From: Azolla caroliniana
Taxonomy: Eukaryota > Plantae > Polypodiophyta
Assembly (NCBI GenBank): GCA_043228905.1
Contig: JBHGNT010000004.1
Coordinates: forward strand, 6,076,001 to 6,140,000
Reading direction: 5' to 3'
Length of the DNA stretch: 64,000 nucleotides
The notes under the pieces are model-generated. The model was not told the DNA's origin. It ran no database searches and saw only the letters and a program-made list of their open reading frames with translations. The position numbers were made by a program, and so were the translations under genes. Positions 1 to 64,000 of this stretch are shown here, in pieces (within the stretch, counting starts at the first letter, position 1; every line of letters begins with the position of its first letter).

Positions 1-3000
1 ATAAAAGGGGTCGCGTCGGACCCAAGTTTACGGAATCCGGCTAGCATAGGGCACCGGTTCACCGACATAACGCTACGGGAGCTCAAAGTAGGTGGGGGTG
101 GCTTTCTACTGTCGGCGGAGGAGGACAGGTTTCGGAGAATGCTCGGAAGGCATGGGAAAGCCTTCGCATTCTCGCTAGAGGAGATCGGGTGCGTAGACCC
201 AATAGTTGTGGAACCGATGGTGATCTTCACGGTACCGCATGTGCCCTGAAATCTCAAACCGATTTCAGTACCCAGAGCTCACATCCCGAAGCTGATGGAG
301 CTGTTGAAACAGAAGGCCAAGATGGGCATCCTCGAACCGTCGAGTGCCCCATACTCGAATCGGTGGTTTACCGTGCCAAAGAAGAACGGCACGTTACGTT
401 TTAGTCAAGACCTGCAACCGGTCAACAAGGTGACCATTCGGAACGCAGGAATCAGACCGACCATAGACGAGTTCGCGGAGGCCTTCGCTGGAAGGTCGAT
501 TTACTCTGTCGGTGATCTATACTCGGGGTACGATCAGTTCCAACTAGCCGTGGAGAGCAGAGACATTACGACGACGCGGACTCCTCTCGGCCTAGTGCAG
601 ATGTGTACCCTACCACAAGGAGGGACGAACTCGGTGGCTCACATGGTGAACGCGATGAACAAAGTGCTCAGGGATTGCATCCCGGACATCAACATGCCGT
701 TCTTAGATGACATCTCGATCAAGGGATGCCCGGTGGAGGAAAAGGACGAGACAATCGGACCAGACGGATGTCGGAAGTTCGTGGCGGCTCACATCGATGA
801 CTGCGAGAAGGTGTTGCAGAGACTAGAAGGCGCGAGGCTCACCTTCTCCAGGGAAAAATTGGCCTTCGGGAAATCAGAGATCATGGTCGTCGGGCACCTA
901 TGCAGACCATACGGTCGAAAACCATCTCCGGCCAAGGTGGAAGCCATCTCCGCGATGAAGCATGACTGCAATTCGGTTACGGAGGTTCGGAGATTCTTGG
1001 GAGCATGCGCGTTCTACCATATTTGGATTCCACATTACGCCCACGTCGCGGAGCCGCTGTATGGGTTGTTGAAGAAAGGGCGTAAATTTGAGTGGGGAGA
1101 CGAGCATATGGAGTCAGCCCGAAAGATAAAGGAAGCACTTGCCACGACACCGGCGCTCCGAAAGGCTGTCTACGGCAAAGACACTTCGATTTACGTAACC
1201 GTAGACATGAGTCCGACCGGGATCGAATGGGTGATCAACCAAGAGGATGACACTGGCATGAGGTTCCCCATCCGGTTCGGCGCGAAGGTCCTCAGTGAAC
1301 GACAGCGAGGATACGCCCAGGTTAAACGCGAACTCTAGGGTATCATTTCGGCGGTGAAGGCCGATAAAGACTACCTGATCAGGACAGAGGTAATAATCGA
1401 GACGGACTGCCTACCAATTCTCGGCATGGTTTCCGGATGCGCGACGCCGGACCTGGCAATGCTCAGGTGGATAGCGTACATCAAGTCCCTGAATCTGGAG
1501 ATACGACACATTTCCGGAAAAGACAATGCCATGGTCGACATGCTCTCAAGGGCGAGGTTTGAAAACGAGGACGGCATGGTTTCGGAGGACGAGGAAGTCA
1601 GCGTAGATTTCTTCGAGGCGGCATACGTGACAACCAGAAAGGGGAGCACACCGGCGCTTAACGAATTTGACGAGAACAAGTATGACGGGGAGTGCCTCCA
1701 GATCGGCGGGCTCTTGAAAACAATGACACCGGACGCGGCGTGGACAAAGGAAGAGACCAACCGGATCCGGAAGAAAGCGTACCGGTTCTTCCTTCGGGAC
1801 AGGTACATATGGAAGCACCCGAAGAAGAGAAACGGCGTTCCACTTCGAGTAGTGGCAAAGAAAGAAGAACAGGAGGAACTACTGGCGGCATTTCACGAGA
1901 GTCCCTAGGCTGGGCACCGCGGAACGTGGGCCACGTTCGAGAAGGTGAAGGAGAAGTACTTGTGGTCGGGGCTGTACCAGGACGTGCATCGGTTCGTAAT
2001 GACTGGCGAAAGCTGTCAGATGCACTCCGTAGTCTGACATCGGGACGAGCTACACCCGACTTACCCACCTGCGGTCCATTTCAAGTGGATGGTGGACTTG
2101 ATGACGATGCCGATGGGAGTAGGACAGATGCGGTACCTGGTGATTGCGCGAGAAGACTTAACGAACCAGGTGGAAGGTCGTGCACTGCATAACAAGACAA
2201 CCGTGGTGGTATGCCGGTTCCTGATCGAAGAGGTAGTGTGTCAATACGGGTGCGTGGGGAGGATCATGGCGGACCAGGGAGAGTTGGATGCACGGGAAGC
2301 TGAGGAGTCGTTCGACCGGCTAGGGGTCAAACTCTCCCTCACTATGGCGTACAATCCGGAGGCGAATGGGAAGGTAGAACGTGGACACGGGCCGATCGTA
2401 AAGGTGTTGGTGTGTGCATGCGGAGGGCAAGTCGGGAGTTGGCCACGGCTCCTTCCTTACGCACTATGGGCGGACCGAACTACGCACAGTTCGGTGACAG
2501 GGTTCATGCCGGTAGAGCTGATGTACGGACAGAAGTCGATCATGTCGATGGAACGGACGGTTCCTTCATGGGCGGCGGTAGATTGGAAGGATGAGATGAG
2601 CCGAGAGGAATTGCTGGCGGCACGGATTCGGCAACTCGAGCGGAGGCCGGAGGACGTGAAACGGGCGAAGGAAAAGCTGCGGGCGGCAAGGGAGCGGAAC
2701 AAGACCCGGTTCGACCGGACGCACCAGTTGCGACCAAAGAAGATTGAGGAAGGCGATTGGGTCCTAGTGTATGACAGTAGCCTCAACAACCAGCACAGGG
2801 CAACGCGAAAGTTTGCAAGGAGGTGGTTCGGGCCTTATGTGGTGACAGGCGCCAACGACAACGGGACCTACCATCTTGCGGAGATCGACGGTACGAGGAT
2901 GGCAATACTGGTAGCAAGGAAGAGGGTCAAAGAGTTTAAGAAACGACACGAGTGCGAGCCGGATCTGGAAAGCTTGGACGGCGACGAAGGGCGGACCGAG

Positions 3001-3030
3001 GCGGATGACGAACCGGAAGACGAGGAGTAA
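1..3030 (+). pseudogene. Gypsy pol polyprotein (RT, RNase H, integrase with GPY/F motif, no chromodomain) broken by in-frame stops
   Basis: RT motifs DLYSGYDQ, LPQGGTNS, FLDD; RNase H-like YAQVKREL...IETDC; integrase NGKVERGH and WFGPY. ORFs 295-1338, 1354-1908 and 2089-3030 share one frame, with stops near 247, 1336, 1906 and 2036. Confidence 0.92.
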
Positions 3031-3089
3031 CGCATGGACCGGTTTTCTCCAGCAAAAGCCCAATTTTGGCGTATACCGGTGGGGGCGGA

Positions 3090-3775
3090 TGTCGTGAAGA
3101 AAACCGTCCCTAGGCGGAAACCGAGTTTAGCATGTGTAAACCGGCCCTTACACGCGAGCACACTTTTCGTTGTATAGTAAGTAGGTAGGTACAAGTCGGC
3201 TGAGGTGAAATCCTAGGTAGCACGCATTCAATTGGAAGAGAATCGAATTGTGTCTCTGTCCGAAAGGACAGAGAATTAATATGATGTAACAGATGATAAT
3301 GGCCTCCCTCCTTGGGCTATAAAAGAGAGGGAGAGGAATGAAAAAGGTATCGCGCGTTAGAGAGGATGAAGTGTTGTCGGACCGGGACTGAGCCCTTCTC
3401 CTCTGCCACTCTCCATAGCCATTTTTGCGCAGGTTTTCGGGAGGCTGACTCTACTCCGTGGAACGCCCGTGTGCTTCCGGCAGAGTTTCCATCTCGCTCT
3501 TCTATGTGTGTGAGTGAACAAGCGTCGGTGTCCGCCTTGCCGGCCTGTTACTTGTAACTATCTTGATATATATATACATTTATATACATACGTGTTCATA
3601 TACTCGGACTTCTAGTCGTCTCGTTTTGCTGTGTTGTTGGACTGTGATTCCTGTGTGCTCCCGTGTCAGTGCGTGTGCAAGTGTGTCCGTTGCCTTTCCG
3701 TTCTCCCCCTTCTCAGCTATTTCTCGGTCCAAGGCCCCGATGGTCCCGCCTCGTTCTCCACGCACGCGTGTAACA
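3090..3775 (+). repeat. 3' LTR of the Gypsy element
   Basis: Starts TGTCG right after the PPT and ends GTAACA; TATA box CTATAAAAG near 3317. Confidence 0.8.
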
Positions 3776-3791
3776 ACGTGACATTGCTTTA

Positions 3792-5597
3792 ATGGGAGAA
3801 ATCGAACCTCACGAGGATCGAGCCATACAGAAGATAGGACGGAAGAAGCAAGCACAGAATGCTTCGCTCCTCATGGAACTACTAGATCTGAACATGGCCT
3901 TAGTCGAGGCATATCACAATCTACACCACACTACTCGGGCTGCCAAGGATATGGCCCGACATATCAAAACGGTGCATCAACAAGCCAAACGGGCTACCGA
4001 GCTATGGCAAGCCACCGAGGAGAAACTAGCAACATTCAAGCAGCAACATCCAGAACAGCCGCCCTTAATCCTCCCTACGCCGAGTGACGCTGTCTCACTA
4101 GCCACTCTTCCGAACCTGAGCCTGAGTGTTGCAGGTACCGAAGCACACAAAGACGACACCGCTCACTCTAGGGTAGCCACGGTCGATGCCAGCACAATGA
4201 CGGACTCGGTACAGACAAGCGAACCATCGTCACGGGCAGATATCAGCCTGCACCTCCAAACCAGCCACGCCTCCACGCAAACGCCACCAGTCATCATGGA
4301 ACGATCTACACAAACAGACAGGGAACCCCCTCCCCAAATCCAGCAAGCGACAACCCATACCGGACCTCCCCTTCGGGACTACCAAAAGGAGCTTAAGGCC
4401 CAGATCGCCCTGGTCGAGTTGGTAGAACAGAACCACCACAACATCCTTGGCCAGCTACGGGAACAAGCCGCGAGCTGCTAAGCTGACCTCAAGCAACTGC
4501 TTGCTGAAAGGTCAGCCGCACTTGAAGAACGAGAAAGAGAGGTGATGACCCTTCAGGTCTCTATCACTGAGGCCAAAGAATGTTTCATCAAAGAAGCAGA
4601 GTGGAATAGCCAACGAGAACAAGAGCTCTTCGCAGACAACCAGGAATTACGACGTCATCAAGGGGCCTTACAAGACATGGCCAATGAACATATGCAGAAG
4701 TGGAGGATCTCGGAAGAGCAAAGGGCAAAACTTTCCGATGCGTATCACCAGTTGCAAATCGAGCACGTCGCCGCCAGAGAACAACATCGGGACGCTTGGC
4801 GACAGGACATGGACGAAATTGTAGCTCAACTCACCACACGTTATGAGCAGACAATCGCGCTCATCACTGAAAAAGCAAAAGATAATCAAGCTACTTTAGC
4901 ACTCCTCGTCCGCAAAAGCCAAGCAGAAGCCAAGGCCGCAAGGGAGGCAATGGAAGTTCACCACGCTAGCATCGGCATGGATGATACTAAAATCAAGATC
5001 CTAATCAACAAGTATCGCCAACAATTCACCACAAAGATCAAAGAAACACTTGACCATGTCTGGCAGGGGTGGTCAGCCCAAGCCGCGGACCTACACATAC
5101 TACGCGCGGATGCCGAGAACCGACGGAAGGAGGGCCGAGGGTTTTACAAGATGGATGACACCAGCATCCAGACCCTCCGTGAAGACTTAACTGAGGAATA
5201 TCATACCTTAGCAACATCCCACACCGCGGCCATCAAGCAACTTTTAGAGGAATTCAACGACGATCTAATGGTGTTTCGCTTAGAAGCCGAAGCTTACAAG
5301 GAGGAACGACTCGCGACCGGGATTAATAGAGCTCCCACAACCAACAAGCAAGGACCCGAGCCACCCACCACAACAGCTAGACCGGAGGAACCTGCCCCTA
5401 CAGACCTCCACATCCCACCCGAGCCACAGACTACAACAACGACCCCGCCTGAATCGGTCCCAACGGAGGAGGGCGCACACGACGACACAACCATCCCCGA
5501 CTCGGCAACAAAACCTCCATCACCAATCCCACCTTCCGAGCAGCCAGACCAACCCCACGCCCCCGAGGATATCCTCGGCATATTGGAAGAGGAATAA
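3792..5597 (+). pseudogene. Accessory coiled-coil protein of family X (~600 aa, one premature stop at 4479-4481, N-terminus cut by the Gypsy insertion)
   Basis: ORFs 3792-4481 and 4542-5597 are in the same frame; E/Q/A-rich heptad-like segments, Pro/Thr-rich tail, C-terminal EDILGILEEE. Confidence 0.75.
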
Positions 5598-5710
5598 AAC
5601 AAACCTATAAGCCCTCGTATAAACGAGCAATTTTTTGTAATTTGTTTTGTTTTTTCCAAATCCATGGGTACCCCTCTACATTGTGAACCTTGGGTCCGAC
5701 GGACAAAGTC

Positions 5711-5729
5711 CTGTCCCACGGGCATGCCA
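5711..5729 (-). promoter_or_regulatory. Primer-binding-site-like motif TGGCATGCCCGTGGGACAG (tRNA-Arg type)
   Basis: On the minus strand it follows the LTR end AACA after a 2-nt spacer (CC) and begins TGG. It resembles the Tat/Ogre-type Arg PBS as I recall it; identical in copy 2. Confidence 0.7.
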
Positions 5730-5731
5730 GG

Positions 5732-6222
5732 TGTTGTCAATAGGCCAGAAATATAAATATATTATGTAAACTCGCCATTAGGTAGAAGAGTAGGTGAGGA
5801 AATAGGTAAGACTAGAAATAGTCGTGTTTTAGCCCTCACAATCAGCCGATGGCTCGGCTCTGTCTAAAGGGGAAAACTATATAACCCGAGTTATGCATAC
5901 CTCAAGGGGGGATTATCTAGATCGTTCTTAGCGAGAGTAATATCACAGCAGCAAGTTCTGTACGAACTGTTTCCGACCGAGGCCGACTACTGTAATCACT
6001 GTGAGCTTCATCATTTAATATAAGTTTCGTTTTTATTCTTCTATCTGTGTATTCTCCCTGTACTCGTAAATCAAGCTACGTTATTGCCTAATGGGTTGTA
6101 GCTGGGTACGCTCCTCGTTCTCCTTTCTTCTCCCCGTGTAGAAGAGACTTCCCCGTAACACGATCCCTTGACCCCGATAGCCTGTGGGCTCATCGAAGGT
6201 GTTTTCCCAGAAACGGTTAACA
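5732..6222. repeat. LTR of family X copy 1 (491 bp)
   Basis: TGTT...AACA termini; CTATATAA near 5877 on +; right-end block CGATCCCTTGACCC...ATCGAAGGTGTT shared with 14560-15154. Confidence 0.8.
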
Positions 6223-9200
6223 CTTTGTTCTTGGATGGAACACTGGATTTTTTGCCAACTGAATGTTACTCATATTGTCACACCAAATTGTGACAGCACC
6301 ATCTATATACTCTCTCAAATCAGAAAGCAATCTTTTGATCCATACCTCTTCACAGGTAGCTATTGCAACTCCTCTATATTCAGCTTCAGTACTTGATAGT
6401 GCAAGAATAGCTTGTTTCTTGCTACTCCATGAAATAGTTGCACTTCCCAATGTAAAGATATATCCACTTGTGGATCTTTTGTCAGTTTGGCTTCCAGCCC
6501 AATCAACATCTGTATATCCTTCCAGCTTTATGTCCAAATCAGCCTTGTAAAATAATCCATAATTTTGAGTAGCTTTTACATACCTCAAAATTCTTCTTAT
6601 GTAGTCCAAATGTGGCTTTGTTGGTTGTTGCATAAACTGGCTGACTAATCCAACAACATAACTCAAATCAGGTCTTGTTATAGTCAAATATATGAGGCTA
6701 CCCACCATAGACCTATACATGTTTACATCTTCTATTTTGGCTCCCAAATCAACCATCAATTTGCAGTTCTTATCTACTAGTACACCAATAGGTTTGCATC
6801 CAAGCATACCATACTTCTTCAACATAGTTGTTGCATACTGTTTTTGCAACATATATATACCACTTTCAGATCTGATCATCCCAATACCGAGAAAGTATCT
6901 CAGCTCTCCCAAATCTTTCATATGAAATTGCATTTCCATATTTTTTTTTAACTTTCTTATTTCAGCCATGGAATTACCTCCAATGATTAAATCATCAACA
7001 TAAATTAGGATAACAACAATGCAATCATTTATCTTTTTTACATATAATGATGGATCAGCTTTTGACATTCTGAAGGCAGATTTTTTCAGAGATTCTGAAA
7101 GCCCCTTATGCCATGCTCTCGATGCCTATTTCAATCCATAGAGAGCCTTTTTCAGCCTACATACACATTCTGGATGCTTCTTATCTTCAAAACCTGGTGG
7201 TTGACACATGTATACTTCCTCTTCCAAGTTACCATGTAAAAAAACATTTTTTACATCTATATGGTGCAGAACCAATTTTTTGCCTGCACTCACAGCAAGT
7301 AGTGTTATCAATGTTGCCATCTTTGCAACCGGTGCAAATGTTTCATCATAATCAATTCCATGCATCTGGGCATATCCCTTTGCCACAAGTCTTGCTTTAT
7401 GTCTACTAACATTTCCATTGGAGTCATGCTTTGTCTTGTAGACCCATTTGCAACCTACAACATTTTTTCCTTTCGGTAACTTTACCAAATCCCGTGTTCT
7501 ATTTTCAGCCAATGCATCTATTTCTTCTTGCATTGCATTCACCCATTTCTTATCAGATTTTGCTTCATCAAAACTATTTGGATCAGGGATTTGTACCACT
7601 TTAGACATGTATGCATAATGCATAGCCATATATGTGTCATAACCAAATCTTTCCACGGTCTTTTTCTCTCTATCTGATCTTCTCAGTTTCTGATTTGCAT
7701 CCTTCATTGCCCTTTCCATACCAGGGATTTTCAGGGATCCTATACCAAGCTCATCATCCAATGATGTATCTGAATCTACATCTTCCATGTTTCTAGATCC
7801 ATCATCAAGCATTTCATATTCTGGCATTTTCTGTTTTCCCTTTTTATCATCATAATTTTTGTCTTGCACTTTTTCCACTCCATGCGTTAGATTCAGATTT
7901 ACTACCTGAGTTTCCAGATGGTCCAGTACATTCCATTGATGTTGAACTTTGTTGTCCAACATTGCTTCCATCTCTGTGCTTATCTCTTACATTTTCAAAT
8001 TTATCCTTGTCTTCATTTTCATTGTCTTCATTAATTTCTTCATTTTGTTTTGGGTTATACTAGCTACCCAACTCATCAAATATTACATCCCAACTTACCA
8101 CAATCTTTTTTGTCAAAGGGTTATAGCATCTATACCCTTTTTGCTCCTCTAAATATCCAACAAGAACACATTTTTCAGCTTTTGGATCAAACTTACTTCT
8201 TACTTCAGCAGGTACATGAACATAGGCAAGGCATCCAAACACTTTTAAGTGTTCTAAACTAGGCTTTCTACCATAGAAACATTCTTCAGGAGTTACTTCA
8301 TGCACTCCAGACGTTATACATCTATTTAGAATGTAGTTTGTTGTGTTTACAACTTTTGCCCAATAATAAAATGGCATATTTTTTTCAATCATCATGGCTC
8401 TTGCTATGTTCACCAGAGTTTTGTTTTTTCTCTTAGCAACTCCATTTTACTGTGGAGTATATCTACATGTAAACTGTCTCCTTATTCCTTGATTACATAG
8501 AAAATCAGAAAACTCATTTGAGAAGTATTCTCCTCCTCCATCAGATCTTAGGCATTTTATTCTAGTTCCAACCTGCTTTTCTACCATACATTTAAACTTA
8601 CGAAAGCAATCAAATACTTCACTTTTTTCTTTTATGAAGTAAACCCATGTTTTCCTTGAGCAATCATCATTTTGCTTTTTATAGCACTCAGCCTCTGTAT
8701 GGCCTAGTTTTCCACAATACCAACTACCATCATCATTCAAATAGGTTTGCTTACCTCTTCCTCGATTGCTCCCCCTGCCTCTGATGTTGTTTCATCCACT
8801 TACAGCCTATTGTCCTCTTCCTTGATAATTGTTGTTGGTTCTAACTGAACCAAATCTTCAATGGCCTCTTCCTCGGCCTCTTCCAGCACTATTGTAGACG
8901 GTTTGCCCCTCATCCTCTGAGTTTCCTTTGTTTACATCATCCATTTGATTTCTTTCTTCTACTACAAGCATTGAAACCAAATCTGGAAAACTTGGGATGC
9001 TATCCCTTGTGAGAATAGATGTTTCGAAGCTTTTATATTGAGCTCCTAAACCTCTTAAGCATATTTCCACCTTATCATCATCTTCTACCTTCACATTGAT
9101 AGAAGCAAGTGATTCACATATGCTCTTTATTTTTAGAGCATACTCATTCACTAACATCTTACCTTTTTCCAAGGTATTTAGCTCAGTCTTCAACTAAAGC

Positions 9201-9537
9201 TTTCTAGCCTTTGTGTTCATTGCAAACAGTTTTACCAAACTGTCCCAAGCTTCTTTTGGAAGCATAGCATCCTGTATGTGTCCAAGCATCGAATCTGAGA
9301 TGCTAAGTGGCAGCCAATGCAATACCTTTCTTGCCCCGTGATTCCATTCTTTAAATGCTTTAATCTATGCAATAGTTGCATTTTCTTCAGGGATCTCTGG
9401 AGCCTCTTCTAGGTCTCCTTCAATGTAATCCCAGTATCCTTTTCCCATCACGAAATTTGTCATTCTAAATTCCACGCCGGGAAATTGTTTTTATCTAATT
9501 TTTCTGTAACTATTTGGCTTGCATTTTCAGCAGCCAT
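6223..9537 (-). pseudogene. Copia gag-pol with stops, frameshifts and an internal deletion of the protease region
   Basis: ORFs 8858-9193, 8447-8740, 8060-8413, 7126-7971 and 6217-7068; start MAAENASQIVTEKLDK at 9537. Confidence 0.9.
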
Positions 9538-9651
9538 CTCTCTTTCAATTAGGGTTAACTTCATAGACAACTCTCTTTGATTCAGATTAGCAAACAGAGA
9601 AACAACCTTTCTCACATCTGTATACTGTTCTAATCTTCTTTACGAGCAACT

Positions 9652-9665
9652 CCACTCTGATACCA
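9652..9665 (-). promoter_or_regulatory. Copia PBS complementary to initiator tRNA-Met
   Basis: Minus strand reads TGGTATCAGAGTGG directly after the LTR end CGTAACA. Confidence 0.9.
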
Positions 9666-10039
9666 TGTTACGAAGGCGCTACGGCTCTTCTGTGTGCACA
9701 GCGGATCGTGATGTGCTGGATCATTCAGTGCTCAAGACAGAAAGGAAGGGGGAAAGAGACTTACCTCTACACAGTCCAAAAGCTTCTACTTCATTACACG
9801 CAAAGCTCAACTCGCTCTCGTTAGTTTTCTGTTTTTCTGTTCTTACAACTCTCTACACTACTCTCACTCTTCTTTTCTAATTAGCTGCCAGTAGCTAATT
9901 AGATGTTTGTAGCTAAATAGTTGTCAGTAGCTAAATAGTTGTTTCACCTTTATGTCCACTAGTAGCTAATTAGTTAATAACTACTATAGCTTATTTCTCA
10001 ATAAGCATCACATACGTTTGTTGAGCTTGCTTCTCAACA
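9666..10039 (-). repeat. Copia 5' LTR (~374 bp)
   Basis: Minus-strand TGTTGAG...GTAACA termini; adjacent PBS; internal short TAGCTAA repeats. Confidence 0.85.
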
Positions 10040-10103
10040 CTCCCGACCTAAGGATTTCTCAACGCTATGAGACCTACACGCTCGCCAACTACGCCACCAA
10101 CCC
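10040..10103 (-). pseudogene. tRNA-Met(CAU) pseudogene copy A, truncated at the T-arm by the Copia LTR
   Basis: Matches copy C from the 5' end up to the start of the B-box, then abuts the LTR. Confidence 0.8.
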
Positions 10104-10458
10104 ATTGACAAGTGTGATTTCATCTTACTTGACAGAAACTAATTGTATGATATAAGTGTTTCAACATAAACAAGAGTGAATCAAACTATTTTTGAGATTC
10201 AGAGCTTTACTATCCTATAAATGTTTTAATTTCTTCACCATGAAAAATTCAAAAGGAGTAATTTAAAAAAGAAGACGTAGTTTAATGGATTTGTTAAGTG
10301 GTATAGAACTGTATAATACTATTTTTCAAAAGAATTTCTACTATCATGTGAATGTTTTGCATTGTTCATCACAGAAATTCTAAATGAGCCATCTCCCACA
10401 TAAGAGGTGGTTTAATGGGTTTATTATGAAAGGGAAGAGCGGGTTTAAAAGTATTTGT

Positions 10459-10502
10459 CGAAGCTATGAGACCTACACGCTAACATAAAGTACCACCACC
10501 CC
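10459..10502 (-). pseudogene. tRNA-Met pseudogene copy B (degenerate 5' half only)
   Basis: AAGCTATGAGACCTACACGC...CCACCACCCC on + matches the 5' half and intron start of the other copies. Confidence 0.65.
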
Positions 10503-10611
10503 ATTCATGAGTGTCATTTGTAGTATCATGTAAATGTTAAGAATAGGATTGGTCAATATGGTCAACCGACTTCTCCCAATAGGAAGGTAAAATACCTAAC
10601 CTTATTAAGAA

Positions 10612-10695
10612 TGGGGTGAGAGAGGCTCGAACTCTCGACCTCAGGATATCTCGGAGCTATGAGACCTACGTGCTAGCCAACTACGCCACCACCCC
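10612..10695 (-). tRNA. Elongator tRNA-Met(CAU) with 10-nt intron, copy C (best preserved; one D-stem mismatch, may be non-functional)
   Basis: GGGGTGGTGGCGTAGTTGGCTAGCACGTAGGTCTCATA-gctccgagat-ATCCTGAGGTCGAGAGTTCGAGCCTCTCTCACCCCA, matching the plant tRNA-eMet type; TATA-like element upstream. Confidence 0.85.
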
Positions 10696-11033
10696 AGTGA
10701 TGAGTGCACTTTCTATAAACGTGTTCATTTATTCATCACACTAATTCGAAATGACTGATCTAAAAAAGAGGACATAATTTAATGAGTTTTGTTAAGTAGG
10801 ATTAAAGCGTATGAAACTTTTTCAAAACAACTTCTACTACCATGAGAATGTTTTGATTTGTACATCACAAATATACTAAATGAGTCGTCGTTTCAATAGG
10901 ATTGAAGTGTATGAAACTATTTTCGAAATAATTTGTACTACCATGTGAAGGTTTTAATTTGTTCATCACAAAAATTCTAAACGAGTCATCTTTACATAGA
11001 GAAGACGTAGTTTAATAATGGGTTTCTTAAGAG

Positions 11034-11117
11034 TGGGGTGAGAGAGTCTCGAACTCTTGACCTTAGGATTTCTGGAAGCTATGAGTCCTACACGCCAACC
11101 AATTGCGCCACCACCCC
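11034..11117 (-). tRNA. tRNA-Met(CAU) copy D, intron-containing, several substitutions (likely pseudogene)
   Basis: Full length with CAT anticodon and GTTCGAG B-box; D-arm and T-stem changes. Confidence 0.7.
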
Positions 11118-11190
11118 AATGATGATTACACTTTCTATATAATGTAAACGTGTTGATTTATTCATCACACAAATTCAGAATGACTAATCC

Positions 11191-13408
11191 TGCGAGGGTA
11201 GCTACCCGGAAAGCTACCAAGGACACCCAAGCGGAGAACGGTCTGCCGAGCCGGAAAGGCCACACCCAAAGGCAAATCGGAGGGCGTGAGTGTGGCCATC
11301 GAGGGCCAAAGTAAAGCATGGGTACGGGATGGTGTTCGGCACAGACAATGCCGAACAAGGAAGGTGGAAGGCGGCACACGGTTGTGCCGGGCCGGAAACT
11401 AGGCACGAAGATGGATTGCACGGTTTGGTGGTCTCACGAAGAACGTCGGAGAGGGATTCCCACACCGGTTCCGAAGACTTCGGCAGTTCGACCGCCAAGG
11501 CAACGTAAGACCGAGGAGAAGGAAGGTGGCTGCGAGGGGACGAAAGCGATGAACAACGACACTGAATGGGCAATCAGGACGACGGGAAGATCGACGAAGG
11601 CTGAGCTGGCCACTACGGGTGTCCCGCGGATGGAGGACACCGAGCATACGGGGGGACGCGGAGCGTGCATACGGTCGAACAAAGGGCCAACAGAGAAGCA
11701 CGCGCGAGAGAGGAGATCGTAGCGAACGATCTATCGACAGGTTGAATGAGCCTACGAAGAGGCAAGTGCGTAGACAGAACCGGAGCAGACAGTTCAAGAC
11801 CGGTAGAGGCCAACACGGCAGCCGGAATGAGGATTACGAAAGACCGGTTACTCACTACAGCCGGAATCTCTCACACTTCTTCAGATTTGGCACGTACCGG
11901 TGGACGTGCGGTTTGGTGGGGGCGGATGTCATGGAGATTCACGACCATAGTGAGAAAACCGGAGAAGTTAGTGGCATCGACGAAGTGCATCATGTGCACT
12001 TACCCTTGTATAAAACGTGTGAATAATAGGGGTGCCTTTATGGCGGCAAATAGGAGTTAAGTAGGGGATCCCACGTAATAAGGGATATATTATCCCACAT
12101 TGTTATGCCACTCCCGCCTTGTGCTATAAAAGGAAGGGAGGGTCTCTTGTGAAGGGGTTGCCCATTTTTGAGTTAGGAGGGTATACCATTAGGTCCAAGG
12201 TATGATAATCTTTCTTCTTCTTACTTTCTTGTTTCTATTTGGGTTTTTTTTGAGGTCTTCTTCTTCTTCGTCATCGTGTAGGTTGAGAGTTCGTGTCTGT
12301 TTAGGATTTAGTTCGGTTAGGAGCTTGTATGTCCTAAGGGGTTTCACTTCTGCTCTGTCTCTTGTGCAAGACCCCGCTCGGCGCGACGAGCCCGAGTGTT
12401 ACGGGCATGACCATATAATATCCTGTGGTGAGAATTTACCGTAGTATTCTATACACGTGGATAAGTGTGAGGGTTAAACGAGAGTGTAAAGAAGGGGAGG
12501 ATTACTTTTAATCCTCAGGATTGAGACAACCCATTAGGCCAAGTGTGAACAACTATTAGAGATATGTACTAATGTAAGCAAAGGATAAGGATAAACGATA
12601 GATCTAGATAGAGAGGAAAGAGAGGAAAGAGAGAAAGAAGGGTGTCGATCCACCCGACCACCCCCGAGCGAAGGGATCGAGACAGACTCGAGCCTCGATC
12701 GGCATCCCATACCACCGTCGTGGCGTTGAGTCGTACCTAGTGTTGGCACGCTCGCTACAAGAGTTGACTCACCACAAGAACAAAGTCTCGACGTAGTCAA
12801 AAGATGATGAAATGAGGGTAGCTAGGCCTCTTATTTATAGTGATACCCAAGGCCCCCAGACAAGTTCACACTTGGCCTAATGGGTTGTCTCAATCCCGAG
12901 GATTAAAAGTAATCATCCCCTTCTTTACACTCTCGTTTAACCCTCACACTTATCCACGTGTATAGAATACTACGGTAAATTCTCACAACGGGATATTATA
13001 TGGTCATGTCCGTAACACCGAGAGCTCCCCGATCGGCGGCTTGGCAGCAGATTATTGTTTTAACCTAACCTACCTTAGTCCGGCTCGAAGCCAGAGTTGT
13101 ATTTTGCTCTTGTAATTATATATATATATAAGGTTGTGCATATCTATGTCTTTGTTGGTGTTGGGTATGTTTTCGTCTTTCCGTTTCTGTACATAAGTGG
13201 TGTGTGTTGAGTCGGTGTTGCGTGTACGCTCTCTCTCTCCCTCTCTCCTGTTCGGTAGCCTCCGATACGTGTTTGGAATCACTCGGTTTGTGTGATAGCC
13301 GGTGCAGACGGTTCCAGTGAGAGTCGATCTCCCAGCATCCATCTATTCTTGGTCCGTGACCCCGGTGGTCCTGCCCGATCCGACACGTGCACGCGGAATA
13401 CTGCGACA
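11191..13408 (+). mobile_element. Gypsy-type LTR remnant (solo or truncated LTR) inserted in the tRNA array
   Basis: GC-rich block interrupting the AT-rich array; TATA GCTATAAAAGG near 12123; ends GCGACA; 3' end resembles LTR 3090-3775 (CCCCGnTGGTCC...CACGCG). No TSD found and the left boundary is approximate. Confidence 0.65.
12397..13017 (-). mobile_element. 621-bp non-autonomous element with 154-bp terminal inverted repeats, TGTTACGG...CCGTAACA ends and 5-bp TSD CCGAG
   Basis: 12397-12550 is the reverse complement of 12864-13017 (5 mismatches by eye); CCGAG at 12392-12396 and 13018-13022; internal minus-strand CTATAAATAAGAGG. Confidence 0.9.
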
Positions 13409-13493
13409 ACGTAAATGTTAAGAATAGGGTTGGTCGATCCGGTCGACGAACTTTTCCTAATAAGAAGGGAAAAACACCTAACATTCTTGAGGA

Positions 13494-13575
13494 TGGGGTG
13501 AGAGGCTCGAACTCTCGACCTCAGAATATCTCGAAGCTATGAGACCTACACGATAGCCAACTGCGCCGCCACCCC
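13494..13575 (-). pseudogene. tRNA-Met(CAU) copy E, intron-containing, 2-nt deletion near the 3' end
   Basis: GGGGTGGCGGCGCAGTTGGCTATCGTGTAGGTCTCATA-gcttcgagat-ATTCTGAGGTCGAGAGTTCGAGCCTCTCACCCCA; flanks match copy C. Confidence 0.8.
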
Positions 13576-13711
13576 ATTGATGAGAATAATTTCTACTATA
13601 ATTAAATGTTTTGATTTATTCCTGGTTTTGTTAAGTAGGATAGAAGTGTATGAAACTATTTTCAAAAGAAATTCTACTACCATGTGAATGGTTTGATTTG
13701 TTCATCACAAC

Positions 13712-15154
13712 AATGCAACAAGACCTACGTGCAATATAAGCAAGACACAAAGTTGTTTCAGAAGAAGGTCGAAGGAATAAGCATCTCTTTCCAAGTCGCG
13801 AAAGCCAAGCTCGAACTCGACACCGCCACTGCCAAAATGAAATGGACACACTCTATGTCAAATACCACATGGGTGACTAACGAGTCAAGGTCTTAATTGC
13901 CAAACACCGTAAGCGGTTGAACCAGAAGGTCGAAGAGGCATTGGCTCGGGGATGGAACGAATGGTTGGCACAAGCGATCGAATTACAAATATTCCGAGCA
14001 GATGCCAAGAATCGAAAAAAGGAGGGCCGCGACTTCTTCAAGATGTATGAGAATGGCATTCAAGTGCTTTGAGAGGACCTCACCGAAGAGTTCCAAGCCC
14101 TTGCACAGACACACACCATGGTGATTAGGAACCTCCTTGAGGAATTCACCGACGATCAAGTCCTCCTCGCCATTGAAATGGACGACTTCGAGCGAAAGCG
14201 CCTCCAAGAGGAAGAGCAAGAGAAAGAACTAGAACAAGCGCAGGGAAGAGAGACGAAGCAAGAGCAGGAGAAAGAGCCGGAAAAAGAGAAGGAACCCAAG
14301 GAGGAGGATATTCGGCAAACAAAGGAGGCACCATAAAAGGAAGAGCAAGTCGTGCCTCCAGAACCAAATCACAGGGCCGATCTCTCGAGCGAAGTCATCG
14401 GCAAACCGGATGATTTGGTGCATGCGGAAGACATTTTGCCGATTTTTGGAGGAAGACTAGTGTATACTATAAATGTTTTTCGATATTTTCGATATTTTTT
14501 CGGACTTTCGATTTTTGCCAATTTTCAGGGTTTGACGTCTGTCCCACGGGCATGCCAGGTGTTACTCGGTGGGACAGAGGGGACCAATGTGAAAGGATCG
14601 CATATGACAAGTATGAAAAGGATGTGGGGACGAATGTGAAAGGACCAAAAGAAGCCGAATACAAACAGTTGAAGACAAAAGCCGAATATCAAGGAGGGAG
14701 CAATTGGAAAAGCATTGAGTCAAGGGAAGGCTATATAAACAAGGAAGTGGCAAACACAAAAGGGATTAGAATCATAGGAGAGACCAGAGAGATCATAGAC
14801 TAGAGGAGAGATTAGAACTCCAAGAGCACTAAGCTTAGACTAGAAAACGGGTGAGTGAGGGTTGTACCGATTCTTTTGAGTATTTGTATCGATATTGTAT
14901 CGCATTCTATTATAATCGAATATCTATATATTTGTGGGCAAGCATTGTTATGTCTCCATTGATCTATTTTATCTAATTATGTTCGGTCTGTGTAATTCAT
15001 ATTGTGAATTAGTGATAGCCGATCCTGTAGAGTGTAATTCCTCTTATTGGGAATGATCTGATTTGTCCCGGGGCACAAGTCTCTATGCACCACGATTCCT
15101 TGACCCGGTTACTCTAGAGGAGTAATCGAAGGTGTTCTCCAGGACAGAGTAACA
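13712..15154. mobile_element. LTR element family X copy 2: decayed 3' part of the accessory ORF (to 14460), PBS-like motif (14539-14557) and LTR 14560-15154
   Basis: Translation FRADAKNRKKEGRDFFKM...LLEEFTDD aligns with LRADAENRRKEGRGFYKM...LLEEFNDD of copy 1; LTR termini TGTTACTC...GAGTAACA. Confidence 0.82.
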
Positions 15155-15559
15155 AATATAATATTTATTAGAAATGATAAAAATAAATAAATAAAATTCA
15201 TTGAAATATTAAAATAATAATAATAAATAATAATATTGATCTAAATATAATAATGCTTATAATGATAATAAGATCTCTCTCCCTCATGAGCCATCGATAA
15301 ATACCTATTTACCCAAATCTAAACATATTTGCATTCACATAATCACATAATCACAAATGCGTAAATACTTGTAATATGTTATTCTTGGAAAACATCGATA
15401 TTTTGAATCACTAGACTTAGAAGACTCGAAACAACCATCCTCTCTAGTTCAACTTCGCAACAAACATGGAGAGCATAGTCAATGTGATCAAGGGCAGAGC
15501 ATTGTATCAAAGTGTGATTATAAGACTATTGAACTTGTTTAAAGCAAAGTGTGCACAAT

Positions 15560-16010
15560 TGACTGCCATCTTCACTAAATAACTTTGATCATGGATTGTG
15601 GCAATCTTAAAAGATAGTTTCACATTATAAATTGCCACTTGTAGCAAAGGTTTTCATTTAGAGAATTTTGATTGGGGGTTTGCCTTTGGGATTAACCTTA
15701 AAGTGATGTGGACGTGTAAACAAGCTATTGTTTCTTTTGCACCGTTCAAGTGGAAGACAATACTTATCGCTTCATACAATGTTGGATTGCTTGTCAGATT
15801 TGGAGTTACTTTTCTCAAATTTGTCACAATGTTATTTGATACCAAGGTAGTGGGTGTTGTTTGCAAAGTTTACACAAGTTGACCCAAAATCAGAGAGGGA
15901 CATCATTTTCCTATTTTTGGGAATTGAGGATTACATAATAATTGGGGATATGCGTAATGCTTTTGTATTTGATGGAAGGCATGGAGTCAGAAAGCATATC
16001 TACGAGATTT
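15560..16010 (+). mobile_element. Degenerate L1-type LINE 3' fragment
   Basis: Broken translation KVFI*RILIGGLPLG...CFFCTVQVED...C and DMRNAFVF, typical of the zf-RVT/CCHC region of plant L1 ORF2. Confidence 0.55.
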
Positions 16011-16179
16011 GAAGGCGGGAGTACTAATGTAGCCCATTTGCTTTACTGGACTAAGTAATAATTGTGGCATCGAAGGAGTGTTTGTTCTGCCTACTGGCAA
16101 ATTCAAAATGATCCACTATCTATGTAGCTGTAAGCAATGTTGTGTTCACACACATTTCATGGTATAATTGTGTGGTTTT

Positions 16180-16182
<3 letters not shown>

Positions 16183-16256
<74 letters not shown>
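16183..16256. repeat. (GA)n microsatellite
   Basis: Pure GA run. Confidence 0.95.
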
Positions 16257-16259
<3 letters not shown>

Positions 16260-16809
16260 GGCATTGAGTGAAAGCATATCTACGAAAGTTGAAGGGAGTA
16301 CTAATGTGGCAATTTTCTTTATTGGAGCAAGTGGAGATTCTTTCCTCGGTGGAGTGTTCGTCTTGCCTATTGGCAATTCAACATGTTCCACTACCCATGT
16401 AATGTAGTTAGTGGGTGACCATACTTCATTGTCACACCCATTGTAAGTAGTGTTTTTTACACACATGTATTAATATAATTGTGTGTTTTCACCAAACACA
16501 GAGAGAGAGAGAGAGAGAGGAGGAGGCGGGGATCTAAATGTGTCCGAGATGGGCGGGCGGGCGAACGGGCGGGCGGGCAGAGACGTACCCAGAAAAGCTT
16601 TTGAAACCCGATTGAGCCGACAAAGAGATCATCATCTCTTGGGAGGTTCTTGGTTCGAATCTCATGTCTTTCCAAACTGAAACAAATTATGTAAATTGTA
16701 ATACAAAGCAACCCAAAAAACCTCTCTCTTCTTCACCTCTGTTCCCCCTCCTCTCACTCTGTTGCAAAGACACAGACAGACAGACAGACAGACAGACAGA
16801 GAGAGAAGA

Positions 16810-19543
16810 ATGGCGTCGTCAGATCATCCAACACTAACACTAACACCACCTCCACAACCATCATCACATCATCTTCACCAACGCAGCACTCCACAGCAGC
16901 CCGTCACGACGCAGGTCAATATCTCCTTCGAAGAAGTGGCTAATCTCTTCCCCTTCCCCATCGCTGAGGCAGCAGCTACCCTTGGTATGTCCATATTATG
17001 CGTATATATTCTATGTTTGCATATGTGTATATGCATGTATGTATGTCAATTTATGTGTGCATCTATGTGTTTTTAAGTCTATGGCTGTATACGTTTAATC
17101 TCTGTTTGTATGTGTTTGTGCGTATATACACATATGTATGTGTGTGTGTGTGTTAGTTTGTTCAATTCTCTCTCTATTAACTTGTTATTCTTTCATAAAT
17201 ATTTCCTTTTCATTCACTGTAGGTGTGAGCACAAATGAGTTGAAGCGTATATGCAGAGAAAACGGGCTAAATAGATGGCCTTACAGAAAGGTACATGTTT
17301 TCTGATACCTAGATCCCATAGCCGTTTTACAAGTATCTTCCCTGAAATATGAAAGAGAATATGTAGCCACAGCATTTGAAGAACTGAAGAGTACTACATA
17401 AATTCCGTCCCTTAAATGGTTTGTTGCAATATGTGGAAATTTTTAATTTTGTATACCATTTCGTATGAATGGACTTTTTTATGATTTGAATTAATTGATG
17501 GTTGTGGAAAGAAATTTTGGAAGAAATTTTGGAAATAAGTATTTGACATGGGATTGTACTGTGTACTTCCTGTGAAAGACTCCATGGTACGTGTTTGTTG
17601 TTGGTTCCCAAATGTCTAACAGGAGTTCTTTTATCATAGATTCTCCATTGGATACTACTCTTGCATTTCTTACGTTGGTGAATAGGTTCAGGTATTTGGA
17701 GATATCCTTCAAATTATGTGTGCATACTTCAGATGAATCATAAATCTGTTTCTCAGCAACGTAGGCATGTTTTTTTATATTTTCCCTAGATATTTGGCTT
17801 ATGTATACTTTTTTCATCGTTAGAGTGATGTAGGTAATGACACTGGCAGTTATGAAGGGTATTGTTGGTGTAGTTTCAATTATGAAAGGAATTTGTCTTA
17901 TGGCAATTCGATTTGTATCATTTGACATGACTATTTAGAGATTTCAGTATTGGACATCACAAGTCTGTAACTAGTTTGGTATGAATGCTGCTCTCCCAAA
18001 TCTTTAAAGGTATTTGCGAATGGGGTTGGTTATTGTTTATGTTTGCTCATTTGGTGTGAAGATACTTGTTTGTTTTTAGTATTCTTATAAGCCCTCTTTT
18101 GCAAACAAAGATTGTAGCTGGAAAGACTGTAGAAGATGTAAAGAAAGAAGCTGCAAGAGAGATTGCTCTATCAGAAAGAATGGCACGAACTCAACAATCA
18201 AAAACAACTTCAAATGGATTGCGTGCTGACAGACCTGGATCATATAGCTTGTAAGTAAAGCTATTATGAAATTTTTATTTTCTTTCCACCTTTATTAATA
18301 TCCTTAAATTGTATGCATATTAAAGTTCCTAGGTCACAACTTTAAGGGTATCTACTCATTGCATATAGAGAATTCTATCAAACCATTACATTAAAGAGTA
18401 ATTCCGCTGTAATATGTTTACTCAATAGATGGCACCTCAATAGCTTTGGTGTAAGCTTTGATGGTTATCATCTGAGGCTGAAAGCCTACAAAGTGCTTAT
18501 TTAGGAAGGAAATTTATAGGTCTTATGAAGTAGATGGCAATGAAATTTTTATTTTCTTTCCACCTTTTTTAATATCCTTAAATTGTATGCATATTAAAAG
18601 TTCCTAGATCACAACATTAAGGGTATGTAATCATTGCATACAGAGAATTCTATCAAACTATTGCATTAAAGAGTAATTCTACTGTAATATGTTTACTCGA
18701 TGGATGGCACCTCAATTGAGTTGGTATAATCTTTGATGGTTATTGTTTGAGGCTGAAGGCCTACAAAAAGCTTATTTAGGAAGGAAATTTACATGTCTTA
18801 TGAAATAGATGGCAAGGGAGACACTCACTTTCTAACATATTTCTATATAGACATGCACCACAACTATTGTGTAGACTTTTTGAACTCTGATGTCCATGGT
18901 GATGGGTTGTATTATTGTTAGATTTTGATTTGTGCAATGAAGTAGCTAAGAAATAAATTTTCATAAATGTAGAGGAACAATTGGCACCACAGAAAGGGAT
19001 CCACAACAACCAATGGGTCGCCCAAATGGCTTCTATGCACATGCTTCTTCCTTGAAACCACTCCATCTCGATCAACGGCCACAATTGAATAGCCACTTCC
19101 ACATGCGAGTAAACATTCCGACATACCTCGACGACTTTCGTCATGGATTTCCAAGCAAAGGTTTATCATCTCTATCAAATAAATGGTGGGGTAGTAGTCT
19201 ACCAGAGGAGATAGTAACAGATAAGGTTCAAGAAGACATAAAGATGGACACTCCTAGTGATGATATAGCGAAAGAACCTGAAGCTGACCAAGAGAATAGA
19301 AGTTGTGGGACAGAAACTTGTAAGGAGATAAAAAGAGATGAGAATGCTGAACAAGATTTGACATTGGTGGGTAAGCTTATTAGAAGTAGAAAGAATAGTG
19401 CTGCCAGTGGAAAGAAAACTTTGGGCCTAGCAGTGACAAGAGGATATAGAGCTCATCGCATTACAGATAAAGATGAAGCTCTTCTTCGGGCCATTTTTAC
19501 TGAAGCTTTTCCTACTATGTGGAGAGCATCCATGCCAAATTAG
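16810..19543 (+). CDS. RWP-RK domain transcription factor (RKD-type, no PB1); exons 16810-16984, 17223-17290, 18111-18250, 18973-19543
   Basis: Spliced protein reads ISFEEVANLFPFPIAEAAATLGVSTNELKRICRENGLNRWPYRKIV; GT-AG sites keep frame; C-terminal DDFRHGFPSKGLSSLSNKWWG block. Confidence 0.88.
18266..18814. repeat. Tandem duplication (~274 bp x2) in intron 3 of the RWP-RK gene
   Basis: ATGAAATTTTTATTTTCTTTCCACC...ATGAA(G/A)TAGATGGCA occurs at ~18266 and ~18540. Confidence 0.85.
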
Positions 19544-21317
19544 CTTTTGGAATAATGCTTGTTTTGTGGAGTATATTTCCATATTTTCATGCCTGAATGA
19601 TTGAAGTGTGACAAAAAGGAAGAAAATGAGCACCAAGGCATATAAAAAGTCATGGTTGTAAATTCTCTTTATTTGTTCGATATCAGTTGTGATGCTCGTG
19701 ATAATGTAGCGCACATTGTTATGATGATACTTATTGCATTATCCATCAATGAATCTGAAAGTCCTTGTTTTATCCAATCACGTATTTTCATTTAATTTCG
19801 TGGTATTGGTTTTGTAGGAACCCCCATAGGCTTGACAACGACTATTCATCTTGTATTAAGAGTTTCTCGTTTGATTGTGCTAATGAAAAGAAAACAAAAT
19901 TAAGGTCTCTAGATCCTTAAGAACAATAATTAGTAAAGGTCAAAAGGCTTTTTAGACCATTGATATCTTGTCTAATACTTCACCATGGAAGGTGATGGTT
20001 AGACCATGGTTGTTGAGAATGACAACTTTATCATTTGTGACGTTTTCTTCTTGTGGTCCCATGATCTAGTAGTGCATTTAGTGTAAGACTTTAAGGAAAA
20101 AGACCATTGTTATGAGTAATCATGTTTTCTTCTAGTGGTCCCATGATCTAGTAGTGCCTTTAGCGTAAGTTTTATTAAAAAAACCATTGTTATGAGCATA
20201 GTATGAACCGTATGTGCATTTGTATTATGAGTATGGTAAACACCCTTGAAGTATGGTATTTGGTAAAACTTTCTTTAAGGTGAAAATGTGAAAAAGAATT
20301 AAAATTGTCAAAGAAAAAAAACATATGTTTTCATAACATACGCATTCACTTGCAATCATATGAAAATGAATCTTTGAGCAAAAGAATGCGAATATTATGT
20401 TCTATAGTTATGAGTTATCACGTTTTCTTCTTGGGTCCCATGATTTAGTAGTGTCTTTAGTGTAAGAGTTTTGTTAAAAAAAACAATCATTATGAGTTGG
20501 TGTTTCGCTGTAAAGAGTATTTGTCATCCACATCAAAATGAACAGCCTCATACCAAGACAAGAAACCTATACCCACAAGAAAGTATATTTGTACAACAAT
20601 TTTATCATCTATGGAATGCATGGATAGATATTGACAAGAAAGGGAAATCTTTAAACAAGCTTGTCATCATGTTGTCTTAGTAGAAAAATGTGTGTGTGGA
20701 GAAAAAGTAGATTTTTAAAATAGAAGATAAATGTGCATGAATGTGCATGAGAAAGATAAAGATAGATAAGTGTAGAAGTTATCATGGAAATGATCTGCCA
20801 ATAGGGAAGTATACAGAAGTAATCATGGATAGGATGTATGAGAAGTTAAAGGGTAGTGACGATGTTCGAAATCGAAGAGTGATAGATTAGAAACTCCAAA
20901 ATGTGTAAAGCCGGGGTCGAAGTAGATTTGCGATGTTGTCAGATGAGCCAGAGGGAGAGAGAGTCTAAAAAAAAAATGAAATTGACCAAATCGAGATGTA
21001 TCTATACACAACCATCCTGGAAGTTTACAAGTTAGTGTCCCATAATATGCAAAATCTACATTTCTTCAAAGAATTAGCATGAGGAGCGACAAAACTTTTA
21101 CCAATTTGAGACATCAATTCTGGAAGTGATTCCCAAAAGAACGAGTTACTGCAATCAACAATCACCCAAACTAGAAATTGTCATTTTAATAAAAATCTTG
21201 AATAGTCCACCACCGAAACCCATTCCATCACATGCACTAAATCTTCTATAAAAAAGGATTGGTACCTTTGCCATCAAAGCAATACGATATTCTAACGATC
21301 GGAAAACCACATCATAG

Positions 21318-21480
21318 AAACCTCTTGGACCCACACATATATACATACACATCCTCAACACAATCATAAAAACCTCTTGGACCCACACATACATACATAC
21401 ATACACATCCTCAACACAATCACAGAAACCTCTTGGAGACCCACACATACATATATGTACATACACATCCTCAACACAAT
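21318..21480. repeat. ~55-bp minisatellite x3
   Basis: AAACCTCTTGGACCCACACATA...ACATCCTCAACACAAT repeated three times. Confidence 0.8.
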
Positions 21481-24400
21481 TAAGCATCATTAATAATAAT
21501 TGTGTGTTCATTGTGGATTCGAGCCCATGACCTCTTCCATCATAAAAAGAAAGGCCTTTTTTTTTTTTTTGCTTGAGGCCCAAGAAGAAGGGCAGACCAA
21601 TTAAATGACACATTTGGAAGAAGGACCGTTAAACCTAGAGAGAAAGAAAAATGGGGAGAAAGAAAGAAGGAAAGAATGGACATGGACATGGAGTCTCCAC
21701 TTGGGCTTCCTCCTCCTCCGCCCATCAATGAATGAATGAATGAATGAATGAATGAATGAATCAGTCAAACTGACACCGCCCCAAATCCATCATCTCCATC
21801 TCCATCTCTGCAGATCCACATCCATCGATCCAAACCACTTTCCTTTATATTCCAACCCAAAAAAAAAGAAGAAAGAAAAAAAGAAAAGAAAAAAACAGTC
21901 ACAACATTCTCTCTGTCTGTGTTAATATATCCACCGCCCACAGCGCAGAGAAATCAGCAATGGCGTTCGATTTCCTGGCCTTCCTCCTGCTTGGACAGCT
22001 CCTCCGCTACTGCCTCCTCGTCCTCGTTGCTGCTCTCTCAGGAGATTCTCAGCACGAGTATTGCCTCTCCACGCCCATCATGATGATCGTCTTCAACAGC
22101 AGATGGTGAAAGCGTCATCCCCCCCCCCCCCCCCCTCTTCTCTCTCTATTCTCACACTGAAAAAACAAAAACAAAAATCCATTAAATCGATGGATCTTTG
22201 GGATCAAAGCATACTTTTTCATTTATGTATATGCATCATACTATTACAAATTTTTGATCTCGGATTGATCATTCTGAAGCCACCCCTATCATCTTTCGTG
22301 GCACTTGCGGTATTCAGTTTGATCTAAGATATTTTGCTCAGATCTATGGATTCACGCATTGTAGAAGGTCTTCTGTTGTACAGGTCTCAGAAATCAGCCA
22401 TGTATATGTATATGTGTATGTATATGTCATGAAGAATTGATATCTCAGAGAATTCAAAGTTTTCTACCGTCCGTCTCGTTTCATCATTTTAATTTCTTCA
22501 CATTTCTTTTTCTTTATTGGATTCTGATGATGTAGAACATACACATATTTATGTGGTTTTGGGTGTGATGTTCAAAGTATCATGTCTGATCATTTTTACA
22601 AATATAAAGGAATCATCTTTTGGAACCATAATTCCAGGATGCTTCAGAGATAATCAAATGACTGTCTTGAGTTCAGTGACTTGATCCTCTGACAGTTGTC
22701 ATTGCAAATGTAGCCGGTAATGGATTCCCGTAGATTTCTCAAAGTGAATCATAATCTTCCTTCAATCAAGAGAAACATTAGCCTCATCTCTTTTGAAGCA
22801 TTACAATTCCTATTCTTCTATAGCAGGACTTCATTTACTGGAGGAAAAGCTTGTAACTCTGTCGTTTATAAGATGTGGGATGGTGAATCAACACATGGGC
22901 TTGCCTTGCCCTTAAATAGTAGAAGTATATTACATACATCTTCATAAAATCTCATGTCAATGGGATGTGGGTATGCTTCCTATTGACATGAGCTCTTCTC
23001 TGGGTAAGCTTGTAGTATATAGTGCTATCTCCATGGTCTTGATATGATATACACTTCACTAAAAAAAACAGCTGGGCCAAGTGTAATAAAAATGTCTCAA
23101 AACCTTGCATGCCACATAGGCATATATGCAGAGTTAAATAATAAGAATCCATACTTATTATTCTTGCAATGCCATTTCACCCAGTGCCTTTACTGTCCAT
23201 CCATGCTCTAATCTCCTGACGATATTTGACAAGAGTTCACTCCTGAGGAGAATTTAGGAACTGGAATGTCTTTTGATGTATAATGTTGAATTCACATACC
23301 CTGCTTCATTGAGAAGTTCCCAGTGTGTCGTCGAATAATATGGGTGATCTGTAAAGATCCCCAGAAAAGAGAATGTGGAATCCATTATCCCCTTATTTCC
23401 TTGATTTGGTGAACAGATTAGTGCTAGTGTTGTATGTATAGTTTCCAAAAGAACACCGATATTCAACCTAAAAGAACGTGGGTAGAGAAGAACACACATT
23501 CCCCATGTATTTCTCTTAACACTCTTCTGAGCATGCTTAACCTTAGTAGCTATGGAGTCATCATCATGCTGCCTAACCAGAATGTTGCAGGTGTTTAAGC
23601 AATGACATCAAGAATCGGCCACTGGTTGAGGAATGGGCATTTGACAAGTGATTTTTAGAGCACTGGTTTTTGTTTCGTAGTGCCTCATTTTCTAGGTCTC
23701 TGGTTCAAATCCTATTTCTTGTCTTTGTTTATTCTTACTGTTATTCTAGTTTACTTTTGGGGCTTACAAAGAAATAACTCTAGACGACGTTTGGGTGTAA
23801 TTACTTAATATTACTTGATATCGAAAAACGTTTTCAACTCTCAAAACCCCCAAAAAAGAGAGAAAAATGGAGAAAGACAAAAGAATGATCTGAGCTTGGG
23901 ACCTCGGAAACAATGAGGAATTAGATGGCTAACTATTCGTCCTGGTAAAGGTATGGATGCAAACAAATAATTTCATGCATTTCCGGTGAACTCTGCACAT
24001 CAAAGTCTACATATTGCTTACAGGTATCGATAATCTTCTGGGTGTGTCATGCCCCACCTATTCACCATAAATCCTTTAGATTTTAATACTCTGATGTATG
24101 GCAACGATGATGTTGTGGGCTTATTGTACTCCATGTGTTTATTCACCATGGATCCTTCGGATTTAGTTATTAAAAGACCCCATCAATGTAATATTTTTCC
24201 ATGTATTTCAAGCATTGCTATAGAAACCCGGAGTATTAAAGAAGCATATCTGCTCAGCACCATGGATCCATGGCATATGGCTCATATTGAATAGATCAAT
24301 AACTAAAAACATAGTGCCATCAATCCATGACTGGTGTCTCCATGACAGGTCACTCAGATTGACCAGATCAATAAATATATATACATAGCGGCATTGATCC

Positions 24401-24705
24401 ACGGTAGACCACTCACATCGAAGAGATCAATAATATACATACTGAGCACCATTGATCCATGGTAGACCATTTGCATCAAATAGAACAATGATGATGGCAG
24501 GGTAGTGCTACTCGCATCGAATAATGACTGGTCTGTCAATCTTGGAAATCTGCATCAATGTTCAGCCAATCAAGATCTTCCGCTGCACTTCGGGGATTTA
24601 ACAGGGCATCAAAGCTCTTCTGCTACACTTGGGGGATTTAACAGCTGATGCCACTGGGGCGATTTGACAACCAGTCATTATATCACATATTGAATGACTG
24701 GTCTG

Positions 24706-26448
24706 TCAATCTTGGAAATCTGCATCTATGTTCAGGGAATCGAGCTCTTCTGCTGCACTCGGGGGGTTTAACAGCCGATGCCGCTCAAGGAAGTAACAAC
24801 CCAATCTGATCAGCTTTGCAGATCTCTCCAACACACCGAGGTCTCCTTCCTCGATGGTCCTTATGATATCAGCCACGATATCTTTTGTCTCTTCCAGCTT
24901 CTGGAACTTCGCCATGCTCTGATCGTACTTTGCATTCCTGAAGCTCCTTTCAAGAACCTTGAATCCTGTCATTTGCCACCTTATGTCCCCCACAAGGTCT
25001 TTATCATAACTTTCTCTTTCAGCTTCTTCCAGCATACCCCTTTCTGCAGCTTTCAATGCAGCAAAGAGCTCCTTCTTCACTCTCTTCCCTTCCTGCATCT
25101 GTTGGTTGACAAACTCCAGAAGCTCGGCATAGGTGACCTGAAGGGATAAGGAAGAGAGATGCTCCGTGCAATCCTCCTCTGCCTTCAACCACTCTGGAAA
25201 TCCAAGCATCTTCAGGTACGAGGCCCTTTTCTCTCCAGAGAGCTCTTGCAATGTCTCGGAGATATGGCGGATCATGTGGCTACTTAGCCTATTATGACAA
25301 AACTCCAAGATCTCATAGGCTGCAACCTTCCTGAGAGAATGGATGATCTTGTTAACATGGAAGTCACAGTTATTCTCATTCCAGAACTCAGTAATCTTCA
25401 TCATCTCTTCTGAGGAATCACCTCTGCTAGCAAGTACGGTGTTTGAGGACTGATCGTGAGGCCATATTGCGTTATGATAGTTCTTCTGCCACGTATCGTT
25501 TCTAGTTTGAGAAATACTTCGAATCCGGTCAAGCTTCATTATTTCTAGCGATTTATCCCTTTCTCTCGCTGCTTGCTCTAAGCTCAAGATCTTGTCTCTC
25601 AAGGACAGTTGGCCTTCTTCCAGGGATTGTATACTGGCCTGAGTAGATTCATGTCTCTGCCTCAGCAATTCCAACTGTTTCTTCGGAGACTGATGACCTT
25701 GTGACAAGGATTTAATGTCATCTTTCAGTGCAGAAAGCTTCCAGGATATGGCGCTTACAGAAATATCTGAATCTGAATCCGAGTCGGCATCACCACCACC
25801 ACAATTTGCGGAGGTTCTCAGAGATCCAGATCGATCTTGATGACCATCGCATCTTGGCACGGTTCTCGAATTCTCGTCGTTTTCTGGGAGTCCACTCAAA
25901 ATGTCGGTTTGCTGAAGATTTGAAGGTAAATTCTGCAGGCGATTGTGCATCATCGAGAGGTTATGGTAAACGTTTAAGCCTATTTTCGAACGAATCCTAC
26001 TGACAGCGGGGCTCTCAATGTATTCAGCTGAGTTATAAGAGACAGCAGCGTTTGAAGAAGATGGAGCGGGAGCAGAAACATATTCAGAAGAAGTTATGGC
26101 GGATACCTGTCTGTGAGGGTTGAACGTGGAAATGCGATCTGAAAGGTACTTAAGAGGGGCCACAGATAGGCCCTTGGTGTGAGGAAGATGCTGGTCATTC
26201 TGCACAGGAATGCAGCTATGGCATTTGTGGGGATGATGACGATGATAGCCGTTGTGGGAGAAACGTGAGGTTTCGGCGCTGCCGGAAGGGACAGAGACTT
26301 GGACATGGAACTTGGAGGTCCGTGCGCAGAGGGTCTCTTGCAGGTCTTTGAGGGCAGATTCGAGGAGGGGGGAGTTCTTCTTGCGGGAGGTGATCGGGGA
26401 AGCAGTTGGAGCAGGAGGAGGAGGAGGAGGAGGATGGAAGAAGACCAT
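24706..26448 (-). CDS. Intronless ~580-aa protein of unknown function (poly-Pro N-terminus, Ser-rich region, coiled coils)
   Basis: Long uninterrupted ORF in an AT-rich context; first ATG at 26448; no family recognised. Confidence 0.7.
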   Translation of the reverse strand: MVFFHPPPPPPPAPTASPITSRKKNSPLLESALKDLQETLCARTSKFHVQVSVPSGSAETSRFSHNGYHRHHPHKCHSCIPVQNDQHLPHTKGLSVAPLKYLSDRISTFNPHRQVSAITSSEYVSAPAPSSSNAAVSYNSAEYIESPAVSRIRSKIGLNVYHNLSMMHNRLQNLPSNLQQTDILSGLPENDENSRTVPRCDGHQDRSGSLRTSANCGGGDADSDSDSDISVSAISWKLSALKDDIKSLSQGHQSPKKQLELLRQRHESTQASIQSLEEGQLSLRDKILSLEQAARERDKSLEIMKLDRIRSISQTRNDTWQKNYHNAIWPHDQSSNTVLASRGDSSEEMMKITEFWNENNCDFHVNKIIHSLRKVAAYEILEFCHNRLSSHMIRHISETLQELSGEKRASYLKMLGFPEWLKAEEDCTEHLSSLSLQVTYAELLEFVNQQMQEGKRVKKELFAALKAAERGMLEEAERESYDKDLVGDIRWQMTGFKVLERSFRNAKYDQSMAKFQKLEETKDIVADIIRTIEEGDLGVLERSAKLIRLGCYFLERHRLLNPPSAAEELDSLNIDADFQD

Positions 26449-26585
26449 GGCCAGAAGAGGCAAAGGGAACGTGGCTGAGGCAGCACAGAGAAGGCGATGG
26501 CGATGAAGAAAGGAAGGAAATGGCGATGGCGATGGCGAAAGGAGAAGGAAGGAGAAACGGCAGTTACGCCTTCACAACTGCACCC

Positions 26586-26772
26586 CCTGGTCCTTCCAAA
26601 GACAGGGGAGAGGGGCATTCTGGGAATTAAGGAAAATTTCCAGGGGCATTTGGGGAAATAATGAAAACCTTCTGGTTTTCTCTTCTTGTTCCTTCCCAAA
26701 GCCCAAGGGAGGGGCATTCTGAGAATTAAGGAAAATTGCCAGGGGCATTTGGGGAAATAATGAAAACCTTCT
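26586..26772. repeat. ~80-bp tandem repeat, left arm
   Basis: Unit CCTTCCAAAG...GGCATTCTG(G/A)GAATTAAGGAAAATT...GGGGCATTTGGGGAAATAATGAAAACCTTCT. Confidence 0.85.
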
Positions 26773-29700
26773 ACATCACAATACATTTCACACATGAGCT
26801 CTCTGACATATATGCTCGACATGTTCAAGCCCATCTCTCCTCCCTTGATCCCTCCCTACCTTTAGAGAGCCTTAATACGAAACTCACACACATCCTTCAT
26901 TCTGCAGCGGTTAGCAGCTTCCCATACACGAAACACTCCAATCAAGGTAAAGTAGGATCTATGCCACAAAATAGATGGTATGATGAGGATTGTAGGTGCT
27001 TACATCGACAACTTACAATATCGCAACTCAGTGGTAGTATTACCTCAGTACAAGCTCGTAAAGAAATGCGCAAGATGACACGTCGTAAGAGACGAGCATG
27101 GGAGGCATCCCAATATTGGGAACTCTACCACATGCTCATGAGTAACGATTGTGCCACTGCATGGAAGAGATTACGGGAACCAAGACCACAAACACCCATC
27201 GAAGATCCCGAAACTTGGCACACTTATACAGAGAGACTTTACCACATCCCAAACCAACCACCCATTCCAATGCCTTCCACACCCCGACCTACTGTGGGGA
27301 CACTCTTCACGACCTCTAGGGTCACGAAGGTCATAAAGAAATTACAACATAGGAAGTCCATGGACCACATAGGATTGCGAGCAGAACACATCATATACGC
27401 GAGAGAGTGCCTAGCTCCCTTACTAACTCTAATCTTCAATCGTGCCCTTGCAGAGGGTTTTCCATCACAATGGACCATGAACACAGTGGCCCCCATACAT
27501 AAGGGGGGGGGACCCCATGGACCCAAATACTTATAGGACCATTATGATAGGTCATACCCTTGCTAAATTATATGGTGCAGTAATGGAGGCAGAGCTTAGC
27601 GAGTATATGGAGACCTTAAATCTTCGTGCACCTGAACAGGCCGGCTTTAGACGAGCCTTCTCCACTATTGACCATATCTTCACACTTAGATGCTTAATTG
27701 ACCAGATTAAGGCTCGCAAGAAGAAACTATATTGTTGTTTTGTGGACTTCAGCAAAGCCTTTGACACGGTCCCTAGAGAGCGGTTGTTTGATAGGCTTAA
27801 GAGCTTGAGGATACCAGATGACATGGTTTGGGCCATCTACGCACTATATGAACAAGTGTCCGGGTGTGTTCGATGCCCAGGCGGCATATCCGATAGTTTC
27901 ACTAGCACTATTGGTGTAAAACAAGGTTGCCCCTTATCTCCGACTCTTTTTGGGATCTACATTGATGAGATCACAGATTTTATTGCTCGTAAGGGAGGCA
28001 ATGGAGTAGTCCTTGGAGATACGCAGGTGCGTATCTTGCTCTATGCAGATGACATAGTTTTGCTCTCTGAATCCGAACACGACCTACAAAGGCACCTTAA
28101 TGCCTTAGATGATTTTTGCACACAAAGAGGATTGGTAGTGAATCTAGGGAAAACTAAAGTCCTTATCTTCCACACGTCGGCCCAAGTTAGAGCTATTAAA
28201 GTGTCACCTAACTATCTCCCATAGCCCAGTTGAGGTGGTTGGATCATATGTCTATCTCGGAGTCACTTTCAGTGCCCGCTCAGGTAAATTTTCGATGACA
28301 CAAGCAGCGAAGGATAGACTTACAAGAGGACATGCATCCCTCTCACTCCTCGAGAGACAATGCCACCAAGCATACTTCCAAGAGCCACGAACTAAAGGGT
28401 GGCTCTTTGACTCATTAGTGACTCCCTCTCTCATGTATGCATCAGCGGTTTGGGCCCCAGGACTACCATCTTTCATGTGGACGCAATTAGAGAGACCATT
28501 GGTGATGATGTTATCACGCCAACTCCGAAGCAAATCGTCGGTCCCACATGACATTATTAGGGCTGAGTTCACTCTACCCCCTATGTTAGTAGAAACACTT
28601 TTTCAACTGGTAGTCTTTATACACAGGATACATAACCAACCACTTGATAGAATATCCCACCAAGCCTTTAAGGCTTCTCGTGCATTGTATGAGTCCGGCT
28701 ATACTAGCTCATGGTATGGCATGATGGTGAGTTGGCTTCTTGCCAACGGTCTAGACATTACTAACCTCCCCCCCCTTAAGTACGACCACACGAATGATAA
28801 CACTTTACTCTCTCATGAGGACCGTAATAAAGTAATACGCCAAGAAATATGGCAAATTTATACCCGGTATAAATGGATCACCCCACTAGAGCCACTCCCA
28901 TCTAAAATGTCGTACTATAAGGGACACTTTATGCACTTCTCTGAGTTAGGTTTTATCACGCGCCCAAAATATCTAGATGTATTCTTACCACATGCACTAA
29001 GGGTTGCCATTGGTCAACTTAGAATATCATCTCACCAACTTGAGATTGAGAATGGACGTACTAATGGAGTCCCTAGGGAGGAAAGGATATGTAGGTTATG
29101 CCACATAGAGATAGAGGATGAGTACCATTTTACATGCAAATGCCCCACCTATGCCGAGATAAGGGCAAAATACCAAGACATACTTGGTTCCTCTCCCACC
29201 CTCCCTAAACTATTAGATACACTAGATATAAAGAAATTAGGTAGATACATCTTAGAATTGAAACACCACAAAGAGAACAAATTACAAAACGTTGATAATA
29301 ATGTTGCTAATGTTTACCAACATATAACGAATGAAGTTTTTCAGGAACAGGGGGAGACAATGAATGTCGACACACCTGCACCACTCGGACTTCTCCTTGA
29401 TGAAGCAGAAAATCAAAGAAGAACCAAACGCCCTCGGATGCCGGGTTTCAAAGCAACTCGACGAGATGTAGAAGCAATAAAGAAAATAAGGGAACGTGAA
29501 CTACACCGCCTAGAAGCCATGGCTAGGGCACTCTATGCATCGGGACCATGGGTCACACCCACACCAAAAACTTTTGACCTCCCACTTTTTTTTGAGAGAC
29601 TTGGGTGGAAATGAGATTAGGCTTGGTGCAAAGTTTTGTACACTACTAGAACTTTCTTAGCTTAAGCTATTTTCTTTTATTTTTAGTTTTGATGATTGGA

Positions 29701-29797
29701 TAAACACTCATTTTTTGTTGTAACCTATTTGTCTCATGGGCCAAATTTGGCCTTAGAAGACGTTAATATATCTTTCTTTCTTTCTTTCTTTCTTTCT
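26773..29797 (+). mobile_element. 5'-truncated non-LTR retrotransposon (RTEX/RTE-like LINE) with (CTTT)n tail
   Basis: RT motifs FVDFSKAFD, GVKQGCPLSP, LYADD; C-terminal SSHQLEIE...CRLC...EDEYHFTCKC; frameshifts near 27510 and 28200; tetranucleotide tail 29771-29797. Confidence 0.9.
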
Positions 29798-30195
29798 TGG
29801 TCCTTCCAAAGGCAAGGGAGGGAGGGGCATTCTGAGAATTAAGGAAAATTGCAGGGGCATTTGCGGAAATAATGAAAATCTTTTGGTTTTCCATTTTGGT
29901 CCTTCCAAAGGCAAGGGAGAGGCATTCTACGAATTAAGGAAAATTGCAGGGGTATTTTGGGAAATAAATAATGAAAACCTTCTGGTTTTCTCTTTTGGTC
30001 CTTCCAAAGGTAGGGGCCCCTATTCTGGGAATTAAGGAAGTGTGCAGGGGCATTTGGGGAAATAAATAATGAAAACCTTCTGGTTTTCTCTTTTGGTGCT
30101 TCCAAAGGTAGGGGCCCCTATTCTGGGAATTAAGGAAACATGTAGGGGCATTTGGGGAAATAAATAGTGAAAACCCTTTGGTTTTCTCTTTTGGG
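29798..30195. repeat. ~80-86-bp tandem repeat, right arm (about 5 units)
   Basis: Same unit as 26586-26772. Confidence 0.88.
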
Positions 30196-30371
30196 CCTTG
30201 TGTAAGAAGCTTCCATACATGGTTTCCATGAGCCCACTTCAAACCCTCGTTATCCCCAACAACACGTTCATGCCCAACAACAACACATTGGTTGGGTGGT
30301 GGTCTGCACACACCTGAACGCTTCCTACCATCGATAACAATGAGATTGCATCTAAGAATTTGGAATCAATT

Positions 30372-30672
30372 ATAAGAGACACTCTTTGCTAGAGCTCCAC
30401 CTTGTTGAAATTTGTAGATAAGAAGATATTCTTGCTAGGTCTACCTTACCGGGAATCGTAGATAACAAGACACTCTTCCTAAGCTCTACCTTATCGAGAA
30501 TCATAGATAAAAAAAGACACTCTTGCTAGCTCTACATCATCAGGATTTGTAGATAAACAAGACACTCTTCCTAAGGTCTACCTTATCGGGAATCATAGAT
30601 AATAAAAAAAGACACTCTTGCTAGCTCTACATGATCGGGACTCGTAGATAAGAAGACAGTCTTGCTAGATTT
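30372..30672. repeat. ~45-bp degenerate minisatellite
   Basis: AGACACTCTT(G/C)CTA...CTCTAC...TAGATAA repeated about seven times. Confidence 0.75.
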
Positions 30673-31907
30673 GCCCTTTTACTAAAACTCGCTAAAGCCT
30701 AAAGCAACAAGAAAGCAAGCATTGGAGTTCTTTGAGAAAAACGTATAGATCACCATGACCATCCACAAAAAGCTCTTGTTCGTTGATGGGTTTGTCGTTA
30801 AGTAGCCTCGATTGGACTTTGTAATATCAACTACATACACCTTAAATGACACCGATCCGACAACAATCCCATACTCCCTTCATAGCTATGAGGTACAGTT
30901 GCTTGAAAGTTGATAACCCACTTGCATATGTATGTATACATGCATAAGTGTTGCATTGCAGGGACATGTAAAATGTTGTCATTTTTTTCTCACTTCAACT
31001 ATAAAAAAGCATGTCACTGCATCATTTGTCCATTTTGTACTCTCTTTAACTACCAAAGCATGCCACTACATTTCTTCTTTTGACCTTGAATTGATTGCAT
31101 ATGTTGTCACAAATACAATTGATTGCATGTTTTATTGCAAGGTGAACATATGAAAAGGATTGAATGACATGAAAGGATGGCTAGAGACGCATGTGAAAGT
31201 GTAAGATAAATAAGTGAGATCTCTTATGAAGGATAGGATAGTGTAGGCAAGGCCCACCCGAGAAAGGGATCGAGTTTGTGTATATTTTGACTAATGGAGT
31301 TTATTCTTTTTTGGAAAAAAAATGATTGAATGAATGAACTTTATTGTGTTGAATTCAAAAGGGAACCGAGATAGTAGTTTTGTAAAGATTAGGACAGACC
31401 ATGGAGCATTTGATAATATTCATTGCACAAGTCATTCTAGATTGGTAATTAACGAAGATTACTCTTAATTTATTGTCAATGATATCTTGAAAGATATGCC
31501 CAAGACAAGATATTAAGAGGTAAGCCGAAGACAATGAAATTTGGACAAGGAAATATATTGAGTTGGCCATGTATATAAAGAAAATGTAAATGCCCCTAAA
31601 TTAGCCCTCATCAAGGGTATAAATTATAATATTAATAATGGTAATGGCAAGAAAACTAGTAGTAAATAATTAATGCTAATGTTTTTAGTGTTAAAATTTA
31701 GCAATTGTACACATTGGGGGCCCACCTTGGAAAATACTCTAATCTATGCTTTTAGACACTAATTTTTTGCTTGTCTTTGGGTTATATATATACACATCAA
31801 GACATTGTTGTTATTCATTACCTACTCTAAATCATTTTCTTCAGTTAGCTCCTCGTTCTACTCTAAATTGGCCGAGTATACTAATGGTGACAAACTGCCT
31901 GGTTTTT

Positions 31908-34900
31908 CTATTCATTTGAACACATAGCGTGGACGGCTATGCTCTTGGACACTCCTGGACATGGATCTTCTAATTGGTTTTGTATCGTGGAGAAGTCCAA
32001 GGAGCATCCTTGTTTCCCAATGCAAGCCTGCATCATTGAACACGATGTCATTATTGATGATAGTAATCAAGAGCAAATTATTGTTGTGCAATAATGAGTT
32101 CTTTAGTACCTCTTTGACAATGTTGATGAACTTTGGAGAATTGCAACTCCCTTCTTTTAAGGTGTTGTAGACACATGAACCTTGGGGGTTTCCATAATTG
32201 GCAAAATGGATGGATGAAATTGTTTGTTGTTGCCCACAATGTAGGGTCATTATCGGAGATGTAGAATTGACATCCAGAGAAGGTTGTTCATCCGAGATAA
32301 GAGAACAAACTTCCCTAATTGCTCTTGTTCCAAAGGAAATCTTGGTGGGATCCCCGCCAACCTCTTCAAAAAGAGTCAATCGGTTTCCAAAAGGTTTAAG
32401 CCATGCTCTCGGTATATGGAACCTACACAATAGAGCAAAGAACATAACGGCATGATGCAAAAGGCGAAGGGTATGCATAAAGTACAAAAAATCGCAAAAC
32501 ATTACAAAGAGATAATGGTGCCTCACCATTTTTGTGACGGTTCTCCACACTCTATCACACACTTTGATGGTGTGTATGTACCTCGATAGTCACATTCATG
32601 TTCACAAGTGGAATTATATTCTATATAGCTTGACCAATACCTACCAAGAGCTCTCCCATTGATCCATGCTTGACCTTTACCCATGGTTGTGAGGTCTAAT
32701 GCAACAGGGTCATTTCCACTTGGAGAGGAAAACCTCGTCTAAGAAAGACAAATCAATATGAGAGTTGGAAGAGAAAATGTTATAAAAGAATAATGATTGC
32801 TCAAATAACCAATGCAAGCATTTTAATACGATTTACATTCAAGGAAGCAAAACCACTCAACAATGCTAGATTAAGGAAAACATCAAAGAGAGGAGGTTGT
32901 TTGAGTCTTGTACCTTGTACCATGTCATTGGCTGATTTCTGGGTATTGTTTGCGCTACCATCCATTTAGTGTTAAAAAATGGATTTTCAAATGGAAGCTC
33001 TAATTCCTCACCTTGCAAGCCAATCTAGTTTGCGAGTGTCAAGGTTAATGAACAACACTCAACTCATAAATAGTTCGATAAAGATTAAAAAAATTAAAGA
33101 TGTTGGAACAATACTTGATATGTCCATTCCTTGGTTGAAAGGTCAATACTCTCATTTGCACTCGTCAATGAGATTTTACCATTAAGTCCAGTACCAGTTG
33201 TATCGAAAAATGCTCCATAGTTCTATAAATCAAATACAAAGATTTGTGAGCTTAAGTGGTTTACGAGGATAACCACATATATTTACAAGCGTTACATCAA
33301 ATATCAAAATCATATGTACCTTTAGACCAACTGTGCTACTCAAAATGGCCAACTCATTTTGACCGTATTTCAACGGGAGAGGAATTTCGAACTCAAACAT
33401 AGGAACCTCAGAACTCCCATGGGCATGTCCTAGATTTCAAGAATTGTTAACAATTTAAAGTTACCATATCGCAATATAGATTCATAAGGGTTTCACCTAT
33501 TAAAGCAAGCATTTTGTATTATTAATGAGATAATTTACCTAAAACCTCTCTATTTAGAAATAACAATGCACTATCTCCCAATGAGTTTATTGATAAGGTT
33601 CCTTTCGTATAAGTCGTATTGAACCTGTGAAAGAACATGGATTCTCAACTTTATGATAAAAATTCTCTAGTGTATTCTCTTCTACAAATCAAAAGTTTCA
33701 TATATCTAAACCAATGGCTCTTACTACCTTGTTATATACCACATGTAGTCGGAAGTGTCTCTTGTTGTGTTCATTTGATCTTTAAGTCCGTTGCTTATAA
33801 AAGTGGACTTGCTCCATGCTCCAATTGGTTCTTGATAAGATTCCCAAATTAATGGTGTTTGTGTAATGACACTCATGTTCTTTCTAGTTGTTTGATGTTT
33901 GATCATGGCCGTGTTGTATATTACGTCCTTGCATTCATGTAGTATGCTAACTGACCAAGCCGGAATCAAATAAGTTTGGCCATTGAATAAGACCTTACTA
34001 TCATGTTTCGGGTCTTTGTTGGATAGGAAAGCACAAGAGTTGTTATCAGATGTATTATAGATTGTTGCCTGCATGCCAAAATACAAGTTTCTAAAGTTTG
34101 ATGGCAAACAACGAATTGAAGAAGTCTCTTTAGTCATCTATATTCTCTTTTAAGTTCCTTAATATCTAGGAAACAAACTATCCTTTCCTGGGTGGTTTAA
34201 ACTACAAGAATGAAATTAAATGAAAATGTGTTTACCTCTTGTAATGGACCCAAGCTTGTGTTATGTGAATCTCCATAAAGCAATGCTTTTTCACAAAGCC
34301 GAAGTGCTTTGTGTAAATCCGATAAATGGCCCCATTTTGGTTGGTTTAATAAACCTGCTTTCATGATTCAATATATCTTTTGTTGTCTAAACTTGGATTC
34401 TTAGTCTTGTAATTAATTTGACATATTTGGGTCATGTAAGTGGGTGATATTTACAAAAGAGTAAATATCATACTTTGGTATTGGTTAACACCACCCATAA
34501 TGCAACTCTAAACTAGAATGCAAGGATTGATAAGAAAGCAAGGGACACGTAGTCGAACCATATTCATCGATTGGAGCATCATAGTCATAACTTGTTGCTA
34601 TAAATGGGCCACCGGATATGCGTCCAAAGTTAGTTCCTCCATGATACTACAAACCAACAATGTGAAATGGTGAAGTAACAAACAAGGTAAAAACGCCTTG
34701 TGATGAAAAACAAGCAGTTGAAAAGGAGACTAAAGAGAAAGTGTCTTGCAATATCTAACCATGTAATAATTTTGGAACGTCCCACCCGTTTGGTAAAACC
34801 TCGCCACAGCATATGCAATATCTTCAACTGGACGATGAGGAACTAACCCTCCAAATGTAAGAAACCTTATAAACCAAACATTTTATGTAGGTCAATATGC

Positions 34901-36483
34901 AACATCAACTTGATTCAAAATTGGGTAGAGAGAGAGAGAGAGTGTGTGTGTGTGTGTCCAACCATCCAGTCCAATTTTCCGTCCATATTTTTGGTTTGTT
35001 GGGAGAGTTTGGCTCAAATTGATCACAATAAAATCCATTGCATGTGTTAATCTGCAAGCCAATACATATTGATGGAGAGGTAACAATTTTTTTAATGTTT
35101 TCACCTAGATAGAACACAATCTTTTTCTTAAGATGATTCAAAAAAGTGTAGTGCGAGACTTACAACTATATCAGGAGCATCACTTTGTTGACACATAACC
35201 CATGGTACCCCTGTGTCAAGGCTCACTGCCATTTTCGCAGCCCATTGCATGTATCTCTTGCCAGCCTTACCGTATGGCTTATCAATATTTCCATACTCAT
35301 TCTCAATCTGTTGAATATAGATCATGGTTCTTTCAGATGCTGATAAAACATCATGGAATAAACCATGGGTGGCATTAATTCAAGACTAGTAAGAGAGTTG
35401 CTATAATTTATCTAAAAGATATCAATCATTAAACTAGTTGCTATTTGTCTATAATTCAATATATCTCGTAAGAAGATATGAAGCATCACCTGAGCTAGAA
35501 TCACTGGACCACCTTGCCAATAAAATAGCTTTTCAGATTTTAGCAAGTTCACTATCTTGGTTGTAATCCTCTCCATTTCATACTAGCGTGAACAAATGAA
35601 TATGCCATGTATAAGTTTTTTGTACTTATCATATCATGTGTATAATTAGTCAAAACACCTCGTTTTAAGCTAACCTTAAATATAGGATTATCGGTCCTCA
35701 ATTGTATCCCCGGAATGAAGTGAAGCCATACTGGAAAACCACTACAAAGTTTGAAATCCAGCAAAGTTAGGCATTAAGCTTATAAATGAATGAGAGTGGG
35801 AGATTGCTTGTAGTGAGCATATATGTGCCAAATGCTACTTAGAATAAATGCACATTAGAAGTGTTGCCAAATCTTTGTTTCATTTAGATGGTCAAATAAC
35901 ATGTTCGTGTTATCAATGCAAGATACTAAATGTACATTATCCACCTAAGAAGAATATTATCTTACCCATAATTCCACTCGGCACAAGCGTATGGTCCGAT
36001 TCGAAGATGGAAATATAGGCCGGCATTTTGTGCTTCCTTGATGAAACGCACGAGATCAAGGTTCCCTTCAAAATTGAACTATACAACCAATCAAAACACA
36101 ATGTCATGAGACATTACATAGATTACAAAAGAATATAAAACCAGAATCAAATTGGAAGACAAGAACGATAAGAGATCATATCATAAAGAAATATCAACGA
36201 AAACCAAGCAAGAATGAGCAAATATGAAATGGCTTGCAAGAAAAAAAGAAGGTGAGGTGAATTCAAGCTCATGGAAGGGAAAGGAGAGAAACAAAGATGA
36301 ATCACAGAGTGTATGATAAGGAGACGAATTTGAAGCAAGAAAGATGGATGGCACAAGTCAAGAATACGAAAGAAAAAGGTGGTAGAATTTGGAACACCGA
36401 ACGCGAAAGACGATACGAATCGAGAAACATGTCCAAGAGGCAAGATGGTATAAAATTGGAGCACAAAATTAAGAGGAAGAGAT

Positions 36484-36521
<38 letters not shown>

Positions 36522-37364
36522 TTTGAGCACAAAAAGAAGGGAGAAGAAAAGAAAGAGACGGATTTCCAAGCTCGAATACATGGGAGGGATAAGAAATCCG
36601 ATTCGGGAAAGAAAGAGAAAGACTTGAGGGTTTAAGGGTTTAAGGGATTGGGTTAGTTCGGTAGTGAGACCTGTCCCTTGCTAGGCTCGTGCATACCCCA
36701 GAACATGTATGATTCGATCACGTCAACACCCCCAAGCTTCGCCTTCGCCATGAGGTCCCCCCACATCTAAGTACACCAAGGAACAAAACCAACAAGTGTG
36801 AGCTAATTTTACACACTAGGAGAAGATCAAAAGATTCAACATATATGATTGTATGAATGATGGATATGGTAGGCTTCTAGATGGTTGATGAAAGCTTAGT
36901 TAAAGATTGATTAAAGATTGATTAAAGATTGATTAAAGATTGATTAAGAATTGATTAAAGATTGATTTAAGATTGATTAAAGATTGATTAAAGCTTGATT
37001 AAAGATTGATAAAAGCTTGAGAAAATCAGAGACTAGTAATAGTTGTAGTAAATTAGTAATAGTAGTAGAAGAAGAAGAAGAAGAAGAAAGAATCCATGGA
37101 AACCTCGGGTGTGCTCCTTGGGTAATGTATTGACGCAGAGATGAGCAGCTTCCTCTGCCCATCGATGACAATGGCTCGCTCATCGTATGTCACGTTCCTG
37201 TCAGTTGATCGCTCTGCATACTTCGGCGCAGAAGAAGCTCCGACATGAAGGTGAAGGTGGAGGTGGAGGTGAAGAAGATGGAAGAGAGGAGGCATTAGGA
37301 GTAGAAGGAGATGAAGATGTCGCAGTGCCGAAGGCATCCTTGCAGCAGCAGCAGCAGCAGCCAT
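31908..37364 (-). CDS. BGAL: Beta-galactosidase, GH35, with signal peptide and C-terminal galactose-binding lectin domain (18 exons)
   Basis: [13 protein letters not shown]...[61 protein letters not shown]; all introns I traced are GT-AG. Confidence 0.95.
36897..37012. repeat. 11-bp minisatellite (TTAAAGATTGA)n in BGAL intron 1
   Basis: About ten near-perfect units. Confidence 0.9.
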
Positions 37365-38080
37365 AGCTTTGCGACTGCGCAGGAGAAGCTCAAGAGATCG
37401 AAGCAGAAGAAGACTATCTTTTGGTTAGAATCAAGGGCCTTGCTATTCTCCCGTCCTTTTCTGTGGCGATTTGGTTCTTTGTCTTCTCCTTCTTCCTTCT
37501 TCTGCGTGATTATCAGAGTGCAGAGCACAGATATGAATTAGGAGCTTGATCAATCTGCATCTAAATATATGCATGGGAAATCCTCTCCCTCCCCCTTCCT
37601 TCCTTTTCCTTTCCTTTTCCTTTTTTCCTTTTTTTCCTTTTCTGTGATTTTGTCTCTCTTATCTGCGTGTTATCTCAGAGTCTTTTTACAAGAGTCTCTC
37701 TATCTTTAGGCATTGGCCACAGAAGCGCTAGCTATGGCTTTTCCTGTTTTCCACTTTTCCTGTTTTGATATGTACTGCAGATTTGAAGATAAGATAAGGT
37801 CACTCTAAATTTATCGCCTCTGACGAGGACGGCGACCGGATCCATCGCTGTCTCTGTTCTTTCTTTTCTTCTGCTTTTCCCTCCCATCCTAATAAACACC
37901 AGTAAGGTTTCCATGGCCGACCTTTCTCTGCATCAGGAGGAGAATGGACTGTTCATCCTCCATGGACCATACAGCAAACAACCTTATCCCCCAAATATGT
38001 GGTCATGAGCAAACCTCATCTCAGAAACATGTGGTGATTGATGATGATGTGCAGAAGAGCTTTCATGGAAGATCACATGT

Positions 38081-38275
38081 CACCATCACCATCACCATCA
38101 CCATCACCACATCACCATCACCACATCACCATCACCATCACCATCACCATCACCATCACCATCACCATCACCATCACCATCACCATCACCATCACCATCA
38201 CCATCACCATCACCATCACCATCACCATCACCACATCACCATCACCATCACCATCACCATCACCACATCACCATC
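38081..38275. repeat. (CACCAT)n hexanucleotide microsatellite
   Basis: Long CACCAT run with a few CACAT slips. Confidence 0.95.
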
Positions 38276-40854
38276 ATCCCGGCCCGCCCCACCCCCGCCA
38301 TTGCCGATGCAGCCGATGCAGACGGCAAGACCATGACTGCCGCCCTTGCCCCCCATCCCTCCATCGCCATTACTGAATAAGTTCAAACATATGCATACAT
38401 ATATCCTGTGGATATGGTTTCCTTGTGTGTAAGTCAAGTCCAGTCAATGTGTGAGTCAGACAGAACTGTGCAGAGAGTAGTCCACATTATCTAAGCTGTC
38501 AATGTGGTGGTGCAAATGATTGATCCATCACAAATATTAATTAGGTCAATCAAAGTCAAAGTCAAAACTAAATCACTAAATGTTTCGGGAAAATTGAGGT
38601 CATAGCAATCAAATGTTGTAAATAAAAGAGTTGACATTGTAACTAATGTCAACCAATTAAAATTATTGGAAGGAAAAGAAAACGTATGCATACATACATA
38701 TATCATATACATATAGATAGTTGGGTAGATGTATATATGTAGTATATATGTATATATAGAAGACAAAGAGTAGGTTCTTGTGTACTTGAATTAAGTTAGG
38801 AAATGTATTGTTGTGAAGGATGACCTAGATGATGTGTGTATCAAGAAGGAAAATGGGCCGAATGTGCCTCATCATCGACCGGAAAACACTGAAAGGCATG
38901 CTTTCTTTCTTTCGGAAATTTCGGAAACTTTGAACCGCGCGAAAACATGACCATTTATGGGTAGACATAATTATACGTCCAGACATGTGACGTGACGAAG
39001 ACAATCAACAATGATCACGTCTCTAAGTTTCTTTTCCCGATCACACAAAACATAAAGGCACTGTCAACAAGGGTACTTACTCTCTTAACTTGAAATTGAC
39101 TCTGCCACTCTATTTTTGTAATGTTGACCCTAATTAGAAGGTTAATAGTATGCTTAAATCTTAACCTTTTTAGTGATTAGATGTGTCCCACATTGACTCG
39201 CCCAGTACCTAGGTCCTAGAACATTTTGAAAATAAGCAACCACGTAATTTTGTATTCCTAATGGATATAGAAATATTTTTTGCCTTTGTAAAAGCTTTCC
39301 AAAATTAGGTGTTCAGTTCCCCTAAACATGAAGATATCCCATGTATTAGGCTAAAATAGTGTCACTTATGGTTTGGTGTGAATGTCAGCTCTAAAGTTTT
39401 CTCTTTTAACATTAGGTTTCAACATCATTCTTTACATCCAACATATCTATGGATATTAGGGATGATATCTACCTTCTAGGAACCCAGTGGAACTCTCACA
39501 TCCATCCGAGGAACTCTCCTTACAATTTCGAACATAAGGTCAGAGATGATATTTGAAAAATAAATTAAACGAGAATGCAAAGATAAATAAAGTGAATCCA
39601 AGCCTAATTGGATGAGGTCTAAGCTTGTAATATTATTACCCAAATGCAAACCATTGTAAATTCGAATGAGGTTCCTCTAATGATTTGAGTCAATGATTAT
39701 TGGTGTAGGTCAATTATTGGAACCTTGATTTGAAAAGCACGTAAATAATTAACATCTCTATGTAATTTATAGGTAAAGAAACATATGTGCATAGTATATG
39801 GGTATATCTACATCTATATACCCATATAGGGTAGTGCTTTAAATCTTTGCACACTCTTCCTTCCAAGCACTCTCGAAGATCAACAGAACATTGACACTTC
39901 TTTTCTCAAACTTAATTATCTTGGTCAAAGGATAAGGCATATAGGAAAAATGCTTGGAGTTCATGTTTAATATGTCAAAAATAACATAGTGATAGGATTG
40001 ATTGTTTGATAACCTAATCGATTGATATGTGTTCAACTGCATTTTATCAACACTGTATTCATAGTTCATATGCGAGGAAACCTATTACAACTAACATTCA
40101 TTGCCTTCTCACTTGCCAAGTTTTGAATATTATTCTTTGAGTGGTTTCATTTGTGGGACATGTGATGGCTTTCAATGTTACATGGGAGACATGTGTGATG
40201 TTACATATCAATATCGTCAACAAACCAATAATGATGTACTTGGACATGTTGGTTGTGTTAATGAAGCTAAACATATTCGTTGAAGTTACAAGGAAGTTGA
40301 CAAGAAGTAGTTTATGCCAACATAGCTCAAGGTTCCTTCGCCAACGAGGAATCCTCAAACCCACATCTTGGTTACATGGAGGTACCTTGACAAATAGGAT
40401 AGATCCCAAACACTTTTTGTGATGGATAATATGTATCTAGTGGTATTGGGTATATTCATAATGGTTGGTACTCACTTTATATAACCAACTATGACATTCA
40501 AGGATTTATTCTGTCAATGTTCATGTATCTAGTTCCTTGGTTATTTGTTTGGTAGTTGATCACCCATAATTTCACATGGACATTTATCCAAAACATCTTG
40601 AGACATTCAATAGTTGAAAAAGAAAATCGTGGGCGTTAATCATTCCTCGAAAATTGGACATGCCTCTCGAAGGAAATTCTACCAAATCATCAAACTATGT
40701 AAATAGCCATATTTTCTATATTGGAGTTGCTAACATTGGTGCATTTGTTCAATTTTGGATTGATTAAGTGATTTTTTTGTATAGTGCCTACGTGACAATT
40801 ATATAGTAGTGTACTATAAGGTCACGAGTTCAATTCCTATTTGAGGCCATATCA

Positions 40855-41180
40855 TGACAGGTACGACTAGTTCCAACTAGCGGCGGAAAGTAATGATATT
40901 ACGACAATGTGAACCCCTATCGGCCTAGTGAGGATGTGTACCTTGCCACAAGGCACCACGAACTATGTAGTTCACATGGTGAATGCCATGAACAAGGTAC
41001 TAAAAGATTGCATCCCAAAAATCATCATGCCATTCCTCAACGACATCCCAATAGAAGGGTGCTTGGAAGCAAAAAAAGACAAAACCTTGGACAAGGATGA
41101 GTGTAGGTGCTTTGTAGAAGATCACATCCCTAGTTGTGCGAAGGTTCTTCAAAGACTAGAAGATGCGCGCTTAACCTTCC
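40855..41180 (+). pseudogene. Isolated decayed RT fragment of the same Gypsy family as 1-3030
   Basis: MCTLPQGTTNYVVHMVNAMNKVLKDCIP...KVLQRLEDARLTF is nearly collinear with positions ~530-850. Confidence 0.85.
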
Positions 41181-44100
41181 TATACTTGAGTTTCTTGTAG
41201 TTAATATAAGTTAGTAATCAAAAGAAGTTTCTCTAATATGGTTGACACATCTTTCACATTGACGTCATAATTGCCCAACACATCAATGGCATTTGATAAA
41301 CCTCAACAAGTACAACATGATGTTTAGAGATGAATTACTTCTACGCTTTTTGTATAACGGTTTTGGTAACCATTGGGTGAAATAGTCAAATGATTATAAT
41401 TTCCAAAGACAATGCATAAGGGTTTATTTTACTATGATGGAAATAACAAAGGCTATGACAAAATTTGAGTGTTGTTACATAGCATTACTACAATATTACT
41501 TCTAAATGTTGGTAGGGAAGTGTTTGTTGTTCAATAGAAACAAAGAAAATGGAAAGGTAGAGTGGCACACATACCCAACCACCAATAATCAGAGAGGTGA
41601 GGATTTTATTATTGACTTCAAAGGTCAAATATGAACTATGAGATGAAAAAGATAATGTATTTACATAATAAATGTGAAGTCAGTAATGACTCTAGATTTC
41701 GAGAACTTTACTAATGAACGTTGCAATTGTGAATGCACACTAATTGTGAGTGAAATTTGCACAAGAGATTGGGTCCAGTTGAATATTTGTGGAAAGCAAA
41801 GTCAAATGTGATTAAAGGTACTCTATTGAAGTGTGATATTCAAATTCCTAAACTTATTTAATGGAAAATTTGCATAATCGACTAGACTCATCACCAATGC
41901 CCCACCACTCCATCTTACATCGAAGAGAATGTGAATTAGGGTGAATGGAAATAATGGTTCGGATGGCAAGCAATAGGATGGGTTCTTATATCATATATGT
42001 ATTGACGTGTGCAATTTCCTATCCGGTGAATATATGATTTTATAGTTAGGTACAACATATGTAGTATAATTTGTAAAGTGTGAGCCTCTACATTTTCCCC
42101 ATGTTGTGATACATTGGCATTTTGAGAAGGCCTCATTCATAGAGGAATCTATTTGTGCATCCCTTCCTCTAAACCATCTAACCTATACAAATAAAGTGTT
42201 CTATTATTTGTATACCCAAAGTGTTAGACACATTTCCAAGCTCGACCCAAAAGCCTCAAGAGATTTAAATTTTGTTAAGTTGCAGTTTTGCAATTCAATT
42301 TCGATTTCGGTGCAAACCAAATTATTGAGACTTTACTCTCAATTTGTCAAAGATATCTTTTTTATAAATTAACACTTAAATCATATTATCTAACCAATCT
42401 TTTAAAATTTTGATTAAGAAATGAATTAGATACTTTATATTGACAAAACAGTTAATTTATCAAATGATTTAAAGTTTAGAACACTAATCAAATATGGAGC
42501 ATAAAAAACTTTTTAATTCATCCAAACTTGAAGATTTCGGAAAATACAAAAAAATCATGTGATAAACATGAATGAATATGAGAATATGCATCGACAATGT
42601 TTAAACCCAAAACCCTAAATTGAGAAAAGAGACAATATTGAACCTCAAATGTTATAACTTATTATACTAATAGGCTATAGCATTTTAAGTTCTTAACTAG
42701 GCAGAAGCATTGTCAAAAATTTACTCAAGCTCAAGATAGCGAATCAAGAGGGAGTTCAAGACCGACGACAACAAATGGTAATGAAGCCATCACTCAAGGG
42801 TATACCAAACATGAGGATCTCCTCCTAAAGATTTTTCATATTCACATAAACTTCAATTTACCTACTTATTGCCATATAAGCCACTCCATGTAACATTGTT
42901 GAGGATATTAAAATAACATGTAATATGTTATTTTTAATATCCATATAAAATTATTTAGGGTGATTCTACTATGTGTTTTAAATCGTGATCGACCAAGGAT
43001 CACGCTGGATTTTTATGTTCAGATATCCAAGCATGGAGTGTAAAGAAACGAGAAACTTACCCAAAATTGATGGAGAAACTAGATCCTAGAATTTCATACC
43101 AGAGGGTTAATAGTGTTGACACGAAGTGTTCACCGTGAGGGTCAAACCGAGTTTTTTGAAACACAAATCTGAGCTCTAAATGAAAGGTTATGAAGAAACA
43201 AATTTGCCAAACAATGGGAATCGAATGCACCACGCCAAGGGAAGCCGTGTCCATCCACCAAATGACGTCTGATAAGAAGGGACATATTTGTACTTTTAAG
43301 GAAATGTAATTCCGTGAGTGTTATGTCAACATCGATGAAATATCCTTGAGTGCCATGTCAACATCAAGGAAATTTCCTCAATGCCATGTGTAATAGCATC
43401 AGGCCTAGAAGAAAACTCAAGGGTTGTGACTCGAGCTCATCAAGCCCGCAATTGTTGTAGTAGACATTGTATCTGTCTCTTGCACAATCATTGGCACTTC
43501 CATTCGTTGACTGTTGTCATCAATGTCGTTGCCACATTAGTCGTTACATTGATTGTCACGTGTCAAGTGCCACATTGCTACTAGATTAGTTATCATTACA
43601 CTTTCGTAGCGACAACAATTGCCACGTCATCTTCACTCCATCCTTCCTTTAACCTTACCTTACAATTCAAGCAATAAAAACAACTCTTCCTCTAAACTCT
43701 TTGGGACTTGCCTTCCCAAAATACACTTCAATTACCAACAAAATACATTTACATATCTATTCCTACCTACACACACATGTTCATATAGACACACATACAT
43801 ACTCACATATTTATAAACATATACTTCACACATAAAAAATAAACACATACAAATGAATCAATACATAAGCACATATATGCACACTCGTGCACTCACATAC
43901 ACAAAAGGTTTCGTTCTATTGAGAATTCTAAGGGAAAGGTTAATTTAATTGCCTACAAAAAACTAAATGTGGAAATCTATAATTATGAGCACTTAGACAT
44001 CAACGATGAAACCCATCCTCTCTAGTTCAAGTCCCCACTATTTTGATTCAACCAATTCCTTGATTTGGTTACTTACAATAATCTACACTTAGAAATAATT

Positions 44101-45867
44101 GGTGCATGTTGGCTTGAGTAGGCAATTCGAGATGAAAACTTGATAAATCTCCCTATCAAACAATTCAAGGTGGCATGTTGATTAATCTCCTCATCCAAAC
44201 CAAACAAATGATTGAGTAGCTTAAGGTATCATTTTATCAAATCAACACAATTTAATGTTAAGGCAAAGAAAACTCTTCACCCCATAATATATAGTAGTCG
44301 AGGCTAAGAAAACTTGTTAGCTTTGAATTATTCTATTGCATACATTAAGGTCATTATCAAGTATCTTTAGGAAACCTAGAGCTTTTGTTTTTTAGAGGAA
44401 TTATTCCATTGCATTGAGGTTGTTGACAACTGATTGATTCTCTCATGTCATGCAAATCGAATCTCTACTTGACAAACAAATTTAATATATACATACACAA
44501 CTTTTTTTCTTTTTTTCCAAAAACATCTACTTCCATTAGTTAAGAATGTACAAAGGAATCATTTACAACTCATATCTTACAAGACATCTTGCATGTCAAA
44601 GGAAAACAATGTGTAGATGAAACAACATAAAAAAACAACTCCAAAACACCACATCATTCTATGTGTATAGCATTACTCGAACACATATTCTCCACGTGAG
44701 CCTCATACAAAACAGAATTCAGCATAGATGTCCTCCATTCGCTCCTCATGGCAGCACCCATCTAGATGTTAGGAACACTTGGAGGGAACAGCCACATACA
44801 CAACTTTTAATCAATATGTGAGCACAACTTTTAATCAATATGTGAGCATCATAGAAGAACTAAACCATATCAAGAAATGATAAAAACACTACCCACAATA
44901 CTAAAGCATTATGCATCTTTATGAATACGAAGGATAATTTGCTTAAGCATGTCAAAAAATGATGATGAGCATCTCTACAAGCATTAACCATATTACTCGA
45001 GCATTATGCATTTGCTCTTATCACAAACAAGGAACTGGCAATGGGAATTTCTATAGCTTAATCAGAATTGAATCCTACTTCCAAGATACCTACCCCCTTC
45101 TAAGTCGCATGTGTGTGAAATCCACATCAACAAATATAGCATTCAAATCAAAACATATTCACTTTGTACGAATACAAGCTAGATGTTAAATAATATCACA
45201 AGAGAGCTTCACTGCTTCATATAATGGAAGAAGATAATTAATTCAGGCACTACAGTTGCTTAGATTGACCAAGAAATGATAGCCAATGTCGTATTAAAGA
45301 CAGTACGCAAGTAACACATTTTTTGTTGCGGTTTAGCATTACTGCTACTTTGTTTCCCTTGATATGGAGTTGTCATGTACTTTTTTTTCGTCTAGTGGGT
45401 TCCGCTGATTTTGGCCGAGACCAATAACAGCAAAACCTTCCCCACAGATTTGGAAAATGGTGATATCGAATGATACACTTGAGAGAGACAAATACAGGTT
45501 TAAAGTGAAGGCACAAGACTGGTCTAACAAAATTACAGTATATCGATATCGAAGCTTTTACAAGTGATGGCAGTAGGGACCAAAAAAATCCCTGCCCATG
45601 CATCATTTGCTGATGATGGACTGTCTTTGGAGAAGGAGGATGTATCATGTATGTCTACATAGCACAAATATTGCCAGCAGTCAAGTTATATCAACTTATA
45701 TATTTAACCACTATATTCTCAAATTATTTAAATGCAACTCCCAGGCTGAAACCTTGTGACTGATAGTACATAAAGAGGTTTAATGTACAAATATACACAA
45801 AGGATGTGTCATCTTGGATTATGATCTTACTGTACCATTTCACATCCATAATTTACACTCTCACGCT

Positions 45868-48379
45868 TCAATTTATTAAAATATAACCGCTTTTCAAAAG
45901 AGCCCTGAACCTTGAATCTCTAAAACTGGGTACGACAAGATATCATACGCTTTCCTTGTTGTCACCAGCATCTGCATGTAGCTTCATTGCTGCCAATAAC
46001 TTAGGCCATGTTTCTGGGATCCCGCCACTAACATCAAAATCTAACAATTTGTTTTGTGACCTATAATAATCCTCAACTGGCTTGCACTATAAAACCAACA
46101 ATGTTAGACGGTATGAGATTGCCTGCAACTTGCTAGTGCAATTGTCACATGTGAATGTGGTGCTAATAAGATTTTCACATGTGTAAGTGTTGCCACGATC
46201 GACGTGTGTGCAGGGTGCTAATCAGATTTTCACAGCTGGCTAATCAGATTGCATACACAGTTATGTTGCAGATGAGATTTTCACAAGTGTATCTGGTGTA
46301 AACATTGCTAATTAGATTCATACGTGTGTGTCGCTAATTAGTCTCTGCATACCTAGTCAGGTACATTCACCTCCCTTGCAGAATCTTAAAATGTTATCCT
46401 AATCAGCAGTTATGTCTGAGAAATCATAGTAATGAACTGTGTCCAAACAAAATTAATGGAAAACATGAAAACAATACTAGCTTTTTATGCATCTACGATA
46501 ATACCCTTCTGCAGTAGTACTACCATCAGAGGAATATTGATCCATAGATTTATTTTTTCTTGTAAATACTAAACAGAAGTTAGTGGTGTTTTGGTGTTTT
46601 CTAAAACTGTGGGATATTCTCCTAAATATCAAACAAAATTTAGGGCTGCTCCATTATTTTTCCCTGCATATCATGAAAGAAACTTACCTCTTGAGCATAA
46701 ATGCGAAGCCGTTCCCTAATGACATCCTCTGTATCATCTTCTCGGATTGTAAGCTTTGTTTGGCATGCAGGGGGAGGTAACAAGGCTGGCATTAAAATCC
46801 TTGGACTTCCTTCCACACCTTTCACATCGATATCTGCAAGGTTATAGTTGTTGCCACATCCACTGCATATCCGACGCCCCAAACATTTCATGATCAACAC
46901 ATCCTCTCGCAATCGCAAGTTCAACACAAGGTTAATATCAGTAAGCTCATCCAACAACGCCTGCACAAGTCTCTCATACAAAAAACGAAGATTTGAAGAT
47001 AAGATTGAGGTCAAAACACTAATGAAATCTTTTGAAATGTTGAAGGGCTACATGAAATGAAGAGCTTGTACCCAAGTGAACTATTTTGAGTGGGATGAAT
47101 GTTATTCAAGATTTTTTAATCTTTTGTATACTTTTAACAATCAATAAAGACAGATGCTAACAAAAGTTGAAAGAGCGGCCCCAACTCACTAGACTTAAAA
47201 AGTTTCATAAGATCTAAATCCGTTAAATTGATTATACGTAGTGAGACTGAGTTTGTTTGTTGGTTTATTTTTAACCTGATTTTATGCAAAGTAAAGACGT
47301 TAAGGAGATTTAAAGCTTACAGCTTGACCACAAGTGCGGGGAAAACCATCCAAAATAAACCCTTTCTCTCCATTTTCTGATTCTTCAAGAAGCCTTTTGG
47401 ACAATAGATCAAATACAACATCATCTGAGACAAGCTTTCCTTGTTTCACTAAATTTCTGAGCTGAACCAATGAAGCAAAAAAGATGGTTATTGATACATT
47501 ATAGGACTTGCATTAAATAAGATTATAGAACTGCCACTATATGGAAAATATGAAAAGAAAACATGGTAAAACCATCATTGAACTACCATCTGATGAAAAT
47601 TATAACATGATCATAGGATTAGGGAATTGCTCTGAAACAAAGCATGGTACAAAACTTACATTACATGGTAAAAGCATTATAAATTGCTGTTACATGCAGA
47701 CAAAAAATTTATATTATATGAAGAAACGGGTAAAAGCAATATAGAGCTGTCATTACATGCAAACAAAAGCATGGCAAAAGCAAGCATCATAGAAAGTTGT
47801 CATTATATGATGCCAAAACAGCGTGAAATGCATTACATAATTGCCATTATATGAAATAACAACATTGTAAAAACATTATACAACTTCCATTATATGAAAA
47901 ACGAAACATGGTAAAAAAGCATTATATAACTGCCCTTCAAAAGATGGAAAAAACCAGAACAAGGATTATCATTACGGACAATCACATACCTTTTCTGCTT
48001 CTGGAGTGGATTTCGAGAGCTCTTCTCTCACGAGATCCCCTGTGGCAATGTGCGGGATGCGAAGATGCTTCGAAAGCATCTTCGCATATGTTCCTTTTCC
48101 TACACCAGGACATCCTAAAAAGACCAGTTTTGCACATCTCTGATTCTCCAAACCTTGAAGGTTCGAAGGATCCCTTGAAATCTTTTCTGCCGATGATGAT
48201 GATTCTGCACATCTCTGATTCTCCAAACCTTGAAGCTTTGATGGATCCCTTGAAATTTTTTCTGCTGCTGTGGATGACGACGACGAGGACAACGATGATG
48301 ATAGTGGCGACAATGTATGCAGTCCCTTCCAAGGATGCCATCTCAGAAGATTTTGGTTGTGAAACATCATCACTTTCAT
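45868..48379 (-). CDS. ADK: Adenylate kinase with organellar-type N-terminal extension; exons ~47990-48379, 47321-47461, 46689-46960, ~45868-46087 (3' end uncertain)
   Basis: VFLGCPGVGKGTYA P-loop, HIATGDLVR, GFILDGFPR, LID CLGRRICSGCG, GGIPETWPKLL. Confidence 0.92.
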
Positions 48380-48573
48380 GTTGTATGGAAAATGTTGAAA
48401 ATTCTGGGGCTTTGATCCGGTCTTGTGCAGAGTTATCACCAAGGAAATCCGATAAGAAGAAGAAGATTAAGAAACTGGGAGAATTACTCGAGCAATTAAC
48501 AAAGAGTTGCTTTCTATGAATATATGGCGTCTCTCAGAGAATCTATGCGTTTAATAGCAGAAAAACAACATCA

Positions 48574-48624
<51 letters not shown>

Positions 48625-48789
48625 CCTCTGAATGTCTCTGCACCTGTTTGTTTTTGTTTTTGTTTTTGTTTCGCTCTCGCGCGACAGAGAGAAGAAGGAA
48701 GGAAATGAAAACTAACGAAAAAACGAGAACATGAAAAATAAAAATTACAAACGCAGAGAAAGAAGTAAAACGAAACAAAGCGACGAAAG

Positions 48790-49138
48790 ATACGAATGAA
48801 GAAAAGCAATTCCCTGGGCTTTTGCTTTTGCTTTTGCTTTTGCTTTTCAAAGGCAGAGAATGAAGTTAAAAAATGGGGGGGGGAAAGATGAATGAAGAAA
48901 AGCAACTCCATTAGCTTTTGCTTTTGCTTTTCAAACGCAAAGAATGAAGTAAAAAGAAAAAAACAAAGGGACGATAAAAGATGAATGAAGAAAAGCAACT
49001 TGCTTTTGCTTTTGCTTTTGCTTTGGCTTTGGCTTTCGTAGAGAATGAATGAAGTAAAAAAAACAAGAGGGACGGAAAAAGATGAATGAAGAAAAGCAAC
49101 TCTCCGAGCTTTTTGCTTTTGATTTTGCTTTTGCTCTT
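48790..49138. repeat. Degenerate ~95-bp repeats upstream of ADK containing (GCTTTT)n
   Basis: GAATGAAGAAAAGCAA...GCTTTTGCTTTT repeated four times. Confidence 0.75.
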
Positions 49139-49289
49139 TGGAGTTAGCTCATCCCATCCCATATGGCCTCATGAAATTTAGCCACTCGCAAGGTGGAGGA
49201 AACCCCTCCCCCTGTTCAGAAATTGCTCCTGAATACACGAGAGAGGACTCACAATCTCTCTGTAAGCGATTTTTCTTTACTTGCGCCAT

Positions 49290-50400
49290 GTAACAGTCGT
49301 TGTGTACCCACAATCGATCTACAGGATTGGTACCATAAAACAGGAACGCATAGAGGAGGGGGAAATATTATAATCCATGCAAACAAGTATACCAACGGAT
49401 CCTAGTTCGTCCTCTTTACACTAAAAGGTATTTGGATATGGCATCGAAGCAAAGTTAAGTGCATGGTTTGAAGAAAATGGTAAGAAGGCTTATGTGCGAG
49501 CTAGTTTTCAAAAACATCTGTTCATCTCTCTTACCTTCTCACTCTTTCGAATGCTAGTGGATGAAAGTCGTTCAAAAAGGTAAAAAATTATTTTTGTTGC
49601 TTTATGGACTTCAAGAGTGCTTTTGATTTAGTGCCCCATGAGCATCTTTCGGAATGCATGGAAGAAATTGAGGTATCAAAAGAATATTGTGGCAATTTCT
49701 CGAATCTGCAATATGTAATGACAATTTCTCAAATCTGTCGAGAGGGAATATACTGTGTGTATGGGAGGTGAAAATTTTCAAATTTTTTTGTCAACACAAT
49801 TGGTGCTAAGCAAAGTTGGGCATGCTCCCCGACCCTATTCTTTAATGCATTATTGAACCCAAACAAATGCTTGATGAGTTTGTAAAATAAGAAGGCATTG
49901 AAGATGTTAACATTTGGAATGTACTTAACATAAAGTTGATATGCATAAATATCATGGTGATTTTAGCAAATACTTTTGAGGATGTACAAAAGTTTATGAG
50001 TGCCTTGACCGAAAACTTTTGCATGCATAATGTCATGAATCTAAGTGAGAACTAGGAAAAAGGGATAAAAGATCAAGAGATAATATCAGTTTATTGAGAA
50101 TTTTGAGTCCAAATTCACATGACCATCAATCTCAATTGGAGGAGGCAGAGATGGGCATGCAAAGATGGTCCTACCCAATCCCAAATTTTCAAAGAGGATA
50201 TAAATTGATGATGTCCATGTGCAAAGTCTTGACAATCCAACTTGTTGGACATGCTCTCAAAGTTTAGCTTGAATTCGTTCAAGTTGTATTGCATTTTGTA
50301 ATTTGATCATTGTTTCTTGTAAAGACATTCACATGGTTGCAATTATTTTAATGGACGTCCAACATGGGATTCCATTTGAATGTTCGAGCACCTCATCAAC
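49290..50400 (+). mobile_element. Highly decayed LINE RT relic
   Basis: Broken motifs FMDFKSAFDLVP and IGAKQSWACSPTLF; boundaries approximate. Confidence 0.55.
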
Positions 50401-50538
50401 AACCTTTGATGCCCGTCAACACATGTTGGAGGTTATATTGAATTTGTCATGAACGCATGACCATTATGGCATTACCCTTACTTAAACCTAGGACCTTTTA
50501 ATCCATAACTGAAAACCCCAACCGTTAAGATAGCTTAT

Positions 50539-50853
50539 TGTTATATGAGAAGATAAAAGCTACTTTTATAATATATTGATTATTGTAAAAACTCTGGATC
50601 ATTCTAGAATGTCCTAGAACATCTTAGAATATTCTAGGTCTAGAACATTCTAGAAATCTCTAAGCTATTATATAAGAACCTATAAATAGAGACACACATG
50701 TATTCTCAAATCAATTAGAATCAACACCAATCTTAAGATCTCGTCACCTATTTTGTATCCATTCTCATTCAATCTAAATACATTCATTCCTCTTTTCTTA
50801 TGATCTCTTTATATCTTTTTTTTGTCACTCTATCTTTTCTCTTGGTTTTGACA
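50539..50853 (+). mobile_element. Possible short solo LTR
   Basis: TG...CA bounded segment with TTCTAGAA repeats and CTATAAATAG; no TSD found. Confidence 0.35.
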
Positions 50854-50949
50854 GAATTTCTCAAAGCAATGTTTAGTATATGACTCATCCATGCTCCAAT
50901 TCTACTTTACCTTGTCTTCCTCACATCTTTTGACTACTCCCAAACGGTT

Positions 50950-52080
50950 AGATGATGCAACATTATTGGATTTGGAAATCCATTTGATGGCTCGTAGATT
51001 TGCATTATTAGGAGATATGTGGCAATGAGATCAACCATGGATATCTATGATGTAATATTTTGTTGAGCGTGAAGGATTGGTGCATGGGAAAACAAAGATT
51101 AAAGCATTGTGGTGATCGTTACTCAATGGATGTATTCTTCTAAAGATTTAAAAATTTGTATGTCGACGACAGTTGGTAAGGTCATGACACTTCGTGCATT
51201 ATCTTTTTTTGAGTGGGAACCATCTAGTGATCGAGAATTTTGTAATTCATTAGAAAATGAATTGCTTGTTTCTTCTTGGATGTTGTATTGGGCATGGAAA
51301 AGAGAAGCTAAGATCTCAACTCAATCGTTTATTTCAAGTGGGGGTTGTACATTTGGGAGATTTGGTTGAAATGAATCTCAAAGGTTGTTGGAATTTGAAG
51401 ATGCCAAACGATGGTTATCTATTCTCCCAAAGTATGATTTATTTGGGAGGTATCATTATCTTGGCTATCTTCTAAAGCAAAAAAGGTGTGGAATGTATGT
51501 AAGTCGAATGCAAGGTGATGGCAAACATTACAACGTGGTTGGCATTCTCATTTGCCATTTTGTGCAAAGGTATTCATATGGAGAGTCGTGATTTGTGGGC
51601 TTCCATTAGGTTCAGCCTTAAATAGAGTAGGACTAGGGCTAGACACATGGTTCTTTTGCACCATTCTGTTGGAGGATAGTACACATACATAGGTTCATTA
51701 AATGTCCTATAGCATGTATCATTTGAAAATACTTTATAGGATATTCGGCAAAGTTTTAACTCATTGTTATTTGAGACCTCAACAATAGGTTTTTTCTCAA
51801 TATGTTCAAAATGGTCCAAATGATGAGATAGAGATAATGTTCCATTTTTTTATGATATTGTGGATTGTATCACAATTGGAATATGCGTAATGCTTTCATG
51901 TTTGATAGTAGAGATTGGGTGAAAGCCTATATGAAGAAGTTGAAAGGTACTCTTATGTGGAATTTCTAGATGTTTGAGCATGTGGGGCTCAAATGCATAT
52001 TCCAATTTCCTAGTGATGTTACATGACGTCCCTCTCCTTATATAGGATAGGATAGGTAAGTAGAGGAGATTAAGAAGTGG
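50950..52080 (+). mobile_element. Decayed L1-type LINE 3' fragment related to 15560-16010
   Basis: WNMRNAFMF motif near 51880 (ATATGCGTAATGCTTT shared with ~15950); boundaries approximate. Confidence 0.4.
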
Positions 52081-52651
52081 ATTTGACATACAATTAATAT
52101 AATTTTGTGCTTTTACAAAATAAAAGGTGTGTGTCTGTGAGATGCCACATGGTAAATAATTGCACGCGGTCTCTAAAGCAAAGCAAAAAGCAAAAGGAAG
52201 TCATCAACCACTGAGTGAGTGTGAGTGTGAGTGTGTTATCCATCTTGTTCATGTGGTTGCCACGTGCTAATAAAAAAAAACAAAAAGCAAGAACAACTCA
52301 TCAACTTGCCATGCATTGCATTCAAATAATACACACATGTGCAAGTCACTCTTGTCCATATTATGTATCTCTTATACAAGGCCGTGCTACAAGTTGTGCT
52401 TCGATAATCCTACTCCATAGATGTCAATACACCTCACATTGCTCCTATTTTCAAGCGTAAGCTCATGTGTATTCTCTCTTGACTACAATACCTTCAAAGT
52501 GTGGCCATTCATAGTTAAGAAGTTGGGGCAATTGGCAACCTCTTGGCCATGCTTTGCTTCTACTTTAAAGTGTGCATGTTTCAAAGCCAAATCTCGCAAG
52601 GCACATTTGGCTTTGAAAAGATGATTTCATGACATTTGAAATGTGGGATCG

Positions 52652-52952
52652 AACATATTTTATAATGACATTAACAAGTAGAGATTTGTATAATGAAGAT
52701 GCCATGTGGTTTAGATAGATCATAGAAGTATAATATATGGTAATCAAGGTCAAAACATAAGGGTGATAAGAGGTCAACATATATCATGTGATTTGCTCTC
52801 CTTCTTACCCAAATGTGGCATGTGACATATTTTATAATGACATTAACAAGTAGAGATTTGTATAATGAAGATGCCATGTGGTTTAGATAGAAGTATAATA
52901 TCTGGTAAGCAAGGTCAAAACATAAGGGTGATAACAGGTCTACATATATCAT
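52652..52952. repeat. Direct duplication (~130 bp x2)
   Basis: CATATTTTATAATGACATTAACAAGTAGAG...CATATATCATG at ~52653 and ~52826. Confidence 0.85.
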
Positions 52953-55739
52953 GAACATTTATAAAGACAACAAAGAGAGCGTCTCAATTCAACGCATGTG
53001 ACCAATATGCAACATAATAAGGGTTTGACTCAGGAAATCACATGTATATAATTTAGAGATATCAATTCAACGGTAAGGTGGAGATACGGATAATATTCCC
53101 TAACACTCAATAAATATCCTTCTGCATGTATAGACCCTATTATGAAACAACATTGCTTGGATTCCAAACTATTTTCTTATTGTGGGTTGAAAAACACATG
53201 GGGTTGTAACGTGTCCATATGTTGAAGTAGTTTCTAACTTTATGTATACATTGTGGATTACAACATCCCTCTATTAACATATGTTGTTTCTTATGTGAAA
53301 AATAAACATTTTCACCCAATTATTAAAGTTGTCAATTGAATTATGATAACTAACACTCCTCTTCTAATTCCCACGAGTAACAAAAGGACACAGGCTAGAT
53401 TTGGATTTGAACAAAGAAAATCTTTAGGAATCTTGAGAAATTGAGTTAATTTCCCTGAGATGTTGTGAATAGGAACTTAATTAAGGTTTTGAAAAAGTGT
53501 TACTAATGTTTTTCAACCCCCGCAATAATAACTCTGTCCAAGCATTTACACAATTAAAGAAATATGCTTATATGTATAGAAATTTCAAAATTTGTGTGTC
53601 AATGTTGTTCTAACCAGCTTTATCTAAATGGCAAAGATCAATGGTCTATCTTGATTAAATTTTGGTAATTCGGTTAAGCTTCTCCTTTCGTTACATCCAT
53701 CCATGAACAATTATGCGTAATATTATATGTATTTTCTAAACGACATGGATTTTGAGAATGATGTGAATTCAACAACATGGCTGAGGAAGTTTTGTCAACT
53801 TACTCGTTTACAAAGACAAAAAATTATCATATGCAAACAGGAAGTGTGAGAGGAGGAGACATGTTAAAGCATGTGAAACGATGCGAACTCAAGTAAGATA
53901 AGATCAATGAAGAGATGTAGGCGCATTCGCAACTATAATATGAAATGTGGAGCTCATGCTCTTAAGCGAACAACTTTTGATTCATGTGTAATTGGATTAT
54001 ATACATGTATCTCCCCTCCCATACTCTCATTTTCTTGTGCCCCAGATTGCTCTCTACTCTCCTCAATTGCTATGATCCTCATGCATATCATATATCTTCA
54101 ACCAGTATGTCACAACAACAAATCTCCTTGAATATAATAATTTACTATAACAAGATTATATACGTCTAAATATCAATATCAATAGAGTTCTAGAATTACA
54201 CAAGTGCGGTAACCACATGAGTGTTGTCCTTTGACAACTACATATCTTGAGCAAGCCTTCATCAACAAATTTGCAAAGCCATGGAAGACATTGAGATCAC
54301 TTGACAATATACACACAAGGTGTCGGGAATTAAAATGTGCCGCAAACAAATGATGGATAATTAGGATTTAAACGTTGAGTAGGAGAAATCTAAGCCATAA
54401 GTGAGAATAACTCTAGTTATTAAAAAAACCAAAAATATTGATACAATTTTGTTATTCCAATACAAGTCATGAACGGAAATTGGAATAACAAGCATACCTT
54501 GCCTCCACAAGTGCAGTTGTGCCAACAACTAAGAATCTTCCAATCCACATATGATGTGTAAACAAGGATTAGACATAGGAGTAACTCTACCAATTGATGG
54601 ATCTTCAACTTTGGGATTGTTTCAAAATTAGAGAACCCTCCATCTATTTGCGGGTAACAACTTGGTGCTACTCCATATTGCCAATTCCATTTTTAATAGA
54701 GCTTCTAAACCAGACAACAATCTCCAATGTTTGTGGACGATGGAAAATCATAGATGAGAAAAGAAACGGATAGCAAAAAGAGCACAAATTAAGTTGATGC
54801 TTAAATAAACAAGATGTAAATGCTCTCTCAAGTGTTTTGTAGTTCTTTTTTGCATGTTATATAAAATGCATACACAGAATACTGCTCTCATCATCAGATT
54901 GAGTTTTGTGTTTACACAATAACAGCTAGGAAATTTACATACCTTTCTTGGGTGTTTAATAGTCTTTTTTTTCAAAAATAGGTGTTTCATAGTTTTAATT
55001 GTTCACTTTGGAACTGACAGGATGCTCTCATTTCCACATTTGAATTTTAGGCACATGCTTTTGCTGTCACATTGATTTTTATGTTGTGCATCTGTATGCA
55101 CCTCTATGTGCTCATCCTTTGATGGAATGCCAACATGCAGTCATATGTACACTGTTATAGTCATGTTCACATTCCAATATTATAGACATTTCACATTTCC
55201 CCTGTTTTGCAATCATCATGACCTAAACTCTTGACTAATTTCATAATGCTCATCTAAATTTGACGCTGCCATTGCTTACTTTGGCTACATTCACATTAAC
55301 CATGCGTAGTATATCTTCATTTCATGAAATCACAAAATAGCCATACAATGAAAAAACACCAATTTGAAATTAAGGATCTAAATGTAGATAGACCTTTCTT
55401 ACGAAGGGAATCATTGAATCAACAGCATTGCCATTATTTTGACCACCAAACTTCAGTAATTTAAAATATGCTTGAATCAAATGACAACCAGCAGTAATCA
55501 GCCGGTTAAACCTCTTTCAATATCAACAAGTCCCTTGTAACTTTAAACAGCTATGCCTAGAAAATTTCTGTAGTATAGAGATGCAACCATTCATGTGCAC
55601 ATAGACATCAACAAGGTGTTCATATAACATTGTGTTAGACACACACATAACCTTGCAGATTACCATATAAATTGAGATTATAAGAAAATATGACGTTTCT
55701 CACAAAAAATTCCAAATAAAAATCAGCAGTATACTGTCA

Positions 55740-57858
55740 TCAACTTGAGAAGAATGTCTCCACATTGTGCAACCATCTCATATATTCACGATGCTCCTTG
55801 GCTGACATGTAATCCAGAACATATGTTGCAACCTTGGCAGAAAGTCCTCTTGCTTTCAAGAGATCATGAAATGCACGTTGCATATTCTCATCCAATTCCC
55901 TATGACAAAAAAAAAAAAAAACAGTTAGAAAACTAGCTAAATGCAACCAATACAAAGGGAATTTCAAATATCTAGATCAAGTTTCTTCTAGATATTGGAA
56001 CCGGCTAGAATAAAAGAATCCAAGACCAAATTGGAATATCTTGATGGCTTACTCAAAAGGAGGGCCCTGATATGGTTGTGGTCCTGAATCATCATCTTTG
56101 GTTTCTTCGGTTGACCCATCGGTTACAAATGCGATAGACTCTATAGCCACTTCAGTATCTCCACGTGTGAACACACATTCCATCTCTAAAGTTGGAACTT
56201 GTCCCTCTTTCTTTATGGTAACATTGAGGTGAAGGACTTGTTCTGATTCTCCTTGTGAGGGGGTTTCTTCGTTTTCATCTTCCTGGCTTTCCTCGTCATT
56301 TTCATCCTTCTCATCCTCACTCATTGATTCTTCCGGAGCATCGGGATATCTCGTCTCAACTATACATGCTACTGAGATTTCTTCTTTACCAAAAGCTCTT
56401 TTCAGCATGATTTCCTCTGTTCCTGGCTTGTCCTCAACCTCAAAAGGACCAGCAGAGCCCTTCACGGCACCTTTCTGTCATGAAAAGAAGAACCAAATGT
56501 TAAAGTTGAAAGTTAATGAAGTTCACAGACACTTATCATCTCCAGCCATTAGAATATATTCATTACAATCACATGACAATGTTTATGCATTGTGTAACAA
56601 AAGTAATGGGCAGCACGCATTAAGAACCATTGCATACTAGCAATTTGAAGCCTAAGCCCAATGAAGTTCAAGTTCCTAGAAGGACAAAGATGAATATTTC
56701 CACCAACAAAGCAATAGGAAATTTGATCACCAGTATAAGGGAGTTTTTAAGGCTGCAGGGAAAAAACATTAAGTTTTGCAAAAAATGGAACAGAAAGAAA
56801 TGTCAAAATCAACAAAAACCGTAGATGTCAATATTAGATAATTTAGCGGGACTACAAAAACTCTAAGATCACTGTCCACAGTTGAAGCTTCATGATCACT
56901 GTCCACATCAAAATAGATATTAACTCGACTGTAATTAGAAAATTTCCAATATCATTGCTTACATTTGAAACCCACTTTAGGAAGCTTAATTTTGTTTCCA
57001 AAAAATGAAACTCAAAACAAATGTCATAAGTTGTGTGCAAGAATCGCATTGAAAATGTTAATTATACCTAGATAATAAAAGTTGGCAGGAAACAAAATTG
57101 AGGACTTATGAGAAAGATTGAACAGTTCCATATTCAGTCATCAGAGGAAACCATAATTCTTAACTTTGCTTGTGAAACCCTAAACTTATCTTACATTGGG
57201 CATTAAATTCATGGATTTTGTTTTTCTTCACAAAAAAAGCAAAATGAAATGTTCACATTTGAATGTTCATGACGGGGACTCAACAAATCCAAGGAATCAA
57301 AGATACGTGTAAAACACTATCTTTCCATTACTTGCATTAAATTAATAGCTTTTCTTTTTCTTCTTCACCGGGAGACACAAAACAAATGTTCTAATTTGAA
57401 GGTTCAGGATGAGAATTGTTCGATAGTCATGCACAATCCAATGGAAAATACCCAAATTTACATGTGGAACCTTGGCATTTAAATTGCTGGTTTCTTTTTT
57501 CTCCTCCTTCACTAGGAAATCAAAGAAAAATAGCCAGAGGAGGAAAACATAACAAAACTTCCTGAGAGAAAAGAAGTATAAATACCCTGTCAGCTTCTTG
57601 TTTGAGCTCATGATCGATCTCGGATTTAAGAACCTCCAAGAGGTAGGTATCTGCAGGGCTAGCGCGTGTAGCGAATGTGAGACGCTGGGAGGTAGAGAGA
57701 GAGACTCCGAACAAACCATTGTGGCTATGGTGAAGAAGATGGAGATGACGATGACGATCATGATGATGATGATGAAGATGATTCTTGGAGACAAGAGCAG
57801 ATGAAAGGTTCCATCGCCGTAGCGCAGGAGACCTGATAAGCAGATTGCGTGCAGACAT
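55740..57858 (-). CDS. Mitochondrial acidic glycoprotein, MAM33/p32 family; exons 57586-57858, 56053-56474, 55740-55899
   Basis: Arg/Ser-rich presequence, LLEVLKSEIDHE, PFEVEDKPG, YQGPPFEELDENMQRAF...KEHREYMRWL; in-frame GT-AG joins. Confidence 0.9.
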
Positions 57859-57885
57859 CGCTATCGCTATGGCTATGGTCTCGTG

Positions 57886-57963
57886 GATTAGGGGTTTTAG
57901 GGGGGGTTTTAGGGTTGGCTTGTACTACTTTGATGCTCTTTCTGGTTTTTTTTTAGGGTTTTG
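57886..57963 (-). promoter_or_regulatory. Telo-box-like motifs (AAACCCTA) upstream of the MAM33-family gene
   Basis: TAGGGTTT at ~57954 and TAGGGTT/TAGGGGTT variants at 57888-57916. Confidence 0.5.
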
Positions 57964-60367
57964 CTTTACTTCTCTTTGCTTCTCTTTAGCAATTGTGTTT
58001 TGATTGTTTTGTTTGTTGCTTTTGGGCTTTGGTGATGTTCTCGTCTCGCCATCACAATGACCATGTGTTCTCCGGATAGATGTTCTTTGCTGGCCAAAAA
58101 ACAAACGGTCATTTTAACTCTCAAGAATTCATCCGATCCGACCCCAGTAGGCATCACGAGAACCAGCGTTCCTTAGGCTACTTGCTACGCACCCGTTGGT
58201 CAATCCGTCCATCCTTCCACCCGCCCATCGGGTCAAACAGTTGGTTTTCTTGTGTTCTCAACACTTCATCATCATACATGCTCGTGGCATGGATAGTCTA
58301 TGTTGATGCCTTACAGTTGGTATTTACATGTATTTTCGTTTTCTCTTTTCTTGTGAATCACATGGAATCGTCTCACAACTCAATACATTTCATTGGTTTA
58401 TCCTTTCAACTTATTTCTACTAGTTTAGTGGATTTTCTACAAGCTTTATAATCACAAAATATATTCCCTTCTAAGCCAAAAGACCTTAGTGGAATGTCAA
58501 TCCTAAATATCTAATGAGTGTGCGATATATATAGTGGCAACAAATTCATCAAATATGAAACGTTATGGAGTGACTACAAATACATGTACAAACTATGGGT
58601 ATTACAAAGCTCTATATCCCGTCCAAGTTTCTCTTTTCATTTTACTTTCATGCTATTTAAGAACAAGCTCTTTAAACATAAGAATGAGTCCTCTAACTAA
58701 TTAAAGATGCATGATGGACCCATAATACATTGCCTTGATTCACTTGGCTAATTACACTCCCTCTATTACTCATTAGGTCCTCGATGAGGGCAAGGAAACA
58801 AGAACTACCACCCATCAAAGTCTTTTTAAGGCCACAAGCCTTCACTTGATACACATTATTTTTGCATATAATGAGATAATGGGAAATCCACATACTAAGG
58901 GATATATATATGCACATTCTTTACAATCCAAGTTCTCAATCTCCTTTCTATAGCCTATCAATACTAGAATGAGGTACTCTTTCAGGATATGAACGTCAAA
59001 GTACTTCATCTATCAACTTGATGATGTAGGCTAAGGACTCAATTTTAATATACCACTACAATTATTCTTCAAAACGAACCATTTTGTTACAAATGTGAAA
59101 TGTATATGACATAAACGTCAATAACCTTTTGTTCCAATTTTATACAGCAATCGATTATGGACACTAGCGGGGCACTTCATTGTATGTTGTCATGAGCCCA
59201 CATCGACCATATAAACATCATTTACAGGCAAAATGTGACCCTATCATAACTTGCTTAATTTAAGTCCGTACACATTAACTAGGTTTTAGATCCACATCAT
59301 TTAAGAGAATTAGATTTTAGAACACCATATTTTCACTTTCCTACATGTGACCATTCAGCTACATGCACACCACATAAACATACCGCAACAATTTAGGTAG
59401 ATTAATTTACATGAAAAGCCAGCCTTCACTTGGCTTTACCATGTCCTCATTGGGCATGTGGCTCCATGTGAATTGTGCCTAGTAGAAAAACTAAGTATAG
59501 CCCAGCTTGAATGTTAAGTTTATAAAGATGTGCTTGGAGCTACATAATAGCCACATGGCCAAGCACAAATAGAAATTCTGTAGGCATGTCCAAATCCAAG
59601 AATTTCTCTATACCATGTCCAAATAACTCTCATAAGGAATGTGTTCACACCCTGGATAAACTTTAAATTGGGGCATGTTCCAGAAATAATTGCATACAGA
59701 AATGTCATGCTTCATTCAATCTACCTTATCTATGTATCGCCCTCATTTCAAATAATAGGGTTCTTACATAAGCCAACTTGTGTGAGAGATAACATACAAA
59801 AGTCAGAAGACAATGATGTCTATGTATGTATACAAATTTCTGCACAGCTTGACACAAAGTTAGTAGAGTGTAATATACAATGCAACATTCCACCTCTCGT
59901 CCAAACATCTAGATCAAACTTTTGTCCAGTTGGCATCAGAAAAGGCATTTGGAGTAGTAAATGATTGTAATGGCAACACGATGCCTAAAAAGGTTTGACA
60001 TGTGCATTCAATTTATGTTAGTAACGGCGATTGATGTCACATATCACTCTCTAAAAATGAATTCAAAGATTCTTCATACATGCATGGTTATGATGGTTGA
60101 AAAGCCCTCCATATCAGTTAACTACCTCTTTCCGAGTCTAATCACAACTCCTTACTAAGAAAATAGAGCAATGTGAAAAGAGACAGGTAAATGCTCAAAA
60201 ATGCCCATACAAACAAACCTGGAGGACTTGGCTGACTGTGCAACACAACTATACTCAAGAAAGGATGCTTCCATTGGAAGGTAAGAAACCCTCATCATAC
60301 TACACTGTAAAAAGTTTGTTTTTTTAGTGCGCAGCCACCACTACCTGTACAGTTTTACATTATTTAT

Positions 60368-63300
60368 TCACTTCTTTCCACCTGCAGGTGTTGTTCGAGG
60401 TTTTGCTTTGATTTCAGACTCCTGTACACACAAGATAAGAATAAGATGTAAACAAAACTGAACCCTCAAGCAACAGGGATCATTATGAACAATCAAAATT
60501 CAATTTTGAAGCAGCACAAGAACTCTTATTCATGTTAGCAAGAAATAAGAAACAAAACCGGAAATTCAGGTGATTCTAAGCATGTGGATCATGTGTACAG
60601 TCAACCCATATCTCCAAAATCTCTAAGCCAAGTTAACCAACCTATCCCCATGAAGTTTCACTTTATATTTACTTTCTAAAACAGGGAAATATAATTGTGT
60701 ACATAAAAATTTCCTTCCCTGCCAATTGAATATTTTTCCCACCTCAATCTCACACTAGAAAGTGAAGGCAAATACAGAGAGTTGACCAATATATACCACA
60801 GACTATGAAGCTGTGATAGTGGAAAAGACTCTTGAAAAAGGGGGATCGATCATGTAAACAGGTTAACTAAATACATGTACAAAGTGAATGCATCTTTCTT
60901 CAATCTCTTTTATAGATGAATGCTATAGATTCATCAAAGATTGCTCTCCCTAAAGAAAGAGATAGGGCAAAAAGTACACAAAATGGGAATAAAGAGAATG
61001 CAAAAAAAGAATCTTCAACTGTAGAAGTGGTTAAAGCAAGACACGAGAAGGCAACCTGAACTCCTCAGCAAGAATCAAATGAATTTCAATAAAGTTGAAA
61101 TACTCTCTTTTACATGGGGTCAACACACCTGAGTAGGATGAAGTAAAATGTAATTCTTTGCAGTAGCTGGATTATGATTCTCTGCACCTTTGCTCCAGTC
61201 ATAGCTAACCTGGCAAATATTAAATAGAAGCATCTTCAATCCCAAATATTTGAGTATGAAATACTTCAAGTTTGTTAATCTTGATACAACTGCAACCCTT
61301 CTTACAGCATAAGCAAAAATTGACCCATCAAGATTGAAGGAGCTGCATGGAATTGGTTGATTGCATCTCTGCATTGCCTGCAAATAAAATTTGATTGATT
61401 ACCAGTTCTTGATATAAAACACCTAGAATATGTACACCTTCAATAAACAACATTATTTAATGTGAAACTAGCATACTGAATGTAAAACAGCTACAGCATG
61501 TAAATCATCTATGAACAATATTTATTTTAAGTGAAACTAGTGTATTGAACGTGAAACAATCAGAATATGTGCATCATCTTTTATTATCAGAATGTTCTTT
61601 GAACCTAGTGGATGGTGGGGAGGAGGGGGGTAAGAGATGCTGCTAATAGCTGCCGCAGGCTAAGATTTAAAATATATGCATCTAGTGCAAGTTTGTGAAA
61701 TCATAAACCCACTTAAACCATCTGAAAAGAGAGATATGTGTAGCAGTCAAATTTACAATAAAATATTCAAATTTGTCCAAACCTTTAATATTACAAGCAC
61801 ACACCTTTAATCTCTGTTTATTTTCTTTATCCCAAAAGTTGTATGCTCCATCAGAACCAGCTGTAGAAAATGTTGAGTGAACCTACGAGAACCGATTGTG
61901 TATATAGATCGCTGTCAATCAATAGAGATGTGGGCATAGAACGATGGTAGTATTACTAATTCTAACAAATCTCTTGAGGCAAGAACAACCATTAATAAAT
62001 TAAAACCTAATGGCATTAACTGGTAGCAAAATGAGAATATTACACACATCACATATTTTGAAACAAAGTCTCAATTAAGGGAAGTGAATATTTATGTAAA
62101 ATGCACCTGACACAACCATTCTGAAGTGAATTTTATCATTTGAATAAGGGTCAGGTAAAACGAGGCGCAAATTACATATAGCTGCTTTATTTACCTTTAA
62201 GAGCATGTTTCAGATAGCTCTCTGTGACAACAGTACATAGAATAGAGGCAACCATAGAGGAAAATAAATTCATGGATTTTTAAGGCAAATAGAGATAGTA
62301 ACATGAAACAGCAAGAAGAGTTAATCCCAAGATAACCAACCATTTAATAACAGACTGTAACAAAGTAATAAGCCAATTCAAACCAAAATAGATTCCTTGC
62401 TATACTTTTAAGCACAGCATACATTCAATAAAAACTGCAACGATCAGCTAAAGCATTTCAATGATAACATTTAAAGCTCTTCAGCAAGAGCTTACATAGG
62501 CACTTTACTCCTAATTTATAGAGAATATATGTTACTAATTGCAATACAAATATCTTACAGAAGTAGGACATACTGCTGTCTTCAAATGAAAATCTTACTG
62601 GATGAAAATTGATAGCATTCACTGCATATATATCATTGTTGTCCCTATGGCATTTGAAAGTGAAGTTTTTTGATTGTTGTGCTTCCTCAACATGTTGCAC
62701 GGCTACTCTACCTTCTATTGATCCAAGCTGATAATGATTGGAAGGACAAGTTAGTATCCATCATATACAAAATAAATCATCTTCGTACTAGTTTTAAATT
62801 TCCCCAGACTCACCAAAAAGCCTTGCTTGTCAGGAAATGTTGCCACACACCTTGTTTGGTACTTCAATGGTGATTGAATTCTCTTGTATTCTGTCTGAAG
62901 ATCAAGAGATGGATACAGCTGAGTTTTATAGAAATACCTTTCAGAAAGCAAATCAAATGTATAACCACTGATTATAATACAGTGCTATAGGCAGGAAGTA
63001 TGAATAAGACCTACTAGAGCATCACCTGAAGACAGAATGATAAACAAAGCCAAAACATGTCATTCAGTCCTGTAGGCCAAACAGGCCTCCTCATAGCAAT
63101 CAACTTAAGCAATGAGCATCCCTTGTTAAAGGTTGGGTGATTCAAGGTTCCAATGATGAGTCTAGCTTCTTCAGCTTTTAGCTTTAAATACTATTCCTAG
63201 ATTGCTTGCTTACCATATACAGCAAACAGCATAGCCTAACACTGCTTTTAAAATGCAAAATCTTCATTTTCTTACCAAAGAGGATAATTACCTAAGTTTT

Positions 63301-63963
63301 AACATAAGTATTTCATGTATCCACCCAGAAATGTTACAACTAACAAGCCAAAAAGAATAGCACCTGAGGATTAGAGAGGTCAAATATAACAACATGACGT
63401 TCAGCAGTCGCAACCACCATCAAAGGATGCCGTATACTGATTGCATAGCATTTATCCGGAAGCATTTGCGTATGTACTGGGTTTGATTGCCGCAAGTCCC
63501 AATATCTATATCACATCCAAATAATACTCAACATACATCAAAGTATATCACAACAGTTTTTTAAAAGAAAAACCTCTGCTCATCAACAAAATCTCATTCT
63601 AAAAGGCATATGATCTGTACTTGAGTGTTTTGTCCCAGCTTCCAGTTACAAGAAGGTTCATTTGTGGAATCCATTCTATACCCTTTATAGGTGCCTCATG
63701 CATACCCACTGTAACAGCTTGACCACCAGATAGAAGTGGCCACATCTTGGCCTGTTTATCACATCCCCCTGAGAATACGGTGGTTCCATCATCTTTCCAT
63801 GCCGAGCATAAAACCTTCACGATGAATCATGATGTTGTATCAAAGACTCGAGGATTCTTGAAAAAGTTGGATAAAACAGAATGGCTTCACTTACTGGTTG
63901 ATCATGTGAGATCGCTGCCATTGGAACACTTGCCCCATTTTGCTGAATCTCCCAGCAACGAAC
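60368..63963 (-). CDS. RAE1: mRNA export factor RAE1/Gle2 (WD40), 3' nine exons; 5' end lies beyond the window
   Basis: [69 protein letters not shown]; ends ...TPAGGKK*. Confidence 0.95.
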
Positions 63964-64000
63964 CTAACAATAGCAATATCACTAGACCCACTTATATAGA

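Follow-up and report, generated by a model that had tools for sequence, protein, structure and literature searches.

A tRNA-Arg(UCU)-like site at the polypurine tract position of Ty3/gypsy elements in Azolla caroliniana and probable tRNA priming of their plus strand

Two element copies in the window and their orientation

The window, the whole stretch of 64,000 nucleotides of Azolla caroliniana DNA that was analysed, contains the 3' parts of two LTR retrotransposon copies. As described in the initial annotation, the copies share an identical 21-mer (5711–5731 and 14539–14559) with TGTT immediately 3' of it, the LTRs (5732–6222 and 14560–15154) are diverged, and the TATA boxes (CTATATAA at 5877 and 14731) and the long open reading frame (ORF) lie on the plus strand. 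The two LTRs have just one common stretch of about 50 nt (78%), and the ORF (3774–5597) contains one in-frame stop. The minus strand of both LTRs is without TATAAA. Copy 2 is 5'-truncated and belongs to a different subfamily from copy 1. The features of the two copies are as follows.

3786–5597, plus strand: copy 1, C-terminal part of the 3' extra ORF, in-frame stop at 4479–4481
5690–5698, plus strand: copy 1, match to the T-stem 5' strand and T-loop (about nt 49–57) of host tRNA-Arg(UCU)
5699–5714, plus strand: copy 1, short hairpin of about 6 bp set into the site, with a bulged T and a loop of 3 nt, its pairs varying between subfamilies through compensatory changes
5713–5729, plus strand: copy 1, sense copy of tRNA-Arg(UCU) nt 59–76 including CCA, minus one C
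5730–5731, plus strand: copy 1, 2-nt spacer from CCA to LTR
5732–6222, plus strand: copy 1, 3' LTR, TG...CA, TATA box at 5877
6223–6227, plus strand: copy 1, right copy of the target site duplication (TSD), 5-bp CTTTG, the same 5 bp lying left of the 5' LTR
13749–14204, plus strand: copy 2, decayed remnant of the extra ORF
14539–14559, plus strand: copy 2, 3' tRNA-like site, CCA-bearing core intact, upstream hairpin out of register
14560–15154, plus strand: copy 2, 3' LTR, TATA box at 14731

Copy 1 belongs to a complete Ty3/gypsy element that runs on the plus strand; the window contains its 3' end, and the remainder lies upstream. The 5' LTR is located at about window position -11675 to -11216 and is 91.65% identical to the 3' LTR, and the 5-bp TSD flanks match on both sides. 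Downstream of this LTR come, on the plus strand throughout, a forward primer binding site (PBS) with 13 nt complementary to tRNA-Arg, then gag, PR-RT-RH-INT and the initial portion of the extra ORF. A nested gypsy element, ending near window position 3776, interrupts the extra ORF. The same orientation was seen in further copies that have both LTRs and TSDs, including intact young copies. One of these, L146, contains a single gag-pol frame of 1852 aa in which Pfam gave the order gag-PR-RT-RH-INT, with a weak match for the protease (E 0.026). The extra ORF is sense and lies 3' of pol, with frames of 870–990 codons. No Pfam family matched it, and Atlas matches reached 0.75–0.79 at most, all below 0.8 and to be taken as leads only.

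Two readings of the motif had been put forward in the initial annotation. The first was an element running on the minus strand, with an antisense gene directly behind the PBS and a promoter facing outward; the single point in its favour is the PBS-like geometry of the motif on the minus strand. The plus-strand gag-pol, the forward PBS after the far LTR and the matching TSD of copy 1, together with the agreeing intact young copies, refute this reading, to which we assign virtually no probability, and place the motif at the position of the polypurine tract (PPT). The supposed antisense gene is the sense 3' extra ORF, and the orientation of the TATA box is the normal one. The second reading, a plus-strand element in which an inverted tRNA site replaces the PPT, was borne out by the gag-pol strand and the forward PBS of copy 1.

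A conserved tRNA-like site at the PPT position

The 21-mer is the terminal part of a structured site of about 40 nt that starts near 5690. The site is a copy of the 3' part of host tRNA-Arg(UCU), nt 49–57 and 59–76, ending in CCA and usually minus one C, with the hairpin inserted between the two tRNA-matching parts; on the minus strand it reads as a PBS. The suspected resemblance of the motif to a tRNA 3' end was traced to tRNA-Arg(UCU), the host genes of which do not encode the CCA. The 17-nt core of the 21-mer gave two matches with at most 3 mismatches, the mean for shuffled sequences being 0.09. Exact copies of the 21-mer numbered 22 in the genome, and the reversed-pattern control gave 0. 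Rfam gave no family over the site.

The absence of a polypurine tract was assessed at loci chosen by the extra ORF alone, using the best 30 of 150 scored, of which 26 had an identifiable LTR start. The motif had been described as not a polypurine tract, and this held at all 26 LTR starts, where purine runs within the 25 nt preceding the LTR reached 3 nt at most. The full site was present at 25 of them and a deleted form at one; one of the 26 loci is the window copy. Both window copies have an A at a position where the commoner form among these loci has G, which is the tRNA-matching base. A purine-rich tract is present before the LTR of the gypsy element nested in the window.

When loci were ascertained by their LTRs, the site preceded 16 of 30 LTRs in subfamily B, with a PBS following 14 of 30. 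The corresponding sample of subfamily C gave 16 with the site, 11 with a PBS and 3 with neither, and in subfamily E the site, with a spacer of 5 nt, was found at 11 of 30. By eye, the same site occupies the PPT position in B, C and E. The spacer from CCA to LTR is 2 nt in subfamilies A, B and C and 4–5 nt in E. The exact LTR starts of three subfamilies occurred 197, 770 and 219 times. A metagenome scan returned 123 stretches, and the architecture was judged by eye to be common to 116 of the 121 loci read; the other 5 look like chance matches and were dropped before covariation was counted. A scan of viral_contigs with a sister-clade protein gave no match, and four sets of DNA contigs from sequencing runs yielded no information about element ends or strand. 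The site is kept across diverged subfamilies.

The hairpin was examined in 148 in-register sites out of 156 distinct ones. Its two central pairs were Watson-Crick in 130 and 141 sites, compared with shuffle means of 73 and 72, and none of 2000 shuffles equalled the observed values. Compensatory changes numbered 49 and 62 at the two central pairs and 27 and 15 at the two outer pairs; these counts are descriptive and not probabilities, because the sequences are related and, for many of them, the 3' side was preset by the search pattern. The five T-stem-like pairs showed 0 compensatory changes although their 5' side varies, a result that is biased by search patterns fixing part of the site at many loci. 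Covariation in the hairpin and its absence from the T-stem-like pairs is what would be expected if the bases of the latter track a tRNA and not each other. As to the strand on which the hairpin folds, the six hairpin pairs gave 40 of G-T type against 31 of A-C type. Co-folding with RNA parameters gave a structure in which the tRNA pairs on both sides of the looped-out hairpin, the upstream segment adding 0.4–4.9 kcal/mol.

The same structure can be read as a property of the element's own RNA. A fragment of that RNA mimicking a tRNA end, cut after CCA by RNase H, would then prime the plus strand as a non-purine PPT, and host tRNA sequence found at LTR left ends would result from a template switch onto the tRNA of the same sequence. 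This would agree with the fixed distance of the CCA end from the LTR, and with the folding of the plus-strand RNA as a T-arm-like stem containing the covarying hairpin, at about -11 to -14.5 kcal/mol in three of four folded sites. The lack of compensatory change in the T-stem-like pairs speaks against it, as does the evidence from LTR left ends given below, and we consider it improbable.

The PBS matched host tRNA-Arg(UCU) or tRNA-Arg(UCG) genes depending on the subfamily; two patterns gave no match to an Arg(UCG) gene and a looser pattern found it. Site and PBS are complementary to each other in subfamilies A and B. This would suit a site that pairs with its own 5' PBS, in RNA circularisation or self-priming, or that aids strand transfer while the plus strand starts from another primer, and L147, an integrated copy with its interior inverted between PBS and site, points the same way. 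However, C and E copies have switched their usual PBS to Arg(UCG) and retained the Arg(UCU) site, thus pairing with the PBS of the same element is not the sole reason for its retention. The lack of a PPT and the tRNA identity of the left-end remnants also count against such pairing as the explanation, leaving it very unlikely.

Host tRNA at LTR ends and priming of the plus strand

Undeleted tRNA-Arg(UCU) 3' ends carrying CCA were identified through 27 exact and 77 relaxed matches, which gave 72 distinct contexts. Of these, 29 matched LTR right ends, the side of the minus-strand primer, 6 lay at left ends and 1 at an internal junction, while 36 had no counterpart in either end library and were classed as right ends on visual inspection alone. 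Full 18-nt and longer tRNA read-through copies occur at LTR right ends. The six left-end cases are independent faulty copies in which 18–57 nt of host tRNA-Arg(UCU) with CCA are fused to the LTR. These remnants contain the C that native sites miss, have no full hairpin, and are followed by the subfamily's own spacer and then the LTR, with a single difference in one. In subfamily B they differ from the native site at three positions, and five of the six remnants are in C/E-type copies.

At C2:12.0 Mb the remnant has 57 nt of tRNA and is present in three duplicated copies, one of which precedes a 5' LTR, PBS and gag. At C2:12.74 Mb, 49 nt lie ahead of an LTR with a PBS, and at C20:0.88 Mb, 18 nt lie ahead of the 5' LTR of a gag-pol copy. 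The remnant at C16:17.53 Mb is in an LTR-LTR junction consisting of a right end, the PBS spacer, one base, 18 nt of tRNA, the B spacer and an LTR start. Short LTR-LTR junctions were also searched for in B, and the only ones recovered were this event's two tandem copies. The remaining two, at C3:8.09 Mb and C11:1.42 Mb, are within rearranged copies; these two and C20:0.88 Mb were assigned to left ends mainly by eye. The six events are rare and come from aberrant products, which counts against the tRNA-priming model.

Three of the six footprints thus precede an LTR followed by a PBS, and two of these (C2:12.0 Mb and C20:0.88 Mb) lead into gag. A template switch during the first crossing of the site by the minus strand, as required if the element's own RNA were the primer, would instead leave the tRNA in front of the 3' LTR with the interior lost, so tRNA before the 5' LTR of a complete copy is not readily produced in this way. 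Remnants of the element's own sequence, which a primer of that origin might leave at left ends, were absent from every 5' LTR among the B, C and E loci read. In favour of template switching are chimeras of hairpin and tRNA 18-mer beside inverted LTR ends (L076, L077 and L085), and L153, where an 18-mer of tRNA abuts an internal position of gag-pol at a 2-nt match. L153 shows that reverse transcriptase (RT) can attach a tRNA end in places that have no site.

Copies of Arg(UCG) with CCA numbered 108 in total. Those read comprised 30 copies, all genome-wide matches with a 2-nt spacer and TGTT (2) and those with a non-A next base (2). None of these 34 was at a left end, 30 being at right ends and 4 unmatched. 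Since Arg(UCG) was absent from left ends in this set and the C/E remnants are Arg(UCU), folding back of the usual minus-strand primer is unlikely to account for them. Right-end copies of Arg(UCU) were also found, one on an E-type LTR (L147) and one on an LTR that opens into the 5' leader of a C-type element (L481), so this tRNA may be available as a spare minus-strand primer.

The left-end remnants resemble HIV-1 2-LTR junctions, where, in the available portion of PMC5618025, failed primer removal leaves the minus-strand primer tRNA on the right, at U5, and the plus-strand primer on the left, at U3. The left-end remnant of HIV-1 is the PPT, whereas here it is host tRNA. HIV nucleocapsid protein and RNase H suppress non-PPT RNA primers on DNA, according to the part of PMC2665208 consulted, which counts against the tRNA-priming model. 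This suppression, the L153 junction and the right-end Arg(UCU) copies are the reasons why template switching remains a rival. The L153 junction and the right-end copies were counted against the model, as were the weak upstream pairing and the lost hairpin register of copy 2.

Taken with the plus-strand orientation, the missing PPT and the conserved site, the fusion of host tRNA-Arg(UCU) with CCA to LTR left ends makes it quite probable, on sequence grounds, that a second host tRNA, Arg(UCU), primes the plus strand at a mirror-image site in place of the PPT. The minus strand would be primed by tRNA-Arg(UCU) or tRNA-Arg(UCG), by subfamily, at a PBS of 10–13 nt. Clearance of the RNA by RNase H would then expose the mirror site on the minus-strand DNA, where nt 61–76 and 49–57 of tRNA-Arg(UCU) would pair while the DNA hairpin looped out opposite nt 58–60. 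RT would extend the CCA end across the 2–5-nt spacer into U3, after which RNase H would normally remove the tRNA and integrase would trim the spacer. If removal failed the tRNA would be copied, usually for 18 nt and sometimes further. The 18-nt copies would end at the m1A58 modification of the tRNA, which we take to be the expected stop. The broader proposal, also likely but held with slightly less confidence, is that a clade of plant Ty3/gypsy elements has abandoned the PPT and primes both strands with host tRNAs, some subfamilies using a different arginine tRNA for each strand, with the second tRNA annealed to the DNA of the minus strand and a conserved hairpin building the three-way junction between them.

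In the sections of PMC5371799 and PMC10886601 drawn on here, LTR retrotransposons and retroviruses are taken as a rule to prime the plus strand from a PPT. No description of tRNA-primed plus strands was found in the literature searched, which lay outside subscription papers; the per-element table of PMC6317226 could hold relatives. If the model is true, a successful and recently active lineage breaks the PPT-priming rule, and its RT is able to start efficiently from a DNA-bound tRNA without RNase H destroying the tRNA. The elements would provide a natural system for asking what defines a plus-strand primer. Annotation tools that score the PPT could miss or mis-orient such elements, and tRNA 3' fragments could act in silencing on both priming steps.

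Relationship to known elements

The family has the Ty3/gypsy arrangement of gag-PR-RT-RH-INT between direct LTRs, with a TSD and a tRNA PBS, and lacks the PPT. As described in part of PMC5371799, it shares with Ty3 and retroviruses the tRNA-primed minus strand at a PBS, the gag-PR-RT-RH-INT order, TG...CA LTRs and a TSD, and, as in Ty1 and Ty3, the PBS of most copies stays short and is not restored to a full tRNA copy. The same source gives the Ty3 and retroviral plus-strand primer as an RNase H-resistant purine tract from the element RNA, whereas here there is none and the left-end remnants are host tRNA. In its account of Ty3, a second tRNA-pairing segment is RNA complementary to the tRNA; here the RNA has the tRNA sense. 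Helenus TRIMs also contain tRNA-derived sequence within an LTR element, but it lies inside the LTRs and the PBS and PPT are kept, and in the accessible text of PMC10886601 the author finds no priming role for it.

The initial annotation had likened the PBS to that of Tat/Ogre/Retand elements. The match to tRNA-Arg was upheld by the host tRNA genes, and the tRNA-Arg PBS, extra ORF and 5-bp TSD are indeed shared with this lineage as portrayed in parts of PMC6317226 and PMC11963269; unlike there, the extra ORF here is 3' and sense, and there is no PPT. The Tat group (TatI-III, Ogre and Retand) is defined by an additional archaeal-type RNase H domain in the portion of PMC6317226 consulted. A Pfam search of the 1852-aa L146 polyprotein at E 0.05 gave no further RNase H family, and membership was rejected. 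Phygy/Selgy was likewise rejected, as the entries used from PMC6317226 and its supplementary file 5 give a 4-bp TSD, a tRNA-Trp or -Ala PBS and no extra ORF, against the 5-bp TSD, Arg PBS and extra ORF found here.

The layout is that of Athila, a non-chromovirus OTA lineage, with no extra RNase H, a 5-bp TSD, one gag-pol frame and an extra ORF (PMC6317226, in part), but the PBS is not. It corresponds to tRNA-Arg here and to Asp, Asn or Ala in the Athila entries seen in supplementary file 5 of PMC6317226, and the PPT is replaced here. Three extra ORFs were searched for the ORF-1 domain of Athila, and none contained it. The RT-RH-INT region was mostly about 40–43% identical to angiosperm matches, and the nearest named proteins were from liverworts, at 43–49% identity. 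A quick IQ-TREE analysis was made of 62 rows, consisting of 57 of the 120 homologues listed and 5 of our own sequences, without classified reference elements. Subfamilies A, B and C grouped together with a support of 99, outside an angiosperm Athila-like clade with a support of 100, and were placed among liverwort and other proteins.

Chimeric junctions and strong-stop DNA transfer

The 3′ site of the family resembles the 3′ part of tRNA-Arg(UCU) with CCA, split by a hairpin, and occupies the polypurine tract position before the 3′ LTR. At six loci (L076, L085, L482, L502, L509 and L513) the hairpin of this site was followed by an undeleted tRNA 18-mer, which retains the C that native 3′ sites lack, and then by sequence resembling an inverted right end of the LTR, the end that faces the PBS. 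These chimeras suggest that the 3′ site, rather than the PBS, is a frequent landing point for plus strong-stop DNA. Many right ends among L382-L411 carried a full 18-nt copy of tRNA-Arg(UCG) that ran on into unrelated sequence, suggesting that second-strand transfer at the short PBS is frequently faulty. At L433, L449 and L461, LTR-like ends adjoined reverse-transcribed copies of almost the entire mature tRNA-Arg, 70-76 nt including CCA.

Rearranged and deleted copies

One integrated copy, L147 (G000:C3:8.087-8.095 Mb), had direct LTRs that were 99.3% identical and a 5-bp target site duplication (TSD), while its interior was inverted, with the PBS and the 3′ tRNA-like site forming the junctions. 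Judged by eye, the insertion target seems to be a tRNA-Phe-like sequence; ARAGORN found no tRNA at this position. Both the PBS and the mirror 3′ site were kept in short or internally deleted derivatives from the metagenome (L167, L214) and from the own genome (L024, L025, L030). In L037 and other copies of subfamily A a short palindrome lies directly 3′ of the PBS and is a candidate dimerisation signal.

Neighboring repeats and tRNA-like copies

Further repeats were located in the window, of which the first interrupts copy 1, the plus-strand Ty3/gypsy element.

1-3784, other LTR at about -3318 to -2624 (upstream of the window start): second, different gypsy element, inserted within the extra ORF of copy 1
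About 6228-10040, minus strand: decayed Ty1/copia element, adjoining the TSD of copy 1
12396-12550 and 12864-13018: pair of 155-nt arms, 97% complementary, of LTR-like sequence from another family

The two LTRs of the nested gypsy element are 95% identical, and a purine-rich tract precedes its 3′ LTR. Its TSD is apparently 4 bp and of the NCGN type, as described for Phygy. The PBS of the Ty1/copia element, near 9655-9666, is presumably of the tRNA-Met type. The 155-nt arms form an inverted LTR arrangement.

Several scattered tRNA-like copies, with an anticodon read as CATA, were observed on the minus strand at 10040-11120 and 13482-13597, inside a larger repeat. Elsewhere in the genome, tandem tRNA-Arg(UCU)-like copies sharing a common 3′ tail were clustered at G000:C11:0.69-0.70 Mb, C22:1.43-1.50 Mb and C4:19.5-19.7 Mb, and are possibly a SINE-like or satellite family.

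Follow-up and report, generated by a model that had tools for sequence, protein, structure and literature searches.

What kind of element is bounded by integrase-type ends, long inverted repeats and a 5-bp target-site duplication (TSD), and how did it come to be inserted? The question is raised by one short, non-coding locus in a 64,000-nucleotide stretch of Azolla caroliniana DNA (the window). An earlier note, made from the sequence alone, described it as a foldback element and offered two readings, a solo LTR from a family with palindromic LTRs or a non-autonomous Ginger-like MITE, possibly intermediate between LTR and DNA transposon. What seemed a single oddity belongs to a countable class, comprising about 100 independent two-U3-ended insertions from one retrotransposon family.

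Structure and insertion of the element

The outline in the earlier note was confirmed: the terminal TGTTACGG and CCGTAACA, CCGAG on both sides, and arms of 154 bp each with 5 mismatches and 313 nt between them (Table 1). The ends are of the integrase type that it had recognized, with a TG..CA-type U3 end on each side and a 5-bp TSD. By contrast, the assumption of two symmetric TIRs flanking a core does not hold; one arm is the normal 5' end of an LTR, and the other is an added inverted copy attached via GTTG. Read on the minus strand, the order is a 464-nt LTR (13017-12554), GTTG, and the reverse complement of LTR positions 154-1. The last G of GTTG is common to the inverted arm, a 1-nt microhomology. 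The primer-binding site that follows the LTR is labelled here as tRNA-iMet, which we take to be its identity. The 5 arm differences (3 private to one arm, 2 to the other) amount to a divergence of 3.2%. The suggested promoter motif CTATAAATAAGAGG is present on the minus strand, but the CT-rich leader said to follow it is a tract about 200 nt downstream that does not adjoin it. Folded as DNA, the hairpin reaches -197.5 kcal/mol (z -21 against 20 shuffles), in keeping with the folding potential claimed for it.

Table 1. Features of the element and its insertion site, in window coordinates
Feature	Position	Strand	Remark
Element ends	TGTTACGG starts at 12397; CCGTAACA finishes at 13017		621 bp in all
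TSD CCGAG, left copy	12392..12396	+	one copy only in 24/24 empty-site paralogs
Inverted U3 copy (LTR positions 1-154), extra arm	12397..12550	+	second TG..CA integrase end
Junction GTTG	12550..12553	-	2-nt spacer and first 2 primer-binding-site bases
Full 464-nt LTR (U3-R-U5), ends TGTTA...TAATA	12554..13017	-	chromoviral Ty3/gypsy family
TATA-like motif CTATAAATAAGAGG, putative LTR promoter	12827..12840	-	conserved across aligned copies
TSD CCGAG, right copy	13018..13022	+	
Host: LTR of an unrelated repeat family, split by the insertion	11927..13408	+	

The insertion site can be read from relatives of the host LTR. All 24 paralogs (own locus excluded) carry a single CCGAG, or a one-letter variant of it, and then the right flank. 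A single copy followed by an intact right flank in 24 of 24 indicates that the TSD is real, as the note had supposed, and suggests that the element was inserted as one unit. Elsewhere in the window, broken pol frames at 250-3030 (+) and 6217-7986 (-) belong to two other retroelements, gypsy-like and copia-like by eye.

The parent retrotransposon

A search of the 523-Mb genome with the element returned 86 matches from 40 scored of 3508 candidates. The LTR part of the element is 92-94% similar to the LTRs that form direct pairs at two loci (L040 and L041), where they surround gag-protease-RT-RNaseH-integrase-chromodomain. Pfam models matched 7 of 9 ORF pieces in the order Ty3_capsid, Asp_protease, RVT_1, RT_RNaseH and Integrase_H2C2, and a chromodomain (PF00385 and PF24626) follows the integrase in L041 and L035. 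Since the paired LTRs enclose gag, protease, RT, RNase H, integrase and chromodomain, the parent is a chromoviral Ty3/gypsy element, and the LTR origin put forward in the earlier note is upheld by the complete LTR that the window element contains. Ordinary 5' LTRs of this family continue into GTTGGTATCAGAGC on the primer-site side, and its 3' LTRs are preceded by a purine tract (PPT); among 30 loci there were 11 five-prime LTRs with a primer site and 6 three-prime LTRs with a PPT. The note had proposed a genome search in which copies paired around gag-pol, with primer site and PPT, would mark a palindromic LTR. Such paired copies exist, but their LTRs are not palindromic. The added inverted arm is missing from 26 of the 30 best loci, which match one arm and the core only.

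The 26-nt LTR start has 1650 exact copies in the genome. Solo LTRs of the family have a TSD matching at at least 4/5 positions in 10 of 11 cases, all of them ending in TA. Across a biased locus set (79 ends; window 12554-12561 on the minus strand, L003-L030), the U5 ends are TA in 60, CA in 17 and AA in 2, and TA-ended elements, solo and full, carry normal TSDs. The idea that fold-backs arise because a defective TA-ending U5 gets replaced is unneeded, given the TSDs of 10 of 11 TA-ended solo LTRs. At L026:1470-1530 (minus) the U5 end, primer site and leader form a long stem (z -3.25; 1 of 200 shuffles), and the junction of another locus, L110, falls exactly on this U5/primer-site hairpin.

Recurrence of the form across the genome

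The genome-wide pattern required U3 end anchors within 450 nt of each other. It found 93 sites with inward-facing U3-U3 pairs (up to 482 nt), 5 with outward-facing pairs and none in a reversed control. TSDs were scored at the 50 listed of the 93 inward sites (first contigs) and matched at 5/5 positions in 36, at 4/5 in 9 and at fewer in 5, against 3 of 2450 mismatched flank pairs that reach 5/5. The tabulation of TSDs over relatives, as the earlier note had advised, thus gave 5 bp (at least 4/5 matching) in 45 of 50. The 50 fold-backs measure 72 to 474 nt, with a median of 146 nt among the 49 elements compared for clonality, and the 72-bp one (L157) has a 5/5 TSD. Of the exact LTR starts, the first 100 listed include 4 that lie in fold-backs (~4%). 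A single-copy local rearrangement, which the note had named as a refutation, does not fit a form that recurs independently about 100 times.

A pattern of a U5 end plus an inverted U3 end gave 52 matches, of which 43 were parsed and 2 further examined afterwards. Many of the 52 are ordinary 5' LTRs, in which the reversed primer site mimics the U5 end, or chance, and 7 matches outside the 43 begin with the same reversed primer-site signature. Seven of the parsed matches are fold-backs of LTR size whose TSD matches at 4/5 positions or better (the window element, L091, L092, L096, L110, L119 and L125), among which L125 is a head-to-head LTR dimer. Two loci, L133 (TSD CAACC) and L135 (TSD CTATG), are full-length elements that end, on the 3' side, in an added inverted U3 and have a single TSD enclosing everything; in both, the primer site stands after the 5' LTR and the arm is at the 3' end only. 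The arm of L133 is identical to both of its LTRs, which differ from each other at 2 of 466 positions. The window copy is either a direct 621-bp insertion or the solo-LTR remnant of an L133-like full-length element with an extra arm.

Mirror-image U5-U5 forms are rare, with 6 matches at 5 loci, 3 of them standalone with a TSD. The rarity does not stem from the anchor, because the U5 anchor matches more LTR copies (28 of 30) than the U3 anchor (18 of 30). Five of the six ends of the three standalone U5-U5 fold-backs are CA. U5 ends facing each other occur at 3 sites, against 5 in the control. One 5-kb U3-U3 element (L212) has no TSD, and the first 100 LTR starts listed include a single 5-kb inward pair, which is a truncated retroelement. 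The host family, a weak control with only 15 anchors, gave 0 fold-backs; a second LTR family, also a weak control, gave 3 matches at 2 loci, one with 3/5 flanks and one complex and without a TSD. A search of a phage collection gave no match.

Solo LTRs are likewise LTR-derived and non-coding with a 5-bp TSD, and so are TRIMs. The fold-backs differ in that their ends are inverted and not direct, and most of them are without U5, primer site or PPT.

Junctions and independent origins

Clonality was assessed on 49 elements, namely the 45 with a TSD from the inward search and 4 from the U5/inverted-U3 search. They have 40 distinct lengths, and the closest pair is 95.2% alike. Elements with the same junction (145 and 147 nt) often differ by variants that one element has in both arms and the other lacks altogether; such mirrored private variants indicate that the repeated sizes come from junction hot spots where U3 has short inverted repeats, and not from a master copy. 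Over clean arm overlaps, available for 23 of the 28 simple two-armed elements (the 50 minus the zigzag and TSD-less ones), transversions plus indels per site are 0.014 within an element and 0.041 between elements, and any transversion or indel is found in 9 of 23 within-element pairs against 770 of 1012 between-element pairs. Variants shared by the two arms also mark ordinary LTR subfamilies in 6 of 10 tested (pool of 50). The shared variants, with the lower divergence within elements, indicate that each fold-back was built from its own parent.

Microhomology of at least 2 nt lies at the junction of 18 of the 28 simple elements, and of 18 of the 23 without an insert (chance 0.16, p 9e-11), while 5 of the 28 have inserted or unparsed bases. 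Other fold-backs (L164, L174, L180 and L183) are zigzags, whose templated inserts record repeated strand switches. At junctions with a complete U5 end, spacer and primer-site bases are kept past it, 4 in the window element and 9-14 in L092, L109, L110, L121 and L123. Spacer or primer-site bases number at least 3 in 8 of 13 parsed junctions (the 3 of L093 are ambiguous). L110 keeps the spacer and 12 primer-site bases. In L109 a 3' LTR is followed by 10 primer-site bases, which would fit a plus strand that had copied the tRNA primer. L092 and L104 run more than 100 nt beyond the primer site.

A probable origin in plus-strand DNA

The window element more probably than otherwise arose from a plus-strand intermediate of reverse transcription that folded back, or was cross-primed, after which integrase likely inserted it by way of its two U3 ends. 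Its structure shows that both U3 ends were present at integration, because two ends must be inserted in concert to yield an exact 5-bp TSD; their linkage would have come about as follows. Repeated priming at the PPT would produce displaced plus strands with a common start at U3 position 1, of which some would run into the tRNA. The 3' end of such a strand would anneal by 1-10 nt to an upstream site on a plus strand and be extended back to position 1. A second plus strand, which is simply proposed here, might then fill the other side and give a linear DNA with two U3 ends, and integrase would insert both ends together. The products would be dead ends, with no route to recopying. Plus strands that all begin at U3 position 1 would explain why U3-U3 forms so outnumber U5-U5 forms, why the arms are short and why remnants of the primer site are left. 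All of these steps are read from genomic fossils and should be taken as a plausible sequence of events.

Several of these steps have precedents in yeast elements. In Ty3, priming at the PPT is repeated, the first plus strand extends over 12 nt of the tRNA, and dead-end plus strands pile up in particles (PMC5371799). Ty1 integrase inserts short TG..CA DNA with a 5-bp TSD (PMC2939329). The dead-end plus-strand strong-stop DNA of Ty3 and Ty1 (PMC5371799) resembles the Azolla forms in starting at U3 and, in some strands, in carrying up to 12 tRNA-derived bases, but it consists of unintegrated single strands, whereas the Azolla forms appear folded back, two-ended and integrated with a TSD. Since L092 and L104 extend so far beyond the primer site, not all fold-backs derive from strong-stop DNA.

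Some observations count against a copy-back origin. The window junction has only 1 nt of microhomology, 5 of the 50 mini fold-backs are without a TSD of 4/5, and L212 has none. In addition, 9 of 23 elements have a transversion or indel between their arms, and the U3 itself has no unusual structure, since its positions 1-160, searched for a special hairpin, fold no better than shuffles (z -1.0).

Alternative explanations

The main rival, possible but rather unlikely, is a history in which the U3 ends of two molecules are paired and inserted by integrase with a 5-bp TSD, after which the host trims and joins the inner ends by microhomology, or a long palindrome collapses centrally. It covers the TSD, the variable arms, the microhomology and the templated zigzags, as well as the head-to-head dimer L125 and unprocessed U5 ends. 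Microhomology and zigzag templated inserts are equally the signature of polymerase-theta end joining, and host joining fits both features as well as copy-back does. It fits the 146-nt median (n=49) less well, which would need the loss of kilobases from both arms if the donors were full length; moreover, L133 and L135 each have one arm that is complete down to its final base, and the arms of the same fold-back share private variants. A partial precedent comes from one-ended HIV and ASLV proviruses, where polymerases of the host lengthen unintegrated viral ends along neighbouring viral DNA, so that the end carries viral sequence in either orientation with short homology at the joint (PMC5041404). 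There, however, the second end is described as host-inserted, usually without a 5-bp repeat and mostly with large duplications or deletions (PMC5041404), whereas the Azolla elements have two perfect U3 ends and a 5-bp TSD.

A third reading, by which the fold-backs would form a family of non-autonomous MITEs mobilized by a transposase of Ginger-like or other integrase descent, is very unlikely and already largely refuted. Like MITEs they are short and non-coding, with TIRs and a TSD, and the TG..CA ends, the long TIRs, the dispersed copies and the repeated 145- and 147-nt classes would all suit such a family. They lack its near-identical copies of one size, as the spread of lengths, the similarity ceiling and the mirrored differences of same-junction pairs show. 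No second copy of the window junction was found in a genome search among 40 scored of 750 candidates, which, with the limited likeness of the 49 mini fold-backs, speaks against the amplified Ginger-like MITE envisaged in the earlier note. A TIR-bracketed integrase-only element was not seen among the loci examined; the genome-wide pattern covered gaps of up to 450 nt. Ginger1, Ginger2 and GingerRoot do share TG..CA ends, TIRs of 100-150 bp and gypsy-type integrase chemistry, and Ginger1 is proposed to be gypsy-derived (PMC6839031). Their TSDs are given there as 4 bp (Ginger1) or 6 bp (Ginger2 and GingerRoot), whereas the Azolla elements have 5 bp, TIRs that are LTR U3, no transposase and no clonal amplification.

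Inversion-type autointegration of cDNA, with the products later entering the genome, is highly improbable. Inversion circles, in which an LTR is joined to an inverted part of its own element, are known from Arabidopsis particles (SISYPHUS) and from Ty1 (PMC7197481), and at L019, L093 and L098 a 3' LTR is joined almost directly to an inverted U3. Autointegration, however, uses processed ends and yields circles, which are not reported there as two-U3-ended genomic insertions (PMC7197481). At many of the Azolla junctions, the GTTG of the window element included, primer-site bases remain, and these argue against autointegration because integrase would have removed them. The elements are bounded by two free U3 ends with a TSD in genomic DNA, and U5 is missing from most of them.

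Rearrangement of a solo LTR after insertion, nested insertion and assembly artefact are, as a group, most improbable. One look-alike is indeed nested: L002, tried as a relative and rejected, is a solo LTR (L032:1521-2431) lying in opposite orientation within a 3' LTR from the same family and flanked by a separate TSD, CCCAG. None of the listed pieces of public short-read contigs spans the window junctions. Against this stand the exact TSD with an intact right flank, the 3.2% divergence with changes on both arms, the 45 of 50 relatives with a TSD, and two fold-backs (L127 and L129) that are found again, 99.2% and 98.1% alike over 3.2-3.5 kb, in contigs assembled separately. The TSDs, the diverged arms and the two repeated elements together make an artefact of assembly unlikely.

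Scarcely credible, finally, is a solo LTR of a subfamily whose LTR itself is a 621-bp palindrome, the other reading of the earlier note: L019 combines a PPT and a full LTR with an inverted arm of 152 nt, but it is a 3' LTR with its own junction, rejected as the same form, and like it the other two-armed matches (3 in all, beside 26 ordinary one-armed LTRs among the 30 best loci) have junctions different from the one in the window, which is unique among the 40 scored candidates, L133 and L135 are armed at the 3' end only, and the same two-armed LTR at both ends of an element was not found among the loci examined.

Significance

The fold-backs are a real feature of this genome, a form of aberrant retroelement integration that stands out by its number and its regularity, and the population evidence for it is new. 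In a literature search, mostly outside subscription papers, no account of integrated fold-backs with two U3 ends as a class came up. The fold-backs preserve, at base level, a germ-line record of failed reverse transcription and make the handling of plus strands by plant gypsy elements testable from genomes. They also show that in vivo a gypsy integrase can use a pair of U3 ends, even when the DNA is no longer than that of L157. A copy-and-paste element thus likely leaves look-alikes of DNA transposons in the genome, and MITE finders would likely misfile them as such.

In RNA viruses, copy-back defective genomes form when the polymerase leaves its template and copies the nascent strand, which gives a panhandle with two copies of one end. 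The Azolla forms differ in being DNA, made by RT and fixed in the germ line by integrase, with no sign of further replication. It may tentatively be suggested that gypsy RT routinely makes copy-back DNA, as the retroelement counterpart of those viral genomes, and that integrase fixes TIR-flanked hairpins in the germ line, with ~4% of the family's LTR starts as the outcome. On this suggestion, which we hold with less than even confidence, they might be a self-made source of hairpin RNA against the family and might pass unnoticed as false MITEs in the annotation of plant genomes; they might also be the structural step that is missing between gypsy and Ginger, with two identical inward integrase ends that sometimes surround a whole coding element. 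The hairpins of the LTR could seed silencing of the parent family. The notion of a passage from LTR to TIR form, raised in the earlier note, keeps its basis in the two inward U3 ends of the window element and its relatives, which offer a concrete route to the TIRs needed for the proposed gypsy-to-Ginger reversal.

Other rearranged loci

Several loci show further rearrangements. At L096 (L215:186-729), an LTR carries about 10 nt of inverted U3 end and has a TSD, and that end and about 50 nt of flank are duplicated in tandem. L201:2196-8490 and L199/L134 are whole elements with several internal inversions and duplications, integrase ends and one TSD (GTAAT and CGTTG, respectively). In a second class of junction, a 5' LTR is joined to an inverted U3 that runs through the PPT into internal sequence (L012, L104, L123 and L124); 3 of these 4 loci keep the primer site or leader after the 5' LTR, and L012 was set aside as an example of the window form on the strength of this inverted U3-PPT-internal DNA. 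In the second LTR family (L202:6073-9846 and L209-L211), a 12-nt stretch after the 5' LTR is complementary to LTR positions 218-229, which we take to be possible self-priming of the Tf1 type. The complementary site lies about 33 nt past a TATA-like motif, and both fold-back loci of that family turn at the palindrome so formed.
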